64,000 nt of DNA from the NCBI GenBank assembly GCA_017601225.1, contig JAFNIX010000005.1, positions 55,831 to 119,830 of the forward strand, written 5' to 3'. Numbering within the stretch: position 1 is the stretch's first letter; each line of letters begins with the position of its first letter. This document shows, one piece after another, positions 1-64,000 of this stretch. Made by a program: the position numbers and the translations under genes. A model generated the notes under the pieces. That model worked only from the letters and a program-made list of their open reading frames with translations, was not told the origin of the DNA and searched no databases. The stretch comes from Candidatus Brockarchaeota archaeon. GTDB taxonomy: Archaea > Thermoproteota > EX4484-205 > JAAOZP01.

Positions 1-1224
1 GTTTTCAATTTAGAAAACGAGTCGCTGGAAAAGATTCGGCAAACGTATTATGAACTAAGTTCCAAAGGATTCAGGATCCTGGGAGTGTCATACAAAAATG
101 TCGAGGAGAAAGCAGAATACTCCGTAGATGACGAAAACGAGATGATCTTCGTTGGATTCGTCGCTTTTATGGATCCTCCTAAGGAAACCGCTAGAGAAGC
201 CTTGAGATCATTGAGGAAATCTGGCATAGAGCTCAAGATCGTCACAGGCGATAACGAGTTGGTCACAAGGAATATATGCGAACAACTCGGGTTCGAAATC
301 AAAAGAATCGTCCTCGGGAGCGATATTGCCAAATTGCAGGATGATGGGCTCGCAAGGATTGTGGAGGAGGCCAACGTATTTGCCAGAGTTACCCCTCCTC
401 AGAAGGACAGGATCATCAATGCTCTGATGAGGAACGGACATGTCGTGGGTTTTCTCGGAGATGGCATCAACGATGCATCCTCGATGAAGATAGCGGACGT
501 CGGCATATCGGTCGACAATGCCGTAGATGTCGCGAAGGAATCTGCGGACATCATCCTATTGCAGAAGGACCTAGGAGTGCTGTTGGATGGGATCTTGGAA
601 GGCAGAAAGACTTTCGGCAATACTATGAAATACATCATGATGGGAACTAGCTCTAATTTCGGAAATATGTTCAGCGCCGCATTTGCATCTCTATTTCTTC
701 CGTTTCTACCGATGTTGCCAACACAGATACTCCTAAACAACCTTCTTTATGATTTATCTGAGATGGTCATTCCGACAGACAATGTCGACGAAGAATACAT
801 TGAAAAGCCTAAGAGATTGAATGTCTCCTTCATAAGGAGATTCATGATGATCTTCGGTCCGATAAGTTCCGTCTTTGACTTCCTGACTTTCTTCATAATG
901 TTATATGCTTTTAACGCAACTGAACCACTATTTCAGACCGCTTGGTTCCTTGAATCCTTATTCACGCAGACTCTGGTGATATTCGTCATAAGAACAAGAA
1001 GATGTCCCTTCTTCAGGAGCAAGCCAAGCAGATTCTTACTCTTCAGCAGTCTAGTCATTCCCGCCCTGGCACTCATAATACCCTTCACACCGCTAGGTAC
1101 ACTATTCGGATTTGTTAGGCCGCCATTGGTGTTCCTTGTATTCCTTGCGGGAATAACCACCGTCTACCTAATGCTGGTCGAGATCGTTAAGAAATGGTTC
1201 TATAAGGCATGGGCCAATCTGTGA
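1..1224 (+). CDS. mgtA: Mg2+-transporting P-type ATPase (MgtA-like), C-terminal part; 5' end lies upstream of the window
   Basis: Frame 1 is open from nt 1 with no stop. Motifs VTGDNELV (phosphatase/hinge region) and GDGINDASSMKIADVGISV (P-type ATPase hinge) are followed by four C-terminal TM helices. FRILGVSYK resembles MgtA. Confidence 0.75.
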   Translation, partial: VFNLENESLEKIRQTYYELSSKGFRILGVSYKNVEEKAEYSVDDENEMIFVGFVAFMDPPKETAREALRSLRKSGIELKIVTGDNELVTRNICEQLGFEIKRIVLGSDIAKLQDDGLARIVEEANVFARVTPPQKDRIINALMRNGHVVGFLGDGINDASSMKIADVGISVDNAVDVAKESADIILLQKDLGVLLDGILEGRKTFGNTMKYIMMGTSSNFGNMFSAAFASLFLPFLPMLPTQILLNNLLYDLSEMVIPTDNVDEEYIEKPKRLNVSFIRRFMMIFGPISSVFDFLTFFIMLYAFNATEPLFQTAWFLESLFTQTLVIFVIRTRRCPFFRSKPSRFLLFSSLVIPALALIIPFTPLGTLFGFVRPPLVFLVFLAGITTVYLMLVEIVKKWFYKAWANL

Positions 1225-1575
1225 CACGGACAACTATCGTTTCCCTCAGGAGAAGCACAACGCGCGCTAACCATTCTCAAGAATGTTGAGGGCAGCGTTA
1301 TAATTTCCATCATTAAAATGGTTGCTCAGTTAAACCCGCCATGTACCATCCGTCACCGATTCCTTGTCATCGGTTCATACTCCTACGCGAGGTCCTCCGG
1401 TACAGTCATCATCGCTATGCTAAATTTAGCATCACCATAGATCCCTGACCGTTTGCTTTAACATGAAGATGGCTCATTCTACCGCCTCAACTCCCGTCGA
1501 CAGAGTATGTTATTGCTACTATGGTAGTTGGAAATCGATTATTAGGCCATTGCTCTAGTACCGCTTTTCTCTTTT

Positions 1576-4047
1576 TTACCATTTTAAATACTGCTTTTTC
1601 ATGAGAATGTATTTAATAAAATCGTTTATTATCAGCGAGAATATTGCGGAATACCCTAGCACTGTAAGCATGAGAATCGGAGGCAGCGGCTTTAGACTAG
1701 GCATGCCGAATAGCGCTATGAGGATCGCTACCGTTAAATCAAGCACCACTGCTATTAGTAAAGCTTTTCCAGGTTTAGAATGCCAGAAGTGTCCTCTCTC
1801 CCTTGCTACGAGTATTGAGAATAAGGCGAACAAGAGGAGTGTTTGGAAGCTGAACATATGTAGGGTTTGCTCGTCACTCAGTATGTTAAAGAATCTGATT
1901 CCGATGAATAGTAATCCGAATGCTTCTAGAACCATGAGTGAACCCAGAATTATTGCCACTTTCATGAGTCCTGTTATGTTCCATTTGCAGGGGTTCTTAG
2001 ACCATCTTACATTATCAGTGGATAAAGATATTTTCACGAAATCCGTCATAAATAGCATTAGGAGCATTGCAGAAGAAGATATAACGTACTTGCCCGTAAG
2101 CAGGAAGGCTGAAACCACAAAGACGGTCTTCAGTATGGTTCTAGTTATCTTGTTCAGAATCCAAGTGTTTATTCTTTCGAATATGGATCTGCCGATTTCA
2201 ACCAGAGTCAACATGCTTGTTAAACCCTCGCTGGTCAGCACAACGCTGGCAGCTCCTTTAGCCACATCAGTGGCGTTTGCAACAGCTATGCCTACTTCAG
2301 CCTGCCTTAAGGCGGGTGCATCATTCACACCGTCACCAGTCATTCCAACTATGTGAGCCCTCTCCTGAAGACTCTTCACAATCACGTATTTATCTTCAGG
2401 ATAAACCTCCGCGAAGCCACTGCTTCCCTCAGCTATTTCTCCAGCCCTAGATTGATCGCCCTTCATGAGCTCTTTAAGCTCTGACGCTTTGATCACATTG
2501 TTTCCGAGGCCGATCTCCTTTGCTATTTCCTTGGCTATTGGTAACGCATCGCCTGTCATCATCTTGACAGCCACGCCTAGGCTTTTAAGCTCCTCAATAA
2601 GGTTTTTAGCATCCGGTCTGGGCGCGTCATATAATGCTGCCAGCCCCACGAGTTCAAACGATTCATCCCCAATAGATTTCGCCACAGCTATTGTTCGATA
2701 ACCCCTCTGAGTGAACTTGTCAACTTTCTCCATGACCTCCTTTAACCTGTTATCATCCAGCCTACATATTTCAGCCACAGTGTTAACAGCACCTTTGACA
2801 ACCCTGAACTCTGAACCATTAACCTGTATTAGTGCCTCAGTTCTACGCGTCTTAGGATCGAACGGTATGAAAGATTTCTGCGTGAAATCGTCAAGAGGCA
2901 ATTTTCTCCGCCTAGCCATGTCTATGAAGGCCAAGTCTATCGGGTCCTGATTAGCCTCCTGAGAAGCTAAGGCTCCGCAGAGAATAACCTCATCCTCATC
3001 ATGGTTGCCCAGCGGCTTTACATCAACCATAGAAAGCCTATTCATCGTTATTGTACCTGTTTTATCTACACATAGAACATCCATGCTTGCAGCATCATCG
3101 GACGCGCTGAGCCTCGTTACCAACACGTTTTTACCGGCTAGCTCCATGGATCCCACAGCCATGCTGACCGTAAACATGGCTGGTAAAGCAACTGGTACAG
3201 CACCCAGCATTAATACGAGCATTAACGGCAAAATTTCCAGCAAGTCTATTCCCCTGATCACGGAGAATATTGCTGCTATGCACAGCATTACTCCAACTAT
3301 GACTAGAAGCCATTTGAGGACTCTGGAGACCACTTCCTCCATGTGCAGTTTAGGACGTGCAACTTGAACGAGCTGAGCTGTCCTGCCAAAATACGTTTTA
3401 ACGCCTGTAAGCACAACTATGCCGGTGGATTCTCCCCGCCTTATAATGGAGCCCGAGTACAATATGTCACCTAGCCTCTTCTCAACCTCCATAGATTCAC
3501 CGGTTAATGCTGACTGGTCAACCCAAACCTCACCGATAGCGATTTTAATATCTGCTGGAACAAAGTCACCAGCCCTGACTCTAACAACATCTCCAGGTAC
3601 AAGCTCTCTCGATGGAACTAGCCTCCAAACACCATCCCTGAGAACCCTAGCGTTAATTTGAAGCTTACTCTTTAGAAGTTCCACGGCTTTAGAAGCCCTC
3701 TGTTCTTGAATAAACCCCAATATAGAGTTTAATACGAGCAAGGCCGTTACAGTGTATAAGTCTATATATTTACCCAGTACAAGTGCGAGGACTATTATGG
3801 CCTCAAGCATCCAAGCAGTTAAACCCCAAAACTTCCTGACAAACAAAACAATAGGATGAACTTTTTTCTCAGGGACCTCGTTGTAACCATACTGCTTTAA
3901 TCTGCGATCAACTTCGCTTTGACTTAATCCCAAGCCTAAATCAGTTTTCAGAAGATTTACAGTTTCCTCTATAGTCTTTTTCCGGAAGTCTTGCATTACA
4001 TTGTTCATAGGCTTCATCAAGTTATTCATTTTTAAGTCTATTGGCAA
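1576..4047 (-). CDS. P-type cation-transporting ATPase, type IIIA (plasma-membrane H+-ATPase-like, cf. archaeal MJ1226-type)
   Basis: 823 aa. Phosphorylation motif CVDKTGTITMN, hinge MTGDGVNDAPALRQAEVGIAV, and an N-terminal YGYNEVPEKK segment typical of PMA-type pumps. About 10 TM helices. Confidence 0.8.
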   Translation of the reverse strand: MPIDLKMNNLMKPMNNVMQDFRKKTIEETVNLLKTDLGLGLSQSEVDRRLKQYGYNEVPEKKVHPIVLFVRKFWGLTAWMLEAIIVLALVLGKYIDLYTVTALLVLNSILGFIQEQRASKAVELLKSKLQINARVLRDGVWRLVPSRELVPGDVVRVRAGDFVPADIKIAIGEVWVDQSALTGESMEVEKRLGDILYSGSIIRRGESTGIVVLTGVKTYFGRTAQLVQVARPKLHMEEVVSRVLKWLLVIVGVMLCIAAIFSVIRGIDLLEILPLMLVLMLGAVPVALPAMFTVSMAVGSMELAGKNVLVTRLSASDDAASMDVLCVDKTGTITMNRLSMVDVKPLGNHDEDEVILCGALASQEANQDPIDLAFIDMARRRKLPLDDFTQKSFIPFDPKTRRTEALIQVNGSEFRVVKGAVNTVAEICRLDDNRLKEVMEKVDKFTQRGYRTIAVAKSIGDESFELVGLAALYDAPRPDAKNLIEELKSLGVAVKMMTGDALPIAKEIAKEIGLGNNVIKASELKELMKGDQSRAGEIAEGSSGFAEVYPEDKYVIVKSLQERAHIVGMTGDGVNDAPALRQAEVGIAVANATDVAKGAASVVLTSEGLTSMLTLVEIGRSIFERINTWILNKITRTILKTVFVVSAFLLTGKYVISSSAMLLMLFMTDFVKISLSTDNVRWSKNPCKWNITGLMKVAIILGSLMVLEAFGLLFIGIRFFNILSDEQTLHMFSFQTLLLFALFSILVARERGHFWHSKPGKALLIAVVLDLTVAILIALFGMPSLKPLPPILMLTVLGYSAIFSLIINDFIKYILMKKQYLKW

Positions 4048-4140
4048 GTTCCCCTTACAGATGCAATAGCACGCGTTATCTTACTTTCGACTTTATAAGA
4101 ATCCACTAAGGATAGATTTAAAAGAAGTTTAAAGAGTGAA

Positions 4141-5154
4141 ATGAAAGAGGTGAGCGTGATACCTTTGTATTGTCCTAAATGTGGTGCACAACTTCCAGAT
4201 GACGCAATATTTTGCATGAAATGTGGAGTTAGGATTTCTGCTTCACCTGCGCCGCAGGCTCCATTAACACCTGTTATCGCCTCCTTAGAAGCTAAATCGC
4301 TTACGTGTCCTCACTGTGGGGCTCCAATTACGCCGAAATTCGGTGAAATGATTATAAGTTGTGAGTACTGTGGAACCGCCGTAGTATTGGAAAGTGAAGG
4401 TTGGAGAGGCATACATAAGCAAACAATGCTGCCGCTTAAGTTGGCGGAACGAGACAAAGTAGTTACTGAAATTCGCAGCCTAATGGACAGGGGGTTGTTG
4501 CATAGACACCTTTATGAGGGATCAACGCTGGAGGAAATGAACTTAAGCTTCGTTCCATACTGGATTGTCTCAGTTTCAGCAAGAACCTCGATAATAGCCA
4601 GCGACATAGCAGTTCAAGCTGGAGAAATCGCCACAACAGCAGCTCTCTTCGGCATTATGGGATCAGCAATGAGTGGCAGAAGACGCGGAGTAGGCATAGC
4701 AGGGCCTATTCTTGCAGGGGCAATGCTTGGCACCACGATGGGACCTAGCCAAGCAGGTGCAAAAAGAGCTTATCAAATGGATAATAACTACAACTTAGCC
4801 ATTGTAGCTGTCAAAGCATTTAACGAGTATCAGCCAAAGAGCTATCAATTCAACTTGCATGAGAGAATGCTTTTTGATATTTCTAAAATTCCAAAAGGCG
4901 TAAAAATCTTGAATGGAGACGTAGGGGAGGAATCGGCAAAATATCAGGCGAAAACTCTCGCAGACCAACTGCAATCAGAGAAGGCGCATGCACAGTACCA
5001 TATGATCCAACAGCTTCACACGGATGTGGATATTGCAGAAACCGAGCTGCTTTATGCGCCAATATGGTTCGCCCAATACGACCATAAAGGCAATAAGATA
5101 ATCCTTATCATTGATGGCAACTCCGGGGGCGTAATCAACAGCATAGGTCTATGA
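4141..5154 (+). CDS. hypothetical protein with two N-terminal zinc ribbons (CPKCG..CMKCG; CPHCG..CEYCG) and a Gly-rich hydrophobic middle segment
   Basis: 337 aa ORF with four CxxC pairs in the first 80 aa. No recognisable catalytic motif. Its last codons overlap the stop of an antisense MFS fragment. Confidence 0.5.
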   Translation: MKEVSVIPLYCPKCGAQLPDDAIFCMKCGVRISASPAPQAPLTPVIASLEAKSLTCPHCGAPITPKFGEMIISCEYCGTAVVLESEGWRGIHKQTMLPLKLAERDKVVTEIRSLMDRGLLHRHLYEGSTLEEMNLSFVPYWIVSVSARTSIIASDIAVQAGEIATTAALFGIMGSAMSGRRRGVGIAGPILAGAMLGTTMGPSQAGAKRAYQMDNNYNLAIVAVKAFNEYQPKSYQFNLHERMLFDISKIPKGVKILNGDVGEESAKYQAKTLADQLQSEKAHAQYHMIQQLHTDVDIAETELLYAPIWFAQYDHKGNKIILIIDGNSGGVINSIGL

Positions 5155-5433
5155 GCCTAGCGTGTAGCCTAATGTTGCAAGGGGTTTTCTCTTACCCAGC
5201 TTATCGCTTAGCCAACCAGAGTACGTCTTAACGAAGCTGGAGGAGAAGTCTGCCAGTCCCTCTATTAAGCCTAAGATTTCGGCTGAACCATGCAATTCGA
5301 TTGTCAAGAATTGGGCAAGAATGGATGTAGCCATTTCATGGCTTGTGTCACTGAATAGGCTCGTGAAACCCATTGCCATCACATTTCTGTTCAGCCATTT
5401 TCTACTGTTTTGATTGTTTAATCTACATTTCAT
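5149..5433 (-). pseudogene. N-terminal remnant (94 aa) of an MFS transporter gene, truncated where the zinc-ribbon gene begins on the opposite strand
   Basis: The translation carries the canonical MFS N-terminal pattern (RNVMAMGFTSLFSDTSHEMATSILAQFLT..GSAEILGLIEGLADFSSSFVKTYSGWLSDKLGKRKP). It then hits a stop after only the first two TM helices. Confidence 0.35.
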
Positions 5434-5552
5434 TTTTTACGAGCCTCACACACTAATGCATGCTAATAAACTTTCGGAAGCCTGACTAAGCTCTAGGAAT
5501 AAGATCATGATGAGCTAAAAAGTTTAAATTTAGTAACCTCCTAAATTAGGCT

Positions 5553-6002
5553 ATGCCTAAATTAAGAGGGGCTAAACAGGTTTCCGTGAGGTTAACTACG
5601 AGAGAAGCAGAGTACTTAAAAACGGTTTTCAGGCTTCTTTCGGGAAGAGAAAAAGTTGGGAGTCTCGAGGTGGCGGTTGCAATGGGGGTTTCATGTGCAA
5701 CTGCAAGCGAGTATCTTAAGAAGCTTTTTGAAAAGGGTATGCTTGAAAGAAACCCTTGGAGAGGTGTCAGCCTGTCTAAATCAGGCCTCAGGGAGGTAAA
5801 CAGGATAATCAGGAACCACAGAGTTTTCGAAACATACGTGTACAGGGTTCTTTCAATCAGTCTGGAGGATGCTTGCGAATGCGCGAGCATGGTTGAGCAG
5901 TATCTTCCTGAGAAGATTGTCGACTCCATGTGCAGTGCTCTGGGCCATCCTAAGACCTGCCCTCATAAGAACCATATTCCGGGAGGCAGGTCCTGTTGCT
6001 GA
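5553..6002 (+). CDS. DtxR/MntR-family metal-dependent transcriptional repressor
   Basis: 149 aa. An N-terminal HTH (EYLKTVFRLLSGREKVGSLEVAVAMGVSCATASEYLKKL) is followed by a metal-binding/dimerisation region with HRVFETY and C/H residues. It sits directly upstream of a metal ABC importer. Confidence 0.7.
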   Translation: MPKLRGAKQVSVRLTTREAEYLKTVFRLLSGREKVGSLEVAVAMGVSCATASEYLKKLFEKGMLERNPWRGVSLSKSGLREVNRIIRNHRVFETYVYRVLSISLEDACECASMVEQYLPEKIVDSMCSALGHPKTCPHKNHIPGGRSCC

Positions 6003-7018
6003 GAAATGCGATTGGAATCATGCTTCTTGCAACGGTTTTCCTGACTTTTTCAACCATGTATACTGGTGCTCGGCTGGATGGGAAGACCAAGATAGTTGTC
6101 ACGATGGATATTCTGAGGCCGATTGTCTCCTCTATAATAGGCAGCAGGGGAGAAGTCTATTCGATTGTTCCAGGGGATGCTGAGCCGCATGGCTTCACTC
6201 TTACTCCTGAAGTGGTGAGAAAAGCTTCCGATGCTGACCTGATAGTTATAACCGGCCACATGGAGTGGGAGAAGGATCTTGTGAAACGGGTTGCGGAGGA
6301 AAGAGGTGTTGAAGCCGGTTCAATAACGCTAAACCTTCTTGACTTGGTTGAGAGAAATGGTACTGTTCTTGAGCTGGAAGGCGGGAGGAATATTCACGGC
6401 TTCTGGCTTCTGCCTGATAACGCTGTCCTGATTGCGAGAGCCCTGAGAGACAGGCTTTCAAGCTTGAATCCTGAGTATTCAGAGGAATACTTATCCAACT
6501 ACATGTTTTTCGAGGAGAAGGTGTCCTATCTAAAGAGTTTTCTGGAAAGTCTTTCGGAGAAGCATGGCACGTCTGGAAGGAAGGTCGTCATAGGTTTCTA
6601 CGCTGAGCAATACGTTGTTGAAGCCATGGGTTTAAAAGCAGGCGCCATTCTAGTTGGCGAGGGAGAAGCCATAAGCCCGGGGTCTTTAAGCAGGGTTTAC
6701 GACGGGCTTAAGTCTGGAGAATATGCTTGCATAGTTGTCTCCGATACCGCTTTATTGATGAGCGGGGTTCAGAATGCTCTGCGAGAAGTCTCTAGGGATA
6801 CGGGTTGCAGAATAGCCTATGTTTCAGTAGTTTCAGCAAGCGGCGTGAAGGATTACGATTCAATAATGTATTATAATGCTGGGCAGGTTTACGGTGCACT
6901 CTTATCCGAGCGGGAAGCTGTTTCAAGCGGGATTAACATTTACCTTCTGACAACGCTTGCAGCATTGCTGGTGATCGTGCTTGAAACAATAATCTTAGTC
7001 AGGAGGAGTAGACCATGA
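5996..7018 (+). CDS. metal (Mn/Zn/Fe) ABC transporter substrate-binding protein, TroA/ZnuA-like (cluster 9), membrane anchored
   Basis: N-terminal signal/TM anchor. GDAEPHGFTLTP resembles the ZnuA DPHxWxxP metal-site motif. A C-terminal TM anchor is typical of archaeal SBPs. It overlaps the regulator stop and the ATPase start. Confidence 0.65.
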   Translation: MLRNAIGIMLLATVFLTFSTMYTGARLDGKTKIVVTMDILRPIVSSIIGSRGEVYSIVPGDAEPHGFTLTPEVVRKASDADLIVITGHMEWEKDLVKRVAEERGVEAGSITLNLLDLVERNGTVLELEGGRNIHGFWLLPDNAVLIARALRDRLSSLNPEYSEEYLSNYMFFEEKVSYLKSFLESLSEKHGTSGRKVVIGFYAEQYVVEAMGLKAGAILVGEGEAISPGSLSRVYDGLKSGEYACIVVSDTALLMSGVQNALREVSRDTGCRIAYVSVVSASGVKDYDSIMYYNAGQVYGALLSEREAVSSGINIYLLTTLAALLVIVLETIILVRRSRP

Positions 7019-7794
7019 GCACTCCAGTAATATCTGTTGAAAACGCTTCGGTGAGGCTCGATGGCCACTTGGTTTTAGAGGATGTTAGTTTCCAGGTTGA
7101 GTCGCCAGCGTTCATAACTGTCGTAGGGCCGAACGGGGCTGGCAAGACTACGCTTTTAAAGCTCCTCCTAGGCATGGTTAAGCCTTTCAAGGGAAGCGTC
7201 AAAGTGCTCGGTCTAAACCCTTTTACTGACTATGGCAGGCTCAGAGGGCTCGTTGGCTATGTCCCGCAGAAAGACAGGGTTTCCTACGAAACCCCGCTGA
7301 GGGTGAGCGAGGTTGTCCTAATGGGGATAGTTTTGAGGAAAAGTTTTCCCAGGGTTGTTTCAAAGGATGATGTTGAGTCTGCTAGAAGGGCTCTTGCATA
7401 CTTGGGTATGGAGGAACACTGGGGGTCATTTTTCAACGAGCTCAGCGGGGGGCAGCAGAGAAGGGTCCTGATAGCCAGGGCACTAGCATCCGACCCGTTG
7501 CTTCTACTGCTGGACGAAGTGTTCGCCGGGCTGGATTCCGAGAGCCAGGAGTACTTGATTAACGTTTTCAAAAAGTTGAAGGAGAGGGGGAGAACCATAG
7601 TTATCGTGGAGCATGAGGTCGACCCTATAATGGAGCTTACCGACAGGATTCTTGTTTTAAACAGGGTTTTATGCGTATACGGTGATCCAAGCGTGGTTTT
7701 AAGCGAGGACAAGCTGAAGCCAATCTATCCCTGTTTAAAAACTGTTGAAAGAGAGGGCCGGAGGTTCTTCATACTGGGTGATAAGCATGCTTGA
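7015..7794 (+). CDS. metal ABC transporter ATP-binding protein (ZnuC/MntB-like)
   Basis: Walker A GPNGAGKTT, ABC signature LSGGQQRRVLIARAL, Walker B LLLLDEVFAGLD, H-loop IVEHE. ATGA overlap with the SBP gene. Confidence 0.85.
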   Translation: MSTPVISVENASVRLDGHLVLEDVSFQVESPAFITVVGPNGAGKTTLLKLLLGMVKPFKGSVKVLGLNPFTDYGRLRGLVGYVPQKDRVSYETPLRVSEVVLMGIVLRKSFPRVVSKDDVESARRALAYLGMEEHWGSFFNELSGGQQRRVLIARALASDPLLLLLDEVFAGLDSESQEYLINVFKKLKERGRTIVIVEHEVDPIMELTDRILVLNRVLCVYGDPSVVLSEDKLKPIYPCLKTVEREGRRFFILGDKHA

Positions 7795-8605
7795 CCCGTT
7801 TGTTTTAAGAGCAATACTCGGAGTTTTTTTCGCCTCGTTTTCAGCGCCGATTTCAGTAATCATGCTTCTAAGAGGAGCCCTCTACATTACTCCTGAGGTT
7901 TCACACGCCGCCTTAGGGGGTGCAGCAGTAGGCGTTTTAATCCAAGCCCTCCTCCCAGCAGCGGGAGACCCGTTTGTATTTGCAATTGTTTTCTGCGTGG
8001 CAACATCTATAATTGTTTCCCGTGTCGGTAGGAGCGGTCAGCAAGCCTTGGGTATGATGCTCAGCGTTTCCCTAGCTGTAAGCGTGATGCTCTACGCGAT
8101 CATAAGAAGCTATCTGCCGATAGACAGGAGAATTCTGGTTGACAGTTATCTTGTGAGCGACCTTCTACTGCTTTCAGAAATGGATGTGCTCAGCCTGGCG
8201 GGTGCGTCAACCGTTGCGCTCATTGTCACCATAATGTTTTACAGGGAGTTTATCTACATTTGCTTCGACATGGAGACCGCTGAATCGTTCGGCCTTAAAA
8301 CAGGGCTATACGACTCGCTGCTGTTCACTGTTTCCGCGATAACCGCCGCTGTCGTGGCGAGAACCATGGGCATTCTTCTTTCCGTCACGCTTCTCGTAAT
8401 CCCTGCAGCAGTCTCAAGGCTGCTGGCCCGCCGCATAAGCATGATGCTGCTAGCGTCTTTCACAGTTGAGGTCATATCTGGATTAGGAGGTATTGCAGTA
8501 TCACTGCTCTACGATATTCCGACTAGTGGCGCAATAGCCCTGGTCTCAATCATGCTGTTTTCAGCATGCTATCTTTTCAAACTGGTTTTGAAAAAGCAGA
8601 AATAG
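7787..8605 (+). CDS. metal ABC transporter permease (ZnuB/TroC-like)
   Basis: Polytopic membrane protein with 7-8 TM helices immediately after the ATPase. Start taken at the ATG (MLDPFV...) that overlaps the ATPase stop by 8 nt. Confidence 0.7.
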   Translation: MLDPFVLRAILGVFFASFSAPISVIMLLRGALYITPEVSHAALGGAAVGVLIQALLPAAGDPFVFAIVFCVATSIIVSRVGRSGQQALGMMLSVSLAVSVMLYAIIRSYLPIDRRILVDSYLVSDLLLLSEMDVLSLAGASTVALIVTIMFYREFIYICFDMETAESFGLKTGLYDSLLFTVSAITAAVVARTMGILLSVTLLVIPAAVSRLLARRISMMLLASFTVEVISGLGGIAVSLLYDIPTSGAIALVSIMLFSACYLFKLVLKKQK

Positions 8606-8657
8606 TATCGTCCTCTTACTATAAGCCTTAATATAAGGTAAGCGTTTTATTCCGCGA

Positions 8658-9401
8658 ATGATTCTCCCCCTCGTGCGCAACCGAAGAGTTTCAAAGGCTA
8701 GGCTTGTATCGTCGGCAGCCCTTTCCACCGCTCTAGTCTTCGTGGCGACAGCATCCGTCTCCATATATATCCCGGCCACCAGGGGCTATTTTAACCTAGG
8801 GGACTCCATGATCTTCCTAACCGCCCTGTTGTTCGGCCCCCTCGTAGGGCTTCTCGCGGGTGGATTAGGATCAATGCTGAGCGACCTTTTCCTAGGTTAT
8901 ACTGTTTATGCTCCCGCCACCCTGATCGTTAAAGGTGTTGAAGGCTTCCTAACAGGTTTTCTCCACGAGGTTTTTGCTGGAAAGGAGTCGCGGGCTACTC
9001 GGCTCCTGATGGTCCTCCTGCCGGTGCCAACAGTGATTCTCGGAACCATGCTGGTCCTGTTTCTTTTCACAGGAGAGGCTGAGGTGTCGCTGCTCACAAT
9101 ATACTCGGCTACAGTAGCCTATCAGCCTATTCTCTTCACAATCCTCATCGTACTAGCGGCATCGCTAATATTCATTCTGAGAGTCTACAGGGAGAACCTG
9201 CCGTTAATAGTGCCATGCTTCATAGGGGGTTTCGAAATGGTTCTAGGATACTTCCTCTACGAGCTTTCCCTATACCAGTTGGGAGCAGTCTTCGAGGTGC
9301 CTGCGAACTTCGCTCAAACCTTCCTAGGGACACTAGTAGCTGTGCCGCTTTACAACGCTGTTGCGAAGAGAATAGGGCAATCAAGGATAATCAGCCGATA
9401 G
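8658..9401 (+). CDS. small polytopic membrane protein, possibly an ECF-transporter S component
   Basis: 247 aa with about 6 TM helices. The YIPATRGYFNLGD loop resembles ECF S components. The substrate cannot be assigned. Confidence 0.3.
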   Translation: MILPLVRNRRVSKARLVSSAALSTALVFVATASVSIYIPATRGYFNLGDSMIFLTALLFGPLVGLLAGGLGSMLSDLFLGYTVYAPATLIVKGVEGFLTGFLHEVFAGKESRATRLLMVLLPVPTVILGTMLVLFLFTGEAEVSLLTIYSATVAYQPILFTILIVLAASLIFILRVYRENLPLIVPCFIGGFEMVLGYFLYELSLYQLGAVFEVPANFAQTFLGTLVAVPLYNAVAKRIGQSRIISR

Positions 9402-10440
9402 CTTTCCACAGTTCGTCTTGAGGAAGCCCCCTTATCCTGATTTCCCTCCTGCCAAGCAGCCCGATCCTCTCGCTCTTGTTTTCAGTTATCCTTCCTATGA
9501 CGCATGCGTTAAACCCTCTCTCCCAAAGCCTTTTCAACAGCCTGGGTGTCTTAGATTTGCTGACTGTTGCCAACAGGGTTCCGGAGCTAACGAGCCTCAG
9601 AGGGTCTAACCCGAGCTTTTCGCATATTATCTTAGTCTCCATCCTAACCGGTATTGACTCCATGTTTATGAAACACCCTTTACCGGAGGCTTCACATATT
9701 TCAAATATGCCGCCGAGCACACCGCCCTCTGTAGGGTCATGCATGGCTGAAACATACTTCGCGGAAATCAGCGCGGGCTCAACTATGCTCAGGTTTTCAA
9801 CAAGCCTTCTCGCCCTTTTTAAGACCGATGGCTGAACCCCTTTCTCTACAAGTTTCCCCCAAAGGTCGGAAGCAAGTATGGAGGTTCCTTCAACACCCGC
9901 CTCCCCAACCATCACAATGTTTTCACCAGACTTAGCGCCGCTCGAAGTGATGATTCTTCTACGCCTAGTCCACCCTATTGCCGTACCCACGAACACAGGG
10001 TTTTCAACGATGCTCGAATACTCCGTGTGCCCCCCAACTATAGCGACCCCAAGCCTCTTAGCTTCACCGCTGGCCTGCCTCATTATCTTCCTGACTTCCC
10101 TATGGTTGGCTGCAGGAGGAAGGATGAGCACGGCTAGAAGGAACTCTGGTTTCGCACCTGTGAGGGCCACGTCGTTAGTTGAAACGTCGACGCCAATTCT
10201 ACCCAGGTTCTCCCTGGCTCCAGTAACAGGGTCGCTTGAAACAATTATCTTAACACCATTTAAAGATATCACGCTATTGTCGACGCCTATGCCTGGGCCG
10301 ACAATAACTCTCCTGCTGGTGGCGCCGAGGTTTGAGAACACTATTTTCTCAAGTATTCTCGGAGGAACCTTGCCAAGTATTCTGCTCAAGACTGCGTCAT
10401 CGTCGGGTTGGAGGGTTAAAAACCTTAGGTGCTTTCGCAA
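9391..10440 (-). CDS. AIR-synthase-related protein (PurM-like superfamily; ThiL/HypE/SelD-like, COG2144-type)
   Basis: 349 aa. N-domain motif IIVSSDPVTG..IGVDVSTNDVALTGAKPEFLLAVLILP and C-domain motif AMHDPTEGGVLGG. Not purM (that is at 22772). It lacks the HypE C-terminal PRIC motif. Confidence 0.5.
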   Translation of the reverse strand: MRKHLRFLTLQPDDDAVLSRILGKVPPRILEKIVFSNLGATSRRVIVGPGIGVDNSVISLNGVKIIVSSDPVTGARENLGRIGVDVSTNDVALTGAKPEFLLAVLILPPAANHREVRKIMRQASGEAKRLGVAIVGGHTEYSSIVENPVFVGTAIGWTRRRRIITSSGAKSGENIVMVGEAGVEGTSILASDLWGKLVEKGVQPSVLKRARRLVENLSIVEPALISAKYVSAMHDPTEGGVLGGIFEICEASGKGCFINMESIPVRMETKIICEKLGLDPLRLVSSGTLLATVSKSKTPRLLKRLWERGFNACVIGRITENKSERIGLLGRREIRIRGLPQDELWKAIG

Positions 10441-10470
10441 AAACAGTTTCCCTAAGATAAGCTTAAAAGC

Positions 10471-13296
10471 TTGCTGGGTGAGGCGAATGCGATGGGTGAA
10501 ATAAAGGTTTCAAGCGGTAGGGATTACCGCGGTCTTTTTAAGAAGGTTGCCGGGATATTGCTGACTGTTTCCCTAGTCTGGCTCGGCTTCTCTGCATGGC
10601 TCTTCACGATGAGTGTTTACGACAATATGTATAGTGTAAAATCGGGGGTAAGCTATCTCAACATCATGTTTTTAAACGGCAATCTTTTCACCGCGCTCGG
10701 CGTCCTGATAGGAATCGCCGTGTTAAACCCGTTCCTCTGGCACTCAGTCTTAAAAAGAAGGTTTAAGGCTGCGGCTTTAATACTGTTTCCAAGCATTCTG
10801 TTAGCATTCGTATTCTTCTCGACCGTAGGCTCGCAAATGGCTGTTCAAATCCTTCTGCTGAATAAGGTGAGCAGCTTTCTACAATCCTATCTTAGCTGGC
10901 TTGGGAAAGTATACTTTGGGCCACTCTCTTTCTCCGGCGAGGAGCTCTACGGTATGATGCCGGTTTTCGACTTCGTTGAGCTTATGAAAATGATCTACGT
11001 GTTTTCTATAGCAATAATTTTCATAAGCCTAGCTGTAAATGATTTTCAGCGCATAGTCGTTCCGATGAGAAAGGCTGCGGCATGGCCTCAGGGCGACTTA
11101 ACAGTGTTAGAGTTGACGAGAACAGTCTTCTCACTCCTCCGGTTCATAGTGTCAGCTGTCTTCATAGGGTTCTTCCTATTCTGGTATCCTTCCTTGACTT
11201 ACGATGTGACGAGCCCAATATTCAGGCTTGCATTAACCACATCTGTCATCCTGGTGGTTCTCCAAATACTCTTGGAAACAGTGCCCTTTAAGAAGGCAAC
11301 TATGGTAAAGAATATTCTGCTTGTCCTTGCGATCGTAATAGCTATGCTCGGGTATGCACTGCCGCAAGCATACTACAGGACTTTAGGAGGATGGGATGCT
11401 AACAAGGTTTCCTACGAGTTCAACCCAAGGATTAAGCCGCACATAGAGCTCGTAAAACTTCTCAACGGTTTAAACGAGGTTTCTGAAGCAACCCAATCCC
11501 CCGGGAGCCTCAGCGACCTTGAGAAGGTCAGACTGACTAGTCACGATTTCATATCTTCAAGAACCAGCTACGAGCTCTCAAGAAGAGGAATACCGTGGAT
11601 TACTGGAAGCGAACCCTCAATGATATATTTTAAAGACGGCCGTCTATACTGGGTTGTTTTCACAGCCCCCGTGATGGTGGAGGCAACCGATGTTGAGACT
11701 GCTGAATCATTCATATATACTCACAGCGAGGTTATATTGGCTTTCGACGCTACAACCGGAAGGAGTATTCCGTTAAGCCAGGCCCTCGGAATGATTAATG
11801 TTCCACCTGTATACTATGGTTTGGGAGGGCTTTTCAGAGGGAGGGAAATAGTGTTCGTTAACACGGGTAAATGGAGGGAAGCTGGGACTGTGAACTACAC
11901 CGGCTCGCCCGACTATGTTTTCTCAGGATGGGTTCGTGCAGCCTACTTCCTTCTTAAAGGAAGGCTTGATATAGCTTCAGGAGGCTACGGGGATACTTTA
12001 AACGCTTTGATCACTAGAGACGCTTATGAAAGGGTTTCAGCGATAAAAGCGCCGCTTCTGGTCATTGAAACCGACCCTAGGACGGGTGTGCCAGCACCAT
12101 ACCCGGTTGTAGACCCGGATGGGAATCTTTACCTTGCTTTCTCAACCTTTATTGAGAAGCCTGTTTACACTCAGTACGCTGCCACGGAGAAGTATGGTGT
12201 TGAAAACGGAGGCTGCTTCAGAAGGCTTTTCTCCATAATCCTGGTGAACGTTGCAGACGGCAGTATTCAAGGCTATATGTTTGAAGAATCCTTGAATAGT
12301 GACAACTATGTTGTCAACGCTCTTAAATCCCTATATCCTTCATGGGTTAGACCAATTCCGTCTTGGCTTAAGACACAGGCAAGATACATTAAAAACCTTA
12401 TGTGGAGCATAATTGACATCTATAATACGTACAGGATTTCAAGCTCGGATTACGACTCCTGGTATAGGAGTACAGGCATGCTGGATTATCCTCGAGACTC
12501 CAGTGGAAACATATATTCGCAAAGCGTTTTCGACATAAGGTACGTTTCCCTGGAAAACCGGTACGTGGCCCTGTGCATAGTTGAGAATTATCAGCAGAAC
12601 CCCGGGGCCTCTGTGAATATTGTCGGCGCGTATGTTTTCACTCCTGACAGTAAGGAGTTTATCCTGTTTCAAAACAGGGTTCCAAGGCTCAGCGCGATAA
12701 TGGAAAGTATTCTTCACCATCCTACTGTTCAACAAATATTGACTCTACACCAGACGCGCGGGGTCTCATGGGTTGAGGGTAACCTAATGGTCCAGCTGGT
12801 TAACAATACGCCGGTATTCATACTCCCGTTTTACTCGATAAGTACTCAAGTGGCATACGTCACCATGGTTGTGGTTTATAATCCTCAAACCGGTAGGATA
12901 GGCGTCTACCAGGTTAGGAACGTGGACGACTGGGTGGAGGTTTCAAGATCAACCTTGGCAGCATATGCTTCAACGCTCCCCGTAAACATTACGGTGAAAC
13001 CGGATTACCTTCAACAGGTTAAGGCGTTCCTCGTTGCGAACGGGCTATATGTGGCTGAGCCGGTTAGCGTTTCCGCGAACGTCGTATACAGGATTGGATA
13101 CGTTAAGGCTGAAGAGTTCCAGAGCATGGCCAACACTACGCTGGCTAAGCTGGTAGAATTCTGCAGCCAACATGGCTTGAAAACAGTAAACATCTGGGTT
13201 GAGAGAGCCGGGGATAAGGAAGTAATAAACGTCGGAGTCCTAATCACGACGGTTCAAGGAGTAGAACTCCACCTCGTTCAAATAGAAACTAGCTAG
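10471..13296 (+). CDS. large membrane protein (941 aa): N-terminal 7-TM block plus about 640 aa extracytoplasmic domain; UPF0182/COG1615-like architecture
   Basis: Hydropathy shows 7 TM segments in the first 300 aa, then a long soluble region. The overall size and topology match the UPF0182 family. No catalytic motif was identified. Confidence 0.35.
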   Translation: MLGEANAMGEIKVSSGRDYRGLFKKVAGILLTVSLVWLGFSAWLFTMSVYDNMYSVKSGVSYLNIMFLNGNLFTALGVLIGIAVLNPFLWHSVLKRRFKAAALILFPSILLAFVFFSTVGSQMAVQILLLNKVSSFLQSYLSWLGKVYFGPLSFSGEELYGMMPVFDFVELMKMIYVFSIAIIFISLAVNDFQRIVVPMRKAAAWPQGDLTVLELTRTVFSLLRFIVSAVFIGFFLFWYPSLTYDVTSPIFRLALTTSVILVVLQILLETVPFKKATMVKNILLVLAIVIAMLGYALPQAYYRTLGGWDANKVSYEFNPRIKPHIELVKLLNGLNEVSEATQSPGSLSDLEKVRLTSHDFISSRTSYELSRRGIPWITGSEPSMIYFKDGRLYWVVFTAPVMVEATDVETAESFIYTHSEVILAFDATTGRSIPLSQALGMINVPPVYYGLGGLFRGREIVFVNTGKWREAGTVNYTGSPDYVFSGWVRAAYFLLKGRLDIASGGYGDTLNALITRDAYERVSAIKAPLLVIETDPRTGVPAPYPVVDPDGNLYLAFSTFIEKPVYTQYAATEKYGVENGGCFRRLFSIILVNVADGSIQGYMFEESLNSDNYVVNALKSLYPSWVRPIPSWLKTQARYIKNLMWSIIDIYNTYRISSSDYDSWYRSTGMLDYPRDSSGNIYSQSVFDIRYVSLENRYVALCIVENYQQNPGASVNIVGAYVFTPDSKEFILFQNRVPRLSAIMESILHHPTVQQILTLHQTRGVSWVEGNLMVQLVNNTPVFILPFYSISTQVAYVTMVVVYNPQTGRIGVYQVRNVDDWVEVSRSTLAAYASTLPVNITVKPDYLQQVKAFLVANGLYVAEPVSVSANVVYRIGYVKAEEFQSMANTTLAKLVEFCSQHGLKTVNIWVERAGDKEVINVGVLITTVQGVELHLVQIETS

Positions 13297-14138
13297 CTTT
13301 TTCCAAGTAGGCTATTCATCAGGGTTCTGGTTGCTCTGACTATATTGTCATCCAGATCCGGTCTACCGTACTCGTGGATCTCCAGGATCAAGGGCCTCCC
13401 ATAGCCTACTCTTGAGAAAGCATTCACCACCCGGTCCCAGTCTATGCTCCCCATTAAAGGAGGCAAGTGCTGATCATGATGGCCATCGTTATCATGGATG
13501 TGAGTAGCTATGAGATGCCCTCTAAGCATTTCAATCATTGCAGATGCACTCAGCCTGTTCACGTTGGCATGCCCAGTATCAAAGCATATTCCTAGGCTTT
13601 CACTACCGATCTCCTCAACCAATTCTAAGAGATCTTTGGGTAGGGAGCCATAGCAGGATTCAAGCCTGTTCTCCACAGCTATCTTAACACCATGCTCTGA
13701 GGCGTATTTGGAAACCTCTTTGAAAAACCTTAAATTGGCGAGCTTAGTCTTCTCAACAAGCCTCTGGAAATCGTATTCCTCTGAAACTCTAATCCTCGCC
13801 GTATGTAGCACAAGCACACCCCATTCTAACTCGCCAACATGCTTGATCCAGTTGAAGATTTTTCTAAGCGCTTTCTCTCTATGGGAAGGATCTTCTGAAG
13901 CCAGTTCTAAATCGATTTCTCCAAAGGGTCCGTGGACTTGAATAATCCTGACCCCGAGACTGTCCGCTGCCTCCTTAGCGTTTCTCAAAGCCTTCAAGTC
14001 AACGGTTTCATCTTTAAACATTTTAGACAAGTGCTCGTAGGACAGTTCAACAAACCCTACGCCCTTTTCGCTAAGCCTTTCAAGAGCTTTCTCAACATCA
14101 AGTATAGAGTATATCCAGGTGTCGAAACCGTAATCCAT
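13293..14138 (-). CDS. sugar phosphate isomerase/epimerase (xylose-isomerase-like TIM barrel)
   Basis: 281 aa. GVGFVELSYEHL, a metal-binding His/Asp/Glu pattern (HIHDNDGHHDQH) and the HTAR/ENRLES motifs of the AP-endonuclease-2/xylose-isomerase-like fold. Confidence 0.7.
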   Translation of the reverse strand: MDYGFDTWIYSILDVEKALERLSEKGVGFVELSYEHLSKMFKDETVDLKALRNAKEAADSLGVRIIQVHGPFGEIDLELASEDPSHREKALRKIFNWIKHVGELEWGVLVLHTARIRVSEEYDFQRLVEKTKLANLRFFKEVSKYASEHGVKIAVENRLESCYGSLPKDLLELVEEIGSESLGICFDTGHANVNRLSASAMIEMLRGHLIATHIHDNDGHHDQHLPPLMGSIDWDRVVNAFSRVGYGRPLILEIHEYGRPDLDDNIVRATRTLMNSLLGKS

Positions 14139-14196
14139 GTATACAGCGTCGCTTTAAGGTGTTTAAAAAAGGTTTGCTCTAGCTAACGAATTTCTC

Positions 14197-14706
14197 CTAC
14201 GTTAGTGCTTCGAGCTTCCTCAAAAGCTCCTCCAGACTCCCGTACTTCACTTTTTCAGGCAAGCCTAGAAGACTAATCTTGATCCCAGCATTGCTCATAG
14301 CCTCGTAAAGAATCTCTGTGAAAACCCCTCTCCCCTTCTCAGGCTTATCTATTCTGAAATGGGTCCATTCGACACCACAGGACGGGCTTCCCTCTACACC
14401 TAAATAAGCTACTATTCTAGTGCCTTCGCGCTCGTATTCAGCCGCAATCTTTACAGCTTGGTCGGCTATCTCCCTGCAGATTCCTCTGAACTTAGGGTTA
14501 TCATATGATTCTCTAGAAGCGGGCTTCCTGCCTAAGCCCTCGTAAAGTAGTTCCGGGCAGGGGAGCTGTATTACTCCTGTTTCCAAATCTTCTAAAAGGG
14601 TTTTAACAACCCGCCTAGCTGCTTTCACTTTCTCCTCCCACAGTAATCCCACTGCCTTGCTGTATGGGTTAAGAATGCAGTGGGAAACAAGCAGGATTCT
14701 CCTCAT
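14197..14706 (-). CDS. DUF523-family protein (TudS-like, putative Fe-S thio-desulfurase)
   Basis: 169 aa. Cys motifs LVSHCILN, LPCPE and GSPSCGVE are spaced as in DUF523/2-thiouracil desulfurase. Confidence 0.4.
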   Translation of the reverse strand: MRRILLVSHCILNPYSKAVGLLWEEKVKAARRVVKTLLEDLETGVIQLPCPELLYEGLGRKPASRESYDNPKFRGICREIADQAVKIAAEYEREGTRIVAYLGVEGSPSCGVEWTHFRIDKPEKGRGVFTEILYEAMSNAGIKISLLGLPEKVKYGSLEELLRKLEALT

Positions 14707-14851
14707 AACTATGGCTTAAAACGAGCGTTATTAAAGCTTTCATGCGGGGAATCTTGGAACATGTTCTAAAGGCATGAGGCTTCATACGTAATGTTTAAAA
14801 ATGGTCTAAGCCGGGGTGAGGCTTAACACGGTGGACTGATGGTGGCTCAGA

Positions 14852-16861
14852 TTGCCTACGACAGGAATTCCGTCTGCTCCAGAGATAATCGTTTCGGGCT
14901 CCGTTTTAGCGAGCCTACTGGCAATCATAATCCTAGCTCTTAATGTTCTTAAACACCGGTTGAAGAACCCTAAGGCAGCTAGGATAGCTGGCTACATAGA
15001 GTCAGGCGCCTCAGCATTCCTACGCACAGAGTATTCCGTCATCATAGTGTTCGACGCTGCAGTAACCGTGCTTCTCCTCGTTCTCCTTGGGGTTAAGACA
15101 GCACTCGCATTCATGCTTGGGGCAGCATTGTCCCTAGCCTCAGGTTTCACAGGTATGAAGGTGGCTGTAAAGGCAAACGCTAGAACAATGGAATCGGTAA
15201 ACGGGAACGTTTCTAAAGGTTTAAAAACAGCTTTAAGCGGAGGCTCGGTGACCGGTCTATCAGTTGCAAGCCTAAGCCTCCTAGGAATATTAATCCTAGT
15301 TTCACTCATAAGGCAGGACTCTTCTGGGCTTAGCATCGAGTTTCTGACGGGCTACGCCATGGGTGCTAGCTTGACTGCAATCTTCATCCAGATAGGTGGC
15401 GGGATATTCACTAAGAGTGCGGACATCGGCGCCGACCTGGTTGGAAAGCTTGAATACGGGCTTAGTGAGGATGATCCTCGTAACCCAGCGGTGATAGCTG
15501 ACCTGGTTGGGGATAATGTTGGCGACTGCGCTGGTAGAGGTGCAGACCTGTTTGAGACTCTAAGCGGAGACATGGTTACCAGCATGATAATAGGCCTAGG
15601 ATTTCTGGATAAATACGGGTATATGATCCTACTGTTCTCACCGCTATTTCTCTCAGTAGGATTGCTTTCCACTATAATCAGCATTATGGTTGCACTTAAA
15701 ATCAGCAATCCTGCGAAGAGTTTTCTGATAAGCCTTGTTGTCTCAACAGTTTCTTCAGCAGTAGGCCTCTACTTTGTCTCAACCCTCTTTATGAAGGATG
15801 TCTCTCTTTTCTACGCCGGGTTAAGCGGGTTGATCGTGACACTGCTTATGGCCGTCGTGTCAAACTATTACACTGGTGTAAACTCCTCGCCGGTTAAAAG
15901 CATGTATGAGTCAGCTAAAAGGGGTGCTGCTATAAACATGATAAATGGCTTCGCCTATGGTTTAAGGGGAGCTGTAATACCCGTGTTCCTAGTTTCAACG
16001 GCCGCGATACTTTCTTACCTAGTCACAGGTAATATTTACGGTCTGGTGGCGGCAAACCTGGGGACAGACATACTCATAGGGACAGTTATGGCTTGGGATG
16101 CTTTCGGGCCAATAGTTGACAATGCTGGTGGAATAAACGAGATATGCGGTGAAGGTAATAATGGTGCGTTCGATGCTCTCGACGCCATTGGAAACACTAC
16201 TAAAGCATACACTAAGGCCTTTGCCCTTGCTAGCGGCACCTTCACAGCATTCATAGCCTTAATGACCTATTACTACGTTGTTGGCAAAAGGCCTGTTGAC
16301 TTAACGAACCCGTTTCACACGGCCGGCCTCCTAATAGGCATAGCTATCCCGTTCCTCTTCTCCTCGTACATAATGAGCGCGGTGAACTCTACGACTCGAG
16401 TAATGGTTGACGAGGTTAGGAAACAGTTTAGAGAGAAACCCGGGATACTCTCAGGATTGGAGACCCCTGCCTATGACAAGTGTGTCAAAATAGCGACGCT
16501 AAACGCTTTGAGGCAGATGATCCTGCCGGTTTTAATCGCTGAGGCCGTGTTCCTCGGCTTCGGACTGCTTTTCGGGGTTGGTGCTTTAGCCGGAATGCTG
16601 ATAGGCCTGCTTGGCGCAAGCGCAATCTTAGGGATTAAGTATATCCTCGTAGGCGGGGCTTTCGATAACACTAAGAAGCTTTTCGAATTGTCTGGAAGCA
16701 ATGATGAGGATCTGCGGTCCGCTGTCGTGACGGGTGATACTTTCGGAGACCCACTTAAGGATGTGGCCGGCCCCTCTTTAACGATTCTTATGAAGAGCAT
16801 CATAATGACGGCTCTGACTTTTGAAACAATACTGGTTAAATATGCATTGTTCCCCGTCTAG
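14852..16861 (+). CDS. hppA: membrane-bound proton (or Na+)-translocating pyrophosphatase
   Basis: 669 aa. Diagnostic V-PPase motifs GGGIFTKSADIGADLVGKLE and DLVGDNVGDCAGRGADLFE. About 15 TM helices. Confidence 0.9.
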   Translation: MPTTGIPSAPEIIVSGSVLASLLAIIILALNVLKHRLKNPKAARIAGYIESGASAFLRTEYSVIIVFDAAVTVLLLVLLGVKTALAFMLGAALSLASGFTGMKVAVKANARTMESVNGNVSKGLKTALSGGSVTGLSVASLSLLGILILVSLIRQDSSGLSIEFLTGYAMGASLTAIFIQIGGGIFTKSADIGADLVGKLEYGLSEDDPRNPAVIADLVGDNVGDCAGRGADLFETLSGDMVTSMIIGLGFLDKYGYMILLFSPLFLSVGLLSTIISIMVALKISNPAKSFLISLVVSTVSSAVGLYFVSTLFMKDVSLFYAGLSGLIVTLLMAVVSNYYTGVNSSPVKSMYESAKRGAAINMINGFAYGLRGAVIPVFLVSTAAILSYLVTGNIYGLVAANLGTDILIGTVMAWDAFGPIVDNAGGINEICGEGNNGAFDALDAIGNTTKAYTKAFALASGTFTAFIALMTYYYVVGKRPVDLTNPFHTAGLLIGIAIPFLFSSYIMSAVNSTTRVMVDEVRKQFREKPGILSGLETPAYDKCVKIATLNALRQMILPVLIAEAVFLGFGLLFGVGALAGMLIGLLGASAILGIKYILVGGAFDNTKKLFELSGSNDEDLRSAVVTGDTFGDPLKDVAGPSLTILMKSIIMTALTFETILVKYALFPV

Positions 16862-16881
16862 CTAAGTTTTTAAACCGCCTA

Positions 16882-17283
16882 ATGGTTCTCAATACTGTGT
16901 TGCCAGAAGCAATCCTCATTAAAAGCAGGTCAATAGGTGTAAGGAGGGCTGTACTTCTACCTGAGTTAAACCCTAAAACTGTCGAGGGTATTCTTAAGGC
17001 CTTGCCTTTTAAAGGATTTGCAAACACCTGGGGTGAGGAAATATATTTTGAAATACCCGTTGTCCTGCCGGAGGAGAATTCGCGCAGAGAGGTTGAGAAA
17101 GGAGAGGTTGCCTACTGGCCTCCTGGAAGAGCCCTCTGCATCTTCTTCGGCCCAACCCCCATGTCAAGAAAGGGGAAGATAGTTGCATATAGCCCTGTCA
17201 ACGTTTTCGCTAAGATAGAGGGAGACCTCGAAGTCTTCAAAAAGGTTAGGGACGGTGAGGAAATACTTGTTGAGAAAGAGTAG
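16882..17283 (+). CDS. cyclophilin-like-fold protein (TM1367/DUF369-like), function unknown
   Basis: 133 aa. The segment EVAYWPPGRALCIFFGPTP matches the conserved core of the cyclophilin-like small-protein family. Confidence 0.3.
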   Translation: MVLNTVLPEAILIKSRSIGVRRAVLLPELNPKTVEGILKALPFKGFANTWGEEIYFEIPVVLPEENSRREVEKGEVAYWPPGRALCIFFGPTPMSRKGKIVAYSPVNVFAKIEGDLEVFKKVRDGEEILVEKE

Positions 17284-17344
17284 AGACCTGTTCTCAATTA
17301 CTGTTGACTAGTGTTGAAAAGACTTTTCGTCACATGCTGTGCTT

Positions 17345-17842
17345 CTAAACACTGTTGGACTGGGTTAAGCTGGAGGGTCCTACGAAAAACTTGTCATCGG
17401 GCTTATGCAGGTTTTTAACAATCTTTCCCTTTCCATCTGGGGAAATCGTTAAAGAGTCTTGAAGAGCCACTCCTACCGCTATTGCAACATAGTCTTCTGA
17501 AACAACTGCAACAGGATCCCCTTTGCTGAAACTGCTGTGTTTAACTACTCCCGGTATCATCACGTCAGCACCCTTAGCGACGTATTCTACAGCACCCTTG
17601 TCCACAACGACTATTGGACAAACCGTTATTCTCCCTAGGCCTTGAAGATGCGGAATAATCCTTCCGTCTGGAAAAATTATTAATGCGGGGATTCGGTTTA
17701 AAAGAAGTATTTTAGCATCTTCCAGCTCAACTATCTCAGCAGACTCCAGCTTATCTAGTTTAAAAGAGATTTTCTGGTTTTTAGCGTCTTCGATAAGCCT
17801 AGCTGCCTCCTTCCTCCTTATCTGTATTCTTTTCAAGCTCAA
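17345..17842 (-). CDS. PUA-domain RNA-binding protein (MCT-1/Tma20-like)
   Basis: 165 aa. C-terminal PUA signature (KGADVMIPGVV..GDPVAVV). 4-nt overlap with the downstream TIM-barrel gene. Confidence 0.45.
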   Translation of the reverse strand: MSLKRIQIRRKEAARLIEDAKNQKISFKLDKLESAEIVELEDAKILLLNRIPALIIFPDGRIIPHLQGLGRITVCPIVVVDKGAVEYVAKGADVMIPGVVKHSSFSKGDPVAVVSEDYVAIAVGVALQDSLTISPDGKGKIVKNLHKPDDKFFVGPSSLTQSNSV

Positions 17843-18699
17843 AGCCCTTTTATGATTTCTTCAAGCGCCCTACAGTTCTCCTCAGCGTTTTTAATAATAT
17901 CTGGGACTGTGGGAGACTTCAACAAGGGGTTGAAGCTTGGAGGGCACTCTACAGTCAAATACCCGTTATATCCCGCTGCTTTAAGCAGCTTTATAATCTT
18001 CCTCCAGTTCACGTTTCCTTTAAGCACGTTCCTAAACCCGTTAATATTTCCAATATTAGTGTCGAAATCCTTAGCATGCACGTTTGACACCATGCTCCCC
18101 AGGCTATGTATCCAGTTTTCAGGGTGAGATATTGCCATCAGGTTGGCAACGTCTAGATATACTTTCACGTTTCTCATCCCCACATCCATTATGAATTTCT
18201 TAAACTCTATAGGAGAATAGAGAAACTTGTTCCAGACGTTTTCAACAGCTATCGTCACGTCATAATCCTCTGCGAACTCCGCGAGCTTTTTCACAGAATT
18301 TAGAGCGTTGGCATAAAGCTCCTCATAAGGTATCTCCGGGGAGGCGACACCTGGGACAACGAGGATCGATGAGGCTCCTACCATCCTAGCCATTTTAACA
18401 CCAGCCTTGCCGTATTCGATGCCTTTGCTCCTAGTTTTTTCATCATTTGAGCCAAGATTATACTTCCAGAAGACGCCTGTCGCCACGCTAGGTATTTCAA
18501 GACCCTCTGACTTGAAATCCTCAGCTGTTCTCAGTATCTCCTCCTCCGTCTTCCTAGTCGGGTCGAAACTGCTATCGTCGAAGACAAGTTCAACCCCATC
18601 ATAACCGATCTCCTTAATCTTCTTGGCAACCTTCTTATTGTCGAGTTCACTCAGAATGCTGGGCCATTCGACGCTCCAAAGATTTATCCCCTTCTTCAT
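17839..18699 (-). CDS. sugar phosphate isomerase/epimerase (xylose-isomerase-like TIM barrel)
   Basis: 286 aa. N-terminal GINLWS..GYDGVEL and ENVWNKF/HAKD motifs typical of UlaE/hexulose-6-P-isomerase-like members. Confidence 0.7.
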   Translation of the reverse strand: MKKGINLWSVEWPSILSELDNKKVAKKIKEIGYDGVELVFDDSSFDPTRKTEEEILRTAEDFKSEGLEIPSVATGVFWKYNLGSNDEKTRSKGIEYGKAGVKMARMVGASSILVVPGVASPEIPYEELYANALNSVKKLAEFAEDYDVTIAVENVWNKFLYSPIEFKKFIMDVGMRNVKVYLDVANLMAISHPENWIHSLGSMVSNVHAKDFDTNIGNINGFRNVLKGNVNWRKIIKLLKAAGYNGYLTVECPPSFNPLLKSPTVPDIIKNAEENCRALEEIIKGL

Positions 18700-18722
18700 A
18701 GATAATAGTTGAAGAGTAAAAC

Positions 18723-19640
18723 CTAATAAAGTTTTTGAAAATTGTGAAACCTTATAAGCTTAACCACGTTGGAATCCTTTGGGACGCCGAGGTTTCTGCC
18801 AACGACTTCGCATTTGACTCTCAGAACATAGCAAACAGGCTTGCCAATATTCTTTTCAAGCCCGGTGAGAGACTCTAGGTTTCCCTGGCCTTTAGATATC
18901 ACTATGTCTGAATCCTTCAATGCTTGCTTAAACTCCTCTGAAACCCTACTCATAACAATTCCGATAGTGTCATCACCCGTGGTGATGATTTTGTCACAAG
19001 CCTCGCCAAGCCCAATATGCTCCACATCCTCAAGGGTAGCATCGTTCAAAACAGGCCCACCCTTAACAACCATCGTAACGCCGCATCCCCATCTCTCTTT
19101 TAGGCATTTGGCTGCAAGCTTATCGAAAACTATTTCCCCGGCGTTATCCGCCAGGTAAAGAATCTTCTTCCTTCTGCTGATTTCTTCACCAAGTTTATCA
19201 GTATCATCGATAACTAATGGTTCTTTCAAATAATCTTTAAAACGTGATTCTAGGTTTTTAAGGCTGAAGTGATGCCCATGAACTTCAAAATCCATCATGT
19301 TCCCGATTATGGATGTTTTAAGACAAAACCTTAATGCTTCAACATCATCCTTGATTGATTCAAATGTTTCGCATAGGCTTGGATAAATCTTTAAAGCAGT
19401 TTCATTCGAAAGGGCTTTAATATGCTTAAAAGGGTCTCTTACGCCAGCTATTTTTTGAGTAATTCTGCAGACTTGTGAGTGAAGTATGTTTGGAGGCGTG
19501 TCCTCTTCGAAAGCCGTCGGAAGCCATCTTAATACTTCTAAAAGAATTTCTCTGACCAAATCCGGGTCACTTGTGGCCTTAAGTGCAACGTCTAGAGCGG
19601 CATTTACGGTACACGGGATGCATAATAGGCTCGGTTTCAT
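18723..19640 (-). CDS. DUF89-family protein (ARMT1-like metal-dependent damage-control phosphatase)
   Basis: 305 aa. N-terminal CIPCTVN Cys motif and the overall helical N-domain plus Rossmann-like C-domain pattern seen in DUF89 subfamily members. Confidence 0.35.
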   Translation of the reverse strand: MKPSLLCIPCTVNAALDVALKATSDPDLVREILLEVLRWLPTAFEEDTPPNILHSQVCRITQKIAGVRDPFKHIKALSNETALKIYPSLCETFESIKDDVEALRFCLKTSIIGNMMDFEVHGHHFSLKNLESRFKDYLKEPLVIDDTDKLGEEISRRKKILYLADNAGEIVFDKLAAKCLKERWGCGVTMVVKGGPVLNDATLEDVEHIGLGEACDKIITTGDDTIGIVMSRVSEEFKQALKDSDIVISKGQGNLESLTGLEKNIGKPVCYVLRVKCEVVGRNLGVPKDSNVVKLIRFHNFQKLY

Positions 19641-19717
19641 AATGTTCTCCTGAGATGCTTGGATTTATGAATTTTCTGCTAACTGGAGGAACACTTCTCG
19701 GCTGAGGAAAATAGCTT

Positions 19718-20236
19718 TCAAGGCTTGCGGCCACGTGAAACAATTGAAGCGTAATTAGTCGCTGCCCATGAAGAAATAAACGATTCGTCCACCCTTAGCA
19801 GTTGAAAGGCTCCTGTTGCTGGATCGTGCACGATTATCCAATCATTTTCATATCCAACGACTACGACCGTATGAAGGCTAATCCCGATTCTTAGCCTGAT
19901 AATCACAGGATTTTCTTTTTCAATTTCCTCTCTCAATCCTCCTATCGAAAGCGATTCATATGAACAATAAATGTATCTGTCTAAAAAGGGAAGCATGTTC
20001 TCAAACCTATCGAAACCCATCGCATTTATCTCTTTCTGTGAGAAGTTTAAACCATAATATAACAGAACCATGCTGGCTGAGGCTTCAGAGCAAAGGTCGG
20101 GTTCCTGTCTAACGAAAGGAACACTTAACACTTTCCCGCTAGTATAATTTGACCGGGGGATGCTTCTATACCCGGTAGGAATAGAAAGAGCGATGGCGAG
20201 AACTATGACAAGGAGTATTAAGATTATTCCCTTCAA
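19718..20236 (-). CDS. secreted/membrane-anchored papain-like cysteine peptidase, peptidase-C39-like domain
   Basis: 172 aa. N-terminal TM/signal. Catalytic Cys in QEPDLCSEASASMVLLYYG, His in HTVVVVGYEND and Asp in IVHDPATG, arranged as in C39-like peptidases. Confidence 0.5.
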   Translation of the reverse strand: MKGIILILLVIVLAIALSIPTGYRSIPRSNYTSGKVLSVPFVRQEPDLCSEASASMVLLYYGLNFSQKEINAMGFDRFENMLPFLDRYIYCSYESLSIGGLREEIEKENPVIIRLRIGISLHTVVVVGYENDWIIVHDPATGAFQLLRVDESFISSWAATNYASIVSRGRKP

Positions 20237-20289
20237 CTCGGAATAAGTGTAGAGAGGTCTTTAATAACCTTAAATACTAATCTTGGCTT

Positions 20290-21717
20290 TCATCCGATTA
20301 TTTCTAAGAAACCAAGTATATTGTCTTTTATAGATCTTATGAAGGGGTGCCTTATCTTGCTAGTATCCCCTAGATTCTCCAGTCTATGTATTCTAAAGTA
20401 GAGAGGTGGATGGGGGTCCCAACCCAACCATTCTTGGATAGCATATCCTCGTCTAGCTTCAAGCTGAAGCCTTCGGAAACCTATTTTTTTCAAAGCATTG
20501 GCGAGGGTCTGTGGCTCACCTATTTTAATAGCGGATTCTAAATCCGCCTTAGACTCGAAAAACTTAGCTATGAAGTAGACGGCTCCAAGCGCTATTATAA
20601 GATAGAAGTATCCTAAGAAGTATAGCAGCGGCCAGAAAACGTAAAACCTGAGAAGATACTCCATGGAGGTAAGGAGAAAGAGAAACAATGGGTCCCTCCC
20701 TTTAAGATGGCTGAACTCATGTCCAATAACGCTTAGAACCTCCTTTTCCTCAAGCTGGACAAGCAGCCCTGTAGTCACTAGGATTACCCCATGGCTCGGC
20801 CAAGGCCCAGAGGCTGCAGCATTAGGCAGAGTCGTGTTAGAGACAATGATCTTGGGTATTGGAAGCTTGAATTTCTCCGCAGCCTGTTTTACAATCTCAT
20901 ACAGGTTCACGATCTTCGCTGAGGCCTTTTCAGGATTACACTCCAACCCATACTGGGACAGCACTTCCGTGCATGTCTCATAGTCTATCGGTTTCTTGAG
21001 GGCTAGAGTCTTGCTGTAAATATCTTTCTTAATCTTTGAGAAAATTTCTCCACCATGCTTGTTTAGAAAGGACTTGTATTCTGAAACTGGAATATTATAC
21101 TGGAAAACATGTATCAGAGGGTTTTTCTCCGTGATATGCCAATCCCCCATTTTCCCAATAATCCTGTCTGAGAAAAGAATGAGGATGAACTGCATTAAAA
21201 CGAGGACTATCGGAGCATACGACCCCAAGATTAGGAAGAGAATGATGCTGAGAGAGGTGAATAGGATGAAAAGGAGAAGCATGCTTTCTGAAAACATCCG
21301 GTACACAAAATTCTTACGGGCTTCGAGAATCCTTTCAGGAATTATTTCCTCGCCCTCGACCCAGGTGAAGTAGACGGTTGTTTTCCTACGCTGTTCTTCG
21401 AAAAACCTGACTGCAGCCACCAGGTTGCTTCTCAACCAGTTTACGGCTGATCCTGGAACCTCGCTACTGCTTAAAACCATTCTAACGTTGATTGGTTTTC
21501 CAATACTTATCTGAACGTCGATATACCATTTCTTATCCGGGTCTACAGCAGTAAAGTAGAGGAAACAACCAGTTTCAGAGAAGCTTTTGACAACGTTTGT
21601 AAAATGCTTCAAATTAGGAGCCACATAGTTACGATATATGAAGTCAACCAGATCCATGTAATCTGAGGGAGTTATTTGAGCATCTATTGTGAATACAAGA
21701 GTGTTTTCCTCAGTCAT
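20290..21717 (-). CDS. M48-family zinc metalloprotease (HtpX-like) with about 140 aa N-terminal cytoplasmic extension
   Basis: 475 aa. NAAASGPWPSHGVILVTTGLL..VIGHEFSHLKGRD is the HtpX HEXXH region. TM helices flank it. The N-terminal 140 aa is an extra soluble domain of unknown type. Confidence 0.7.
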   Translation of the reverse strand: MTEENTLVFTIDAQITPSDYMDLVDFIYRNYVAPNLKHFTNVVKSFSETGCFLYFTAVDPDKKWYIDVQISIGKPINVRMVLSSSEVPGSAVNWLRSNLVAAVRFFEEQRRKTTVYFTWVEGEEIIPERILEARKNFVYRMFSESMLLLFILFTSLSIILFLILGSYAPIVLVLMQFILILFSDRIIGKMGDWHITEKNPLIHVFQYNIPVSEYKSFLNKHGGEIFSKIKKDIYSKTLALKKPIDYETCTEVLSQYGLECNPEKASAKIVNLYEIVKQAAEKFKLPIPKIIVSNTTLPNAAASGPWPSHGVILVTTGLLVQLEEKEVLSVIGHEFSHLKGRDPLFLFLLTSMEYLLRFYVFWPLLYFLGYFYLIIALGAVYFIAKFFESKADLESAIKIGEPQTLANALKKIGFRRLQLEARRGYAIQEWLGWDPHPPLYFRIHRLENLGDTSKIRHPFIRSIKDNILGFLEIIG

Positions 21718-21841
21718 GATTGGTTTTCCACATCCGTGTCCACAGGAGAAGACCCTTAAAATATAAATGTTTTCAAAGCGCTTTCAAGTTAATATCTGAG
21801 AGAAAGTTTTATTTTACCCTATTCGATAGTAACGCATAGTC

Positions 21842-22576
21842 TTGAGGGTGATAGTCCCTGCTGGAGGCTTTGCAAAGCGTCTTCAACATCTTGGAGTACA
21901 CATGGCGAAGCCGCTTGTTAAGGTTTGCGACAAGCCGATAATAGACTACACCATGGAGAAAATAAGCGTGTTAAATCCGAGCGAAATCATTATCACCGTG
22001 AATAGGAAGTTTGAAAAGGATTTCAGAGAATGGCTTGGATCCAGGGGGTATGTTAACACGAGGCTGCATGTTGAGGGAAGTACACGGGAGGAGGAGAAGC
22101 CTGGAACAATCTTGTCGCTAGCGATGCTGGTTGACAAGATCGAGCAGGATGAATACCTAGTCGTAGCGGGCGATAACCTTTTCTCGCTTGATTTAAAGGA
22201 GTTCCTAGGCTTCTATCATAGCAAGAATGCACCTGTTGTGGCACTGTACGATGTTGAAAATATTGAGCTTGTTAAAATGTATTCATGCGTAAAGCTTGCT
22301 GAAGACGGTAGAATAGTGGATTTCGTAGAGAAGCCTGTAAACCCTGCTTCAACCATGATAGCCACTGCTATCTACATGTTTCCATGGGAGTCTCTCGTAA
22401 AAATCAAGAGATATGTTGAAGAGGGCGGGCACAGGGATAGTCCTGGGTACTTCGTGTCTTGGCTATGCAGGAACGAGCCTGTATACGGTTACGTTTTCCA
22501 TGGATACTGGTTCGACATCGGAACCCCCCAGACGTATGAGGAAGCCTGCAGATTTATGGAGGACCTTAAAAAGTAG
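21842..22576 (+). CDS. sugar-1-phosphate nucleotidyltransferase (NTP-transferase family; G1P thymidylyl/uridylyl- or M1P guanylyl-transferase-like)
   Basis: 244 aa. N-terminal nucleotide-binding motif VIVPAGGFAKRL..AKPL. TTG start. A T-tract (tattttttaatttt) follows the stop. Confidence 0.75.
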   Translation: MRVIVPAGGFAKRLQHLGVHMAKPLVKVCDKPIIDYTMEKISVLNPSEIIITVNRKFEKDFREWLGSRGYVNTRLHVEGSTREEEKPGTILSLAMLVDKIEQDEYLVVAGDNLFSLDLKEFLGFYHSKNAPVVALYDVENIELVKMYSCVKLAEDGRIVDFVEKPVNPASTMIATAIYMFPWESLVKIKRYVEEGGHRDSPGYFVSWLCRNEPVYGYVFHGYWFDIGTPQTYEEACRFMEDLKK

Positions 22577-22771
22577 CTTAAGTATTTTTTAATTTTACCG
22601 TCTCAGAGTCTGTTAAAAAGTGAGACATGCGTTATAGGCTTGCAGAAAAACCCACGCGGTAATGTTCTTAGGTCGGTCGCAGCTGGTGAAGATAAGCCAT
22701 TTAAAGCGCTTGCCGTAATCCCAGAGTCGAGCTTAAAACTTTAAGAAATCTACACTGGAGTATTTGTAGGA

Positions 22772-23917
22772 ATGGCCTCCAGATACGAGGAGCTGGGCGT
22801 TGATGTGAGCAAGAAAGGAGTGGAGTTTTTAAAGAGGATAACGGACGACGTTTTCCCCGAAGCCTTCTCCCCTGTGGTTAAGGATCCTTCAAACCCCGGC
22901 TGGGGGATAATTCTTCACACTGATGGCGCTGGAACCAAGCCGGTTGTCTCCTACCTCTACTATAAGGAGACTGGTGAGGCGAAGTTCTTTGAAACCTTGG
23001 CTGATGACGTTGTCGCTATGAATGTTGACGACGCTGCGTGTGTAGGGGGTATTCCGGCAGCCTTCTCAGACTACGTTGCTGTAAACCCTTTTAAAGTCCC
23101 TAAGCAGGAGCTCCTTAAAAGCCTGGCTAAAGGTTTCTCCAGAGTTTTTTCAAGGCTTAGAGAAAGTAGGATTGAAGTTTTTTTCAGTGGCGGTGAGACA
23201 GCTGACCTACCCGACATCGTCAGGACGTTCGACGTTTCAGGAACAGTAATGGCTAGGGTCAAGCTCTCTAAAGTGATAACCGGCGGGAAAATCTCGCCTG
23301 GGGATATTATAGTAGGGTTGAGGAGCGGGGGGAAGTCGACATTTGAAGAGAAGGAGAATAGTGGAATAATGTGCAACGGGATAACGCTTGCGAGGCACTG
23401 CCTGTTAGCGAAAGAATACTTGGATAAGTATCCTGAGATAGGCTCAGAAGCCAAAGGGTATTCCGGCCGCTTCAAAATAGATTCGTTCGTCGACGAGCTT
23501 GACATGACGATTGGGGAGGCTCTGCTTTCACCAACTAGAATTTATCTTCCAATAATACTCGAAGTCCTGAAAAACGTTGAGGTGAAGGCAATAATCCATA
23601 ATACTGGAGGAGGTTTAACGAAATGCCTGAAAATAGGCAGTAACATAAAGTACGTTAAGGATAATCTTCCTGAACCGGATCCAATATTTAGGCTTATACG
23701 TGCTGAAAGCCGAGAGGCTCCGGTAAATATGTATCGAAGCTTTAACATGGGAATAGGTTTAGAGATAATTGTTGAGAAAGGTTTTGAAGATACCGTTGCG
23801 GATATATCTGAAAAGTTCAACGTCGGTGCCAAGGCAATCGGTAGGTGTGAGAAATCTTCTGAGGGAAACTCGCTAATAATTATTTCAAAAGATGGTAAAT
23901 TTGAGTATCGCGTCTAA
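22772..23917 (+). CDS. purM: phosphoribosylformylglycinamidine cyclo-ligase (AIR synthetase)
   Basis: 381 aa. PurM motifs YEELGVDV (YKDAGVDI-like) and DDVVAMNVDDAACVGG (LVAMCVNDL-like). It is unlinked from the main pur operon. Confidence 0.65.
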   Translation: MASRYEELGVDVSKKGVEFLKRITDDVFPEAFSPVVKDPSNPGWGIILHTDGAGTKPVVSYLYYKETGEAKFFETLADDVVAMNVDDAACVGGIPAAFSDYVAVNPFKVPKQELLKSLAKGFSRVFSRLRESRIEVFFSGGETADLPDIVRTFDVSGTVMARVKLSKVITGGKISPGDIIVGLRSGGKSTFEEKENSGIMCNGITLARHCLLAKEYLDKYPEIGSEAKGYSGRFKIDSFVDELDMTIGEALLSPTRIYLPIILEVLKNVEVKAIIHNTGGGLTKCLKIGSNIKYVKDNLPEPDPIFRLIRAESREAPVNMYRSFNMGIGLEIIVEKGFEDTVADISEKFNVGAKAIGRCEKSSEGNSLIIISKDGKFEYRV

Positions 23918-23978
23918 GCGTTAATTAAAAGAGTTACTAATCGGGTTTGATGAAAAACGCGGGAGAGAAGGACTCCTG

Positions 23979-24212
23979 TTAATCTGGGGAGAAAGATATC
24001 AGGGTCTCCGTGTGCTCCACGTGCTCAAGCTTCTCCAGAACCTCATATATGGTTTTTCTGAGTTCCTCCAGGCTCTTAGATTCTATAACCAGTACTGCAT
24101 CATACCTTCCTAGGACAGAATTAGCCAGTTTAACACCCTTGATCCTTCTTGCCCTTACGACTTCTTCAGAAGTACCGGGCTTTGTTCTAACTAGGATGAA
24201 GGCCCTGATCAT
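23979..24212 (-). CDS. stand-alone Lrp/AsnC ligand-binding (RAM) domain protein
   Basis: 77 aa. The beta-alpha-beta-beta-alpha-beta RAM pattern (ILVRTKPG..VLGRYDAVLVIES) with no HTH domain. Confidence 0.6.
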   Translation of the reverse strand: MIRAFILVRTKPGTSEEVVRARRIKGVKLANSVLGRYDAVLVIESKSLEELRKTIYEVLEKLEHVEHTETLISFSPD

Positions 24213-24218
24213 TTCAAG

Positions 24219-24452
24219 TCACTGCAGAACTATTGAGGTTTCCGTTCTAACTATATTCGGAATCTTCTCAATAACCTCGTAAAGCAACCTAGTTAATTCC
24301 TCAGGACTCTCGGCTTCCACGGACACCACCACGTCGAACCTACCGTAGATAGGGTCAGCCGAATGAACACCCCTAATCTTCTTAATTTCGTTTGAAACCT
24401 CTATGGATGTTCCGGGCTTCGTCACTATGAACACGTATGCTTTAACAACCAT
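24219..24452 (-). CDS. stand-alone Lrp/AsnC ligand-binding (RAM) domain protein, tandem paralog
   Basis: 77 aa. About 50% identical to the neighbour (YVFIVTKPGTS..PIYGRFDVVVSVEA). Confidence 0.6.
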   Translation of the reverse strand: MVVKAYVFIVTKPGTSIEVSNEIKKIRGVHSADPIYGRFDVVVSVEAESPEELTRLLYEVIEKIPNIVRTETSIVLQ

Positions 24453-24991
24453 AGTTATACATTCTCAAAGGAAGTATTTAATCGTTTTCCTCCCAGTATA
24501 AATAATTAGGAATAAAAGCATCGGGTTCGCGAGGAAAGATTTTTCTTACTCCACCCTAACAGCAGTCCCACGGCGGTTATTACTATGAAGCCTCTAGGAT
24601 TTCAGACGTTTCAAATCTATGCCAACTACCCGTTTTGCACCCATTGAGGCTGCTTTCATCATCAGGTTCTCAAGGGCTTCGCTCCTTGCCTTCCTCGATT
24701 TCTGAGAGTTATGCTTCCAGCTTACCCCCAACTAGCTCTATATCCCGACTACAAATCTTCCGAACCAGTGCACGCTAAGAGAGTTAACAGTCTATACTGG
24801 GGTATAATTTTAATCCATGTCTTATTACCATCAACACTGCTTGTCCTCTCGTACTTCTTCATGGTAAAGGTGTTACAGCTTATTGAGCCCTCGAACCCCC
24901 GATATGCTGGAATAGTATTGTTGATGTTCGGCTTAGGTATCTCCATTCTAACCGTCTTGCGGGGTCCCTCTCCCTATGTCATCGCTATCAG

Positions 24992-25442
24992 GTGGTATTC
25001 CTAAAAACTCCACTTCTCCCTTGTTTTTACCCCAGTTTGACCCCCTACAGAACTCGCCAGCTTTTTTTAAACGATGTCGTTTTCGCATACATCTTCGGCA
25101 GCAGATCTAGAAACCCAGTTAGGGAGTACAGTGATTACGATATCGCTGTGTTTTTTAGAAACAATAATGTTAGCCTGTTGGACGAAATAACTCTTGGAGC
25201 TAGATATCGCTGAAACCCTCAGAATTCCGGCGGATAAGGTTGACATTGTGGCGTTGAATAAGGCGGATACGATCTTAATAGCGAGGGTTTTCAAAGAGGG
25301 TGGAGTGATTTACTCGGATGACAAGGATTTAAGGAGGAAATGGGAGAGGGAAACGTATTTGAAGATACTTGAGGAAACCAGCTTGACAAACGTTTACGTG
25401 AACAGAGTGCTTAAGAAGAGGCTTGGAACGGACGGATGCTAA
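24992..25442 (+). pseudogene. minimal nucleotidyltransferase (MNT, Pol-beta-like; toxin-antitoxin-type) split by a frameshift near nt 25185-25196
   Basis: The upstream frame encodes VVFAYIFGSRSRN..SDYDIAVFF (the GS/DxD NTase motif). The downstream frame continues with LELDIAETLRIPADKVDIVALNKAD, which is the typical MNT C-terminal part. Confidence 0.5.
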
Positions 25443-25604
25443 AATTTTGAACGGAAGAAATTATAGTGTATGCTTAGGAGCGGATTGTCGAACTCGACAT
25501 GGCAGAATCTGGCGTGATTGCTGGCAGTTGATGACTTGAATGAGTGTGCCTCGAGCGAATCAAAACCTAAAAGCTTAAATAGGTAGTAAAAAGTATTACT
25601 TGGT

Positions 25605-25874
25605 ATGACCAATATTAAGATAAGCATAAGCATTCCAGAAGCTGTTCTGAAGAGGGTAGACGCTCTTTGTAAGCAGTTGAACATGGCTAGAAGCGAGGCC
25701 ATAGCTAGAATATTGGAGGAAAAGCTGGGAGCAGAAGTTGAAGCCAAAGACCATAGGTATCCAACGGTTTTATGGAAGCTGAGCTCAACCGGCTACCTCA
25801 GGCTCAGATCCCCGCGTATACGTGGCAGGTCGATTAAGGGGAAGTGGGTTGTCGAGGAGGTTGAAGAAAAGTGA
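25605..25874 (+). CDS. ribbon-helix-helix (CopG/RHH_1) DNA-binding protein
   Basis: 89 aa. The N-terminal ISISIPEAVLKRVDALCKQLNMARSEAIARILEE is a textbook RHH. Confidence 0.65.
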   Translation: MTNIKISISIPEAVLKRVDALCKQLNMARSEAIARILEEKLGAEVEAKDHRYPTVLWKLSSTGYLRLRSPRIRGRSIKGKWVVEEVEEK

Positions 25875-26305
25875 AGATTAGCTACCACTATGCAGAGGAC
25901 GGGTATACGGATCACGGGGAAAAAATACCAGATATCCCGGTCGTTCACCTCGTTATTAGGGCCGGTAAATATCGGGCGCATGGGGCGGCTATAATCGACA
26001 CTGGCTTTGACGGCGGGATATATCCCAACATGGAGATAGTGAGAATGTTCGAAGGAGTTGAGCCGACCGCAAAAACTATCTTTGAAAATCCTCTGTACGG
26101 CGCCTCGGAGTTTGAGATATACATGGGGGAGGCTTCTCTATACTATGGCGGGAAACAGATAGGTCTCGGCAGGGTCAGGGTTTACATCCCTACCGAGCCC
26201 GAACTCTTGACGGGCGAAGTACTCGTAGGCAGGGAGGTTTTAAACAATAAAATAATGTCACTGGCAATGAATATGCGTAAAAAACGAGTCCTTCTAGAGC
26301 TTTAG
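25871..26305 (+). CDS. retropepsin-like (clan AA) aspartic-peptidase-domain protein
   Basis: 144 aa. GAAIIDTGFDGG (hydrophobic-hydrophobic-D-T-G) and downstream VLVGREVL (GR[DNE]hL flap/dimer motif). GTGA start-stop overlap with the RHH gene. Confidence 0.4.
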   Translation: MKISYHYAEDGYTDHGEKIPDIPVVHLVIRAGKYRAHGAAIIDTGFDGGIYPNMEIVRMFEGVEPTAKTIFENPLYGASEFEIYMGEASLYYGGKQIGLGRVRVYIPTEPELLTGEVLVGREVLNNKIMSLAMNMRKKRVLLEL

Positions 26306-26424
26306 CATGTACCTACATTGAATGAATGCCTTCAAAAAATTTCTGAACGGAAGAATTTGTAATCTGGAGAATAATTACCGTAATTCCATTAATCGTTCTC
26401 TGGTTCATAATACTCGACGAGAAG

Positions 26425-26637
26425 ATGTTCACAAGCCTGATTAAGAATCAGGGCTTCGGGGCTGCACTGGTTATTGCGGCTAGCGCCGCTTCAATATCAT
26501 GGACCTATGAAGTATTGAAAAAGCTTTACAGAGTTCTTCAGATCAAGCTATTACCGGGCAGGCTTATAATAAGCATAGGGTTCTTCACATTACTGCTGAC
26601 GGCGAAAGCAATATACTCGTGGCAAACTCAAAACTGA
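26425..26637 (+). CDS. small hypothetical membrane protein (2 TM)
   Basis: 70 aa ORF with two hydrophobic helices. No other support. Confidence 0.2.
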   Translation: MFTSLIKNQGFGAALVIAASAASISWTYEVLKKLYRVLQIKLLPGRLIISIGFFTLLLTAKAIYSWQTQN

Positions 26638-26896
26638 AGACTCTTCGTAGGAGGCGTTTTTCTCACAATATTCTACTTCCTATTTCTCTGAAGCTGGTTA
26701 GCGCGCGCTACACATGTTAATTTTTGCTTAAAGAATTTGGAAGCTGGCTTTCAGGTCAATTAGGCTTCGGTTTTTCCCCAGCATGACCGTAAACCAGTCT
26801 TCAGAGGAGCAGGGAACAGAATATTGCGAAAACCGTGCTCTACCTACTTGAAGTCTTTAAACATAAACTTGGTAATTTAACTCGTTCATGTCAGCG

Positions 26897-26910
26897 AATT
26901 TTTAAATACC
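26897..26910 (+). promoter_or_regulatory. putative BRE/TATA box (cgaaTTTTTAAATAcc) about 27 bp upstream of the purF start codon; implies a leaderless pur-operon transcript
   Basis: AT-rich octamer preceded by a purine-rich BRE-like stretch. No SD between it and the ATG at 26935. Confidence 0.3.
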
Positions 26911-26934
26911 CGCCGGAAATGTTTTTAGCTGTAA

Positions 26935-28419
26935 ATGCTTGCCGAGAGCTGTGGCGTGTTTGGGGCGAAGTGTTTAGACGGAAGGTGTGTTTTCGACCTT
27001 TTATACTGGGGGCTTGTGGCGCAGAACCATCGGGGTCATGAGTCATATGGTTTTTTAACTTGTGCGGAGGGTTTCAGGCGTCACGTGAACGTTGGGCTTG
27101 TCCCACAGATTTTTGGTGAAAGGTATTCCAGGTGGCGCAACTTTCTTCAGGGTTCTACCGGTATTGCTCACGTCAGGTATGGCACCTCGGGGGATAGGGG
27201 TTCCTCTTCTCGCCTGAATGATGCTCAGCCGTTGATCTCTTCACACGGGAGGGAGAAGATCGGTTTCGCTTTCAACGGTAATATTGTTAACGTTAACGAG
27301 CTTAGGAGTCGTCTGAAGGCTTCCGAGGGTTTTGAAGCGGGCTGTGACGCGGCTGTTTTGTCGAAAATACTTGTCACGAGTATTGATGGCGGCTTGACCA
27401 GTGGTGTTGAACGTTGCATGAGGGATGTTGAAGGAGCCTTCTCTGTCGTGGGCCTGAGGCCTAACGGGGAGCTTTTCGCCTTCAGGGATCCGTTGGGTAT
27501 TAGGCCTCTCAGCATCGGGGTTAGCGAGGATGGTGCGGTTAATGCTTTCTCCTCCGAGACTGTTGGGCTTGACATTAACGGGCTTAGGTTTATGGATGAT
27601 GTTAAGCCTGGTGAGATTGTTGTCTTCAGCAGGGATGGTGTTGAAAGGGAAAGGCTTGTGAAGAAGGATAGGTCTGCTTTCTGCGCTTTCGAATACGCTT
27701 ACTTCGCTAGGCCTGATTCCCTGCTCAACGGAAAGTATGTGTTCAGCGTGCGGGAGGAGTTTGGCAGAAACCTTGGGAGGAGGTTTAGGGATGTTGTTGA
27801 GAAATCGGATGTGATTCTTTCAATGCCTGAGACTGCTGAGGACGCTGCGTACGGTCTGCATGAGGAGACAGGCTTGAAATGGGAGAGGATACTGAGGAGG
27901 CACAGGTATGTTACCCAGAGGGCTTTCATTCTTGAGCCCAGTGAAAGGGTTTCAACCATCGATAAAAAGGTGAACATTATGAACGGGAGGCTTAAGGGTA
28001 AAAAGGTTATTGTTGTCGACGACAGTATTGTCAGGGGTGATACAACTAGGACTGTGGTCAGGAAGCTTAGGAGGGCTGGCGCCGAAAAAGTCTATCTATT
28101 CATTACTTTCCCACGGATAACTCACCCGTGTTTCTACGGTGTTGACATGGCTACTTTCACAGAGCTCATCGGCTTCAGGTTTGACGAGGAGGGTGTTGCG
28201 AAGCATGTTGGCGCCGACGGGGTTTTCTACCAGCCTCTGGAAGACTACGTCAGGGCCACGGGAATGAGGTTCAACGAGCTTTGCCTAGCCTGCGTCACGG
28301 GCGAGTATCCGACTGAGCTTGCTCAGAAGATGGCTGACGCGGCCAAGGCTTCGACAGACATGGACGAGAGGAGGATCTATGAGAGGGCTGAGCTCACGAG
28401 GCTGGGGGGATCCACATGA
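26935..28419 (+). CDS. purF: amidophosphoribosyltransferase
   Basis: 494 aa. N-terminal CGVFG (Cys1 nucleophile after propeptide), NHRGHESYG, the class-II GATase FAFNGNIVNVNEL, and the PRTase motif VVDDSIVRGDTTR. Confidence 0.85.
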   Translation: MLAESCGVFGAKCLDGRCVFDLLYWGLVAQNHRGHESYGFLTCAEGFRRHVNVGLVPQIFGERYSRWRNFLQGSTGIAHVRYGTSGDRGSSSRLNDAQPLISSHGREKIGFAFNGNIVNVNELRSRLKASEGFEAGCDAAVLSKILVTSIDGGLTSGVERCMRDVEGAFSVVGLRPNGELFAFRDPLGIRPLSIGVSEDGAVNAFSSETVGLDINGLRFMDDVKPGEIVVFSRDGVERERLVKKDRSAFCAFEYAYFARPDSLLNGKYVFSVREEFGRNLGRRFRDVVEKSDVILSMPETAEDAAYGLHEETGLKWERILRRHRYVTQRAFILEPSERVSTIDKKVNIMNGRLKGKKVIVVDDSIVRGDTTRTVVRKLRRAGAEKVYLFITFPRITHPCFYGVDMATFTELIGFRFDEEGVAKHVGADGVFYQPLEDYVRATGMRFNELCLACVTGEYPTELAQKMADAAKASTDMDERRIYERAELTRLGGST

Positions 28420-29729
28420 CGGGGATTCTGGGAATCTACCTTTTCGACGAGAAGTGGAATGCCGGGAGCTTCGGAATATACGGGTTGATGGCTCTGCAAC
28501 ACAGGGGTCAGGAGACGGCTGGAATTGAACTCATCGGGCAGGCTAGGCGGAGAGTTTTCGGGAAAGGCTTGGTTGAAGATGTTTTAAGCCACCTTGGTGC
28601 TGAGGGGCATATTTGTGTGGGCGCAGTTTCTCCTTATCCTGTTGAAGCCGAGGAGGATGTCCAGCCTCTCGCCTTCAATGAGAAAGTAACAGTAGCTTTA
28701 GACGGCAGAGTAACTAGGGTTGAAGGATATTCTTGGGATGCTTCGCTAAGCTACGAGGGTAACCTGAGGAAGGCTTTCGCAAGCTTCGCTGGGCCCAGGG
28801 GTGAAATAGAGACTGTTAAAGAGTTTTTCGACAACTGTAGGGGTGGCTTCGCCTACATTGCTGTGAACCATCGGATGGAGATGGTTGCGGGAAGGTGCAG
28901 CCTTGGTGTTAAGCCACTTGTGCTCGGTAAATTCGGGTTTGAAGGCGGGATTGTTGCTTCCGAGAGCTGCGTTATGGATGTTATTGGCGAGAGGGTTCCG
29001 ATAAGCCCTGCGGAGAATATTGAGGCTGGGGACGCGATGGTTTTCACACCCTTCTCAGCACGCTTGGTTAAGGGTGGCGATTCATCAAGCAGGGCCTACT
29101 GCAGCTTTGAATACGTGTATCTGGCTAGGCCTGACTCATATATTAACGATATTCCGATATACAGGGTTAGGAGGAACATAGGCAGGAAGCTTTCTGAGGA
29201 AGACAGGGTTGACGCGGACGTGGTGATAGGTGTTCCTGAGACGGCAATACCCTTCGCGATGGCATACTCTAACGAGACGGGTATACCTATAGAGAAGGGT
29301 TTCGAGCTTACTGGAAGGAGGGTTAGGAGCGCTCTGAGGCCGGATCAGTTTGAAAGGCTCAAAGGTGTTCAGCTTAAGCTGAACGTTATCAGCGAGGCTG
29401 TTAGGGGTAAAAGGGTTATCCTGATTGATGACAGCGTCGTACGGGGAAATACTCTTGCAAACATAGTCTACTTGATGAAGGAGAAGGGCGCTAAGGAGAT
29501 ACATGTCAGAATAGGGAGTCCGCATATTGTTTCACACTGTCCCTTCGGAGTTGAGGTTCCACCTGAGGATGAGCTTATTGGGAGACACTTGTCTGAGGAG
29601 AAGATCGCCGAGGTTGTTGGTGCAGACTCTTTCAAATACCTTAGTGTTGAGAGCTTGATTGAGGCGATCGGCTTGAAGAGGGATGAGCTTTGCCTGGGCT
29701 GCTTTAACTGTGTTTACCCGGAGGTGTAG
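28416..29729 (+). CDS. PurF-like paralog (amidophosphoribosyltransferase-like) with degenerate glutaminase site
   Basis: 437 aa. ATGA overlap with purF. Starts M-T-G-I-L-G (Thr where Cys1 should be). LQHRGQETAGI is conserved, but the NGN oxyanion motif reads DGR. The PRTase motif LIDDSVVRGNT is intact. Confidence 0.7.
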   Translation: MTGILGIYLFDEKWNAGSFGIYGLMALQHRGQETAGIELIGQARRRVFGKGLVEDVLSHLGAEGHICVGAVSPYPVEAEEDVQPLAFNEKVTVALDGRVTRVEGYSWDASLSYEGNLRKAFASFAGPRGEIETVKEFFDNCRGGFAYIAVNHRMEMVAGRCSLGVKPLVLGKFGFEGGIVASESCVMDVIGERVPISPAENIEAGDAMVFTPFSARLVKGGDSSSRAYCSFEYVYLARPDSYINDIPIYRVRRNIGRKLSEEDRVDADVVIGVPETAIPFAMAYSNETGIPIEKGFELTGRRVRSALRPDQFERLKGVQLKLNVISEAVRGKRVILIDDSVVRGNTLANIVYLMKEKGAKEIHVRIGSPHIVSHCPFGVEVPPEDELIGRHLSEEKIAEVVGADSFKYLSVESLIEAIGLKRDELCLGCFNCVYPEV

Positions 29730-29733
29730 CTGG

Positions 29734-31215
29734 TTGAAGGTTCTTCTGGTCGGCGGCGGCGGGAGGGAGCACGCGATAGCGGTGGCTTTTGCTAGAAGCA
29801 GCTATTCGCCTAAGCTCTACTGTCTCTCGGAGCTCGTCAACCCAGGTATAAGCAGGATTGTTAAAAACAGTGGTGGCGAATATTACGTTGGGAATCCTAA
29901 TGATCCTGAGATGGTTTTGAAGACTGCTTTAAAGACTGGTGTAGATTTCGTGTTCATAGGTCCCGAGGAGCCCAATTTCCACGGTGTTCCAGACAGCCTT
30001 GAGGAGAAAGGTGTCCCATGCATAGGTGCGAACCGGCAGGTTGCTGAAATAGAATTGTCTAAGGCAAGCATGAGGGATCTGCAGTGGAAATACAGGATTC
30101 CAGGGCGGCTCTGGTATAAGAAGTTCAGAACGTTCGAGGATGCCGCCCCGTATGTTGAAGAGTATGCTGAGAGCGTTGCGCTTAAGCCTGCTAGACAGGT
30201 GGGTGGGAAAGGGGTTAAGGTGATAGAGGACTTCCAGGTCTACTTGAAAGATGAGAAGAGGAAGGTGAAGAAGCAGCATGTCGAATCCATATACAGGGAC
30301 TACATGAAGGATTACGGCGATATGGATTTCAAAATACTGATAGAGGAAAGGGTCTGGGGGCCGGAGTATACGTTGCAATGCTTCACGGACGGTAGGACTA
30401 TAGTGCCTATGCCTGCTGTCCAGGATAATAAGCATGCTTTCGACGGCGACCTTGGTCCTGAAACAGGTGGAATGGGGTCTATATGTTGCGGCATGAATCT
30501 AAAATGGGGTGTTAACGATGAGAGAGCCATACTTACGGAGGAGGAGGTTGAGAAATCCGTTGAAATAGTTAAGATGATGGTTGATGCTATTCAGCTTGAA
30601 ACAGGTAGAAAATATCATGGTGTTGTAGCGGGACAAATGATGTTGACCTCGATATGGGGTCCAACTATAATAGAAATGTACTCTAGGCTCGGCGACCCTG
30701 AGGCTCTGAATGTCTTGGCCGTCCTTAAGACTGACATCGTTGAAATATGTGAAGCGATAATAAGCGAGAGGCTTAACACTGTTAAGGTTGAGTTTGAGGA
30801 TAAGGCCACTGTTGTGAAGGCAGTCTCCCCCCACGGATACCCATTGAGCAGGGATCTTGCAAAGGGCCATCTCGTGCTGGTTCATGATGATGAGGAGGGG
30901 ATTTTCTGGGCTTCAGCGGATTTGAAAAACTCTGGAACCATTAAGAGCGGCGGTTCCAGGCTTGTAGAGTGTCTCGGTGTTGCGGAAACCATACCTGAGG
31001 CAAGCCGAATTGCCGAGAGGCTTACGACGAAGGTTAGCCTTGCGGATGGTTGGGGGCTTTTCCACAGGAGTGATATAGGCTCTGAGAAATCTTTAGAGAG
31101 AAGAATAATGCTTGCTAACATGGCCAGGGAAATATATAAATATAGAGAAAGAAAGGGCATTCTCGGCAAGAGGATGATATGGATGCCTGGAAAAGGATTG
31201 GAGGAGGTTGGTTGA
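29734..31215 (+). CDS. purD: phosphoribosylamine--glycine ligase (GAR synthetase)
   Basis: N-terminal KVLLVGGGGREHAIA. ATP-grasp core. C-terminal FHRSDIG followed by about 45 extra residues. TTG start 4 nt after the purF-like stop. Confidence 0.85.
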   Translation: MKVLLVGGGGREHAIAVAFARSSYSPKLYCLSELVNPGISRIVKNSGGEYYVGNPNDPEMVLKTALKTGVDFVFIGPEEPNFHGVPDSLEEKGVPCIGANRQVAEIELSKASMRDLQWKYRIPGRLWYKKFRTFEDAAPYVEEYAESVALKPARQVGGKGVKVIEDFQVYLKDEKRKVKKQHVESIYRDYMKDYGDMDFKILIEERVWGPEYTLQCFTDGRTIVPMPAVQDNKHAFDGDLGPETGGMGSICCGMNLKWGVNDERAILTEEEVEKSVEIVKMMVDAIQLETGRKYHGVVAGQMMLTSIWGPTIIEMYSRLGDPEALNVLAVLKTDIVEICEAIISERLNTVKVEFEDKATVVKAVSPHGYPLSRDLAKGHLVLVHDDEEGIFWASADLKNSGTIKSGGSRLVECLGVAETIPEASRIAERLTTKVSLADGWGLFHRSDIGSEKSLERRIMLANMAREIYKYRERKGILGKRMIWMPGKGLEEVG

Positions 31216-31217
31216 AA

Positions 31218-31646
31218 ATGGCTAAGGTTGCTGTCATAGTGGGAAGCAAGTCGGATGAAGAAATCGGTAGAAACATCGTCGGTTTTTTGAAAGACTTCGG
31301 TGTTGACTGCGATTACAAGGTTCTCTCGGCACACCGGAATCCTGATGAGCTGGATGCCTTCGTGAGAAACAGTGATGCCGAGGTGTTTATTGCAGTAGCC
31401 GGTCTTTCAGCAGCTCTTCCAGGGGTTATAGCGTCTAAAACTGTTAGACCTGTGATCGGCGTTCCCAAGGAGGTTAAGCTTGGAGGTCTCGACGCGCTTC
31501 TTTCAATCGTTCAGATGCCTTCAGGCATACCGGTTGCTGCTGTCGGAATAGACAACTGGAAGAATGCTGCGATACTGGCAGTTGAAATACTCTCGCTGAA
31601 GTACCCCAGTCTCGCTGAGAGGCTTATGGCGGAGAGAAGGAAATGA
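31218..31646 (+). CDS. purE: N5-carboxyaminoimidazole ribonucleotide mutase / AIR carboxylase
   Basis: 143 aa. KVAVIVGSKSD..SAHRNPDEL..GVIAS..PVIGVP motifs. A GGAGG precedes the ATG, which lies 2 nt after the purD stop. Confidence 0.85.
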   Translation: MAKVAVIVGSKSDEEIGRNIVGFLKDFGVDCDYKVLSAHRNPDELDAFVRNSDAEVFIAVAGLSAALPGVIASKTVRPVIGVPKEVKLGGLDALLSIVQMPSGIPVAAVGIDNWKNAAILAVEILSLKYPSLAERLMAERRK

Positions 31647-31885
31647 GACTAAGGGTTGAAGTTAGGCTTAAACCGGGCCATTTCGACCCTGAGGGTGATG
31701 TGACTGCTAAGATGCTAAGGGATCTTGGCTTCCCAGTGACCATGGTTAAAACCGGTAAAGTCTATATCGTTGATGTTGAATCTGACGATCGTGAAGAAGC
31801 TTTAAGGCTTGCAGAGGAGATGTGTAGAAAACTGTTGGCCAACCCTGTTAAGGACGATTACAGCTTAGAGGTGTTACCCACCTGA
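31643..31885 (+). CDS. purS: FGAM synthase PurS subunit
   Basis: 80 aa. MRLRVEVRLKPGHFDPEG..LRDLGF matches PurS. ATGA overlap with purE. Confidence 0.85.
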   Translation: MRLRVEVRLKPGHFDPEGDVTAKMLRDLGFPVTMVKTGKVYIVDVESDDREEALRLAEEMCRKLLANPVKDDYSLEVLPT

Positions 31886-31983
31886 AGCCTGGCCTCCTGA
31901 GAAAGCCGTATGGTGATCTAGAGGTTTACGCTATAGATCTTTCTTCGGCAAGCGATGGCGACCTTCTTGAAATAAGCAGGGAA

Positions 31984-34233
31984 ATGGGGCTCGGCATAAG
32001 TCTGGAGAGAATGAGGTATTTAAAACAGTATTTTAAGGAAAGGCCTCCGACAGACGTTGAGCTTCAAATGATTGGTCAAACATGGTCTGAACACTGTTTT
32101 CATAACGTTTTCAAGGGAGACGTTATTACTGATGACGGCCGCTTGATAAACAGTATTTTGAAGACGTATATAATGAGGTCGACTAAGGAGCTGGACAAGG
32201 ACTGGTGTATCTCAGTATTCGAGGACAATGCGGGAATAATAGATTTCGACAAGGGTTATGCTGTAGCTGCAAAGGTTGAGACGCATAATCATCCTTCTGC
32301 AGTGGAGCCTTTCGGAGGGGCAGCAACCGGGGTGGGGGGAGTGATAAGGGATATTCTCGGAGTATGGGGAGAGCCGGTTGCTTTAACGGACGTTTTATGT
32401 TTCGGTCCGTTGGAAACCAGGTATGATGAGCTTCCTCCAGGGGTTAAGCATCCCCGCTACCTATACAGGGGGGTAGTAGCCGGAATAGGCAGCTATGGCA
32501 ATAACATGGGTATCCCAACCGTCTCGGGGGCAGTAATTTTCGACAAGGGTTACACTGGCAATGTGGTTGTTTACTGCGGCTGCATAGGGATTCTTCCCAA
32601 GGATGCTTACGTTAGGAATACTCGCAGGGGTGATCTGGCTGTTCTGGCGGGCGGTAGAACAGGCAGAGATGGTATTCACGGTGTGACGTTCGCATCGGCT
32701 GAGCTCACTGAGGAGGCGGAAGAGTTGAGGTCGGCTGTTCAAATACCGAACCCGATAGTGGAGGAGAGGCTTAGGAGGGCCATTCTAAGGATAAGGGATG
32801 AGAGGCTTGCCACTGGTATAACTGACCTTGGTGGGGGAGGATTATCTTGCGCAGCAGGGGAAATGGCATACAGGTCAAAACTGGGTGTTGACATCGAGTT
32901 GGATATGGTTCCTCTTAAGGCTCCTGACATGGCTCCTTGGGAGATATGGGTTTCAGAATCACAGGAGAGGATGCTTCTCTCAGTGCCGGAGGAAAACCTT
33001 GAAAGAGTCCTAGAGATATTCAGCGAAGAGGATGTTGAGGCAAGCGTCGTTGGAAGATTCGTTGAAACGGGCAGAGTCAGGGTTTTCACGAGGAAAACAG
33101 TCGTATGCGACTTAGACCTAGTTTTCCTATTTAACCCTCCTAAGGTTACTAGGAGGGCAAGAATACCTAGGCTTACGCCAGCTTGGGTCGACTTGAAGGA
33201 GCCTATTGACCTTGCCGGAGAGATTCTGACTCTTCTCTCAGATCCGAACATCAGGAGTAAGGAGGATGTTATCAGAACCTATGATCATGAGGTTAGGGGC
33301 TGCACGGTGGTTAAGCCTCTTCATGGTGAGGAGGCTGGGCCTAGTGACGCTGCGGTGGTAAAGCCCCTGAGGGATTCTTGGACGGGCATAGTAATATCGT
33401 GCGGAGTAAACCCTTTCTACCCCGACCCATACTGGATGGCTGCAGCCTCTATAGAGGAGGCTTTAAGGAATAATGCTGCAGTCGGGGGTAGGAGGGTCGC
33501 AATACTAGACAACTTCGTCTGGGGGAGCCCTGAGAACGAGGATAATATGGGTAGGCTGCTTAAGGCTGTGGAGGCTTGCTACGATTTCTCTAAGGCTTTA
33601 GACACGCCTTTCATCTCCGGCAAGGATAGTCTTTACAACGAGTCGCCGCTGGGCCCGGTGAGGCCAACACTCTTAGTGACAGGCGTAGGAATAATTCCAG
33701 ACATTAGGAACGTGGTTACCATAAGCCTTAAGGAGGAAGGGAGCCGTGTTTACATTATCGGCTCAACCAAGGAGGAGCTGAGGGGCTCAGCATACTTCAG
33801 GCTTAAAGGGGTTGACGGGGGAGAGGTGCCTAAGCTGGATGCGAAACTGTCTAGGAGCCTAATTAATTCTCTAATCCGGGCGGTTGACGAGAAACTCGTA
33901 TTGTCATGCCATGACCTGTCAGAGGGTGGTTTGGGAGTGGCTGCGGCTGAGATGGTCGTTGCATCGAAAAACCTGGGTATAGAGTTAGATCTTGGCAAGG
34001 TCCCCTCAAACACGGCTAGAAGCGACTACGTTCTCTTCTCAGAGTCGACGTCAAGGTTCCTCGTTGAGGTTGATGGAGCCCGGTGGAGAAGGTTTGAAGA
34101 GCTTTTCTCAGGACTACCGTTCAGCATGGTTGGCAGAGTAGCCAGAGGCATTGGGCTGCGCATAATCGATCTCAAGAATGGACTGCATGAGTTAAGCGGG
34201 TCGGAAATCAAGAAAGCCTGGAGGGGTTACTGA
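31984..34233 (+). CDS. purL: FGAM synthase II (large subunit)
   Basis: 749 aa. N-terminal ERMRYLKQYFKERPPTDVELQMIGQTWSEHCFH and duplicated PurM-like domains. Confidence 0.9.
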   Translation: MGLGISLERMRYLKQYFKERPPTDVELQMIGQTWSEHCFHNVFKGDVITDDGRLINSILKTYIMRSTKELDKDWCISVFEDNAGIIDFDKGYAVAAKVETHNHPSAVEPFGGAATGVGGVIRDILGVWGEPVALTDVLCFGPLETRYDELPPGVKHPRYLYRGVVAGIGSYGNNMGIPTVSGAVIFDKGYTGNVVVYCGCIGILPKDAYVRNTRRGDLAVLAGGRTGRDGIHGVTFASAELTEEAEELRSAVQIPNPIVEERLRRAILRIRDERLATGITDLGGGGLSCAAGEMAYRSKLGVDIELDMVPLKAPDMAPWEIWVSESQERMLLSVPEENLERVLEIFSEEDVEASVVGRFVETGRVRVFTRKTVVCDLDLVFLFNPPKVTRRARIPRLTPAWVDLKEPIDLAGEILTLLSDPNIRSKEDVIRTYDHEVRGCTVVKPLHGEEAGPSDAAVVKPLRDSWTGIVISCGVNPFYPDPYWMAAASIEEALRNNAAVGGRRVAILDNFVWGSPENEDNMGRLLKAVEACYDFSKALDTPFISGKDSLYNESPLGPVRPTLLVTGVGIIPDIRNVVTISLKEEGSRVYIIGSTKEELRGSAYFRLKGVDGGEVPKLDAKLSRSLINSLIRAVDEKLVLSCHDLSEGGLGVAAAEMVVASKNLGIELDLGKVPSNTARSDYVLFSESTSRFLVEVDGARWRRFEELFSGLPFSMVGRVARGIGLRIIDLKNGLHELSGSEIKKAWRGY

Positions 34234-34234
34234 A

Positions 34235-35032
34235 ATGAGCCTCAATGGGTTTAAGGCCTGCGTCCTCAGGACCGGCGGTACGAACTGCGACCTTGAAACA
34301 AGCATTGCTCTCGAGGAAGTAGGCATTAAGGCGGAGATAATCCATATGAATCGGATTGAGAATAAAAGCCTTCTCGACTATCATCTGGTCGTTTTCCCCG
34401 GAGGTTTCTCATACGGAGACTACGTGAGGGCTGGCGCAGTATGGGGTAAAAATGTTCTTGTAAAGCTTAGGATAGAGCTTGAGAGGTTTATAGAGGAGGG
34501 TAGGCTTGTGCTCGGCATCTGCAATGGCTTCCAGGTTCTAGTTGAGGCTGGAATACTGCCTGGCGACGGTGTCAGCGAAACTCCGTCGGCAGCGCTTGCA
34601 AACAATTCTTCAGCAAGGTATGAGTGCAGATGGGTCTGGCTGAGGGTTGAGAATAATGAAACGCCTTTCACCATGATGATGGAGAAAGGTGAAGTTCTCA
34701 GAATACCTGTGGGGCATGCTGAAGGAAGATTCCTCACGCGGTCCGAAAAGGATTTAGAAGAGCTTAAGAAGAATAGACAGATTGTCTTCAGATACGTGCT
34801 TCCAAACGGGGATTGTGCTAATGGCCTATACCCGTTCAATCCTAATGGCTCAACGTATGATGTCGCTGGGATATGTAACAGGAAAGGGAATGTCATGGGA
34901 ATGATGCCTCACCCGGAGAGAGCTTTCTTCGGATGGCAACTAGTAGAGTGGGGTAAAACACCCCCTGAAAGAGGAGATGGGAGGAAGATTTTCGAAAGCA
35001 TTGTTAAATACTTTAGAGAAAGGATTTATTGA
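34235..35032 (+). CDS. purQ: FGAM synthase I (glutaminase subunit)
   Basis: 265 aa. GGTNCD..ICNGFQVL (catalytic Cys) ..HPE motif of the class-I GATase triad. 1-nt spacer after purL. Confidence 0.85.
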   Translation: MSLNGFKACVLRTGGTNCDLETSIALEEVGIKAEIIHMNRIENKSLLDYHLVVFPGGFSYGDYVRAGAVWGKNVLVKLRIELERFIEEGRLVLGICNGFQVLVEAGILPGDGVSETPSAALANNSSARYECRWVWLRVENNETPFTMMMEKGEVLRIPVGHAEGRFLTRSEKDLEELKKNRQIVFRYVLPNGDCANGLYPFNPNGSTYDVAGICNRKGNVMGMMPHPERAFFGWQLVEWGKTPPERGDGRKIFESIVKYFRERIY

Positions 35033-35164
35033 CCAGGAATCCAAGTGAGTACACGCTATACATTAGAAGGAAAAGCTTCATAATATTTCTGCCAATAGTT
35101 TTTGAAACATATGGTGGGGAGATGGTTTTTCAATTTTTAAAAATAAACCTTAAATCCCTCGTCT

Positions 35165-35878
35165 TTGAAAAACTCGGATAGTAGGAGCTTGATAATAAAG
35201 GGAATACAGAAACTGAGCCTAATAGATTATCCGGGTAGGGTCGCATGCACACTATTCACGTTTGGCTGCAACTTTCGCTGTCCGTACTGCCATAACCCCG
35301 AGCTGGTTATAGATGATGGAACGCCTCTGATCCCTGAGAGCGATGTGCTTCGCTTCTTGGAAGACAGGAGAGGTTTTCTAGACGGGGTGTGCATAACCGG
35401 TGGAGAGCCCACGCTTCACGATGATCTTCCAAACTTCATTAAGAGGGTTAAGGGTCTCGGATATTCTGTTAAGCTGGATACGAATGGAACAAGCCCTGAA
35501 GTGCTTCGGAGGCTTATAGGGGAAAAGCTTGTAGACTATATTGCTATGGATGTTAAAGCCCCTTTGGAAAAATACGAGAGCGTAGTGAGGGTTAAGGTGG
35601 ATACTAGTAGGATTGCTGAAAGCGTTGAGATAGTTAAGTCTTTCCCAGAGCACGAGTTTAGGACGACAGTCGTCCCAGAGCTTCTTACGAGGGAGGATAT
35701 TTTAGCGATAGCGAGGTGGCTTAAGGGTTCTAGAAGATTTTTCATTCAGCAGTTTAAGCAAACTAAAACCCTTGATAAAATTTTTATGGAAAAACAAGTT
35801 TACTCTGCCGTTGAACTTGAAAAAATACGTGATGAGATAAGATGTTTCTTCGAAGTTTGTAGGATAAGGAATATTTAG
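35165..35878 (+). CDS. glycyl-radical-enzyme-activating radical SAM protein (NrdG/PflA-like)
   Basis: 237 aa. LIDYPGRVACTLFTFGCNFRCPYCHN (CxxxCxxC-HN) and ITGGEPTL. TTG start. An AT-rich box about 25 bp upstream. Confidence 0.55.
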   Translation: MKNSDSRSLIIKGIQKLSLIDYPGRVACTLFTFGCNFRCPYCHNPELVIDDGTPLIPESDVLRFLEDRRGFLDGVCITGGEPTLHDDLPNFIKRVKGLGYSVKLDTNGTSPEVLRRLIGEKLVDYIAMDVKAPLEKYESVVRVKVDTSRIAESVEIVKSFPEHEFRTTVVPELLTREDILAIARWLKGSRRFFIQQFKQTKTLDKIFMEKQVYSAVELEKIRDEIRCFFEVCRIRNI

Positions 35879-35911
35879 CTAGGTTTACATCCTCTAGAAT
35901 ATACTGAAAAA

Positions 35912-36316
35912 TTACCGTTCGCCTCTTGTTACAAGGCTGAAAGGCCTTCCTTCTTCAAGTATGTGTTTAGGAACCTTTTCAGCATATTTCCTTAAGAAGG
36001 AAAGGTCTTCCTTCGCGTCTCTCAATTCATCGGGAAGAAGTTGGGGAATCTCGTCAACGATTGGATACCACCTGTTACACTTAGAACATATTAGTAAACC
36101 GTTTAGTATCTCTCTTTTCATGCATTTATCGCATACCTCTGCGCTGAGGCCGGCGTCTTTGACTATAGCCCCGTTTAAGCCACAATATAGCTCGCATATT
36201 ATGCTCTCATGCTTAAATCCAATACTTCTTTCTTCTTCTTGAAAAACTATTAGTTTCAGGGGAAAATCCTTATCTATTGGGCAGGCAAGCAGATCCATTA
36301 GCCTATACTTCATGAT
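35912..36316 (-). CDS. Trm112-like zinc-ribbon protein (methyltransferase activator family)
   Basis: Taken from the internal Met. MKYRLMDLLACPIDKDFPL ... CDKC..LICSKCNRWYPIVDEIPQLL matches the Trm112 fold including the Zn-binding Cys pairs. Confidence 0.5.
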   Translation of the reverse strand: MMKYRLMDLLACPIDKDFPLKLIVFQEEERSIGFKHESIICELYCGLNGAIVKDAGLSAEVCDKCMKREILNGLLICSKCNRWYPIVDEIPQLLPDELRDAKEDLSFLRKYAEKVPKHILEEGRPFSLVTRGER

Positions 36317-36404
36317 CCTTTTGGGTTTCAGCTCAAAGTTAAAAACGTTACTTAAGCTCTCTATTACAAGCTTTAAAAAGTCCCATAGGGATTTCTCCGG
36401 CGAA

Positions 36405-37553
36405 ATGGGGCAGCAGGGCGGGTTCAAGGTTACTCCTTGGACTGTGGAAGGCGTGGTGGATTACGAGAAGCTCGTGAGAGAGTTTGGAACCGAACCGCTC
36501 ACCCCTCAGCTTAAAGAAAGGCTTGTTAGGCTTGCCGGGGAAGACCATCTTCTCCTGCGACGAGGGGTCTTCTTCTCCCACAGGGATCTTGACAGGGTTT
36601 TAGACGACTATGAGGCTGGGAAAGGCTTCTTCCTCTACACCGGTAGGGGTCCAAGCGGGCCAATGACGCTGGGCCACATAATTCCCTTCTACTTCACTAA
36701 ATGGCTTCAAGACAGGTTTAGGTGCAACGTTTACATCGAGCTGACTGACGACGAGAAGTTCTTGGAGGAAAGCAGGAATCTGACCATTGAGGACGTTAGA
36801 AAATGGTCATATGAGAACGCACTTGACATTGCCGCAGTAGGGTTCGACCCTGACAAGACTTTCATATTCCAAGATATGGAATATGTGCGCAACATGTATC
36901 CTATGGTTCTGAAGATCGCTAAGAAGGTTAATTTCAGCTGGGTTAGGGCTGTTTTCGGCTTCGATGCGAGTACGAACATAGGCATGATCTTCTACCCCGC
37001 CTTCCAAATATGCGTGACCTTCTTCGAGAAGAGACGGTGTCTAATCCCGGCTGCGATAGATCAGGATCCTTATTGGAGGATTCAGAGGGATATTGCTGAG
37101 AGCTTCGGCTACTATAAGACTGCAGCCATCCACTGCAAGTTTCTCCCGCCTTTGACTGGTCCCTCGGGTAAGATGAGCGCCTCTCAGCCGGAGAGCGCCA
37201 TCTATCTTAACGAGGATGAGAAGAGCATACGGAGGAAGATATTTCAAGCGTTTTCCGGAGGACAGCCAACGGTTGAGGAGCACAGGAGGCTTGGCGGAAA
37301 CCCAGATGTGGATGTGCCCTACCAATGGCTCTACTTCTTCTTCGAGGAGGATGATGAGAAGCTTCGTAGGATCAGGGAGGAGTACTCCTCGGGAAGAATG
37401 CTGAGCGGAGAGATAAAGGAGATACTGGTGGAGAAGGTTACGGGTTTTCTTGAGAAGCATACTGCTAGGCGTGAAGACGCGAGGGAAAATCTTAGGCTGA
37501 TGAAGTATGAGGGCAGTCTTGCTAAGGAAATGTGGAGCAAGACTATAGAGTAG
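36405..37553 (+). CDS. trpS: tryptophan--tRNA ligase
   Basis: Start placed at MGQQGGFKVTPW (archaeal TrpRS N-terminus). The HIGH-like GRGPSGPMTLGHIIPF and the KMSAS motif are present. Confidence 0.85.
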   Translation: MGQQGGFKVTPWTVEGVVDYEKLVREFGTEPLTPQLKERLVRLAGEDHLLLRRGVFFSHRDLDRVLDDYEAGKGFFLYTGRGPSGPMTLGHIIPFYFTKWLQDRFRCNVYIELTDDEKFLEESRNLTIEDVRKWSYENALDIAAVGFDPDKTFIFQDMEYVRNMYPMVLKIAKKVNFSWVRAVFGFDASTNIGMIFYPAFQICVTFFEKRRCLIPAAIDQDPYWRIQRDIAESFGYYKTAAIHCKFLPPLTGPSGKMSASQPESAIYLNEDEKSIRRKIFQAFSGGQPTVEEHRRLGGNPDVDVPYQWLYFFFEEDDEKLRRIREEYSSGRMLSGEIKEILVEKVTGFLEKHTARREDARENLRLMKYEGSLAKEMWSKTIE

Positions 37554-37558
37554 ATGCT

Positions 37559-38758
37559 CTAAGGCGGAGGCCTTTTTCCAAGAGTCACCGGTACAACCAG
37601 CTTCCGGCCCTCTCTGATAATCGTCAGATTAACCGTCTTTCCCGGGTAAGTGTATTCCTCCAGTATCCTAGCGATGTCATCACTATTCTTAACGGGATGC
37701 TCATCAATGGAAATAATCAGGTCTCCACCAACTTTTATCTCTGATCCTAGAACGGTCATGGTCTTGGTTCCTCCTTTAAGACCAGCCTTATCCGATGGGC
37801 CTTCAGGGATAATTTCTTGAATAAGCCAGCCATACGTAACGTTCAACCCTGCTGCCCTAGCAATGTAGTAGTTTACGTTAATACCCTTTAAGCCAAGCCA
37901 CGGATGCATATCGTAGCCACCTGTCTTCACCAAGTATGACAGTTCTCTCAGAATCGTGTTAGACGGGATTGCGAAACCCACACCCTGACTGTCTCTTATT
38001 ATGGCAGTGTTCATCCCAACCACTTCACCCTTAGCGTTAAGCAACGGTCCGCCAGAGTTACCAGGGTTTATCGGCGCGCTTGTCTGAATAATGTTCGCTA
38101 TAGCATAGCCTCCTGTGAACTCGCTTGTTATTGTTCTGCCAAGCTGGCTGACAACGCCTGTCGTCATTGTGCCTGTTAATCCAAACGGGTTCCCTATTGC
38201 TATCACCAGGTCCCCGACTCTCAGACTGCTGCTGAAAGTCATGTTTAGAGGGTGGTATAGCTCAAAAGGGGCTGAGCAATTCAACACGGCTAGGTCGCTG
38301 TAGGGGTCGGTGCCTACTAATTGAGCAGGATAGCTTTCCCCATTGTAAAAGGTTACTGTAAGATTGCTCGCCCCCCTCACCACATGGTAGTTCGTTAAAA
38401 TGTAGTGTGATTCGCCGTGTTTCACTACGAAGCCTGAGCCTAGGCCGACATCCTCGCTTAAAAAAGACTTAGCTAAGCCCGTCACCATTACAACGCCTCT
38501 GATGGTTTTCTCATAAAGTTCGGTGAAGCTTACGTTAAAGTAGACTGTGCTTGGGCTTAGCTGAGCATCTTTAATTCTGCTAACCTCCTCGCTTAACCGT
38601 TTCACCGCAAAGTCTAGGTTTTCAACCTTATCGTTAAGCTGAGTTAACTCTGAATAAAGGAAGAAGAGCGAAACTATCAGCCCAGCAGCTATAAAGCCAA
38701 TCATTATGAATACTGCAAGCCAATGTTTAGAGTAGATTACCACGGTTTCCTGAGTCAT
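37559..38758 (-). CDS. HtrA/DegP-family serine protease with N-terminal membrane anchor and C-terminal PDZ domain
   Basis: 399 aa. Catalytic triad context (HYILTNYHVV, ..D.., GNSGGPLLNAKGEVVGMNTAI) and a PDZ region (GLKGG..ISIDEHPV). Confidence 0.85.
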   Translation of the reverse strand: MTQETVVIYSKHWLAVFIMIGFIAAGLIVSLFFLYSELTQLNDKVENLDFAVKRLSEEVSRIKDAQLSPSTVYFNVSFTELYEKTIRGVVMVTGLAKSFLSEDVGLGSGFVVKHGESHYILTNYHVVRGASNLTVTFYNGESYPAQLVGTDPYSDLAVLNCSAPFELYHPLNMTFSSSLRVGDLVIAIGNPFGLTGTMTTGVVSQLGRTITSEFTGGYAIANIIQTSAPINPGNSGGPLLNAKGEVVGMNTAIIRDSQGVGFAIPSNTILRELSYLVKTGGYDMHPWLGLKGINVNYYIARAAGLNVTYGWLIQEIIPEGPSDKAGLKGGTKTMTVLGSEIKVGGDLIISIDEHPVKNSDDIARILEEYTYPGKTVNLTIIREGRKLVVPVTLGKRPPP

Positions 38759-38857
38759 TCTGGCTTAAGTCATGCAAACGCTTCCTAAAAAAATTTCCCG
38801 AGACAAATCCCTGGAAGAGTAAGCCCGCCCTATAGTACTGAAAAAAGAATCTGGACG

Positions 38858-40063
38858 CTACTTCTCTTGCTCCCTCTTACCATAGAGCTGGTATGGTAAA
38901 GCGTAGAGCTTAACCGCTCCAGTAGCATCTCTCTGGTCGAAGCCAGCCTTCTTAATAGATCTTAACTCTGGTGAGAAGAGACTGTATTTAGACTCTCTAC
39001 CAACAACCTCCACGTTACCCTTGTAAAGCTTCACGTCAAGCCTCCCGGAAACATATTTTTGCGTAGAGTCTATGAAAGCGTCGAGATCCCTCCTCAACGG
39101 GTGGAACCACATTCCATGGTAAACTATTTCAGCCCAAATCTTGTCTATCTCCCTCTTAACTTTCAGCTGCTCCTTAGTAAGGGTTAACTGTTCAAGGTTT
39201 CCATGAGTACTTAAGAGTATTGTTGCAGCCGGCGCCTCGTAAAGCTCTCTGGATTTTAAACCTAGTATACCGTCTTCAATTATGTCTATTCTCCCAACGC
39301 CGTGTTGCCCACCAATCCTGTTCAGATAGAGTATTATTTCAACAGGGTCTTTTACCCCATCTACTTCGACAGGAACCCCTTTCTCATAGGTTATTTGAAT
39401 CTTCTGCGGAGTGTCTGGAGCCTTCTCAGGATGGACGGCCCAGATATAGTCCTCAGGGTACTGTGTGTAAAGGTCTTCAACCTGCCCGCTCCCAATGGAG
39501 TGAGACCACATGTTCACGTCTCCACCCAGCTTCCCCTTAGGCTTCTTAGGCTCAATACCGTGTTTCCTGAGGATCTCCTCCTCTTCAAACCTTGAGAGGT
39601 TCAGCTCTCTAACTGGCGCTATCACCTTCAGGTTTGGATCAACATATTTAACTGCAACCTCCATCCTGAACTGGTCGTTACCCTTGCCTGTGCAACCGTG
39701 TGCAACAGCCTCAGCCCCCTCTTTCTTAGCTATTTCAGCCGCCTTCGAAGCAATCAGAACCCTAGTCATAGAGGTTCCAACCGGGTAGCCCCCGTAGCTC
39801 CCGTTAGCCTTGATGCATCTGAATATGTATTCGGTGGCGAACTCGTGCTTAGCATCTATGAAACGTATCTTTAAACCCAGCTTCTCAGCTCTTTCATACG
39901 CGATCCTGATCTCCTCCTCTCCTTGGCCAACGTCGACAAGAACAGGAATCACTTCATCATAGCCATACTTCTCTTTCAACAGTATAGTTATTAGTGTGGA
40001 GTCAAGGCCGCCTGAGTATGTTGAAACAACTTTCCCCGGCATTTCGAGAGTGGTGTGTCCCAC
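38858..40063 (-). CDS. argG: argininosuccinate synthase
   Basis: 401 aa. N-terminal PP-loop VVSTYSGGLDST and the conserved ArgG core (AHGCTGKGNDQ.RFE). Confidence 0.9.
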   Translation of the reverse strand: MGHTTLEMPGKVVSTYSGGLDSTLITILLKEKYGYDEVIPVLVDVGQGEEEIRIAYERAEKLGLKIRFIDAKHEFATEYIFRCIKANGSYGGYPVGTSMTRVLIASKAAEIAKKEGAEAVAHGCTGKGNDQFRMEVAVKYVDPNLKVIAPVRELNLSRFEEEEILRKHGIEPKKPKGKLGGDVNMWSHSIGSGQVEDLYTQYPEDYIWAVHPEKAPDTPQKIQITYEKGVPVEVDGVKDPVEIILYLNRIGGQHGVGRIDIIEDGILGLKSRELYEAPAATILLSTHGNLEQLTLTKEQLKVKREIDKIWAEIVYHGMWFHPLRRDLDAFIDSTQKYVSGRLDVKLYKGNVEVVGRESKYSLFSPELRSIKKAGFDQRDATGAVKLYALPYQLYGKREQEK

Positions 40064-40145
40064 CTTCCCCTATTTAAGTTGTTCTATGAAGTTATGACTC
40101 TTTCAGCATAAAACCAATATACTGGCGCCTCCTTACATTTTCGGA

Positions 40146-40355
40146 ATGGTTGAAGAGTGGGTTGTCGTTGGGCCGCATGAATACTTGGCTGAGAAGGCTG
40201 ATCTTGAAGAACTTGAGAGAAAGGTCTACGAGGTTCTTAAGAATAGGAAGTGCATGCCTCTGTCTGCAATATGGAGATCAGTCCCCTGCCACCTATGGGA
40301 GCTCGACGCAGTTTTGAAAAGACTTAAGGATAAAGGTCTGGTTACAGAGGAATGA
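40146..40355 (+). CDS. small hypothetical protein (69 aa), possible winged-helix
   Basis: ORF only. Charged helical composition. No other support. Confidence 0.3.
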   Translation: MVEEWVVVGPHEYLAEKADLEELERKVYEVLKNRKCMPLSAIWRSVPCHLWELDAVLKRLKDKGLVTEE

Positions 40356-40364
40356 AGAGAGTTA

Positions 40365-41432
40365 ATGAGGATTGATTGCGATGCTCTAATAGTTGGAGGC
40401 GGGCCTTCCGGCCTTTCAACAGGCTTATTCATTTCTAAAAAGGGTTTTAAAACCATAATTCTTGAGGAGCACAATGAAGTTGGCAGGCCTGAGCAGTGCG
40501 CTGGTCTTGTAAGCTGGAGGATAGGCTGGCTTCCGCAACACCTTGTTTTAAACAAGGTTGACACCGCGAGGTTCTGCCTCGGGAAGGAGAGTTTTGAAGT
40601 ATATTCTAAGAAAGAAATGCTCGTGATAGATAGGGCTGGCTACGATAAGTATCTTGCTGAAAATGCTTTGACAGAAGGGGTTGAGATTAGGCTCGGCGAG
40701 AGAGTAGTAGGGCTGAAGGAAGGATGCGTGGTTACGAGTAAAGGGGGTCACTACTCTGGAAGAATACTTGTAGGCGCTGATGGGCCTAACTCTATTGTTG
40801 CAAGACTGGCTGGTTTAAAGCAACCTAATAACCTTCTCTTCGCTCTTCAATGTGTAGCCAACGGTGTCTTCGAACAGGATGTTGTTGAGCTGAGGTTTGA
40901 CCCAGAGTTTTCAAGGGATGTTTTCGCTTGGGTCATTCCTTTAAGCAGGAGCAAGGCGAGAGTAGGGCTTTTAACGAGTGATAATCCTTGGCCGAGGCTA
41001 AGGCTTCTCTTGAAGAGGCTGAACATAGGGTATAGTTGCGGCGGGCTTATAGGGGACTCAATAAGATTCGGAATAATGAGAAGAACCTCTTCCAGAAGGG
41101 TTATTCTCGTCGGTGATGCTGCATGCCAAGTTAAGCCTTTCTCGCTAGGCGGTCTTGTCTACAGCAGGATCTGTAGTAGAATAGCTGGGGATGCTTGCAC
41201 AGCTGCCCTTGAAAGAAACTTTTTTAGCGAGGACTTCATGGCTGAAATATATGATTCTGTTTGGAGGAAAACTATTGGTGGGGCTTTGAAAAAAGGGCTT
41301 AGGATGCGGAGGTTTTTCAACACCGTGAGGCGAATACCCGTTTCATTCACGTTGACGAGGATTCTGGGGTTAAGCCTACTCGCAGGCAGGGTTCTTGACC
41401 CTGATTTCCTTAGAAACAGCCCTGTCTATTAA
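40365..41432 (+). CDS. FAD-dependent geranylgeranyl-reductase-family oxidoreductase
   Basis: 355 aa. N-terminal dinucleotide fold DALIVGGGPSGLS..ILEEH and the EQCAGLVS motif typical of the GGR family. Confidence 0.7.
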   Translation: MRIDCDALIVGGGPSGLSTGLFISKKGFKTIILEEHNEVGRPEQCAGLVSWRIGWLPQHLVLNKVDTARFCLGKESFEVYSKKEMLVIDRAGYDKYLAENALTEGVEIRLGERVVGLKEGCVVTSKGGHYSGRILVGADGPNSIVARLAGLKQPNNLLFALQCVANGVFEQDVVELRFDPEFSRDVFAWVIPLSRSKARVGLLTSDNPWPRLRLLLKRLNIGYSCGGLIGDSIRFGIMRRTSSRRVILVGDAACQVKPFSLGGLVYSRICSRIAGDACTAALERNFFSEDFMAEIYDSVWRKTIGGALKKGLRMRRFFNTVRRIPVSFTLTRILGLSLLAGRVLDPDFLRNSPVY

Positions 41433-41433
41433 A

Positions 41434-42309
41434 ATGTATGCGTTAAAACGGTTGCGAAGCTTTAGAAAAGGCTTATTAGGATTTAGATATACTTTCGAAA
41501 GTCCTGTGAAAATAAGGGAAATCGAGTGTAAGACACTGCTGAATAGAAGTGCTATTGCAGACTACTGCGTAAACCCGTACGTTGGCTGTCAGCATGGGTG
41601 TAGATACTGCTATGCGGCAGGAATAACCTTTAGGTTTAGGAGAAATAAAGAAGAGTGGGGTGAGTTTCTCGACGTTAAGACTAATGCCTTAAAGATCCTT
41701 TCAAGGGAGGTTGAGAAGAAGAAGGCTGGAAAAGTATACTTGAGTTCACTCACCGACCCTTATCAGCCTGTTGAGAAGAAATACGAGTTGACGCGTAAAA
41801 TTCTTGAGACGTTTGTTCAAAAAGGGTTTCCCGTGATTGTTCAAACCAAGTCAAACCTTGTTGTGAGAGACCTGGATGTTTTGAAGAGGAACAAGCTTAA
41901 TGAGGTTGGGGTTACGGTGGTTACATTGGACGAGGAAGTCAGAAAGGATTTCGAGCCGGCTTCCTCAAGTTCTGAGGAGAGGCTTGAAGCAATCAGGCTT
42001 GCCAAGGAGAACGGTTTGAGAACATATGTTTTCTTCGGACCAATGCTTCCATTTATTTCAGAAACCGATTTAGAAGGTTCTTTGAAAAGGTTTAGGGAGG
42101 CGGGGGCGGACTATGTTTATATTGACAGGCTTAACCTGAGGCCAATGGTTTGGAGCATGGTTTCAAAAGTTATCTTGAAAAAATACCCGGAACTATATGG
42201 TGAATGGAAAAGAATACTTTTTTCAGACTCCTCTTACTATGATGAAGTTAAGAAGAAAGTCTTTGAAGCTTCTAAAAAAATCGGTTTGGAACTGGTTTTC
42301 TGCTATTAA
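41434..42309 (+). CDS. radical SAM protein, SplB/COG1533-like (DNA-repair-photolyase-type fold)
   Basis: CxxxCxxC in NPYVGCQHGCRYCYA. The start ATG lies 1 nt after the GGR stop. Confidence 0.55.
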   Translation: MYALKRLRSFRKGLLGFRYTFESPVKIREIECKTLLNRSAIADYCVNPYVGCQHGCRYCYAAGITFRFRRNKEEWGEFLDVKTNALKILSREVEKKKAGKVYLSSLTDPYQPVEKKYELTRKILETFVQKGFPVIVQTKSNLVVRDLDVLKRNKLNEVGVTVVTLDEEVRKDFEPASSSSEERLEAIRLAKENGLRTYVFFGPMLPFISETDLEGSLKRFREAGADYVYIDRLNLRPMVWSMVSKVILKKYPELYGEWKRILFSDSSYYDEVKKKVFEASKKIGLELVFCY

Positions 42310-42392
42310 ATACTCGTAGCATGTTACAACTCTATTAAGGCAATGGCCTCCTGGCCCTCGCGGAGGGTGTCAGAATAGGTTTTTAAACGCGT

Positions 42393-43913
42393 TTGGTTTG
42401 TTTGAAAAAAGATGTGAGTGGCATCAGGCTGAAGTACTCTGGGCTGGTAAACTTCGCCTCAAGGATGATTTCCGTCCTAACAGGCTTATTGTTTACGATG
42501 CTTGTAACTAGGAGGCTTACCGAAGAGCTTTTCGGAACCTGGCAGTTCTACGCAAGCCTGTTAAGCTATTTCACAATACCTTCAAGCATTGCAAACTACT
42601 GGCTTACCAGGTTTACGGGAAGAGGGAAACCGGTTGCGAAGTCAGGAGTCCTGTTCAACAGCATGGTTTCACTGGTTTCAGCAACATTCTTCACAGTCTT
42701 GTCTCCAGTTTTCGCGTCAAGTGTAAGCATCGACCTGCCGACAATCCTCGCATTCATAGTGTGGATCATAGCCATACATCACACGTCCAGCTTGGAATCA
42801 GTATGCCATGGGGTTGAACCGCATATAGTAGGGTATGGGACCGTCTTTTTCGAAGTGTCTAAGGTGATTATCGGAGTTACGCTAGTCGGATACTTCAAAC
42901 TATCTCTTTTCGGGGCTGTTCTTTCAGTAGACTTGGCTCTAATTATTCAGGCTCTATATTACTCGCTGAGGCTGTCAAAACATCTTAAGGGTTCATTTCT
43001 GCCGAATGAGGTGGGCCGATGGTTTAGAATGGGCTGGATACCTTTGGCGTCAATCGCCCCTGGAATAGTGTATTCTCAGGATGCTCTCGTCTTAACGCTG
43101 TTAACCGGGTCCCTGCTTCCAGTAGCATACATCAGGGCTGCAAACATTTTTGCCGGTGTGATACTTTTCGCAGGGTCTCTAGCAATAGGGCTATATCCGA
43201 AACTCCTATCCGGCGGAACAGGTAGAGATATTGAGGATTCGCTGGAGCTCGTGCTGCTTTTCCTAATACCCATGACACTCGGACAATTGATTCTTGCAGA
43301 GCCTCTACTATACCTTTTAAGAGAAGGCTATGCACCTGTACATAATGTTCTTAGAGTAATGGCTTTATGCTCCGCAATCACCGTGATGAAAAGTTTTTTC
43401 TCAACGGTCATATTGGGCGTTGAAAATATCGATGTTAATGAGAACGCCTCGTGGAAAAAACTAGTCAACTCGTATCTCATGAGGATCCCGTTAATCGACC
43501 TTTCTGGTTCAATTGTTTACGTAACAGTAGCCGCGATTATTGCTGAAATATTGAATGATTTAAAGAGCCCACTGATATTGTTCTCTCTATTTGCAGCCTT
43601 ATGCTACTTGCTGGTTAATCTTTCCATAATGCTTTACTATTTACGGCTCTCTAGGAGACTTGTCGTCTTCAGTTTAGATTTTAGGAGAATATTTAAACTT
43701 GTTATTTCGGGGATAGTGATGTCAAGTGTGCTACTAGCACTTTATCCCGAATCGGCTAAAAGCGAGCAGATAATGATTGTATTAACATCCTTGATGCCCG
43801 TCATCCTAGTGGGCATAATTGTTTATTTCACCACTTTGTGTCTGATAGATCGTGAATCCCGCGAGATGTTTAAAACTATTTTAGACTGGTTTCTAGCAAA
43901 GAAACCTATTTAA
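42393..43913 (+). CDS. polysaccharide-biosynthesis/oligosaccharide flippase-family membrane protein (MOP superfamily, Wzx-like)
   Basis: 506 aa with about 12-14 TM helices. Size and TM organisation match the Wzx/MATE-like family. It is next to GT2 and sugar-kinase genes. Confidence 0.45.
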   Translation: MVCLKKDVSGIRLKYSGLVNFASRMISVLTGLLFTMLVTRRLTEELFGTWQFYASLLSYFTIPSSIANYWLTRFTGRGKPVAKSGVLFNSMVSLVSATFFTVLSPVFASSVSIDLPTILAFIVWIIAIHHTSSLESVCHGVEPHIVGYGTVFFEVSKVIIGVTLVGYFKLSLFGAVLSVDLALIIQALYYSLRLSKHLKGSFLPNEVGRWFRMGWIPLASIAPGIVYSQDALVLTLLTGSLLPVAYIRAANIFAGVILFAGSLAIGLYPKLLSGGTGRDIEDSLELVLLFLIPMTLGQLILAEPLLYLLREGYAPVHNVLRVMALCSAITVMKSFFSTVILGVENIDVNENASWKKLVNSYLMRIPLIDLSGSIVYVTVAAIIAEILNDLKSPLILFSLFAALCYLLVNLSIMLYYLRLSRRLVVFSLDFRRIFKLVISGIVMSSVLLALYPESAKSEQIMIVLTSLMPVILVGIIVYFTTLCLIDRESREMFKTILDWFLAKKPI

Positions 43914-43918
43914 ACGGC

Positions 43919-44875
43919 TTATTCTAATGCGGCAGCCAAGGCACCGTGGAGAACCACGTCTTCCCCAAGTGGAGTTATCTTTATCTCCGGCAATCTGTTC
44001 ATAGCGTATTTTGAAACGTTTTTCTTCACTGGGTTGAGTACAAATTCGCTGTTGAAAAGAGCAACTGAGCCGCCGACTGTTATCAGCTCAGGATCATATG
44101 CGTTTATAATGTTAGCGAAGCCAATTGCGTTAAGTAACCCGATTTCCTCAATGATCCTGAGCGCAAATTCGTCGCCTCCCCTAGCGGCGTCGAAAAGCAT
44201 TTTAGAAGTAGCCTTTGAAAAATCCTCTTGGAAATACTTTCTAAGGGAACTCTTATTGAAATCTACGCCCCATTCTTTCAAGAGCAGCCTAGCATAATTG
44301 ACCATTCCGCTTCCACTGCAATATGCTTCCCAATGTCCAAGCTTTCCGCATCCACATTCGAGAAGCCCCTCCTTATCAACTACAATGTGGCCAACCTCAT
44401 GTGCATTGCCATCTTTTCCAAGCAGAAGATGTCCATCAACTATTGCTCCACCACCTATCCCGGTGCTTATCGTAACGTAGACAATGTTTTCAAGATTCCT
44501 GCCGGCTCCAAATCTTTTTTCCCCGAGGACGGCTGCAACACAATCGTTCAAAAGTCTAACAGGCACGTTAAAATGTTTTTCAATGCCTTCCACAATGGGA
44601 ATTGTGCCCACCCGCAGATTAGGAGGGTTGACGATCAGGCCTTTCTTTAAGTCAAGCGGGCCTATCGATCCCACTCCAACTGCTTTCAGGTTTTTATCCG
44701 TAAATCCTAGATAGTTAAGAGCACTTTCACCCATTTCAACAATCTGCTTCACAATATCCGCCCCAGTCACACCTGTTGTTCTCTCTGATTTTTTTAGAAG
44801 AATTTTTCCATTTGCGTCTGATAAGGCAACTCTAACGTTGGATGCCCCAAGATCCACTCCAAGCACTACGCTCAA
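43919..44875 (-). CDS. ROK-family sugar kinase (glucokinase-like)
   Basis: 318 aa. N-terminal ATPase motif LGVDLGASNVRVAL and the ROK zinc motif CGCGKLGHWEAYCSG. Confidence 0.8.
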   Translation of the reverse strand: MSVVLGVDLGASNVRVALSDANGKILLKKSERTTGVTGADIVKQIVEMGESALNYLGFTDKNLKAVGVGSIGPLDLKKGLIVNPPNLRVGTIPIVEGIEKHFNVPVRLLNDCVAAVLGEKRFGAGRNLENIVYVTISTGIGGGAIVDGHLLLGKDGNAHEVGHIVVDKEGLLECGCGKLGHWEAYCSGSGMVNYARLLLKEWGVDFNKSSLRKYFQEDFSKATSKMLFDAARGGDEFALRIIEEIGLLNAIGFANIINAYDPELITVGGSVALFNSEFVLNPVKKNVSKYAMNRLPEIKITPLGEDVVLHGALAAALE

Positions 44876-44904
44876 CTTGTTTAAAACTTGCAGTATAGTC
44901 TGAT

Positions 44905-45261
44905 TTATCCTTTTATCATCCTGATAAAGCTCTTAAACTGCCTCTTTAAATCCTTTAAATCGTCTAGGAAAATCCTGAATCCAACGGTTACAGTACTTGA
45001 ACTAAGCTTCCAAGGGATGCTTGCAAGGCCTGTTTCATATATGAGCATCATTAGGTTTTGGACTGAAAAGGTTAATACTCCGACTACAGCAACTATTACT
45101 CCGATCAACCAATGGTGAATTCTAAGCCCTCTTACTGAGAACTCGTAATTCTTAGTTTTAACTCTGTTTAGAACTATTCTCGTAGCCTTGTCCATTGCCC
45201 AGAATAGTGTTAGGGATTGTGTTGTGCTGAACAGGATTATTGGAACATCCGCCGGCAGCAT
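44905..45261 (-). CDS. small hypothetical membrane protein
   Basis: 118 aa ORF with 2-3 hydrophobic segments between the GT2 and ROK genes on the same strand. Confidence 0.25.
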   Translation of the reverse strand: MLPADVPIILFSTTQSLTLFWAMDKATRIVLNRVKTKNYEFSVRGLRIHHWLIGVIVAVVGVLTFSVQNLMMLIYETGLASIPWKLSSSTVTVGFRIFLDDLKDLKRQFKSFIRMIKG

Positions 45262-45425
45262 ATTTGAAGTTTTAACATGCTTAGTTAAAAACCTTTCTAA
45301 AGGTATCAGTGATCTAAATGTCTTTTTTTAAACATTAATGCTATCATTTTTACTGTTTTCAGTTTTTTAACAATATGGCCTCACTGTTTCCATTCTCTTT
45401 TTCTAGGATAAGAGTTCATGAGACG

Positions 45426-46175
45426 TTAATACAGTTTTCTATAGTATCTTTTTTCAGGCGGAACCCTTCTTTTGAGAAGTTCGCTAAAAACATTGTAAAG
45501 CCATTCGTAGAAGCTTCTGCCAAAACCATACTTCTCATATCTTCTCATTGAGAAGTACACTCTAAGCCCCCCGTCAAACATTATTCTCCCAACCTTCCTC
45601 ATTCTGAATTGAAGGCCATAGTCATCCCCCGCACCTACTGCCGGAAAACCCTTCATAACCATGAAGGGTCTCTTTCTAAAAGCAGTGTTGGCGCCGACAC
45701 TCAGGTATATCTTAAACCTGTAAAGGATTTTCACGAAAACATTATTCAACTCTATCAGAAAAGTATTTTTAAAATTCCTCTCTATCGGTGTTACCACGCC
45801 ATACACCATAACGATATCTTGGTGAGTTTTAAAATCGTGGATTATTCGCTCAAGCAGGTTGGGCGTAACCATGCAGTCCGCGTCGGTTGTGAAAACTATG
45901 TCTGCCTCCGCATTTTTCACTCCATCGTTTCTCGCTCCTCCAACTGTAGGAGTCTCCTGCATCACTATCTTGTCAACATACTTTCTACATATTTCTAAGG
46001 TTTTGTCTCTGCTCCCCCCATCTACGATGATGATCTCATAGTCTGCCCTAGGTATTGTTTGCCAGCTTAGCGATATAAGAAGTTTTTCAACATATTTTTC
46101 CTCGTTGAACGTTGGTATTACTATGGATATCTTCTTGCTAACCAATCCTGCTTGCTTAATCAAATAAAACCCCAT
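45426..46175 (-). CDS. family-2 glycosyltransferase (dolichyl-phosphate sugar transferase-like)
   Basis: ISIVIPTFNEE..IIIVDGGSRDKT..DAD motifs. Start uncertain (the ORF extends to 46241). Confidence 0.8.
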   Translation of the reverse strand: MGFYLIKQAGLVSKKISIVIPTFNEEKYVEKLLISLSWQTIPRADYEIIIVDGGSRDKTLEICRKYVDKIVMQETPTVGGARNDGVKNAEADIVFTTDADCMVTPNLLERIIHDFKTHQDIVMVYGVVTPIERNFKNTFLIELNNVFVKILYRFKIYLSVGANTAFRKRPFMVMKGFPAVGAGDDYGLQFRMRKVGRIMFDGGLRVYFSMRRYEKYGFGRSFYEWLYNVFSELLKRRVPPEKRYYRKLY

Positions 46176-46306
46176 ATTTAAAAATGGGCTGCTGTGAAAA
46201 CACGATTTTTCCCCAAGAAATACCATTAAATTGTTTAACACCGGGTTTCCACGGTCTTTTTCAACTACCGATAAAAGTTTATAAAAACGTTGCTTGAAAC
46301 AGTACT

Positions 46307-47368
46307 ATGACTAGCGGTTATAAAAAAGCATTCTGGGTTAATCCGAGACCTATTGCCCAAAATCCTGAGAAACATGTTAGGGAAATTGTGGAGATGGGTG
46401 CAGATGAAATTTTTCTGCTAAGCATAGATGGCGAAGGAGCTCTTTACCCCGCCAAGTTTTCAGTTGTTGCAAAGGGGGTTGCTGAAAGAAGCTTGATAGG
46501 AGACATTATAAGGGAGGCGAAGAGAAGTGGGTTGAAGGTTCATGCTTGGGTGGTTGCTTTAAACAAGCCGAACGATGAGCTGGCTGCTAAAAGGAAGGAC
46601 TGGTTTGTAGTCAGCAGGGAGGGGAAGAGCTGTGTTGACAACCCGCCCTACGTTGAAAGCTACAAATGGCTTTGCCCGTCGAATGACGAGGTTAAAAGCT
46701 ACTTCACTGGGACGATTCAGGAGCTTATGGAGACTTACGACTTGGACGGGGTTCATCTAGACTATATTAGGCTTCCGGATATTTTCCTCCCTGAAGCGTT
46801 AAGAGAAAGATACGGGTTGGAAAGGGAGATAGATGTATACAGGGAGAAGTATGACTTCTGCTACTGTGAAAAATGTAGAAATGGGTTTAAGAAAGAGTTT
46901 GGCATAGATCCTTTCGAAATCAGATTCGGTTCGAGAAAATGGTATGAGTGGCATGCATGGAGAGCTGAAAGGATTACTGAAATAGTTAAAAACTTTCATA
47001 GGGTTGTGAAAAAATATGATAATACTATTGAGACTTCAGCCGCTGTTTTCGCAACACCGGGATATGCGTACAGGATTGTTTTCCAAAAGTGGTGCGAATG
47101 GCCGCTTGACAGTTTCGAACCAATGATATACCATGAATACTATGGGAAAAACATAAGATGGATTGGCGAAGCAGTCATGGAAGGTGTTTCATGCGGCAAA
47201 ATGATAGTCGCCGGAATACAGTTTGAATTCCTAAGGAGCAAAAGGGATGTGGAGGAAGCCGTGAACGTAGCATTAGAAAGAGGCTCCAACGGGGTTTGCT
47301 TCTTCCTATACCCGTTGCAGCATCCTGAGCTGAAGGATGCGGTGAAAGAGGCGTTTTCAAGGTTCTAA
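46307..47368 (+). CDS. glycoside-hydrolase-like TIM-barrel protein (GHL10/PF02638-like)
   Basis: 353 aa. The DLDGVHLDYIRLP motif and overall (beta/alpha)8 pattern resemble the GHL10 family. Confidence 0.4.
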   Translation: MTSGYKKAFWVNPRPIAQNPEKHVREIVEMGADEIFLLSIDGEGALYPAKFSVVAKGVAERSLIGDIIREAKRSGLKVHAWVVALNKPNDELAAKRKDWFVVSREGKSCVDNPPYVESYKWLCPSNDEVKSYFTGTIQELMETYDLDGVHLDYIRLPDIFLPEALRERYGLEREIDVYREKYDFCYCEKCRNGFKKEFGIDPFEIRFGSRKWYEWHAWRAERITEIVKNFHRVVKKYDNTIETSAAVFATPGYAYRIVFQKWCEWPLDSFEPMIYHEYYGKNIRWIGEAVMEGVSCGKMIVAGIQFEFLRSKRDVEEAVNVALERGSNGVCFFLYPLQHPELKDAVKEAFSRF

Positions 47369-47423
47369 TACTTACTAGCCTGCAACCATCTATCAGTTGC
47401 CTATGTACAAGTTAGATTAAAAT

Positions 47424-48809
47424 ATGCTTCTCACTCGAAGGGTACTGATGAAACTCGAGGAAGCTAGACGGCTTAATACTTATGGGTTTTTCGACGTGAT
47501 AGTAGCGGGTGGCGGTACTGCTGGCGCTGTGGCTGCGATAGCTGCTGCGAGAAATGGTGTGAAAACCCTTTTGGTTGAGCAATTCGGCTTTCTAGGAGGA
47601 AGCGGGTCGGCAGCGCTAGTGTTGCCGATGATGCCGAACCACATAGGGGGGAAGCCGCTTGTCAGGGGGATAAGCTGGGAGATACAGCAGCGTCTTCTAG
47701 AAATGGGTTGTGCCGCCATCGATAAAAAGGGTAATGAGGGTTGGTTTAACCCGGAGGCCTTAAAATTCGTGTTAGAGGAAATGGTTCTGGAGGCCGGTGG
47801 AAGGATTCTCTATTTCACGCTTGTAGAGGACGTTATAATGGATGGTGATGAACTCAGGGGAATAGTGGTGGTGAACAAGTCTGGAAGACAGGCTGTTTTT
47901 TCGAAAATAGTTATAGATTCGACTGGCGACGGGGATGTTGCTGCACTAGCAGGAGCCCCCTTCGAATCCGGAAGAAAGGAGGATGGGGTTAGCCAACCGA
48001 TGTCGTTAAGATTCATGGTGGGAAACGTTAACATCGATAAACTTGCTTTTTTCCTAGTTGAAAACGACAGCAGGAGCTATGTTGACCCTCCGCTAATAGA
48101 GTTCGCAATGGTACCGGGTGGAGGATGGCCGCTTGAAAAATACTTCAAGGAGGGTGTTGAAGAAGGCATTCTGGAGGATTCAGACATAGTTTATTTTCAA
48201 GCGTTCAGCGTGCCTGGGATGCCTGGGGTCATCGCGTTCAACTGTCCAAGAATCATCGGCAACTTCAAGGGATTTAACGCGGACCATCTCACGGAGGCAG
48301 TGATACAGGGCAGGAGAAGGATAAGCAGGCTTTTCAAGTTCTTGAAGAAGAAAATACCTGGCTTCGAAAACTCCTACTTGGCTATGACTGCTCCGATGGT
48401 TGGCGTAAGGGAATCTCGAAGAATAATCGGCGAGTATGTTCTTTCTGCACAGGACTATTTTAACGCTAGGAAGTTTGAAGACGCTGTTTCGAGAAACAGG
48501 TATCCGATTGACATACATCTACCAACCAGCCGTCTGCCGGGAGAGAGAAAACTAGGCCCTGAGGAGTACCATGAAATACCTTTCAGGTCAATGATACCGT
48601 TGAAGGTCGAAAACCTGATTGTTGCATGCAGGGCTCTGTCCGCATCTTTCGAAGCCCACGGTGCGATAAGGATCCAGCCAAACATGCGGGCAATAGGGCA
48701 GGCTGCAGGAGTTGCTGCCGCCCTTTGCGTTAAAAAGGATATCAGGCCCAGGCAACTGGATGGGAAGGAGCTTAGGGAAACATTGGTTCAACAGGGCGCC
48801 TATCTCTGA
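47424..48809 (+). CDS. FAD-dependent oxidoreductase (PF12831-like)
   Basis: 461 aa. N-terminal FDVIVAGGGTAGAVAAIAAARNGVKTLLVEQ. This family often accompanies glycoside hydrolases. Confidence 0.7.
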   Translation: MLLTRRVLMKLEEARRLNTYGFFDVIVAGGGTAGAVAAIAAARNGVKTLLVEQFGFLGGSGSAALVLPMMPNHIGGKPLVRGISWEIQQRLLEMGCAAIDKKGNEGWFNPEALKFVLEEMVLEAGGRILYFTLVEDVIMDGDELRGIVVVNKSGRQAVFSKIVIDSTGDGDVAALAGAPFESGRKEDGVSQPMSLRFMVGNVNIDKLAFFLVENDSRSYVDPPLIEFAMVPGGGWPLEKYFKEGVEEGILEDSDIVYFQAFSVPGMPGVIAFNCPRIIGNFKGFNADHLTEAVIQGRRRISRLFKFLKKKIPGFENSYLAMTAPMVGVRESRRIIGEYVLSAQDYFNARKFEDAVSRNRYPIDIHLPTSRLPGERKLGPEEYHEIPFRSMIPLKVENLIVACRALSASFEAHGAIRIQPNMRAIGQAAGVAAALCVKKDIRPRQLDGKELRETLVQQGAYL

Positions 48810-48814
48810 CATTA

Positions 48815-49972
48815 TTAACTCCATCCGCAGTACTTCTTTAAAATGGTGATGAAATACTTATAGTTTTCGAGAGACACGTCGGCGGGAACAGCATGGTCGA
48901 CGCCAGGGAAATACCCTTTTCTCTTTACGAGAGGAAGAACTCTTCTATCCACTTCTTTTTTAATCATGTCCTTATCTTTAGCCAACTCTCTCTTATCTAT
49001 CCCTCCTATCATTATAAGGTTAGGATATTTTTCCCGGATCTTAACAACATCCATGCCTGCTGCAACTTCGCATGGAGATACGCCGTTAAGACCGTATTTA
49101 AGCCAGATAGGTATTAGTTGCTCAACATTTCCGTCACTATCCACTATCAGGATTTTCACGCCATGATCTCTGAAGAATCTGGCTATCTCGCCATATGCCG
49201 TTCCCATGAACTCTTCCACCGTTTTAGGTCCTATCATGGGGCCGTTCTTGTAAGCCATGTCCTCGTTTACTATCACGAAATCTAGGTCTAAATCTTCTAA
49301 AGCCCTGTGTAAAACCTTTGTTTGAAACTCAGCGCAGAAATCCATAATCTCCTTTATTAGGCCAGGGTTCTTATAGATTCCTAGCGCTATACCATTCAAA
49401 CCAACCATATCCCTGGTCCACCAAAATGGTCCTCTGATAGTAACGAATAACAGATAATCTCTGTCCCTGTGCCTTCTAACTATGGAGCTCCAATTTGCAG
49501 GGTATCTCTCGGAATCGTTAGGATCATACCGCCTCTTAATTTTCAAAAAGTCTTCGCGATCTTTGACTGGAAACTCTATCCAGCTTCTAGTCGCAAACCC
49601 GCTCCATCCGTCTTTCCAATCTTCTTGAAAGCCGATTTGAGTTATACCTAGGCTGTCAATCCAAACCCTGTGCCGTTCGTCTTCCCTTACTACCTTGTAT
49701 TCAAAGGCAGGCTTAGGACCTATGTTGATCAAACCCTGTTCTGGTTTCCAGTCGAAGCCCTCGGCTGGGAATGATGCTATGCCGACGGCTTTAACCTCAC
49801 AGTCTTTAACGCCAAGGTACTCTGCTAAATCAGCCTTTTCCGGAAGTCCCTGTTTTATCCAGTTTTTAAAAGTAGCCGGCCTAGCATTTCCCACTCCCCA
49901 AAGAGGTATTTTATCCGAGTCTTTGAAGAAAGCAACTCTAAGAAACCTCTCCTTAATCGTTAGTGACTCCAT
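48815..49972 (-). CDS. uroporphyrinogen-decarboxylase (URO-D)-like family protein
   Basis: 385 aa. The C-terminal GYFPGVDHAVPADVSLENY resembles the URO-D/MtaA C-terminal motif. This is a fold-level call only. Confidence 0.3.
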   Translation of the reverse strand: MESLTIKERFLRVAFFKDSDKIPLWGVGNARPATFKNWIKQGLPEKADLAEYLGVKDCEVKAVGIASFPAEGFDWKPEQGLINIGPKPAFEYKVVREDERHRVWIDSLGITQIGFQEDWKDGWSGFATRSWIEFPVKDREDFLKIKRRYDPNDSERYPANWSSIVRRHRDRDYLLFVTIRGPFWWTRDMVGLNGIALGIYKNPGLIKEIMDFCAEFQTKVLHRALEDLDLDFVIVNEDMAYKNGPMIGPKTVEEFMGTAYGEIARFFRDHGVKILIVDSDGNVEQLIPIWLKYGLNGVSPCEVAAGMDVVKIREKYPNLIMIGGIDKRELAKDKDMIKKEVDRRVLPLVKRKGYFPGVDHAVPADVSLENYKYFITILKKYCGWS

Positions 49973-50150
49973 CGGTAGGAAGCCGGTTTAAGCGAACCTA
50001 TAAAACCTTTTAGCAGGTTTTTACGAGTCCATAATACGATCAGGGGGTTAACAGGATGTTCGGCGTTTCTGAGTTCAGCAGGAACCTTAATCGTTACCAG
50101 CTTCATTACCGGCAAGTAAGAGGGTTCTTTCAGGATTCTGAAGGACTGAG

Positions 50151-51272
50151 CTACTTTAAGAAATTTGAGATTATGCCGCAGATTAGGGAAATGATTCCGA
50201 ATGAGAAGAACACTGTCTGATGGCTTCCAGAAAGCTCGTAAACGATGGATGAGGATAGAAGGGAAACTGTAACTGCAGCAGAATTCCATATGAAGCTTGA
50301 GCATATGCTTGACAATCTTCCACCCGTCTTCGTCTTCTCACCTATCCAACCATAAGCGTTAACGGGCACAGTGCTTACTTGAAATCCCAGTAATACGCAG
50401 AGAACCGCGAGGGTTACCGAGTTTAAGATGACGGAGCCTAGAAGAAGTCCAGCAGCACCTGATGAAAACGCAAGCACGAAGGTCTTTCTCCTCCCTAGGG
50501 TGTCCGAGATTCTTCCCCCATAAACGCTGAACAATGCTGAAACCAGGAAATATCCGCTTAAAATAACTCCTATCATAGAAGGTCCTAGTGTTGAAGCTAC
50601 AGCGCTGCTAACGGAGTTCATGATGATGCCGTATCCATAGTAGCCGATGAATATGAAGAAAGGTATCATCTTGTTTCCGCCTGTTACAAGCAAATCCCTT
50701 AGCTCGATTGTTTCAAAAGGGTTTCCAGCGTCGGGGCCTAGAAAGAGAATCGGGAGGAACGCAAGGATGCTCAGTAAAGTGGCTGCCAGGAAGATGAAGT
50801 CATAACCATATGTTTCCTGTACTCGGCTTAGCATAATTGTTCCGAAAAAGGTTCCAATCCCCGATCCGAAGAATATCATTCCAGAATTAGTTCCAAAGTC
50901 TTTCTCTTCAGAGAAATCGAGCGCAGTGGAGATTGTCGAAACCCAGTAGAACGTTGCTGTTACTCCCCAATATATCGATGATAGTATCAGCAGGAAATAC
51001 TCTCTTGTCAAGAAGACTGAGAGTGGGAATAAGACGTACCCTGTTAAGCCGAAGAGCCGTTTCTTTTCCCTTCTTATCTCTTTAAGAAAAACGTTTAGAA
51101 ATACTCCTAGAATTATCGATATGTATACTGTTGCCAAAACAAGTGAGCTCTGTGTTTCTGCGAAAGAGTTGCTAAGATAAGGTATAAGAAACATCTGTGA
51201 AGAGCCTGCTCCTAAGAATAGGAAACACGTAACAAGAGACAGGATGATTATCTCCTTTTTCATGATTCGCAC
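50151..51272 (-). CDS. MFS transporter
   Basis: 373 aa with 12 predicted TM helices. The G..SD..GRRK-like loop (GRISDTLGRRK) lies between TM2 and TM3. Confidence 0.75.
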   Translation of the reverse strand: MRIMKKEIIILSLVTCFLFLGAGSSQMFLIPYLSNSFAETQSSLVLATVYISIILGVFLNVFLKEIRREKKRLFGLTGYVLFPLSVFLTREYFLLILSSIYWGVTATFYWVSTISTALDFSEEKDFGTNSGMIFFGSGIGTFFGTIMLSRVQETYGYDFIFLAATLLSILAFLPILFLGPDAGNPFETIELRDLLVTGGNKMIPFFIFIGYYGYGIIMNSVSSAVASTLGPSMIGVILSGYFLVSALFSVYGGRISDTLGRRKTFVLAFSSGAAGLLLGSVILNSVTLAVLCVLLGFQVSTVPVNAYGWIGEKTKTGGRLSSICSSFIWNSAAVTVSLLSSSIVYELSGSHQTVFFSFGIISLICGIISNFLK

Positions 51273-51293
51273 CTTTAACGATAGCTAGCCTGC

Positions 51294-52058
51294 TTACTTA
51301 CTGCTCTTCAAGTAGTTTCTTAGCCTTTTCAATGTTTCAATCGCTGCCTTTCTCATGAATTCCATGTCGCTGCCCACGTTGACAAGTCTGAAACCCATTT
51401 CCAAATGCTTCTCCGCATTTTCCGGACTGGAGGCTATTCCTGGACAAACCGATGTACCCCTGTGGGCTTCAACTACAATCCTTATGGCGTCGAGTACTTC
51501 AGGCTCGTTTGGATAACCCAAGTGGCCTAAGGAGGCCGATAAGTCGGCTGGACCGATAATCGTACCATCGACTCCAGGAACCGATATTATTTTCCTAAGA
51601 TTCCTTATAGCATCACCGGTCTCTATTTGAACTACAACAACCACGTTTTCATTAGCCTCCCTAACGTATTTGGTGAAATCCTGGTGCCAAACTGGTCTCC
51701 TAGGACCGCAACCCCTTATTCCCTCGGGAGGATATTTACAAGCCATTACCGCTCTCCTCGCTTCGTCCTCATTATTAACCCACGGGATTATAACGCCTGT
51801 TGGCCCAAGGTCGAGGGCCCTCTTTATGTAAACAGGGTCGTTCCATGGTACTCTGACTAGGGTTGCTGCTTCAGACTTGCCCATTGCTTGAAGTATTGTC
51901 TGAACATCTTTGAAGTCTAGGGGGCAATGCTCCATGTCTATCCAGAACCAGTCGAAACCAATGGTTCCCATGATCTCTGCAACATCTGGTTCAGGGGTCT
52001 CTATTGCCACGCCTAGTAACGCGCTTTTGCTTCTCATTTTTTCCTTGAAACTAACCAT
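51294..52058 (-). CDS. HpcH/HpaI-family class II aldolase (2-keto-3-deoxy-sugar-acid aldolase, RhmA/YfaU-like)
   Basis: 254 aa. GVAIETPEPDVAEIMGTIGFDWFWIDMEH and the conserved metal ligands (E..D) of the HpcH/HpaI (beta/alpha)8 family. Confidence 0.75.
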   Translation of the reverse strand: MVSFKEKMRSKSALLGVAIETPEPDVAEIMGTIGFDWFWIDMEHCPLDFKDVQTILQAMGKSEAATLVRVPWNDPVYIKRALDLGPTGVIIPWVNNEDEARRAVMACKYPPEGIRGCGPRRPVWHQDFTKYVREANENVVVVVQIETGDAIRNLRKIISVPGVDGTIIGPADLSASLGHLGYPNEPEVLDAIRIVVEAHRGTSVCPGIASSPENAEKHLEMGFRLVNVGSDMEFMRKAAIETLKRLRNYLKSSK

Positions 52059-52404
52059 TTGTCTCCTTATGGCCGTTAATGATATTTTAAATCTTTTCTA
52101 AAAATTAGTGTACCGGATTAGATCGGCCTTTTTAATCGCTTTCAATGCCGCATGGTGAAACATTTAATAATAAATAATAAAGACTGAAGCCGGGAGTGTT
52201 ACGATTATTGGCAACCATGAAATATACGTGCTTATTGTCTGTCCGACTACCGTGAAAAAATCCGAGAGACACGGAGCCCACTACGAGGTGAAATTTTCCA
52301 CCTTAAGCTGAAAATCATTCCGGTAGGCTTATTCTACGAATAGGGGTTTAAAGCAAGCCTTTCACTATTTTAAGGGTTGATTACCGGCTTAACGCCAGGA
52401 GACG

Positions 52405-55400
52405 TTAAAAGCCTACTTTGAAACTATAGTTCCCTGATTGGACTCTGTATACCACGCAGCCCTCTTCAACACCGATCAGCTCAACCCCCTCGGATTTTTC
52501 AGCAGGCTTTCCACTCTCCGTCACGTTCTCCGGCTTAGTCGTCGGGATATACACCAGTGCTGAAGTATTTGTTGGAATAACAAGTTTTAGGTGAAATGTT
52601 TCTCCGGAGAACCGCCAGTCAACTGTGACTCTACCATGGATAGAGTCGTAACTCGCATAAGCATGTTCAAGCTCCCTCGAGGGCTTCGGTTTAATAACGA
52701 TGCGTTTAAACCCAACATCCTTAGCGCTTATTCCCCCTACGGTTGAGAAAAGCCATTCGCCGACGCTTCCGAAAGCATAGTGGTTAAACGAATTCATTCC
52801 AGGCTCATGGATTCCTTCTTCAGTCATGCTGTTCCATCGCTCCCAGATGGTAGTCGCCCCCAGCCTCACAGGGTAGAGCCAAGAGGGGAAGGTTTCCTGC
52901 AGGAGGAGCCTATAGGCCACGTCGGTCCTGCCGAACTTTGTGAGCGCCTGCATAAGGTGCCGCGTTCCAACGAATCCTGTAGAAAGGTGCCATCCCCGTT
53001 CCTCAATATCCCTAACCAGGTGCCTCAAAACTTTTTCCTCAACTTCCTCTGGAAGCAGTTTAAAATCAAGCGCTAGAGCGTAACAGGTCTGTGTCTCGCC
53101 CTTTATGCGCCCATCTGGTTTAACATATGCTTTGAGAAACGCGTCTCTAATATTGTTGAACAATTCTTCAAAACGTTTCGCATCCTCCGCCTTACCAATT
53201 TCATAAGCCATCTCAGCCATCAGCTTAACTACGTGGGCGAAATAGGCTGTTGCGATAACGTCTCTCGGCGTCTCCGGGCCGGCTGGAACCCAATCGCCAT
53301 ATCCTATTTCCGGTCTAAGAAACCCTACGCTGTTCTTCTCAAGGTATTCTATGTATCGACGCATGTTGTTGTAGTATAGTTGAATCACACGGGTGTCTCC
53401 GTAAAACCTCCAAAGCACGTAGGGCACGATTATCCCCGCATCTCCCCAGCAGGGTGTTCCGAATCCAGCTCCAGTCACGGGGGCAACATCAGGGTATGCG
53501 CCGTCTTCTCTCTGACCATCGTTCAGGTCGATGAGCCATTTTGTCATGAACGAAGAAATGTCTGCCAAATAGGCAGCTGTCCGAGAAAAAATCTGCGCGT
53601 CGCCTGTCCAGCCCTGACGCTCATCTCGCTGGGGGCAATCGGTCGGGACCTCGAAATAGTTGGCGCGTAGGCTCCAAACAATGTTTTCGAACAGTCTGTT
53701 CAAAAGTGGGTTTGAAGAGCGGAACTCCCCTGTTATCGGAATATCGGAGTGTAGGACGATGGCTGTTACCGCGTCTAGAAGGGGTCTCCCGGGGTAACCA
53801 GTTACTTCAACGTATCTAAAACCATGATAGGTGAATCTGGGTTCAAAAATTTCCTCAGAAGAGCCTTTGCAGAAATACACGTCGGTGGAACGTGCTCCTC
53901 TTAGGTTTGCGGTGTGCAGAGTACCGTCGGGATTTAGCACTTCGGAATATCGCAGCACGATCCTATCCCCGGGTTTAGCTTTTCTAACCCTTAGCCTCAC
54001 TGTGCCTGCCAGGTTTTGACCGAAATCGTATACGAAGACACCGGGACTAACCTCTCTGATCGATTTCGCGACCAGCTCCATCGTTCTTCTTATCGGCTCC
54101 CCAGGATGGGCTGTTACCTTTAAACCAATATCTATAATATCCTCAGTGGTAACCTTTCCCCAACCACTATCGTCAAACCAAGGTTCGTCCCATCCGTTGA
54201 TTTCAAGCCTCGCGTCGTAAGTCTCACCCATGTAATTATCAGCCTCTATGAACGGGCCGTAGGATGCTTTCCAAGTCTCGTCGCTAACGATTAGCTGTCT
54301 TTCTCCGTCAGCATATTCTATTTCAAGCTGTACGAGTAAGCGCGGTCCGCGGCCGAACCTGTTCCTTCTTCCCCAACCACCCTGGTAGCCGGAGTACCAC
54401 TCACTGTGAAGAATTGCGCCGATCGCGTTAACCCCCTGTTTAAGAAGGTTCGTAACCTCGTAAGTACGATAATATGCACGTCTTCGAAAGTCAGACCAAC
54501 CTGGTATGAAATAGTCTTCCGTAACGCGTTTCCCGTTTATGCGCAGCTCGCAGCTTCCTAACACGCTAACGTATAGAAATGCGCGTTTAACCGGCTTATC
54601 TACGTTAAACGATCTTCTTAAAAGCGGGAGTGGACGCGAGTAAGGAGGCTTTACTCCTAGAACACCCCATGGCGCTGTCTTGAAATCTCCCAGCTCTAAC
54701 GAGTAGGTCCATTCCTCATCTTTGAAATCAAGCCCGTTCCAGCCTTCCTCAGAGCACGTGTTAGCCTTCCAATTCTTATCAGTAACGACGATAAGCTGTT
54801 CTCCGTTTTCAAACTCTATGATTATCTTTCCGAGCAGACCTGCCGAACCACCTCGGTTGACGACCATCGCCGCGAAAACATTCTTCCCCGGCCGCAACCA
54901 TCGCGTGACTTCGATTATCTGCGGTTTTCCATTGTTCTCTCCAGTCCAAGCTCCGTTTACGAAAGCAGTGGCCCAATCGTCAGCTACCAGTAGAAACCTT
55001 CCACTAAGTATTTTCTTATCGCGCGGTAGATTTATTATACGACGAAAGTAGCGCGCGGCCACAGGGGCGTTCTTAAGCGGGTTGTCCTCATTAAACCAGA
55101 TCCACTTGCAGCCGTTAAAATTAGGATTCTCCCATTCGGCATATTCATCGTAGCCTATCCATTTAGCCTTCCAGTCATCCGGCTCTAACAACCCCATCTT
55201 CCAAAATGCCGGCTCACTCCATTCGGAGGGCATTCCATCCCTATCCCAAACACGCACCTTCCACCAGCATTCGCTTCGAGAAGAAAGGGGTTTTCCGGCA
55301 TACTCTATCTGACTCGTCCGGCCGGATTGAACTTTACCACTATCCCACAGGTCACCAAAATCATTATCCAAGTTCAGCCTAGTGCTGGAAACAATAATCT

Positions 55401-55530
55401 GATAAGCTGTTTGATACTGTCCTCTTTCAGGGGATTCGACAACCCAGCTTAACCGGGGTTTTGCGGTATCAATTCCAACTGGGTTACCACGGTACTCGCA
55501 ACGCAGCTTTCCAATCCTTAAGCTATTCAT
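52405..55530 (-). CDS. alpha-L-rhamnosidase, glycoside hydrolase family 78
   Basis: 1041 aa. The N-terminus LRCEYRGNPVGIDTAKPRLSWVV is the hallmark start of bacterial GH78 enzymes. A six-hairpin catalytic domain and C-terminal beta-sandwich follow. Confidence 0.85.
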   Translation of the reverse strand: MNSLRIGKLRCEYRGNPVGIDTAKPRLSWVVESPERGQYQTAYQIIVSSTRLNLDNDFGDLWDSGKVQSGRTSQIEYAGKPLSSRSECWWKVRVWDRDGMPSEWSEPAFWKMGLLEPDDWKAKWIGYDEYAEWENPNFNGCKWIWFNEDNPLKNAPVAARYFRRIINLPRDKKILSGRFLLVADDWATAFVNGAWTGENNGKPQIIEVTRWLRPGKNVFAAMVVNRGGSAGLLGKIIIEFENGEQLIVVTDKNWKANTCSEEGWNGLDFKDEEWTYSLELGDFKTAPWGVLGVKPPYSRPLPLLRRSFNVDKPVKRAFLYVSVLGSCELRINGKRVTEDYFIPGWSDFRRRAYYRTYEVTNLLKQGVNAIGAILHSEWYSGYQGGWGRRNRFGRGPRLLVQLEIEYADGERQLIVSDETWKASYGPFIEADNYMGETYDARLEINGWDEPWFDDSGWGKVTTEDIIDIGLKVTAHPGEPIRRTMELVAKSIREVSPGVFVYDFGQNLAGTVRLRVRKAKPGDRIVLRYSEVLNPDGTLHTANLRGARSTDVYFCKGSSEEIFEPRFTYHGFRYVEVTGYPGRPLLDAVTAIVLHSDIPITGEFRSSNPLLNRLFENIVWSLRANYFEVPTDCPQRDERQGWTGDAQIFSRTAAYLADISSFMTKWLIDLNDGQREDGAYPDVAPVTGAGFGTPCWGDAGIIVPYVLWRFYGDTRVIQLYYNNMRRYIEYLEKNSVGFLRPEIGYGDWVPAGPETPRDVIATAYFAHVVKLMAEMAYEIGKAEDAKRFEELFNNIRDAFLKAYVKPDGRIKGETQTCYALALDFKLLPEEVEEKVLRHLVRDIEERGWHLSTGFVGTRHLMQALTKFGRTDVAYRLLLQETFPSWLYPVRLGATTIWERWNSMTEEGIHEPGMNSFNHYAFGSVGEWLFSTVGGISAKDVGFKRIVIKPKPSRELEHAYASYDSIHGRVTVDWRFSGETFHLKLVIPTNTSALVYIPTTKPENVTESGKPAEKSEGVELIGVEEGCVVYRVQSGNYSFKVGF

Positions 55531-56425
55531 ATTGGTTAACCCACCTTCCTTTTGAAGACTCTTCGAAGGCTAGAGAATCATTGCTTTTTCGCGGTTCTTT
55601 TACATTTTTATTTGCCGACAGGATAAATTCGCAATAGGGGTCTCCTTTGGCTATGCACCTTGTTTCCTCGCCTTTCAAGTCTTCTCTAAAAAGGGAGCTG
55701 AAAAACCCTGAAAGGATGCCTCTGATGAAATGGCTTTGAGGCGCAGATTTTTCTTTAAACATGTCACACTCCCAGTTATCAAAAATCTTTATAACTGCTT
55801 TCTTCTCTTTTTCATCTAGGTGTACGATCTCCATCTTTGCCCATCCTAAAATAAGGGCTCTTTTCTTAAGTATTTCAACAGCACTAATCCCTTCAACTCC
55901 ATATTCTTTTCTATATGTCTCTAAAGTGTTCTTCCCGATTTCTCTCCCCTGATACCATACTATTGTCTGGACGATTTCGTCACCAAGAGATTTTCTTAGT
56001 CCAACCAGAAAGCCCTCTAAAACAGGTATTGGAAAAATAACTGCTCTAACTTTTCCCACTTGGAGGGGGAAATGAAAAGAATCTTCGTCAAACCATCCCG
56101 AGTGATCAAAAATCTTTATTTTTTTAACAACATCTATTTTCTCCATGTCTATTTCTTTCTCAATAAGCTTTTCTAAATCCGCTAGGTTCATCTTGGTGGG
56201 AGTCTCTAAGAACATTGAAACCTCGATCTCTTCCTTTTTTGATATTGATTCACTAAGGATCCCAACTAAGTTAAATTCATGCTTCTTTAAAATATTTAAA
56301 AATGAAGCTAATGCACCGCTTTTGTTAACCAGAGTTAATGAAATGAAGTAAATTCGATTTTCAGGATCCAATATCATCCGTGAAAGGTCTATTGGTTTAT
56401 ACTCGTTCTCTGTTGTCCTAGCCAA
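55523..56425 (-). CDS. ACT-domain + V4R-domain protein (putative small-molecule sensor/regulator)
   Basis: 300 aa. N-terminal ACT-like region (ISLTLVNKSGALASFLNIL). The C-terminal CIAKGDPYCEF matches the V4R CxxxGxxxC-F motif. Overlaps the GH78 start by 8 nt. Confidence 0.45.
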   Translation of the reverse strand: MARTTENEYKPIDLSRMILDPENRIYFISLTLVNKSGALASFLNILKKHEFNLVGILSESISKKEEIEVSMFLETPTKMNLADLEKLIEKEIDMEKIDVVKKIKIFDHSGWFDEDSFHFPLQVGKVRAVIFPIPVLEGFLVGLRKSLGDEIVQTIVWYQGREIGKNTLETYRKEYGVEGISAVEILKKRALILGWAKMEIVHLDEKEKKAVIKIFDNWECDMFKEKSAPQSHFIRGILSGFFSSLFREDLKGEETRCIAKGDPYCEFILSANKNVKEPRKSNDSLAFEESSKGRWVNQYE

Positions 56426-56488
56426 TTCAAGTCTATAAAGAGATTTAGAAAAACTATTTATTCTTTTCCCATAAAGGGATTTGCTGAA

Positions 56489-57523
56489 CTACTTCTCACA
56501 ATATTTTCGGCAATCCTCAATTATTTGCATTACTTTACGTACGCTTTCAGGCGTAACGCCTAAGGGAGCTCCCTCGCGTAGAGTCTTGTAAAGTTCCTCG
56601 TAAAATAGAGTTTCACTGCGCTTAGCATTCTCATCTAGAGCCCACTCCTCCTCTCTCCAAGGGATCTCTTCCCAATTGTAGCTGCGATCTGGAGTCGGCC
56701 TTGTTTCAACCTGTCTAGGAGGAAGATCCTTAGGGTCGAAATACTTCCACCTTATCGTGTTCCCGTTTCCCGAAAGACTTCCCTGAGTACCCATTATCAG
56801 CCAATAATCCTGAGGGTAGGCGCATGCGCGAGTAACCTCTATATCGACCTTTGTTGAGCCCGGCCCTCCTAAAATTATCTTAACATGGTCCTCAGCATCA
56901 CCCAGAGTTAGGGTCCTCTGCAGGTCGCAGAAAAATACTTCTACCTCCTCCCCTACAAGTTGAATCGCTTGGTCTATAAGATGGGAAGCATTATTGTTAA
57001 GTTCTCCCCCTCCAAACTTTTTCAAAGTCTGCCAATCCCAACGTCTTCCAAAGGAGTGCAAATATATTTTCACAAGCACTATGTGCCCAAGCTTACCGGA
57101 TCTTACTATTTCCTTAACTTTTAAGAAGTCTGGAGCGTATCTCTTGTTCTGAAATACCGTTAGTATTCTTCCAGTCTTCCTTGCAACCCTTATCATCTCG
57201 TCTGCTTCAGCCAGGCTTGTTGCCATCGGTTTCTCGCATACAACGTTTTTACCTGATTTCAACGCTTCTATGGTTTGAGAAGCATGAAGATAGCTTGGTG
57301 TTGCTATAACCACCAGTTCCACCTCTTCATCCATCAGGAGTGAATTGAAATCTTTGTATGCTCTGCAACCGAACCTGTTAACAGCCTCCTTTCTCCTCTC
57401 TTCAAGTGGGTCGAAAACTGCAACCACTCTATACATGCTGGAGCATTTCTCGAGTGCATTGGCATGAAGATCCCATCCGCTTCTCCCAAGCCCAGAGATC
57501 CCGACGTTCACCCGGCTACTCAT
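56489..57523 (-). CDS. Gfo/Idh/MocA-family NAD(P)-dependent oxidoreductase (sugar dehydrogenase-like)
   Basis: 344 aa. N-terminal Rossmann fold VGISGLGRSGWDLH and the EKP motif (VVCEKPMA). Confidence 0.8.
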   Translation of the reverse strand: MSSRVNVGISGLGRSGWDLHANALEKCSSMYRVVAVFDPLEERRKEAVNRFGCRAYKDFNSLLMDEEVELVVIATPSYLHASQTIEALKSGKNVVCEKPMATSLAEADEMIRVARKTGRILTVFQNKRYAPDFLKVKEIVRSGKLGHIVLVKIYLHSFGRRWDWQTLKKFGGGELNNNASHLIDQAIQLVGEEVEVFFCDLQRTLTLGDAEDHVKIILGGPGSTKVDIEVTRACAYPQDYWLIMGTQGSLSGNGNTIRWKYFDPKDLPPRQVETRPTPDRSYNWEEIPWREEEWALDENAKRSETLFYEELYKTLREGAPLGVTPESVRKVMQIIEDCRKYCEK

Positions 57524-57542
57524 TAAAGCCCCCTCCCAGTAC

Positions 57543-58301
57543 TTAGAATATCTTTAAAAGGTATTTTGCAAACTTGCAGACCCCTATTTTAGGATCTTCT
57601 TTCTCCTCATACTCTATGGAGATGAACCCATTGTAACCATTGTCTTCAAGGATCCTCTTAACCCTCTCATAGTCAACCTTCATGTTTTCAGAGATGCTCA
57701 CCTTACCATGAATGTGTACTGCATAAGGAACTGTTTTTGCAATGTCTTCATACGTGGACTCCCTGTAGTTACCCAGGTCCAAGTTAACCCTTAACCAAGG
57801 TGAACCCACGCTCTCCACAATCCTTATCACGCTGTCCGCCCTAGCCGTTATCCCTCCGTGATTCTCCAAGGCAATTACAACACCGTTTTCCTCGGCATAT
57901 TTTACACACCTCTTCAAGCCTTCTATCGTCCACATTAATGCCTGTTCCTCTGAATACCCCTCTGGCACGTAGCCACCGAAAATACGTAGAGCAGGGGCCC
58001 CAAGCTCACGGGCAATAATTGCTCCTTCCTCCACGGCCTTTATAATCCTCTCTCTTTCCAGAGGGTCCGGGTTACAGAAGTTCGTTGAGATTCCGGCGCA
58101 GGAGATGGGGAGTCCTCGTGAAAGTGCAATCCTCTTTAACTTCTTGAAATATCCTGATTCTCTTGAAGGAAGCCAGTAGAGCGTCATCTCTACTCCATCC
58201 AGACCAATTTTGTATGCTTCCTCAATGAAATCCTCGTAGCTCATTCTTCCATCCTTAAGATACTCCCTGTAAGAGTAGGCTGCACAACCGATCTTTATCA
58301 T
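57543..58301 (-). CDS. sugar phosphate isomerase/epimerase (xylose-isomerase-like TIM barrel)
   Basis: 252 aa. IKIGCAAYSY..GLDGVEM, ALENHGG and HIHGK motifs. Confidence 0.7.
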   Translation of the reverse strand: MIKIGCAAYSYREYLKDGRMSYEDFIEEAYKIGLDGVEMTLYWLPSRESGYFKKLKRIALSRGLPISCAGISTNFCNPDPLERERIIKAVEEGAIIARELGAPALRIFGGYVPEGYSEEQALMWTIEGLKRCVKYAEENGVVIALENHGGITARADSVIRIVESVGSPWLRVNLDLGNYRESTYEDIAKTVPYAVHIHGKVSISENMKVDYERVKRILEDNGYNGFISIEYEEKEDPKIGVCKFAKYLLKIF

Positions 58302-58380
58302 TCTCCATGCGTGAGTTGAAAAAGGCTATTTATGTTTTTGTCTTCTTTATCGTCTAGCACTGGAATAAAGGCCTGTTAGG

Positions 58381-59130
58381 CTAATACCCGATTTTCCTCA
58401 GGTAACTCCTGTTTTCCAACATGCTTTCGAACGGGCTCCCGGGAGTCCAGTCTTGTTCAACGACAACCCACTTTACTCCCTGCTGCGTCGTGAAGCTAAG
58501 TATGGCTGGAAAATCTATCGAGCCTTTTCCGAGCTCAGAGAATCTTCTGTTTTTCATGTCCTCATCAGATCCGTCTTTTAGATGCAGGTATACGATCCTC
58601 TCTTTATTGGTTTTGATGAATTGAAGCGGGTCTGCCCCGCCAAATTTAACCCAATACGTGTCGACGCATAGTCCGACTAACTCCGGCTCCGTGTTCTGAA
58701 TAATTATTCTTATTCCCCTTTGATTGTTAGCTATTTCATGCCCATGATTGTGGTAGCAGGTTTTAATCCCATGTTCTCTGCAGATTTTCCCAACCGTATT
58801 CAAAAACCCTGCACACTTTAAATAATCTTCCTCCGAACCTTTCCCACCTGGACCGCTAAAAGTCAAGTATTCGCCGTTAAGCTTCTCTAAACTCTTCACT
58901 GCCTGTTCAACCTGGCCGATATCTCCAATACCCATGTGTAATGCGACAAGCCTTAACCCGTTTTCAAACAGAAGCCTCTTCGTTTCCATGATGTCTTTAG
59001 AAACTATTTCCAGCGATGTTTCTATTCCCTCGTATCCTGCTTCTCTTACTTCAGAGAGAACACTTTCAAGGTTCTCAATTGGTTTCACCCCCCAGATGAT
59101 TAGTTGAGCGCCAACCCTTAGGCTACCCAT
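58381..59130 (-). CDS. sugar phosphate isomerase/epimerase (xylose-isomerase-like TIM barrel)
   Basis: 249 aa. GYEGIETS, CYHNHGHE and LHLKD motifs. Confidence 0.7.
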   Translation of the reverse strand: MGSLRVGAQLIIWGVKPIENLESVLSEVREAGYEGIETSLEIVSKDIMETKRLLFENGLRLVALHMGIGDIGQVEQAVKSLEKLNGEYLTFSGPGGKGSEEDYLKCAGFLNTVGKICREHGIKTCYHNHGHEIANNQRGIRIIIQNTEPELVGLCVDTYWVKFGGADPLQFIKTNKERIVYLHLKDGSDEDMKNRRFSELGKGSIDFPAILSFTTQQGVKWVVVEQDWTPGSPFESMLENRSYLRKIGY

Positions 59131-59213
59131 GGTTCTAATGTTTAAAGTTTAAACAATATAAATCTTTCCTAGTCTTAAAGCTTAAATAATGTTTAAGGTT
59201 TCTCCTGTCTACT

Positions 59214-60347
59214 TTGAACATTGATGTGGAAAAATGGGTCAAGAAGGCTAGTTCACTACTGGATCTTGGGAGGATTGATGAAGCAAAAAGTAGGATTGCT
59301 GCAGCATGGAACTTTAAACCAGTAGAAAGACCTCCATTAATAATTAACTGTCCTCCGCCTGAACCCTGGCCTGTCTTCAAATATTATGAAACATATTACG
59401 ATATGGATAAGATGCTTCTGTCTCAATTGGCTTCCGTGTATTCTCACGCCATCTTACAGGACGATGGCATGCCGTGTGTAAGAGCCAATTATGGCGTAGG
59501 TATAATACCGAGCGGATTCGGAAGTGACGTGATTATACAGCCCGATTCAGATCAGATGCCTTGGGTTAAAGAACCCGTTTTAAAGAAGGATCCTCCAGAT
59601 CTAGGGGAGTTGAAGGATCCTCAGTCTCGTCAAAGTTTGATGACGCGTGTTATTGAAACAGAAGAGTATTTCGTTAAAAAACTTGATGGAACCGGAATAC
59701 AAGTATACCTGTGTGACACTCAGGGACCTTTAGACATTGCATATCTTCTCAGGGGGCCGAAGCTACTAAGCGATTTCTACCGGCGTCCAGATTTCGCAAT
59801 AGAGCTCCTTAAGAGAGTTGCCGAAGTGTATGTTGAGTTCTCAGTTGAGCAGAAGAAAATCATTGGTGAGCCTCTTACCCAGGGAGTACATGGGACGCCT
59901 AACGTATGGATGGATAAAGGCGGTGTTAGGCTTTGCGAGGATGTGGCTGTGATGATGAACCCAGCACAATACAGAAAGTTCTGCATCCCTGTTAACGATT
60001 TTTCAGTCAGGCTCTTCGGTGGGGCTATGGGTCATTTCTGTTGCAGCGGGGCTTCAGACGGCAAGCAGGTTCTTGAACCAATCTTGTCGAGCGGAGCATT
60101 TAAAGCATTCTTCTTCGGAAGCCCTGCCAGGTTCTACGGTTTAAAAGAGACCGTAGAGTTGTTTCAGAGGAAGCGCGTATGCCTAATATGGACCGACGGC
60201 CCCGAGGAGGGTGAGAAACCCGAGTCTTGGGTTAGGAAGGTGTCGAATTCTCTAGAGGATAAAACTGGAGTAGTATTCTCAATGAGTGTCGGAAGCTTTA
60301 ACGTTGCACGAGAAATTCTGAACGAATGGGAAAGAGCATTCCGATAG
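59214..60347 (+). CDS. URO-D-like/methyltransferase-like TIM-barrel protein, function unknown
   Basis: 377 aa. Weak resemblance to the URO-D/MtaA fold. Low certainty. Confidence 0.25.
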   Translation: MNIDVEKWVKKASSLLDLGRIDEAKSRIAAAWNFKPVERPPLIINCPPPEPWPVFKYYETYYDMDKMLLSQLASVYSHAILQDDGMPCVRANYGVGIIPSGFGSDVIIQPDSDQMPWVKEPVLKKDPPDLGELKDPQSRQSLMTRVIETEEYFVKKLDGTGIQVYLCDTQGPLDIAYLLRGPKLLSDFYRRPDFAIELLKRVAEVYVEFSVEQKKIIGEPLTQGVHGTPNVWMDKGGVRLCEDVAVMMNPAQYRKFCIPVNDFSVRLFGGAMGHFCCSGASDGKQVLEPILSSGAFKAFFFGSPARFYGLKETVELFQRKRVCLIWTDGPEEGEKPESWVRKVSNSLEDKTGVVFSMSVGSFNVAREILNEWERAFR

Positions 60348-60389
60348 TTATGGAGAAAGCCGTTGGAAAACAGAGTTTAACATTTGCCA

Positions 60390-60734
60390 CTAATGTTCTC
60401 CAACATTTTCCTCTAAATCAGTTTGTTGGGGAGGTGGCCCGATGCGTAACGGCCTGCCTTCACTGAGGGCTTGAGCCGTCTTCCTCCTAGCGTTCTGCAA
60501 AAGCCTCCACACGGTTCCCCTTGAGACCCCCATCCTCCCTCCTGCTTCCTCCTGCGAAAGCCCCTCTAGGTCAACGAGCCTGAAGGCCTCCAGTTCATCA
60601 GGCTCAAGGTAAACAGGCTCCGTTTTTCCCTGTGTTCCAACCGGGTCTAGCCCAGTAATAGGTGGAAGAGCCCCCAACCATACTGGTTTAGGCATCCTTC
60701 CTCTTCGGCCATGCCTATGCCTTCTCCTATACAT
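60390..60734 (-). CDS. DUF134/UPF0251-family predicted DNA-binding protein (sigma-70 region-4-like HTH)
   Basis: 114 aa. The MPKP..YLEPDELEAFRLVDLEGLSQEEAGGRMGVSRGTVWRLLQNARRKTAQAL..GRPLRI pattern matches the DUF134 consensus. Confidence 0.7.
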   Translation of the reverse strand: MYRRRHRHGRRGRMPKPVWLGALPPITGLDPVGTQGKTEPVYLEPDELEAFRLVDLEGLSQEEAGGRMGVSRGTVWRLLQNARRKTAQALSEGRPLRIGPPPQQTDLEENVGEH

Positions 60735-60755
60735 TGCTCAGTAGCCTCCGGGACG

Positions 60756-60806
60756 CAATATTTATATATTTGTGCACAGTCCCAATATTCATGAAAAATG
60801 TGCATA
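60756..60806. promoter_or_regulatory. two direct copies of CAATATT-N8/9-TGTGCA (the first ends in the palindrome TGTGCACA) in the 98-bp divergent intergenic region; candidate operator. A GGAGGTGA Shine-Dalgarno lies 8 nt before the + strand ATG.
   Basis: Read directly: CAATATTtatatattTGTGCACA at 60756-60778, and CAATATTcatgaaaaaTGTGCAT at 60783-60805. Confidence 0.3.
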
Positions 60807-60832
60807 ATCACAAAAAGGAGGTGAATTGAAAA

Positions 60833-61090
60833 ATGAGGTATAGGCACAGGAATCTTTTCTACTTAACCGGTCTCCCCGGATGCCTCAGGTTCGGCTTCTC
60901 CCCTGGATGGTTAGAGCCAGCTCCTGAAGGCAGGCCGCCTGCACCCCCTCCATCTAGAATACTCTTCCCGCCGGCTTATGGTTTGGAGCAGGAGCGAACA
61001 GTGCTTGCACAACAGATTAAGATCTTGGAGTCTCAGCTGGAAGCCGTTAGAAAAAGACTTGAAGAATTAAGCGGTAAAGGAAGTAAGTAG
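60833..61090 (+). CDS. DUF5320-like small protein with C-terminal coiled coil
   Basis: 85 aa. Aromatic/Pro-rich N-terminal part (RNLFYLTGLPG..) and a C-terminal LAQQIKILESQLEAVRKRLEEL heptad region like DUF5320. Strong SD upstream. Confidence 0.4.
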   Translation: MRYRHRNLFYLTGLPGCLRFGFSPGWLEPAPEGRPPAPPPSRILFPPAYGLEQERTVLAQQIKILESQLEAVRKRLEELSGKGSK

Positions 61091-61103
61091 GGGGCGAATA
61101 ATA

Positions 61104-61352
61104 TTGCCGGGCTGGCTCTGCTGGTTCTGGTGGCTGGCATCGCCCTACTGGCATCCTTATGCTCGGTGCTTCTGGAGGCTATACCCATGGTTTCCATTAG
61201 CTTCTCGGAGAGCATTGATGCATGGGCCACTGCTGTTTGCCCTACCCCAGATGACTAGGGAGCAAGAGATAAGTCTTCTTGAATGGCGAAGAAGTCTTAT
61301 CCAGCAGGAGCTCGATTACGTAAACAAGAGGCTTGAGGAGTTAAGGAAGTGA
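61104..61352 (+). CDS. DUF5320-like small protein, tandem paralog (N-terminal frame uncertain)
   Basis: 82 aa. The C-terminal EQEISLLEWRRSLIQQELDYVNKRLEEL parallels the previous ORF. The N-terminal 35 codons are W-rich, and all three frames are open there. Confidence 0.3.
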   Translation: MPGWLCWFWWLASPYWHPYARCFWRLYPWFPLASRRALMHGPLLFALPQMTREQEISLLEWRRSLIQQELDYVNKRLEELRK

Positions 61353-61503
61353 TCGTCTAGGATAAGGGTTTCTTGGGCAAAAGGAATAGGAGGATTTAAG
61401 ACTGAAGCCTGACAGAGAGGGCAGGATACTCCGAAAACTCTAGGAGATGTCGATTAACAGTAAGACGTATATAGATGCAAGTAGTTGAGCATAGTGATTC
61501 AGA

Positions 61504-61875
61504 ATGCGGATTGTAATACCGGTTGAGGAGGATCGTGGCTTGGATTCACGTGTATCTGAACACTTTGGCAGAGCCCCCTTATTCTTGATGCTAGAGCTTG
61601 ATGAGGATGGACGAGTTTTAAAGCAGGAGGCTTTACGCAACGAGGGTGAGCATTTCGGGGGGATGGGTCGGCCTGCAGACCGTATACTTCAGCTTAAGCC
61701 AGATGCAGTCATCGTCCATGGCATGGGGCCAAGGGCACTAAGCATATTCCAACAGGCAAAGATAGCTGTCTTGAAAGCTAACTCTAACCTTGTCAGGGAA
61801 CTGCTCCCATCATATGTTAAAGACGAGCTTGAAGAATTGACTGAAGGCTGTCACCAGGCCCGTCATCAATATTAG
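61504..61875 (+). CDS. dinitrogenase FeMo-cofactor-binding-domain protein (NifX/NafY/NifB-C-terminal-like)
   Basis: 123 aa. RIVIPVEEDRGLDSRVSEHFGRAPLF..DAVIVHGMGPRA matches the Nitro_FeMo-Co domain consensus. Confidence 0.8.
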   Translation: MRIVIPVEEDRGLDSRVSEHFGRAPLFLMLELDEDGRVLKQEALRNEGEHFGGMGRPADRILQLKPDAVIVHGMGPRALSIFQQAKIAVLKANSNLVRELLPSYVKDELEELTEGCHQARHQY

Positions 61876-61913
61876 TCAGAGTCTCTAGCAAGTTTATAAG
61901 TCTGGTTTGTGCA

Positions 61914-62504
61914 TTGTGTTTAACAGCCATGCGTAAAGACTCTGCTTGGGAGAGCATAATCCGCGAGGCGTACGCTGCCTCCAGAGGACTAGGGATTCCA
62001 ACTATAGGTATGGATGACGGCTACGTGCTTTATTCAACAGCCTTCCTAGTGTCTCTACGGTTTGGACGGTTGAAAGCAATGGATGCGGGTGCAGGCGCAG
62101 GGTTTTCAACAGTATGGATTGCCAGAGCCATTTTAGAATCAGGGATTGAAGGCAATGTGCACGCGGTTGAGAAGACGAGCCAGAGATTCAAGAGTCTTAA
62201 GAGTCTTGTGGCTAAGCATCATTTGGAGGGCTTGATCACGCCGGTTAACGGCGATGCGTTTGATCATGCTGGGAAAGTTGAGGAGCTAAATCTGGTCTTC
62301 ATAGATATCGAGAAGGAGCAGTACTTGGATTTTTTCCGTCTGATTAAGAGTAGGATCCCTCGCGGCGGGGTTGTGCTTGCACATAACGTTAACCACCCCT
62401 ATGGTACTGTAGAGGTTTTTCTAAAAGAAGCCTCTCAGGGGGTTTGGAGAACCATCATAGTTCCCACTCAGGCAGGAATCTCTATAAGTGTTAAGACTGG
62501 CTAG
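61914..62504 (+). CDS. class I SAM-dependent methyltransferase (O-methyltransferase family-3/COMT-like)
   Basis: 196 aa. SAM motif I AMDAGAGAGFST, acidic motif II (VFIDIEK) and an overall catechol-OMT-like layout. A TATA-like box and TGTGCAT lie just upstream. Confidence 0.65.
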   Translation: MCLTAMRKDSAWESIIREAYAASRGLGIPTIGMDDGYVLYSTAFLVSLRFGRLKAMDAGAGAGFSTVWIARAILESGIEGNVHAVEKTSQRFKSLKSLVAKHHLEGLITPVNGDAFDHAGKVEELNLVFIDIEKEQYLDFFRLIKSRIPRGGVVLAHNVNHPYGTVEVFLKEASQGVWRTIIVPTQAGISISVKTG

Positions 62505-63370
62505 AACTTTAAAACAGGTTTTTTAACCGATTCTCTGACGCTTTCCTCTATAGCTTTAACGATGGCTACTGGCTCAAGCATATCTTCTTCAGAAAGGATC
62601 CACCGCTTATTGTCAAGCATCTCCTTAATCTTAATCATTCCTTTTTTATAACAGTCCTTTGAGTCAACCTTGGCTGAGAAATGGTTTTTCTTAGTCAAGC
62701 CCTCCAGTGAAAAAACATAGGGCATTTCTGGGGCGATTTTTATTGTTCCAATAAGTTTTTCGTGAATCAGAGTTGCAACAATGTTTTTACTCTTCGCCGC
62801 AGCATAGACTTCTCTTACCCCTGTTCCAGCTATCTCGTTAAAGATTTCTGCACTGTGCACCCCATAGAATATCAATCCGCCGTACTCGCTTTCAAGGTCA
62901 CCTGGCCCGAGCACGCTTAGGAAAACCGGCTCCTCGCTTCCGAACATCTTTTTCAACTCCTGCACAGCATCCGTGAACCTTAAGGTTGAAAAGCTAGTTA
63001 GAAGCGTCTGTTTTTCCTTGACAAGCTCTATAATCCTCTTAGCGTCTGCAACCGTGGCGGCTAAAGGCTTATCCACGAAAACCGGAATCCTGTTTTCGAT
63101 GAACGGCTTCGCATATTCTAGATGTAGTCCACCGTGTCTAAAAACCACGAACGCGATATCAATTTTCCCAATCATCTCGTTTACGTCTGAAACAATGTTT
63201 TCAATACCGCCCTTCTCCGCAACCTCCCTGTTTCTTTTTTCGTCGAACCCGAAGAGGTGTGTTGCTTTGAAACCTGGGACGTAATTTTCCATGTCTATGC
63301 CGTTCGCGATCTGTGAAAAAGTAATCGCATGAGAGTTATCTGACCCGACTATTCCTATTCTGTAAACCAT
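62501..63370 (-). CDS. Gfo/Idh/MocA-family oxidoreductase
   Basis: 289 aa. N-terminal IGIVGSDNSHA Rossmann motif and PVFVDKPLA (EKP-like). Confidence 0.7.
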   Translation of the reverse strand: MVYRIGIVGSDNSHAITFSQIANGIDMENYVPGFKATHLFGFDEKRNREVAEKGGIENIVSDVNEMIGKIDIAFVVFRHGGLHLEYAKPFIENRIPVFVDKPLAATVADAKRIIELVKEKQTLLTSFSTLRFTDAVQELKKMFGSEEPVFLSVLGPGDLESEYGGLIFYGVHSAEIFNEIAGTGVREVYAAAKSKNIVATLIHEKLIGTIKIAPEMPYVFSLEGLTKKNHFSAKVDSKDCYKKGMIKIKEMLDNKRWILSEEDMLEPVAIVKAIEESVRESVKKPVLKF

Positions 63371-63410
63371 GTGAGCGGGCGAGTGAAACGACTTTATAAG
63401 TTTTTCAGGA

Positions 63411-63845
63411 TCATTGTTTTTTCAGCTTGAACAGGAAGTGGCAGCAGTCATCTCCTCTCATTAAAAGCTTGTCTCGAACAAGCTCTATTCCATGATCAAA
63501 TCCTTTCACAACATAGTGGTCGCCGCTGCAGATTATTTTTTCCCCGATATCACTCGCGTTAAACTTTTTAAAGATTTCAGCATGAATACACTTCTTAACG
63601 ATAACTTCTAAGGATTCTTCGCTTTCCTCTAAGACTTCGAACTCGTGGGCTTCACTACTGAACAGGGCTAAGAAATATCTTGGAGACTTATCCTTTGCCT
63701 CTAGGCCACGCTTCCTCCATTCTTCCTCAATCCTCCTATTCCTCCAATCTAATAAAACGTCCAGTGCCTCCTTCCCAAATTCCTTCTCAAGAATCCTGCT
63801 CATCATGATTAAAGAAAAATCTCTGTAATATCTTAATTCGCTCAT
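63411..63845 (-). CDS. ATC-hydrolase-like domain protein (L-2-amino-thiazoline-4-carboxylate hydrolase family fold), function unknown
   Basis: 144 aa. The C-terminal RGDDCCHFLF resembles the family's conserved GDxxCxF end motif. Confidence 0.25.
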   Translation of the reverse strand: MSELRYYRDFSLIMMSRILEKEFGKEALDVLLDWRNRRIEEEWRKRGLEAKDKSPRYFLALFSSEAHEFEVLEESEESLEVIVKKCIHAEIFKKFNASDIGEKIICSGDHYVVKGFDHGIELVRDKLLMRGDDCCHFLFKLKKQ

Positions 63846-64000
63846 TTCTAATCTAAATGATTCTTTTCACTATTAAATCTTTCCTACAGGAACATGAACC
63901 CTATGTAATCTTTTTAAAGAATATCTGCACATAACTAGTGAGGCTCTTGCTTCATCAATCGTCTTTCTATATCCCATTCTACAGAAGAATTAAATAGCCT

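Follow-up and report, generated by a model that had tools for sequence, protein, structure and literature searches.

A conserved archaeal gene module combining DUF134, DUF5320-type and NifX-like proteins with a candidate operator

Storage and traffic of iron-sulfur (Fe-S) species in strict anaerobes are, to our knowledge, poorly understood, and the only non-nif NifX-like proteins that we know to have been studied are those of the ORP complex and IssA. IssA, the orange protein and MrpORP's Di-Nase domain each bind Fe-S or Mo-Cu-S clusters (PMC5524996, PMC6345978), and the non-nif NifX-like proteins form clades apart from NifX, NafY and NifB (PMC5524996). Here we describe a locus of a Candidatus Brockarchaeota archaeon, situated in a 64-kb stretch of DNA (the window), in which a DUF134 gene is divergent from two small genes (ORF2 and ORF3) that are followed by a NifX-like gene and a methyltransferase gene (Table 1). 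With NifX, NafY and the C-terminal domain of NifB the locus shares the Nitro_FeMo-Co domain, i.e. a putative small carrier of a pre-assembled metal-sulfur cluster. It differs in its setting: as the first-pass annotation had observed, nitrogenase genes are absent, with no nif gene or nif-type Pfam family in the 20 kb around the NifX-like gene (+/-10 kb, precomputed Pfam labels), and the protein matches none of the NCBIfam models of NifX, NafY and NifB at E-values up to 0.1. The same annotation held that none of the families at the locus has a defined function. This is too strong for Nitro_FeMo-Co proteins, as NifX, NafY and NifB, the Desulfovibrio orange protein and MrpORP (PMC6345978) and IssA (PMC5524996) are characterised. 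For DUF134 and DUF5320 proteins we found no experiments in the literature, only incidental mentions.

IssA (PF2025) of Pyrococcus furiosus has, like our locus, a non-nif IPR003731 domain and an anaerobic archaeal source, and in both cases there is a basic, Pro-, aromatic- and Gly-rich unstructured segment with a single Cys. In IssA the tail has 20% aromatic, 21% Gly, 16% Pro and 10% cationic residues, a pI of 10.7 and one Cys (PMC5524996); residues 1-50 of ORF2 are nearly alike (16% aromatic, 12% Gly, 22% Pro, 12% cationic, pI 10.3, one Cys), a likeness that is one of composition. The arrangement is different, however. The tail of IssA is fused to the domain on one chain, whereas the tail-like segments of the window are on two separate coiled-coil proteins, and a coiled coil is undescribed for IssA. 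The NifX-like protein of the window ends 18 residues after its domain, i.e. it has no fused C-terminal cationic, Gly/aromatic-rich tail of the IssA kind. MTH1175, which was called an IssA-type tail-less member (PMC5524996), is among its relatives in the PDB.

The ORP/MrpORP system of Desulfovibrio vulgaris (DVU2103-DVU2109, PMC6345978) is also an anaerobe-specific neighbourhood with a stand-alone NifX-like protein (Orp8), and its MinD-type ATPases, into which ferredoxin domains are inserted (Orp3/4), and its Mrp/NBP35 Fe-S carrier are of the kinds that flank DUF134 and DUF5320 genes in relatives of our locus. The two differ as follows: the window has none of the ATPases of ORP, ORP is regulated by sigma-54 and an enhancer-binding protein whereas a candidate DUF134 operator is found here, and DUF5320 proteins are unreported as ORP components, Orp5 being described as a small [2Fe-2S] protein. 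DVU2107 is presumably a COG1342/DUF134 protein.

Table 1. Features of the locus in coordinates of the window.
Feature	Position	Strand	Remarks
DUF134 (UPF0251) HTH gene	60390..60734	-	114 aa; Pfam
TATA box TTTATATA	60761..60768	.	26 nt from DUF134 start codon, 2 nt from O1; read from sequence
Candidate operator O1, degenerate copy TGTGCACAGTCCCA	60771..60784	+	directly 3' of TATA box; PWM 16.4 bits
Candidate operator O2, consensus TGTGCATAATCACA (TGTG-N6-CACA inverted repeat)	60799..60812	+	exact match; PWM 25.1 bits, top match
DUF5320 protein A (ORF2)	60833..61090	+	85 aa; Pfam
DUF5320 protein B (ORF3)	61104..61352	+	82 aa, TTG start; Pfam below cut-off
Block TAAGACGTATATAGATGCAAGT, TATA-like GTATATAG	61461..61482	+	invariant in four relatives, flanks variable
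NifX-like (Nitro_FeMo-Co / IPR003731) gene	61504..61875	+	123 aa; Pfam
Methyltransferase ORF	61914..62504	+	gene callers: ATG at 61929, 191 aa
Class I SAM-dependent (family-3 O-methyltransferase-like) enzyme	61929..62504	+	Pfam, PDB matches; judged outside module

All five ORFs of the first-pass annotation are present where it had placed them, and its family names were recovered by profile searches for DUF134, ORF2 (DUF5320), Nitro_FeMo-Co and Methyltransf_3, whereas ORF3 stayed below the DUF5320 cut-off. The DUF134 protein scored 69.5 bits with Pfam DUF134 (PF02001, UPF0251; cut-off 27), its residues 10-96 aligning to positions 3-88 of the 98 in the profile, and 40 bits with Sigma70_r4_2, a helix-turn-helix of the sigma-70 region-4 type. 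With NCBIfam PRK04217 it scored 86 bits, which is under the equivalog cut-off of 115. Measured against relatives, the dN/dS of the gene is 0.12-0.15.

The divergent arrangement of DUF134 and ORF2 was correctly noted before, and so was the presence of a shared candidate operator, which recurs far beyond chance. The intergenic region is 98 nt long and has a TATA box whose TTTATATA-type sequence is kept at the equivalent position in about 20 aligned upstream regions. O1 is located at -62 from the ATG of the DUF5320 gene, the homologous site being at -56 to -64 in other loci, and O2 has the predicted transcription start on one side and ORF2's ribosome-binding site (GGAGGTGA, 60817-60824) on the other. 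Such a pair of sites, at about -57 and -33 relative to the start codon, is seen again in about 20 loci of Bathyarchaeia and Asgard archaea. Apart from O1 and O2 no PWM match in the whole window reaches 12 bits, and the exact consensus is found once in 64 kb, against roughly 5e-4 copies expected by an arithmetic estimate. In 21 loci the identical 14-mer is seen once per locus, always just 5' of the DUF5320 gene. Across 693 kb there were 51 PWM matches of at least 16 bits, as compared to 0-5 in shuffled sequences, and 48 of the 51 are in promoter zones of cluster genes, a statistic that is partly circular as the PWM was trained on 37 of these sites. Sites outside the training set are found before NifX-DUF5320/radical-SAM operons and ATPase operons, and also in Borr-, Baldr- and Promethearchaeota. 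In other words, a conserved inverted repeat between the TATA box and the start codon co-occurs with a candidate regulator, which is the picture expected of a putative operator-controlled promoter, and we consider it very likely that the genes are a conserved functional module having a dedicated operator.

DUF134 is likely to be the regulator that binds this operator. We infer binding, and repression, from the position of the sites and from the covariation of operator and recognition helix: all loci with the TGTGCAT..CACA operator have the recognition helix SRGTVWR in common, and the euryarchaeal DUF134 proteins have the helix SQPTFHR together with another palindrome, TTATGAATATATATTCATAA, between a TATA box and their own start codon. 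A DUF134 dimer would recognise the inverted repeat TGTGCAT(A/T)ATCACA, of which two copies lie directly 3' of the divergent promoter's TATA box, and occupancy of the operator would block the recruitment of RNA polymerase. DUF134 probably acts as a repressor of the divergent operon. A point on the other side is that the protein has no cysteine with which to sense Fe-S status. In this way DUF134 gains a concrete predicted DNA target, and a separate one for its euryarchaeal branch. The regulon is kept in Bathyarchaeia and Asgard archaea, which are uncultured or difficult to grow, so predictions derived from sequence are especially useful here.

It is also conceivable that the locus is a sensor circuit, in which the NifX-like and/or DUF5320 proteins report the availability of clusters or sulfide to DUF134 by contact, the sole output being the regulation of other genes. 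DUF134 has no cysteine and no obvious ligand site, which would fit such a scheme, as would the operator-like sites before several operons in relatives and the 4-nt overlap of euryarchaeal DUF134 with the gene of an Mrp/NBP35 Fe-S carrier, the two being probably translationally coupled. On the other hand, the operator in the window is confined to the module's own promoter, many NifX-DUF5320 fusions resemble structural or cargo proteins rather than signalling ones, and fusions of DUF134 to these domains are absent among the sampled loci. We regard a circuit with signalling as its only purpose as improbable.

The genes behind the operator encode two small proteins with a common plan. ORF2 scored 27.1 bits with Pfam DUF5320 (PF17253), right at the cut-off of 27 and over profile positions 43-99 only; its 74 homologues are almost throughout labelled PF17253. 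The N-terminal half is basic and rich in Pro, aromatic residues and Gly (MRYRHRNLFYLTGLPGCLRFGFSPGW...), with a motif that is invariant in the alignment, and is followed by a C-terminal coiled-coil helix. AlphaFold2 gave residues 1-50 a pLDDT of about 51-56 and an irregular course save for a one-turn helix at 8-12, and predicted a helix at 51-82 with a pLDDT of 80-91. In both small proteins the N-terminal half is basic, rich in Pro, aromatic residues and Gly, poor in acidic residues (0-2 in 50) and probably disordered.

ORF3 has a tryptophan-rich N-terminal half (MPGWLCWFWW...), and its Pfam DUF5320 match (17.9 bits) is confined to the C-terminal coiled coil. With a purpose-built DUF5320 profile the score was 27.3 bits (E 1e-7). 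The orthologue L013:6329-6613 passes the Pfam cut-off at 29.5 bits, and L027:6391-6666, which has an ORF3-like architecture, scored 35.6 bits. We treat ORF3 as a diverged DUF5320 relative rather than a certified member. We conclude from its conservation that ORF3 is a real gene, because orthologues are kept directly 3' of ORF2 in relatives (80%, 56% and 36% amino acid identity), dN/dS is 0.27-0.63, the start position reads ATG in three relatives, and the L013 orthologue passes Pfam. The N-terminal half recalls an unannotated family of small proteins defined here, the PFCRWFPWLPRWWW family, in which a nearly invariant motif, GNPYPFCRWFPWLPRWWW, comes after an MPRG... start. ORF3 did not reach an E-value of 1e-3 on the profile of this family, yet it keeps MP-G..C-WFWW..PY; its L011 orthologue reads MPRGFCWFWW, and the combination of motif and coiled coil is also seen in L027:6391-6666, L064:6500-6742, L052:5758-6051 and L073. 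ORF3 is thus a candidate diverged member of the PFCRWFPWLPRWWW family with a DUF5320 coiled coil. No NifX-domain protein was recovered when the profile of the tryptophan-motif family was searched exhaustively, which counts against the parallel with the IssA tail. ORF2 and ORF3 have 12 of 28 residues in common, confined to the coiled coil. The tandem duplication that the first-pass annotation had singled out is hence no peculiarity of this locus: ORF3 is a distinct lineage and no recent duplicate, and at least two stand-alone DUF5320 genes are found in 27 of the 79 species-level loci, each carrying a DUF5320 gene, on which our neighbourhood counts are based.

The NifX-like protein scored 62 bits with Pfam Nitro_FeMo-Co (PF02579 / IPR003731; cut-off 26.3), residues 14-105 aligning to positions 2-93 of the 94 in the profile. 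It is acidic (pI 5.7) and carries a single Cys and several His close to the C-terminus; dN/dS is 0.10-0.17. Its sole NCBIfam hit is to the C-terminal domain of MrpORP. The closest solved relatives, matched over the full length at E-values of 1e-13 to 2e-3, are TM1290 (1o13/1t3v, E 1e-13), which also has a His-rich C-terminal end, PH0822 (2yx6), MTH1175 (1eo1) and TM1816 (1rdu); as they have no function assigned to them, these supply the fold but not the mechanism. At 55-66% identity to its counterpart inside the Orp3/4-type ATPase operons of L031-L033, the protein is, as judged from this comparison, an orthologue of it. The 151-nt gap before the gene has no Rfam match, an ordinary RNA fold and no operator; the conserved block TAAGACGTATATAGATGCAAGT within it is a possible internal promoter. 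Control of the NifX-like gene by DUF134 is only putative here, because the gene has its own TATA-like block and no operator.

The four genes from DUF134 to the NifX-like gene recur together in Bathyarchaeia, Asgard archaea, Euryarchaeota and several anaerobic bacterial phyla, i.e. the set is co-conserved. A NifX-like gene is within 3.5 kb in 72/79 loci, and at most 700 nt downstream on the same strand in 53; DUF134 is present in 39, being divergent and immediately upstream in 18 of these. Fe-S ATPases of the Mrp/NBP35 or Orp3/4 (MinD-ferredoxin) type are found in 45/79 loci. Orp3/4-type ATPases and MrpORP are encoded with a NifX-like protein in relatives including L031-L033, L036, L062 and L075, and the ATPase adjoining DUF134 in relatives scored 383 bits on NCBIfam MrpORP. 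The domains are also joined covalently. Fusions of Nitro_FeMo-Co and DUF5320 occur in 34/79 loci (Pfam 69+45 and 94+47 bits), P0200, P0211 and P0181 carry the ORF3 lineage's tryptophan motif joined to 2x[4Fe-4S] ferredoxin domains, and P0197 has the ORF2-type motif, the ORF3-type motif and a coiled coil in a single chain. The earlier proposal of a metal-cluster handling role is well in line with this, as every conserved partner fits it (NifX-like domains, Mrp/NBP35 and MinD-ferredoxin ATPases, radical SAM, ferredoxin fusions), and we regard Fe-S or metal-sulfide handling as the likely role of the module. By gene neighbourhood, by fusions to NifX-like and ferredoxin domains and by the shared operator, this locus and its relatives tie DUF134, DUF5320 and an unannotated tryptophan-rich family to non-nif NifX-like Fe-S biology.

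A reading of the small ORFs as RiPP-like precursor peptides, or as RG-rich nucleic-acid binders, would leave out any tie to metal clusters. The proteins are short and their motif is very conserved, a radical SAM gene is present in 17/79 loci, and in M. mazei an RG-type motif of DUF134 and DUF5320 proteins was marked as potentially G-quadruplex-binding (PMC7565180). Nevertheless, in contrast to RiPP cores the motifs hardly vary between bacteria and archaea, the radical SAM gene partners the NifX-DUF5320 fusion and not the small ORFs, the fusions involve NifX-like and ferredoxin domains, and the proteins of the window have no RGG repeats, which makes this reading highly improbable.

The company of ATPases bears on another alternative, namely a part in cell division or positioning, instead of cluster storage, like that of the ORP complex: the NifX-like protein and its partners would form a complex, with the DUF5320 coiled coils as structural adaptors. 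The Desulfovibrio ORP system reportedly has a cell-division role and polar localisation (PMC6345978), its loss giving morphological defects, the module in relatives sits with Orp3/4-type MinD-ferredoxin and MrpORP-type ATPases, and the NifX-like protein of the window is orthologous to the one in the ATPase operons. A purpose-built ATPase profile, however, found no MinD/Mrp-type Fe-S ATPase across the whole 64-kb window, and the division phenotype in Desulfovibrio is indirect. We think a division role in place of cluster storage unlikely, and we note that it would be compatible with an Fe-S role, so there is no true exclusion between the two.

Our preferred explanation, which we hold with somewhat more confidence than doubt, is a reduced archaeal neighbourhood of the ORP/IssA type for the handling of Fe-S clusters, with four working parts and an operator. 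The small proteins would form oligomers by their C-terminal coiled coils, possibly with each other, and the NifX-like protein has a fold that binds pre-formed Fe-S or Mo/Fe-S clusters, either non-covalently or via few ligands. The small proteins could then take the place, in trans, of the cationic/aromatic 'tail' which in P. furiosus IssA is fused to the NifX-like domain, and together with the NifX-like protein they would hold, store or pass on anionic Fe-S species. The NifX-DUF5320 fusions, in which a Gly/Arg-rich tail and the DUF5320 coiled coil are joined to a NifX-like domain, have the same parts on one chain. By analogy with IssA, such storage or transport with in-trans tails is a tentative proposal. 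A broader version, a 'split IssA', is more doubtful still: DUF134 would be the founding case of a widespread archaeal and bacterial repressor family and, through TGTGCAT(A/T)ATCACA in Bathyarchaeia and Asgard archaea, would control DUF5320 proteins and PFCRWFPWLPRWWW peptides (in the window, ORF2 and ORF3) that oligomerise by coiled coils. An inorganic iron-sulfur polymer or cluster pool would be nucleated or held by their cationic/aromatic segments in concert with a NifX-like protein that has no tail. If true, anaerobes would have here a general device to store and buffer Fe-S, largely unnoticed so far because its small genes are often uncalled.

The copy in the window is a reduced one. Elsewhere the module comes with Fe-S ATPases and a radical SAM enzyme, which are missing from the window, and a fuller paralogous cluster is also present in a sister MAG (L016 and L064). 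ORF2 and ORF3 evolve faster than the neighbouring genes, their dN/dS reaching about 1 in comparisons of the closest pairs, the relative L017 has ORF3 as a pseudogene and DUF134 is frameshifted in another relative, so this copy may be under relaxed constraint and possibly in decay. It is chiefly useful as an entry point.

The suggestion that all five genes are one unit holds for DUF134, the two small proteins and the NifX-like protein, which are a module conserved across anaerobic archaea, and not for the methyltransferase, which is a neighbour only. The enzyme scored 46.9 bits with Methyltransf_24 (cut-off 26.3) and 23.1 bits with Methyltransf_3 (cut-off 22), and matched family-3 O-methyltransferases in the PDB with E-values of 2.5e-9 to 4e-6. 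It could in principle work with the NifX-like protein, e.g. by methylating a cofactor or the carrier: its gene follows downstream after 53 nt, on the same strand, has stayed next to the NifX-like gene in the four closest relatives and evolves under purifying selection (dN/dS 0.15-0.31). It is found, however, in only 3/79 loci, all of them close relatives with identical flanking sugar genes, which points to simple synteny, and its gene has its own invariant TATA box (AAGTTTATAAGT, 61890-61901, before the ATG) and no conserved operator. A five-gene unit is therefore very unlikely, and we judge the methyltransferase to be an unrelated neighbour with its own promoter, contrary to the earlier view of it as a partner. 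Homologues at 56-59% identity, near which no DUF134, DUF5320 or NifX gene was found, adjoin VIT1 or radical SAM genes in unrelated contexts; in two of these contexts the gene is divergent from one of the VIT1 iron-transporter family, a faint link to iron.

The first-pass annotation had proposed a five-gene unit in which a DUF134 regulator, two DUF5320-like proteins, a NifX-like protein and a SAM methyltransferase share a candidate operator. All five ORFs are present as described (60390-62504). The features of the locus are collected in the table, together with examples of a small-protein gene from related loci.

Features of the locus and of related loci (coordinates are those of the window unless a locus is named)
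Feature	Coordinates	Strand	Remarks
DUF134 protein	60390-60734	-	Pfam 69.5 bits; sigma-70 region-4-like HTH
TATA box, divergent promoter	60761-60768
Operator copy O1	60771-60784		degenerate, 16.4 bits
Operator copy O2	60799-60812		exact, 25.1 bits
ORF2, DUF5320	60833-61090	+	Pfam 27.1 bits, at the cut-off itself
ORF3, DUF5320	61104-61352	+	Pfam 17.9 bits, under the cut-off
Block TAAGACGTATATAGATGCAAGT	61461-61482		22 nt; invariant in four relatives
NifX-like protein, Nitro_FeMo-Co	61504-61875	+	Pfam 62 bits
TATA box AAGTTTATAAGT	61890-61901		invariant; precedes methyltransferase ATG at 61929
Methyltransferase	61914/61929-62504	+	Methyltransf_24 46.9 bits; Methyltransf_3 23.1 bits
Sugar-catabolism flanks	52405-60347, 62501-63845
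Tryptophan-motif ORF, examples	L008:8362-8568, L007:8363-8623, L023:6348-6536, L030:5877-6086		about 40 more loci

An alignment of DUF5320 proteins was searched against species-representative genomes and returned 80 loci, which span Bathyarchaeia, five Asgard lineages, ANME-1, Methanosarcinales, Thermoplasmata, Thermococci and several anaerobic bacterial phyla. The loci were annotated with our own iteratively built profiles, that for NifX being built from stand-alone domains, with spot checks against Pfam and NCBIfam, and the counts refer to 79 loci. A NifX-like gene lies within 3.5 kb in 72 of these, and in 53 it is found on the same strand at most 700 nt downstream. DUF134 is present in 39 loci (divergent and adjacent in 18), an Mrp/NBP35 or Orp3/4-type ATPase in 45, two or more stand-alone DUF5320 genes in 27 and a radical SAM gene in 17. 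In all, 34 of the 79 loci encode a fusion protein, i.e. a NifX-like domain followed by a Gly/Arg-rich tail and a DUF5320 coiled coil; a fusion or a tailed NifX-like protein of 176-240 aa occurs in 49. The triad DUF134(-)/DUF5320(+)/NifX-like(+) is found on a Thorarchaeota chromosome and on a Bathyarchaeia-type contig, the latter also carrying a Nitro_FeMo-Co+DUF5320 fusion that adjoins a radical SAM gene. Another DUF5320 gene is adjoined by two MinD-ferredoxin ATPases, and a euryarchaeal ATPase beside DUF134 scores 383 bits on NCBIfam MrpORP. We also note a variant (L043:5561-6109, L088:2716-3327) in which the NifX-like domain and the Gly/Arg-rich tail precede a four-cysteine zinc-ribbon-like end (CxCPxC...CPxC) that replaces the DUF5320 coiled coil.

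From NCBIfam came only a similarity between the window's NifX-like protein and MrpORP's C-terminal domain. The orange protein binds a Mo-Cu-S cluster, and MrpORP's Di-Nase domain a [3Fe-4S] cluster (PMC6345978). The window protein shares 55-66% identity with the NifX-like proteins encoded inside Orp3/4-type ATPase operons (loci L031-L033) but only about 27% with that of the gene usually following DUF5320. The ATPase profile found no Mrp/Orp3/4-type ATPase in the 64-kb window. Lacking these ATPases, the locus is a larger cluster in reduced and rearranged form. It is best filed as a reduced variant of an ORP/IssA-type system, named after the orange-protein complex of Desulfovibrio and the P. furiosus iron-sulfur storage protein IssA. 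One sister MAG, JBNAVT01, has both a window-type reduced locus (L016) and a fuller paralogous cluster (L064) with DUF134, DUF5320, a tryptophan-motif protein with a coiled coil, a NifX-DUF5320 fusion, a NifX-like protein and radical SAM. A second cluster may likewise exist in the genome of the window, outside the 64 kb. Pfam already contains the families themselves, and the outline of the ORP/IssA neighbourhood is known. The literature searched contained nothing on DUF134 or DUF5320 function, the operator or the tryptophan-motif family beyond incidental mentions of DUF5320 and DUF134, and we consider the comparative results more interesting than the locus that led to them.

The shared candidate operator was borne out as two sites in the divergent promoter, in a layout that recurs in the aligned loci. 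When the 140 nt before the DUF5320 start codon were aligned for 20 loci, a common plan emerged. A TATA box of the TTTATATA type is followed by TGTGCAT(A/T)ATCACA twice, near -57 and -33, and then by a GAGGTGA ribosome-binding site. O1 and O2 are the only matches of at least 12 bits in the 64 kb, and 21 loci each have a single exact copy of the 14-mer, at the same position every time. Scanning 693 kb with a position weight matrix gave 51 sites scoring 16 bits or more, as compared to 0-5 in shuffled sequences, and 48 of the 51 fall into promoter zones, which cover 11% of the sequence; both figures are partly circular since 37 sites trained the matrix. Untrained sites are nevertheless among them, before NifX-DUF5320/radical-SAM operons and ATPase operons, and also in Borr-, Baldr- and Promethearchaeota.

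The operator covaries with the recognition helix of DUF134. All loci with TGTGCAT(A/T)ATCACA have the helix SRGTVWR; the euryarchaeal helix is SQPTFHR, and here another perfect palindrome, TTATGAATATATATTCATAA, lies between the TATA box and the start codon of DUF134 itself. TTTATAAA and TTATGAATATATATTCATAA are found just upstream of DUF134 in L062 (~2905-2931), L065, L075, L084, L051, L059 and L094. The palindrome runs into the start codon, and the gene is apparently leaderless. Judged from these sequences, TTATGAATATATATTCATAA represents a putative second operator type, matched to the different recognition helix. Given this covariation and a gene position that is divergent or adjacent, DUF134 is the likely cognate factor. 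In archaeal promoters in general, sites downstream of the TATA box point to repression; since the operator copies are so placed, we infer that DUF134 acts by repression and autoregulation.

DUF134 would in this manner gate the expression of the small proteins, presumably in response to a signal. It counts against this reading that the NifX-like gene may be served by a separate promoter without an operator: the invariant block TAAGACGTATATAGATGCAAGT upstream of that gene is probably an internal promoter, and no accompanying operator was found. An ATGC-N10-GCAT repeat before the NifX-like gene was considered and rejected, as it is not kept in relatives. The 151-nt gap in which the block lies has no Rfam match, and its fold is no better than that of shuffles (z = -0.12).

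Of the 74 homologues of ORF2 in the database, nearly all carry the label PF17253 and almost all are archaeal. The N-terminal motif MGYRHRxMYYLTGLPGWxRFGFSPGW is invariant among them, and a Pro-rich linker and a C-terminal KEQE...LE..RKRLEEL coiled coil follow it. In the AlphaFold2 model, residues 1-50 of ORF2 are essentially unordered (pLDDT about 51-56) except for a one-turn helix at 8-12, and residues 51-82 form a confident helix. The coiled coil is the sole part shared with ORF3 (12 of 28 residues). ORF3 is a real gene because its position is conserved (orthologues of 80%, 56% and 36% identity at the same place), three relatives have ATG at its start, its dN/dS is 0.27-0.63 and one orthologue passes the Pfam DUF5320 threshold. 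Both proteins have a basic N-terminal half with many Pro and aromatic residues; that of ORF2 is also Gly-rich, while ORF3 has only 4% Gly.

With a pI of 5.7 the NifX-like protein is acidic, and it has one Cys and several His close to the C-terminus. Its acidity, the basic halves of the small proteins, an ORF2 N-terminal composition close to that of the cationic IssA tail, and the fusions lead us to propose that ORF2 and ORF3 would bind the NifX-like carrier as oligomerising tails in trans, and that its cargo would be an anionic Fe-S species. Against this proposal, sequence homology to the IssA tail was not demonstrable, the tryptophan-motif profile search having found no NifX-domain protein. 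That such short basic ORFs are instead RiPP precursors, or RG-box nucleic-acid-binding proteins, we regard as improbable in either case.

The apparent gap between DUF5320 and NifX is filled, in the majority of loci from Bathyarchaeia and Thorarchaeota, by an uncalled ORF of 60-90 aa, commonly with a TTG start. Its sequence plan is MPRGWFGRGFG...GNPYPFCRWFPWLPRWWWAYP with a Tyr/Pro-rich end, the motif GNPYPFCRWFPWLPRWWW is nearly invariant, and we name the family here by PFCRWFPWLPRWWW. It has no Pfam match. The ORF is present in 43 of the 80 loci, whereas only 78 cluster representatives were recovered when 1.84 billion predicted proteins were searched exhaustively with its profile, which means that gene callers mostly miss it. 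Some members (L027, L052, L064, L073) carry a DUF5320 coiled coil. ORF3 has the same architecture, and its N-terminus MPGWLCWFWW (MPRGFCWFWW in L011) appears to be a degenerate form of the tryptophan motif. Moreover, the database protein P0197 unites an ORF2-type motif (TGLPGW.R), an ORF3-type tryptophan motif and a coiled coil in a single chain, and in P0200, P0211 and P0181 the motif is fused with an N-terminal 2x[4Fe-4S] ferredoxin domain.

It also counts against the proposed role that constraint on the locus appears relaxed in this lineage, as judged from the degenerate O1, the fast-evolving small ORFs and the decay in close relatives: a frameshift splits DUF134 in L009/L015 (5565-5905), and ORF3 is a pseudogene in L017 (6271-6473), shortened to 23 codons and lost through a nonsense codon and a deletion of ~215 nt. 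In comparisons with L015/L016, dS is markedly lower for DUF134, ORF2 and ORF3 (0.1-0.35) than for the NifX-like and methyltransferase genes (0.5-0.9) when identical genome pairs are compared. Recombination with a boundary between ORF3 and the NifX-like gene could account for this, as could an additional constraint at the nucleotide level.

Contrary to the proposal, the methyltransferase does not belong to the unit. One is present in only 3 of 79 loci, and the gene has its own TATA box, with no conserved operator before it in the relatives compared. A TGTGCAT half-site between this TATA box and the start, considered as a third operator, is not kept in relatives. The gene is functional (dN/dS 0.15-0.31), but it is a neighbour rather than a component. 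Its narrow family comprises 23 matches, all at least 56% identical. More distant homologues adjoin a VIT1-family or radical SAM gene, and no DUF134, DUF5320 or NifX-like genes were found near them; small ORFs at one such locus (L095) were tested and are not DUF5320-like. Homologues of 56-59% identity are divergent from VIT1, of an iron/manganese transporter family, in two different contexts (L095:3036-4576, L097:3041-4618), and this pairing could possibly reflect an iron link of the methyltransferase by itself.

Several MAGs from hot springs, with the label Thermoproteota archaeon, have the identical locus, surrounded there by sugar-catabolism genes (rhamnosidase, Gfo/Idh/MocA oxidoreductases, xylose-isomerase-like TIM barrels). 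The flanks in the window are likewise an unrelated sugar-catabolism neighbourhood, with a 1041-aa alpha-L-rhamnosidase, a V4R-domain protein, Gfo/Idh/MocA oxidoreductases, two xylose-isomerase-like TIM-barrel proteins and a protein of 377 aa whose only match, a faint one, is to URO-D. The methyltransferase stop overlaps a convergent oxidoreductase gene by 4 nt.

Follow-up and report, generated by a model that had tools for sequence, protein, structure and literature searches.

The window, by which we mean the whole 64-kb stretch of DNA analysed, encodes at 60390–60734 on the minus strand a 114-aa DUF134 (UPF0251) protein, the proposed operator-binding protein of the locus. Its neighbours are two DUF5320-like ORFs, a Nitro_FeMo-Co gene and a methyltransferase gene; Pfam searches confirmed these genes. 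The first DUF5320-like gene (60833–61090, plus strand; PF17253, 27.1 bits) is the predicted direct target of regulation. The second (61104–61352, plus strand) has a TTG start and a weak Pfam match (E = 0.0074), is conserved in three compared loci (L002–L004) and is probably co-transcribed with the first. The NifX/orange-protein-like Nitro_FeMo-Co gene (61504–61875, plus strand; PF02579, 62 bits) encodes a protein that matches the C-terminal domain of NCBIfam MrpORP, and this gene adjoins DUF134 in most loci. DUF134 and the first DUF5320-like gene are separated by 98 bp (60735–60832), the length originally given. No tRNA genes were found in the window.

The DUF134 protein consists of an Arg-rich N-terminal arm and a sigma-70 region-4-like helix-turn-helix (HTH). 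It matched PF02001 with 69.5 bits (cutoff 27; E = 3.7e-19), as well as Pfam Sigma70_r4 and Sigma70_r4_2, and NCBIfam PRK04217 with 86 bits, which is under the equivalog cutoff of 115. In the AlphaFold model, core residues 41–98 have pLDDT values >90, with helices at 45–56, 61–68 and 72–92. Foldseek matched the model to sigma region 4 (including ECF) and to the DNA-binding domain of Bacillus subtilis DeoR (rmsd 0.5–1.2 Å, 39–51 alignment columns), and the confidently modelled HTH core can be superposed both on a −35 DNA complex of sigma region 4 and on the operator-bound DeoR domain. Among solved structures, we found HTH-level matches only and no DUF134 protein. Each of two homology searches returned >1,200 homologs of DUF134 (UPF0251, COG1342), a family widespread in anaerobic archaea and bacteria for which we found no described function; literature searches on the function or operator of DUF134/UPF0251/COG1342, on DUF5320 and on the palindrome described below gave nothing relevant. 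The single mention of UPF0251 that they retrieved concerns a secondary mutation in a Rex study.

The initial annotation drew attention to two direct copies of CAATATT-N8/9-TGTGCA in the 98-bp region, and its reading of the letters was exact. CAATATT at 60756–60762 is followed after 8 nt by TGTGCA at 60771–60776, and CAATATT at 60783–60789 after 9 nt by TGTGCA at 60799–60804; the first TGTGCA lies inside the 8-bp palindrome TGTGCACA (60771–60778). The composite occurs twice in the 64-kb window, both times in this region, and not once in 100 shuffles. TGTGCA taken singly is not above chance (28 in the window against 19.9 expected).

Conservation was assessed in 100 DUF134 loci, comprising 92 loci and eight added afterwards (seven bacterial and one with an archaeal-type cassette). 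As a functional unit, the composite did not survive this comparison: it is present in one copy in each of the six closest loci, is absent from the other 86 of the 92, and never occurs twice in any locus other than the window. In the alignment, the second CAATATT reads CGTTATT in L001–L003, and it is gone in relatives whose protein is 89% identical. The 8-bp palindrome, on which weight had been placed, is deleted in the closest relative (L004) and reads TATGCACA in L003. What is conserved instead is an imperfect palindrome of 14 bp, TGTGnTTATGCACA (TGTG-N6-CACA), which the loci usually carry twice at a distance of 24–28 bp, with the family consensus TTnTGTGnTTATGCACAnWW when its flanks are included. 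The motif is therefore conserved in orthologous intergenic regions in the form of this palindrome and not in the form first defined. CAATATT is outside the conserved motif: its first copy is the flank of a TATA box and its second is the end of one palindromic site plus the start of an AT-rich spacer, while TGTGCA is the better-conserved half-site of the palindrome.

Scanning with a position weight matrix detected at least one site upstream of DUF134 in 87 of the 92 loci, at least two in 75 of them, and the palindrome also in all eight added loci, in agreement with the original proposal of an operator set for the neighbouring DUF134 protein. Exact TGTG-N6-CACA was found in 73 of the 92 loci, and in 33 of 56 non-redundant 200-nt regions upstream of DUF134. 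The 31 kb of upstream DNA contained 165 sites (5.28/kb), against 10 in 407 kb elsewhere (0.025/kb); because the loci were chosen by DUF134 homology, this association is measured against their own flanks and the 64-kb window only. Paired sites have the same orientation in 72 of 76 cases (75 loci and the window) and are spaced 24–26 bp apart, or 28 bp in the window's clade. The palindrome is conserved from Thermoproteota to Nitrospirota, beyond background conservation. Motif and DUF134 occur together in archaea, Nitrospirota and one betaproteobacterial MAG, in which promoter types and neighbouring genes differ, and DUF134 is the only DNA-binding gene that constantly accompanies the motif. One locus from Bipolaricaulota (L009) has no site within three mismatches, although its recognition helix is similar, and the operator is therefore not universal in the DUF134 family. 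A Desulfovibrio locus (L012) differs in its recognition helix and, where the other loci have the operator in the promoter, carries another palindrome, TGAACATAATTTCA, so helix and palindrome possibly covary in specificity. Examples of such pairings are TGTG with SRGTVW/QRL and TGAA with SRPTLCRI.

Two sites were identified in the window. Site A is a strong palindrome, TGTGCATAATCACA (TGTGATTATGCACA towards DUF134), at 60799–60812, or 60796–60815 with its T/A-rich flanks. It is the sole exact TGTG-N6-CACA in the 64 kb and scored 27.8 bits when the window's clade was left out of matrix training, a score unreached in 100 simulated windows. It is kept in L001, L002, L004 and L013, and has one mismatch in L003 and L014. 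Site B, TGTGCACAGTCCCA (TGGGACTGTGCACA towards DUF134), at 60771–60784, contains TGTGCACA and shares the orientation of site A at a distance of 28 bp, at the position occupied by the second site in 75 other loci. It is weak, scoring 15.4–17.9 bits (15.4 with the matrix trained without the window's clade), and is degenerate within the clade, with a CGAG left half in L001–L003 and a partial deletion in L004. Site B may therefore be non-functional in this clade.

Site B begins 2 nt past an AT-rich TATA box that the two divergent genes share, TTTATATA (minus strand, TATATAAA), at 60761–60768; the flank and first two bases of this box are covered by the first CAATATT. The block ACAAATATATAAATATTGCG is invariant in a five-sequence alignment, and we infer that TTTATATA works as a promoter element. 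A Shine-Dalgarno sequence, GGAGGTGA (60817–60824, plus strand), was read from the sequence 8 nt before the ATG at 60833. For the first DUF5320-like gene, both sites fall in the interval from TATA box to start codon. The matrix scan of the whole 64-kb window yielded no further site of at least 12 bits. A doubled TGTGCA at 39689–39704 was examined separately and is not a site. Upstream of the Nitro_FeMo-Co gene, a TATA-like GTATATAG (61467–61474) lies in a conserved block and there is no matrix match nearby; since this gene has its own conserved TATA-like box, it is uncertain whether the operator controls it directly. Both this gene and the methyltransferase gene appear to have their own promoters without sites.

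The order of elements is fixed in the archaeal loci: TATA, site B, site A, Shine-Dalgarno, DUF5320 start. The TATA-like element and site B are 2–5 nt apart in all 66 non-identical two-site cassettes, the Shine-Dalgarno complement TCACCTC is conserved approximately 7 nt from site A, and the divergent start codon is 20–30 nt away. The divergent first gene encodes a DUF5320-type protein in most archaeal loci. In nine bacterial loci (L010, L011, L093–L098 and L100), a perfect TGTGCATATGCACA immediately follows or overlaps the −10 hexamer of a TTGACA-N17-TATAAT-like promoter driving a DUF134 → Nitro_FeMo-Co/DsrE operon, and in L093 the same arrangement is found again at a second promoter. Screening of two bacterial loci (L010 and L011) revealed no DUF5320 homolog, and there is none among the called genes of L093–L098 and L100. 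The sites therefore overlap or adjoin the core promoter in both domains, at the −10 hexamer in bacteria and the TATA-like box in archaea. With transcription starts inferred, they occupy the −10/+1 region in bacteria and the interval from TATA to the gene start in archaea, both of which are characteristic of repressors.

On this evidence, it is likely that the 98-bp region is a compact cassette in which one TATA box and two putative DUF134 operators serve to repress the DUF5320-like genes and to regulate DUF134 itself. Its co-localisation with the palindromes makes DUF134 their most likely binder. We propose that this small sigma-70 region-4-type HTH protein would bind each palindrome as a dimer. 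On the DUF5320 side, site B would fall in the stretch from the TATA box to the predicted transcription start (about 60791–60795) and site A at about +5 to +20, so that protein bound at the sites would block recruitment of RNA polymerase and repress the operon. On the DUF134 side, site B abuts the BRE side of the shared TATA box, and the predicted transcript, starting near 60735–60739, has little or no leader; DUF134 would accordingly modulate its own expression as well. Its effect on this promoter could be positive, because sites upstream of BRE/TATA can activate transcription in archaea. The idea of an autoregulated DUF134 operator thus gains support from motif conservation and position, whereas its extension to a small regulon does not.

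A broader reading is possible but considerably more tentative, namely that archaea and bacteria have exchanged DUF134, as a small repressor, along with a 14-bp operator, TGTGCA-TA-TGCACA, and that it acts on both TBP/TFB- and sigma-70-dependent promoters. It would control a conserved anaerobe module of DUF5320 and NifX/orange-protein-like metal-cluster proteins, and redox or metal status may be sensed by its N-terminal arm, rich in Cys or Arg, or by those partners. If true, this would define the role of a widespread uncharacterised family and provide a clean case of one operator-regulator pair serving two different basal transcription machineries. With a defined 14-bp candidate operator that has a constant promoter position and is conserved in archaea and bacteria alike, the DUF134 family becomes directly testable. 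The operator also connects DUF134 with the DUF5320 and NifX/orange-protein-like genes, which are poorly understood, and its matrix can be used for regulon reconstruction in metagenome-assembled genomes.

Operators downstream of the TATA box occur with archaeal repressors such as MDR1, LrpA, Phr and the TrmB-type regulators, which belong to the DtxR, Lrp/AsnC, ArsR-like wHTH and TrmB families. As in those systems, the candidate operators described here lie between the TATA box and the start codon, spanning the predicted transcription start, and the regulator gene is adjacent and probably autoregulated. DUF134 differs from them in its sigma-70 region-4-type HTH and in the presence of the same operator at bacterial promoters.

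Among solved structures, the best sequence match of the DUF134 profile was DeoR of B. subtilis (SorC family; PDB 7bhy, 8r7y; E = 6e-4), whose DNA-binding domain was also among the closest fold matches after sigma region 4 (38–41% identity, rmsd 0.6–1.2 Å, ~40 residues). This domain binds the palindrome TTGAACAAAATTCAA, which has an AT-rich centre, as a dimer, and the DeoR tetramer binds two half-operators at the promoter of a divergently placed operon (PMC11229326). A short palindromic operator with an AT-rich centre is thus common to both systems, but the half-site is TGTGCA at the DUF134 loci and TTGAA for DeoR. DeoR has a large C-terminal sugar-phosphate effector domain (about 250 aa), whereas members of the DUF134 family are only about 90–115 aa long and, unlike DeoR, carry an Arg- or Cys-rich N-terminal arm and occur in archaea too. 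The window's protein, with 114 aa and a match limited to the HTH region, was not assigned to the SorC/DeoR family.

The orp (orange protein) clusters may include DUF134 genes, Orp5 or Orp7 being candidates. The orp operons of Desulfovibrio vulgaris are related to the present locus in gene content, the window's Nitro_FeMo-Co protein matching the C-terminal domain of MrpORP; they are divergent and anaerobe-specific, and are activated by sigma-54 with the enhancer-binding protein OrpR and IHF (PMC6345978, PMC8359166). Their activation thus does not involve a palindromic operator on a TATA or sigma-70 promoter.

The strongest competing explanation is that the palindromes are real operators of another transcription factor, such as a metal- or redox-responsive one, whose gene lies elsewhere, and that DUF134 is merely a target within a DUF134/DUF5320/NifX-like cluster. 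The operator is TGTGA-N6-TCACA for CRP/FNR and TTGTGAA-N4-TTCACAA for Rex, and the sites described here resemble these in their outer TGTG...CACA half-sites, AT-rich centre and frequent overlap with promoters. The Bipolaricaulota locus that has a similar recognition helix yet no site also fits this explanation. Against it, all sites have 6 nt between TGTG and CACA within a 14-bp core, in place of the 8 nt of CRP or Rex operators, which led us to reject a CRP/FNR- or Rex-type operator, and the sites have no linked gene of the CRP, FNR or Rex type. Moreover, the motif accompanies DUF134 through archaea, Nitrospirota and the betaproteobacterial MAG despite varied promoters and neighbours, hardly occurs in the 407 kb that flank the loci or in the remainder of the window, and is altered together with the recognition helix in the Desulfovibrio locus. 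We consider a foreign regulator rather improbable, and DUF134 the better candidate.

It is very unlikely that the palindromes act in RNA, as a 5′-leader hairpin of the DUF5320 mRNA, or are mere core-promoter elements. Site A is predicted to fall within the 5′ leader, and the layout of the cassette with respect to the TATA box and Shine-Dalgarno sequence is tightly constrained, which speaks for such a reading. However, the fold of the leader is no more stable than that of shuffled sequence (−2 kcal/mol, z = 0.55), the predicted transcription start lies downstream of site B, and left-half variants (TGAG, TGGG) occur without compensation on the right. The same palindrome is also found on the −10/+1 region of bacterial sigma-70 promoters, which have no core elements in common with archaeal promoters. 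A structured RNA element was rejected, there being no Rfam match in the window and no stable fold at this minimum free energy.

Least credible is the reading in which two direct CAATATT-N8/9-TGTGCA repeats and a third TGTGCA operator at the methyltransferase gene form a small regulon: two composite copies against none by chance, and a TGTGCA between a conserved TATA-like box and the gene start, speak for it, but it is contradicted by the conservation data given above for the repeats and by the third element itself. That element, TTGTGCATTGTG at 61907–61918, is a lone half-site to which the family matrix gives −4.3 bits, and none of the four aligned orthologs has it, unrelated, CCGTGGGCTATG-like sequence being found there; being low-scoring and unconserved, it leaves the inclusion of the methyltransferase in a DUF134 regulon unsupported. 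The coordinates of this upstream region also required correction. The tttataag element, placed at about 61880–61888, lies at 61893–61900. At 61914, where the methyltransferase was said to begin with ATG, there is a TTG; its first ATG, which the orthologs share, is at 61929. The TATA-like box beside this TGTGCA is conserved in orthologs. A further CAATATT at 61867–61873, which the initial annotation had not mentioned, is not conserved either.

The DUF134 gene of the window (UPF0251, COG1342, PF02001; a small HTH protein) lies at 60390–60734 on the minus strand and matches PF02001 (69.5 bits) and Sigma70_r4. A divergent spacer of 98 bp (60735–60832) separates it from a DUF5320-like gene on the plus strand (DUF5320a, 60833–61090), followed downstream by a second DUF5320-like ORF (DUF5320b, 61104–61352), a Nitro_FeMo-Co (NifX-like) gene (61504–61875) and a methyltransferase gene (ATG at 61929, end at 62504). 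A DUF134 protein identical to that of the window is recorded from a Thermoproteota MAG, and four syntenic hot-spring MAG contigs, whose labels are Thermoproteota, Nitrososphaerota or Thaumarchaeota, share the gene order and have DUF134 proteins 89–97% identical to it. Because these syntenic relatives are archaeal, the promoters of the window were interpreted in terms of archaeal TATA and BRE elements. Protein P0010, in a “Candidatus Jordarchaeales” record, is apparently a frameshifted version of this DUF134 gene, the shifts falling in the HTH region: its N- and C-termini are identical to those of the window protein and its middle is scrambled. Assembly or binning probably produced this variant, and the record renders the taxonomic labels across this lineage inconsistent.

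A 14-bp palindrome upstream of DUF134 first became apparent in the more distant loci. A position weight matrix was built from 12 genome loci and 80 metagenome loci, giving the consensus, read towards DUF134, TT-n-TGTG-[A/C/T]-T-T-A-T-G-C-A-C-A-n-W-W. The right half (ATGCACA) is better conserved than the left and reads TGTGCA on the plus strand of the window, which is the part picked out in the initial annotation. An exact TGTG-N6-CACA occurred in 73 of the 92 loci and in 33 of 56 non-redundant upstream regions. At least one matrix site was present upstream of DUF134 in 87 of the 92 loci (three of the five site-less loci offer <70 nt of upstream sequence) and at least two in 75. Sites numbered 165 in 31.3 kb of upstream sequence versus 10 in 406.8 kb elsewhere, an approximately 200-fold difference in density. 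The two sites shared the same orientation in 72 of 76 pairs (75 loci plus the window), with start-to-start spacings of 24 bp (28 loci), 25 bp (26), 26 bp (14), 28 bp (seven, the clade of the window) and 23 bp (one). No operator site was found in the Bipolaricaulota locus L009, so the operator is not universal among the DUF134 family.

The window carries two such sites in the spacer. Site A (60799–60812, TGTGCATAATCACA) is its sole exact TGTG-N6-CACA and scored 27.8 bits with a matrix trained without the clade of the window, a strength reached in none of 100 simulated 64-kb sequences. Site B (60771–60784, TGTGCACAGTCCCA) scored 15.4–17.9 bits, a level expected approximately 0.1 times per random window, but sits exactly where the family has its second site: it shares the orientation of site A at a distance of 28 bp and follows the TATA box by 2 nt. 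Nothing else in the matrix scan of the whole 64 kb reached 12 bits. The sequence TGTGCAACCGTGTGCAAC at 39689–39704, a period-10 direct repeat of TGTGCAAC, is not an operator-matrix match.

The repeat CAATATT-N8/9-TGTGCA, taken in the initial annotation as the operator unit, had been described exactly: its two copies in 64 kb both lie in the spacer, and none appeared in 100 shuffles. Copy 1 consists of CAATATT at 60756–60762, an 8-nt gap and TGTGCA at 60771–60776 within TGTGCACA (60771–60778); copy 2 of CAATATT at 60783–60789, a 9-nt gap and TGTGCA at 60799–60804. Taken singly, TGTGCA (28 occurrences versus 19.9 expected) and CAATATT (23 versus 9.6) are less remarkable than the composite. The observed pattern was correct but its parsing was not, the real unit being the 14-bp palindrome, which includes the TGTGCA half and is conserved in related genomes, whereas the composite is limited to the six closest loci, once in each, and missing from the 86 others. 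In the close-ortholog alignment, the second CAATATT becomes CGTTATT in L001–L003, both TGTGCA copies are altered in L003, and L004, the closest relative, lacks 3 bp of TGTGCACA; two blocks stay unchanged throughout, the TATA region (ACAAATATATAAATATTGCG, DUF134 strand) and TTTTTGTGATTATGCA. The repeat is a by-product of the layout of TATA box and palindromes, since its pieces map onto the TATA box, sites A and B and the spacer: the first CAATATT combines the TATA-box flank with TATA-box bases 1–2, the second joins the final two bases of site B to AT-rich spacer, and TGTGCACA results from a G at position 8 of site B in the window.

Sixty-six non-identical archaeal cassettes showed a fixed order of elements: a divergent start codon 20–30 nt from site A, belonging in most loci to a DUF5320-type gene; the complement of a Shine–Dalgarno sequence, GGAGGTGA, approximately 7 nt from site A; a spacer of approximately 10–14 nt between sites A and B; a TATA-like box (GAAATATATAAAAG) 2–5 nt past site B; and then DUF134. 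The archaeal TATA-to-start-site distance is usually approximately 23–27 nt, which would place the DUF5320 transcript start at approximately 60791–60795, with site B at approximately −21 to −8 and site A at approximately +5 to +20. On the opposite strand, 26 nt separate the shared TATA box (TATATAAA) from the DUF134 ATG; the predicted DUF134 transcript would therefore be leaderless or nearly so, and site B would adjoin the BRE side of its promoter. Some 24 loci have, between the operator/TATA cassette and DUF134, a conserved ORF of approximately 52 aa (e.g., L025:2790–2948, L006:3747–3920 and L023:2817–2975; motif MRKEEEIRKRLE.LEKERETEGPFTE..NIARKA.KQAL.WVLEE.D.LLTY), apparently co-transcribed with DUF134; it matches no Pfam family, and the window lacks it.

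The initial annotation had extended the regulon to the methyltransferase, with promoter coordinates approximately 13 nt off: tttataag is at 61893–61900, and 61914 is TTG rather than ATG. The proposed operator there (TTGTGCATTGTG, 61907–61918) did not hold, scoring −4.3 bits and being replaced by CCGTGGGCTATG-like sequence in all four orthologs; the adjacent TATA-like AAGTTTATAAGT (61890–61901) is conserved. A separate conserved TATA-like GTATATAG (61467–61474), inside the conserved block TTAACAGTAAGACGTATATAGA, precedes the Nitro_FeMo-Co gene. The operator-matrix scan found no DUF134 site in either promoter, and each gene is probably driven by its own. Given the site-less TATA-like block of Nitro_FeMo-Co, the predicted direct targets in this genome are DUF5320a/b and DUF134 itself.

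The palindrome also occurred at bacterial promoters. The Nitrospirota loci L010 and L011 have one perfect TGTGCATATGCACA starting 2 nt past the −10 hexamer of TTGACA/TTGACG-N17-TATCGT/TATCAT promoters. A second protein search added eight loci (L093–L100), and in all seven bacterial ones (L093–L098 and L100) a perfect TGTGCATATGCACA lies behind or overlaps the −10 box; in L097 (TTGACA-N17-TATAAT) the final T of the box doubles as base 1 of the palindrome. An operator over the −10/+1 region is in the classical repressor position. DUF134 leads an operon with a Nitro_FeMo-Co gene in most bacterial loci, some with DsrE, methyltransferase or rubrerythrin genes further downstream; in L095 and L096, DsrE directly follows DUF134 in place of Nitro_FeMo-Co. 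No DUF5320 gene was detected or called in L010, L011, L093–L098 or L100. A second promoter in L093, a betaproteobacterial MAG (487–532, TTGACA-N17-TATGTT then TGTGCATATGCACA), precedes MamS/MamX-like and OsmC genes, which points to a regulon exceeding the DUF134 operon in that genome. On L099, a 4.3-kb contig placed in a bacterial Thermotogota MAG (Fervidobacterium sp.), both sites occur in the complete cassette layout seen in archaea, together with the 52-aa ORF and a DUF134 67% identical to that of the window; the contig is either mis-binned or the product of a recent archaea-to-bacteria transfer.

As the initial annotation had proposed, comparative evidence strongly supports the palindromes as putative DUF134 operators with autoregulation. 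DUF134 is the sole DNA-binding gene always found with the palindrome, and this co-occurrence across archaea and bacteria makes binding by another regulator possible but unlikely; a CRP/FNR- or Rex-type regulator is excluded by the N6 spacing. A role as core-promoter elements only is excluded, since the identical palindrome occurs at sigma-70 promoters. An RNA hairpin was rejected because the leader folds no better than shuffled sequence (z = 0.55), site B is upstream of the predicted start, the left-half variants TGAG and TGGG are uncompensated, and the window has no Rfam match.

The DUF134 structure model has a confident three-helix core (residues 41–98) and a low-confidence Arg-rich N-terminal arm. 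The modeled core superposes on −35 DNA-bound ECF sigma region 4 and the operator-bound DNA-binding domain of B. subtilis DeoR (rmsd 0.5–1.2 Å, 23–41% identity); the latter is also the best DUF134 sequence match among solved structures, a search that found no solved DUF134 structure. In the case of DeoR, a dimer of this domain occupies TTGAACAAAATTCAA and a tetramer bridges two half-operators (PMC11229326), a direct precedent: one DUF134 dimer may likewise bind each palindrome, and sites A and B may cooperate. In Desulfovibrio sp. L012, the recognition helix is SRPTLCRIL versus SRGTVW/QRLL, and TGAACATAATTTCA (3965–3978), which resembles the DeoR palindrome, occupies the corresponding promoter position directly behind a −10-like TATTTT as the only TGAA-N6-TTCA in 8.2 kb. 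This single anecdotal case of covariation may reflect a specificity switch.

The general layout is ordinary, with palindromic operators for a small HTH regulator placed in the divergent promoter of its gene; this specific pair appears undescribed, and full-text literature yielded nothing relevant on DUF134/UPF0251/COG1342, DUF5320 or the palindrome. Through a match of its Nitro_FeMo-Co protein to the C-terminal domain of NCBIfam MrpORP (E = 2.2e-8), the cluster of the window is related to the genes of the Desulfovibrio orange-protein (orp) complex (PMC6345978). Those clusters are, however, regulated by sigma-54 with OrpR and IHF (PMC8359166), unlike the palindromic-operator cassette here. With the site defined, experiments can address which protein binds it, in which direction it regulates and what signal is involved. 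Extra operator-like sites distant from DUF134 were seen in L049 (4019–4032), L057 (3748–3761), L059 and L053 (1243). In L049, TGTGCATATGCATA lies 13 nt past a TATA-like TTTATATTT, ahead of an ORF resembling the CMD/AhpD family by eye only; in L057, TGTGCAAAAGCACA is 23 nt 5′ of a 62-aa ORF, and the adjoining gene is FmdE-like, again by eye only.
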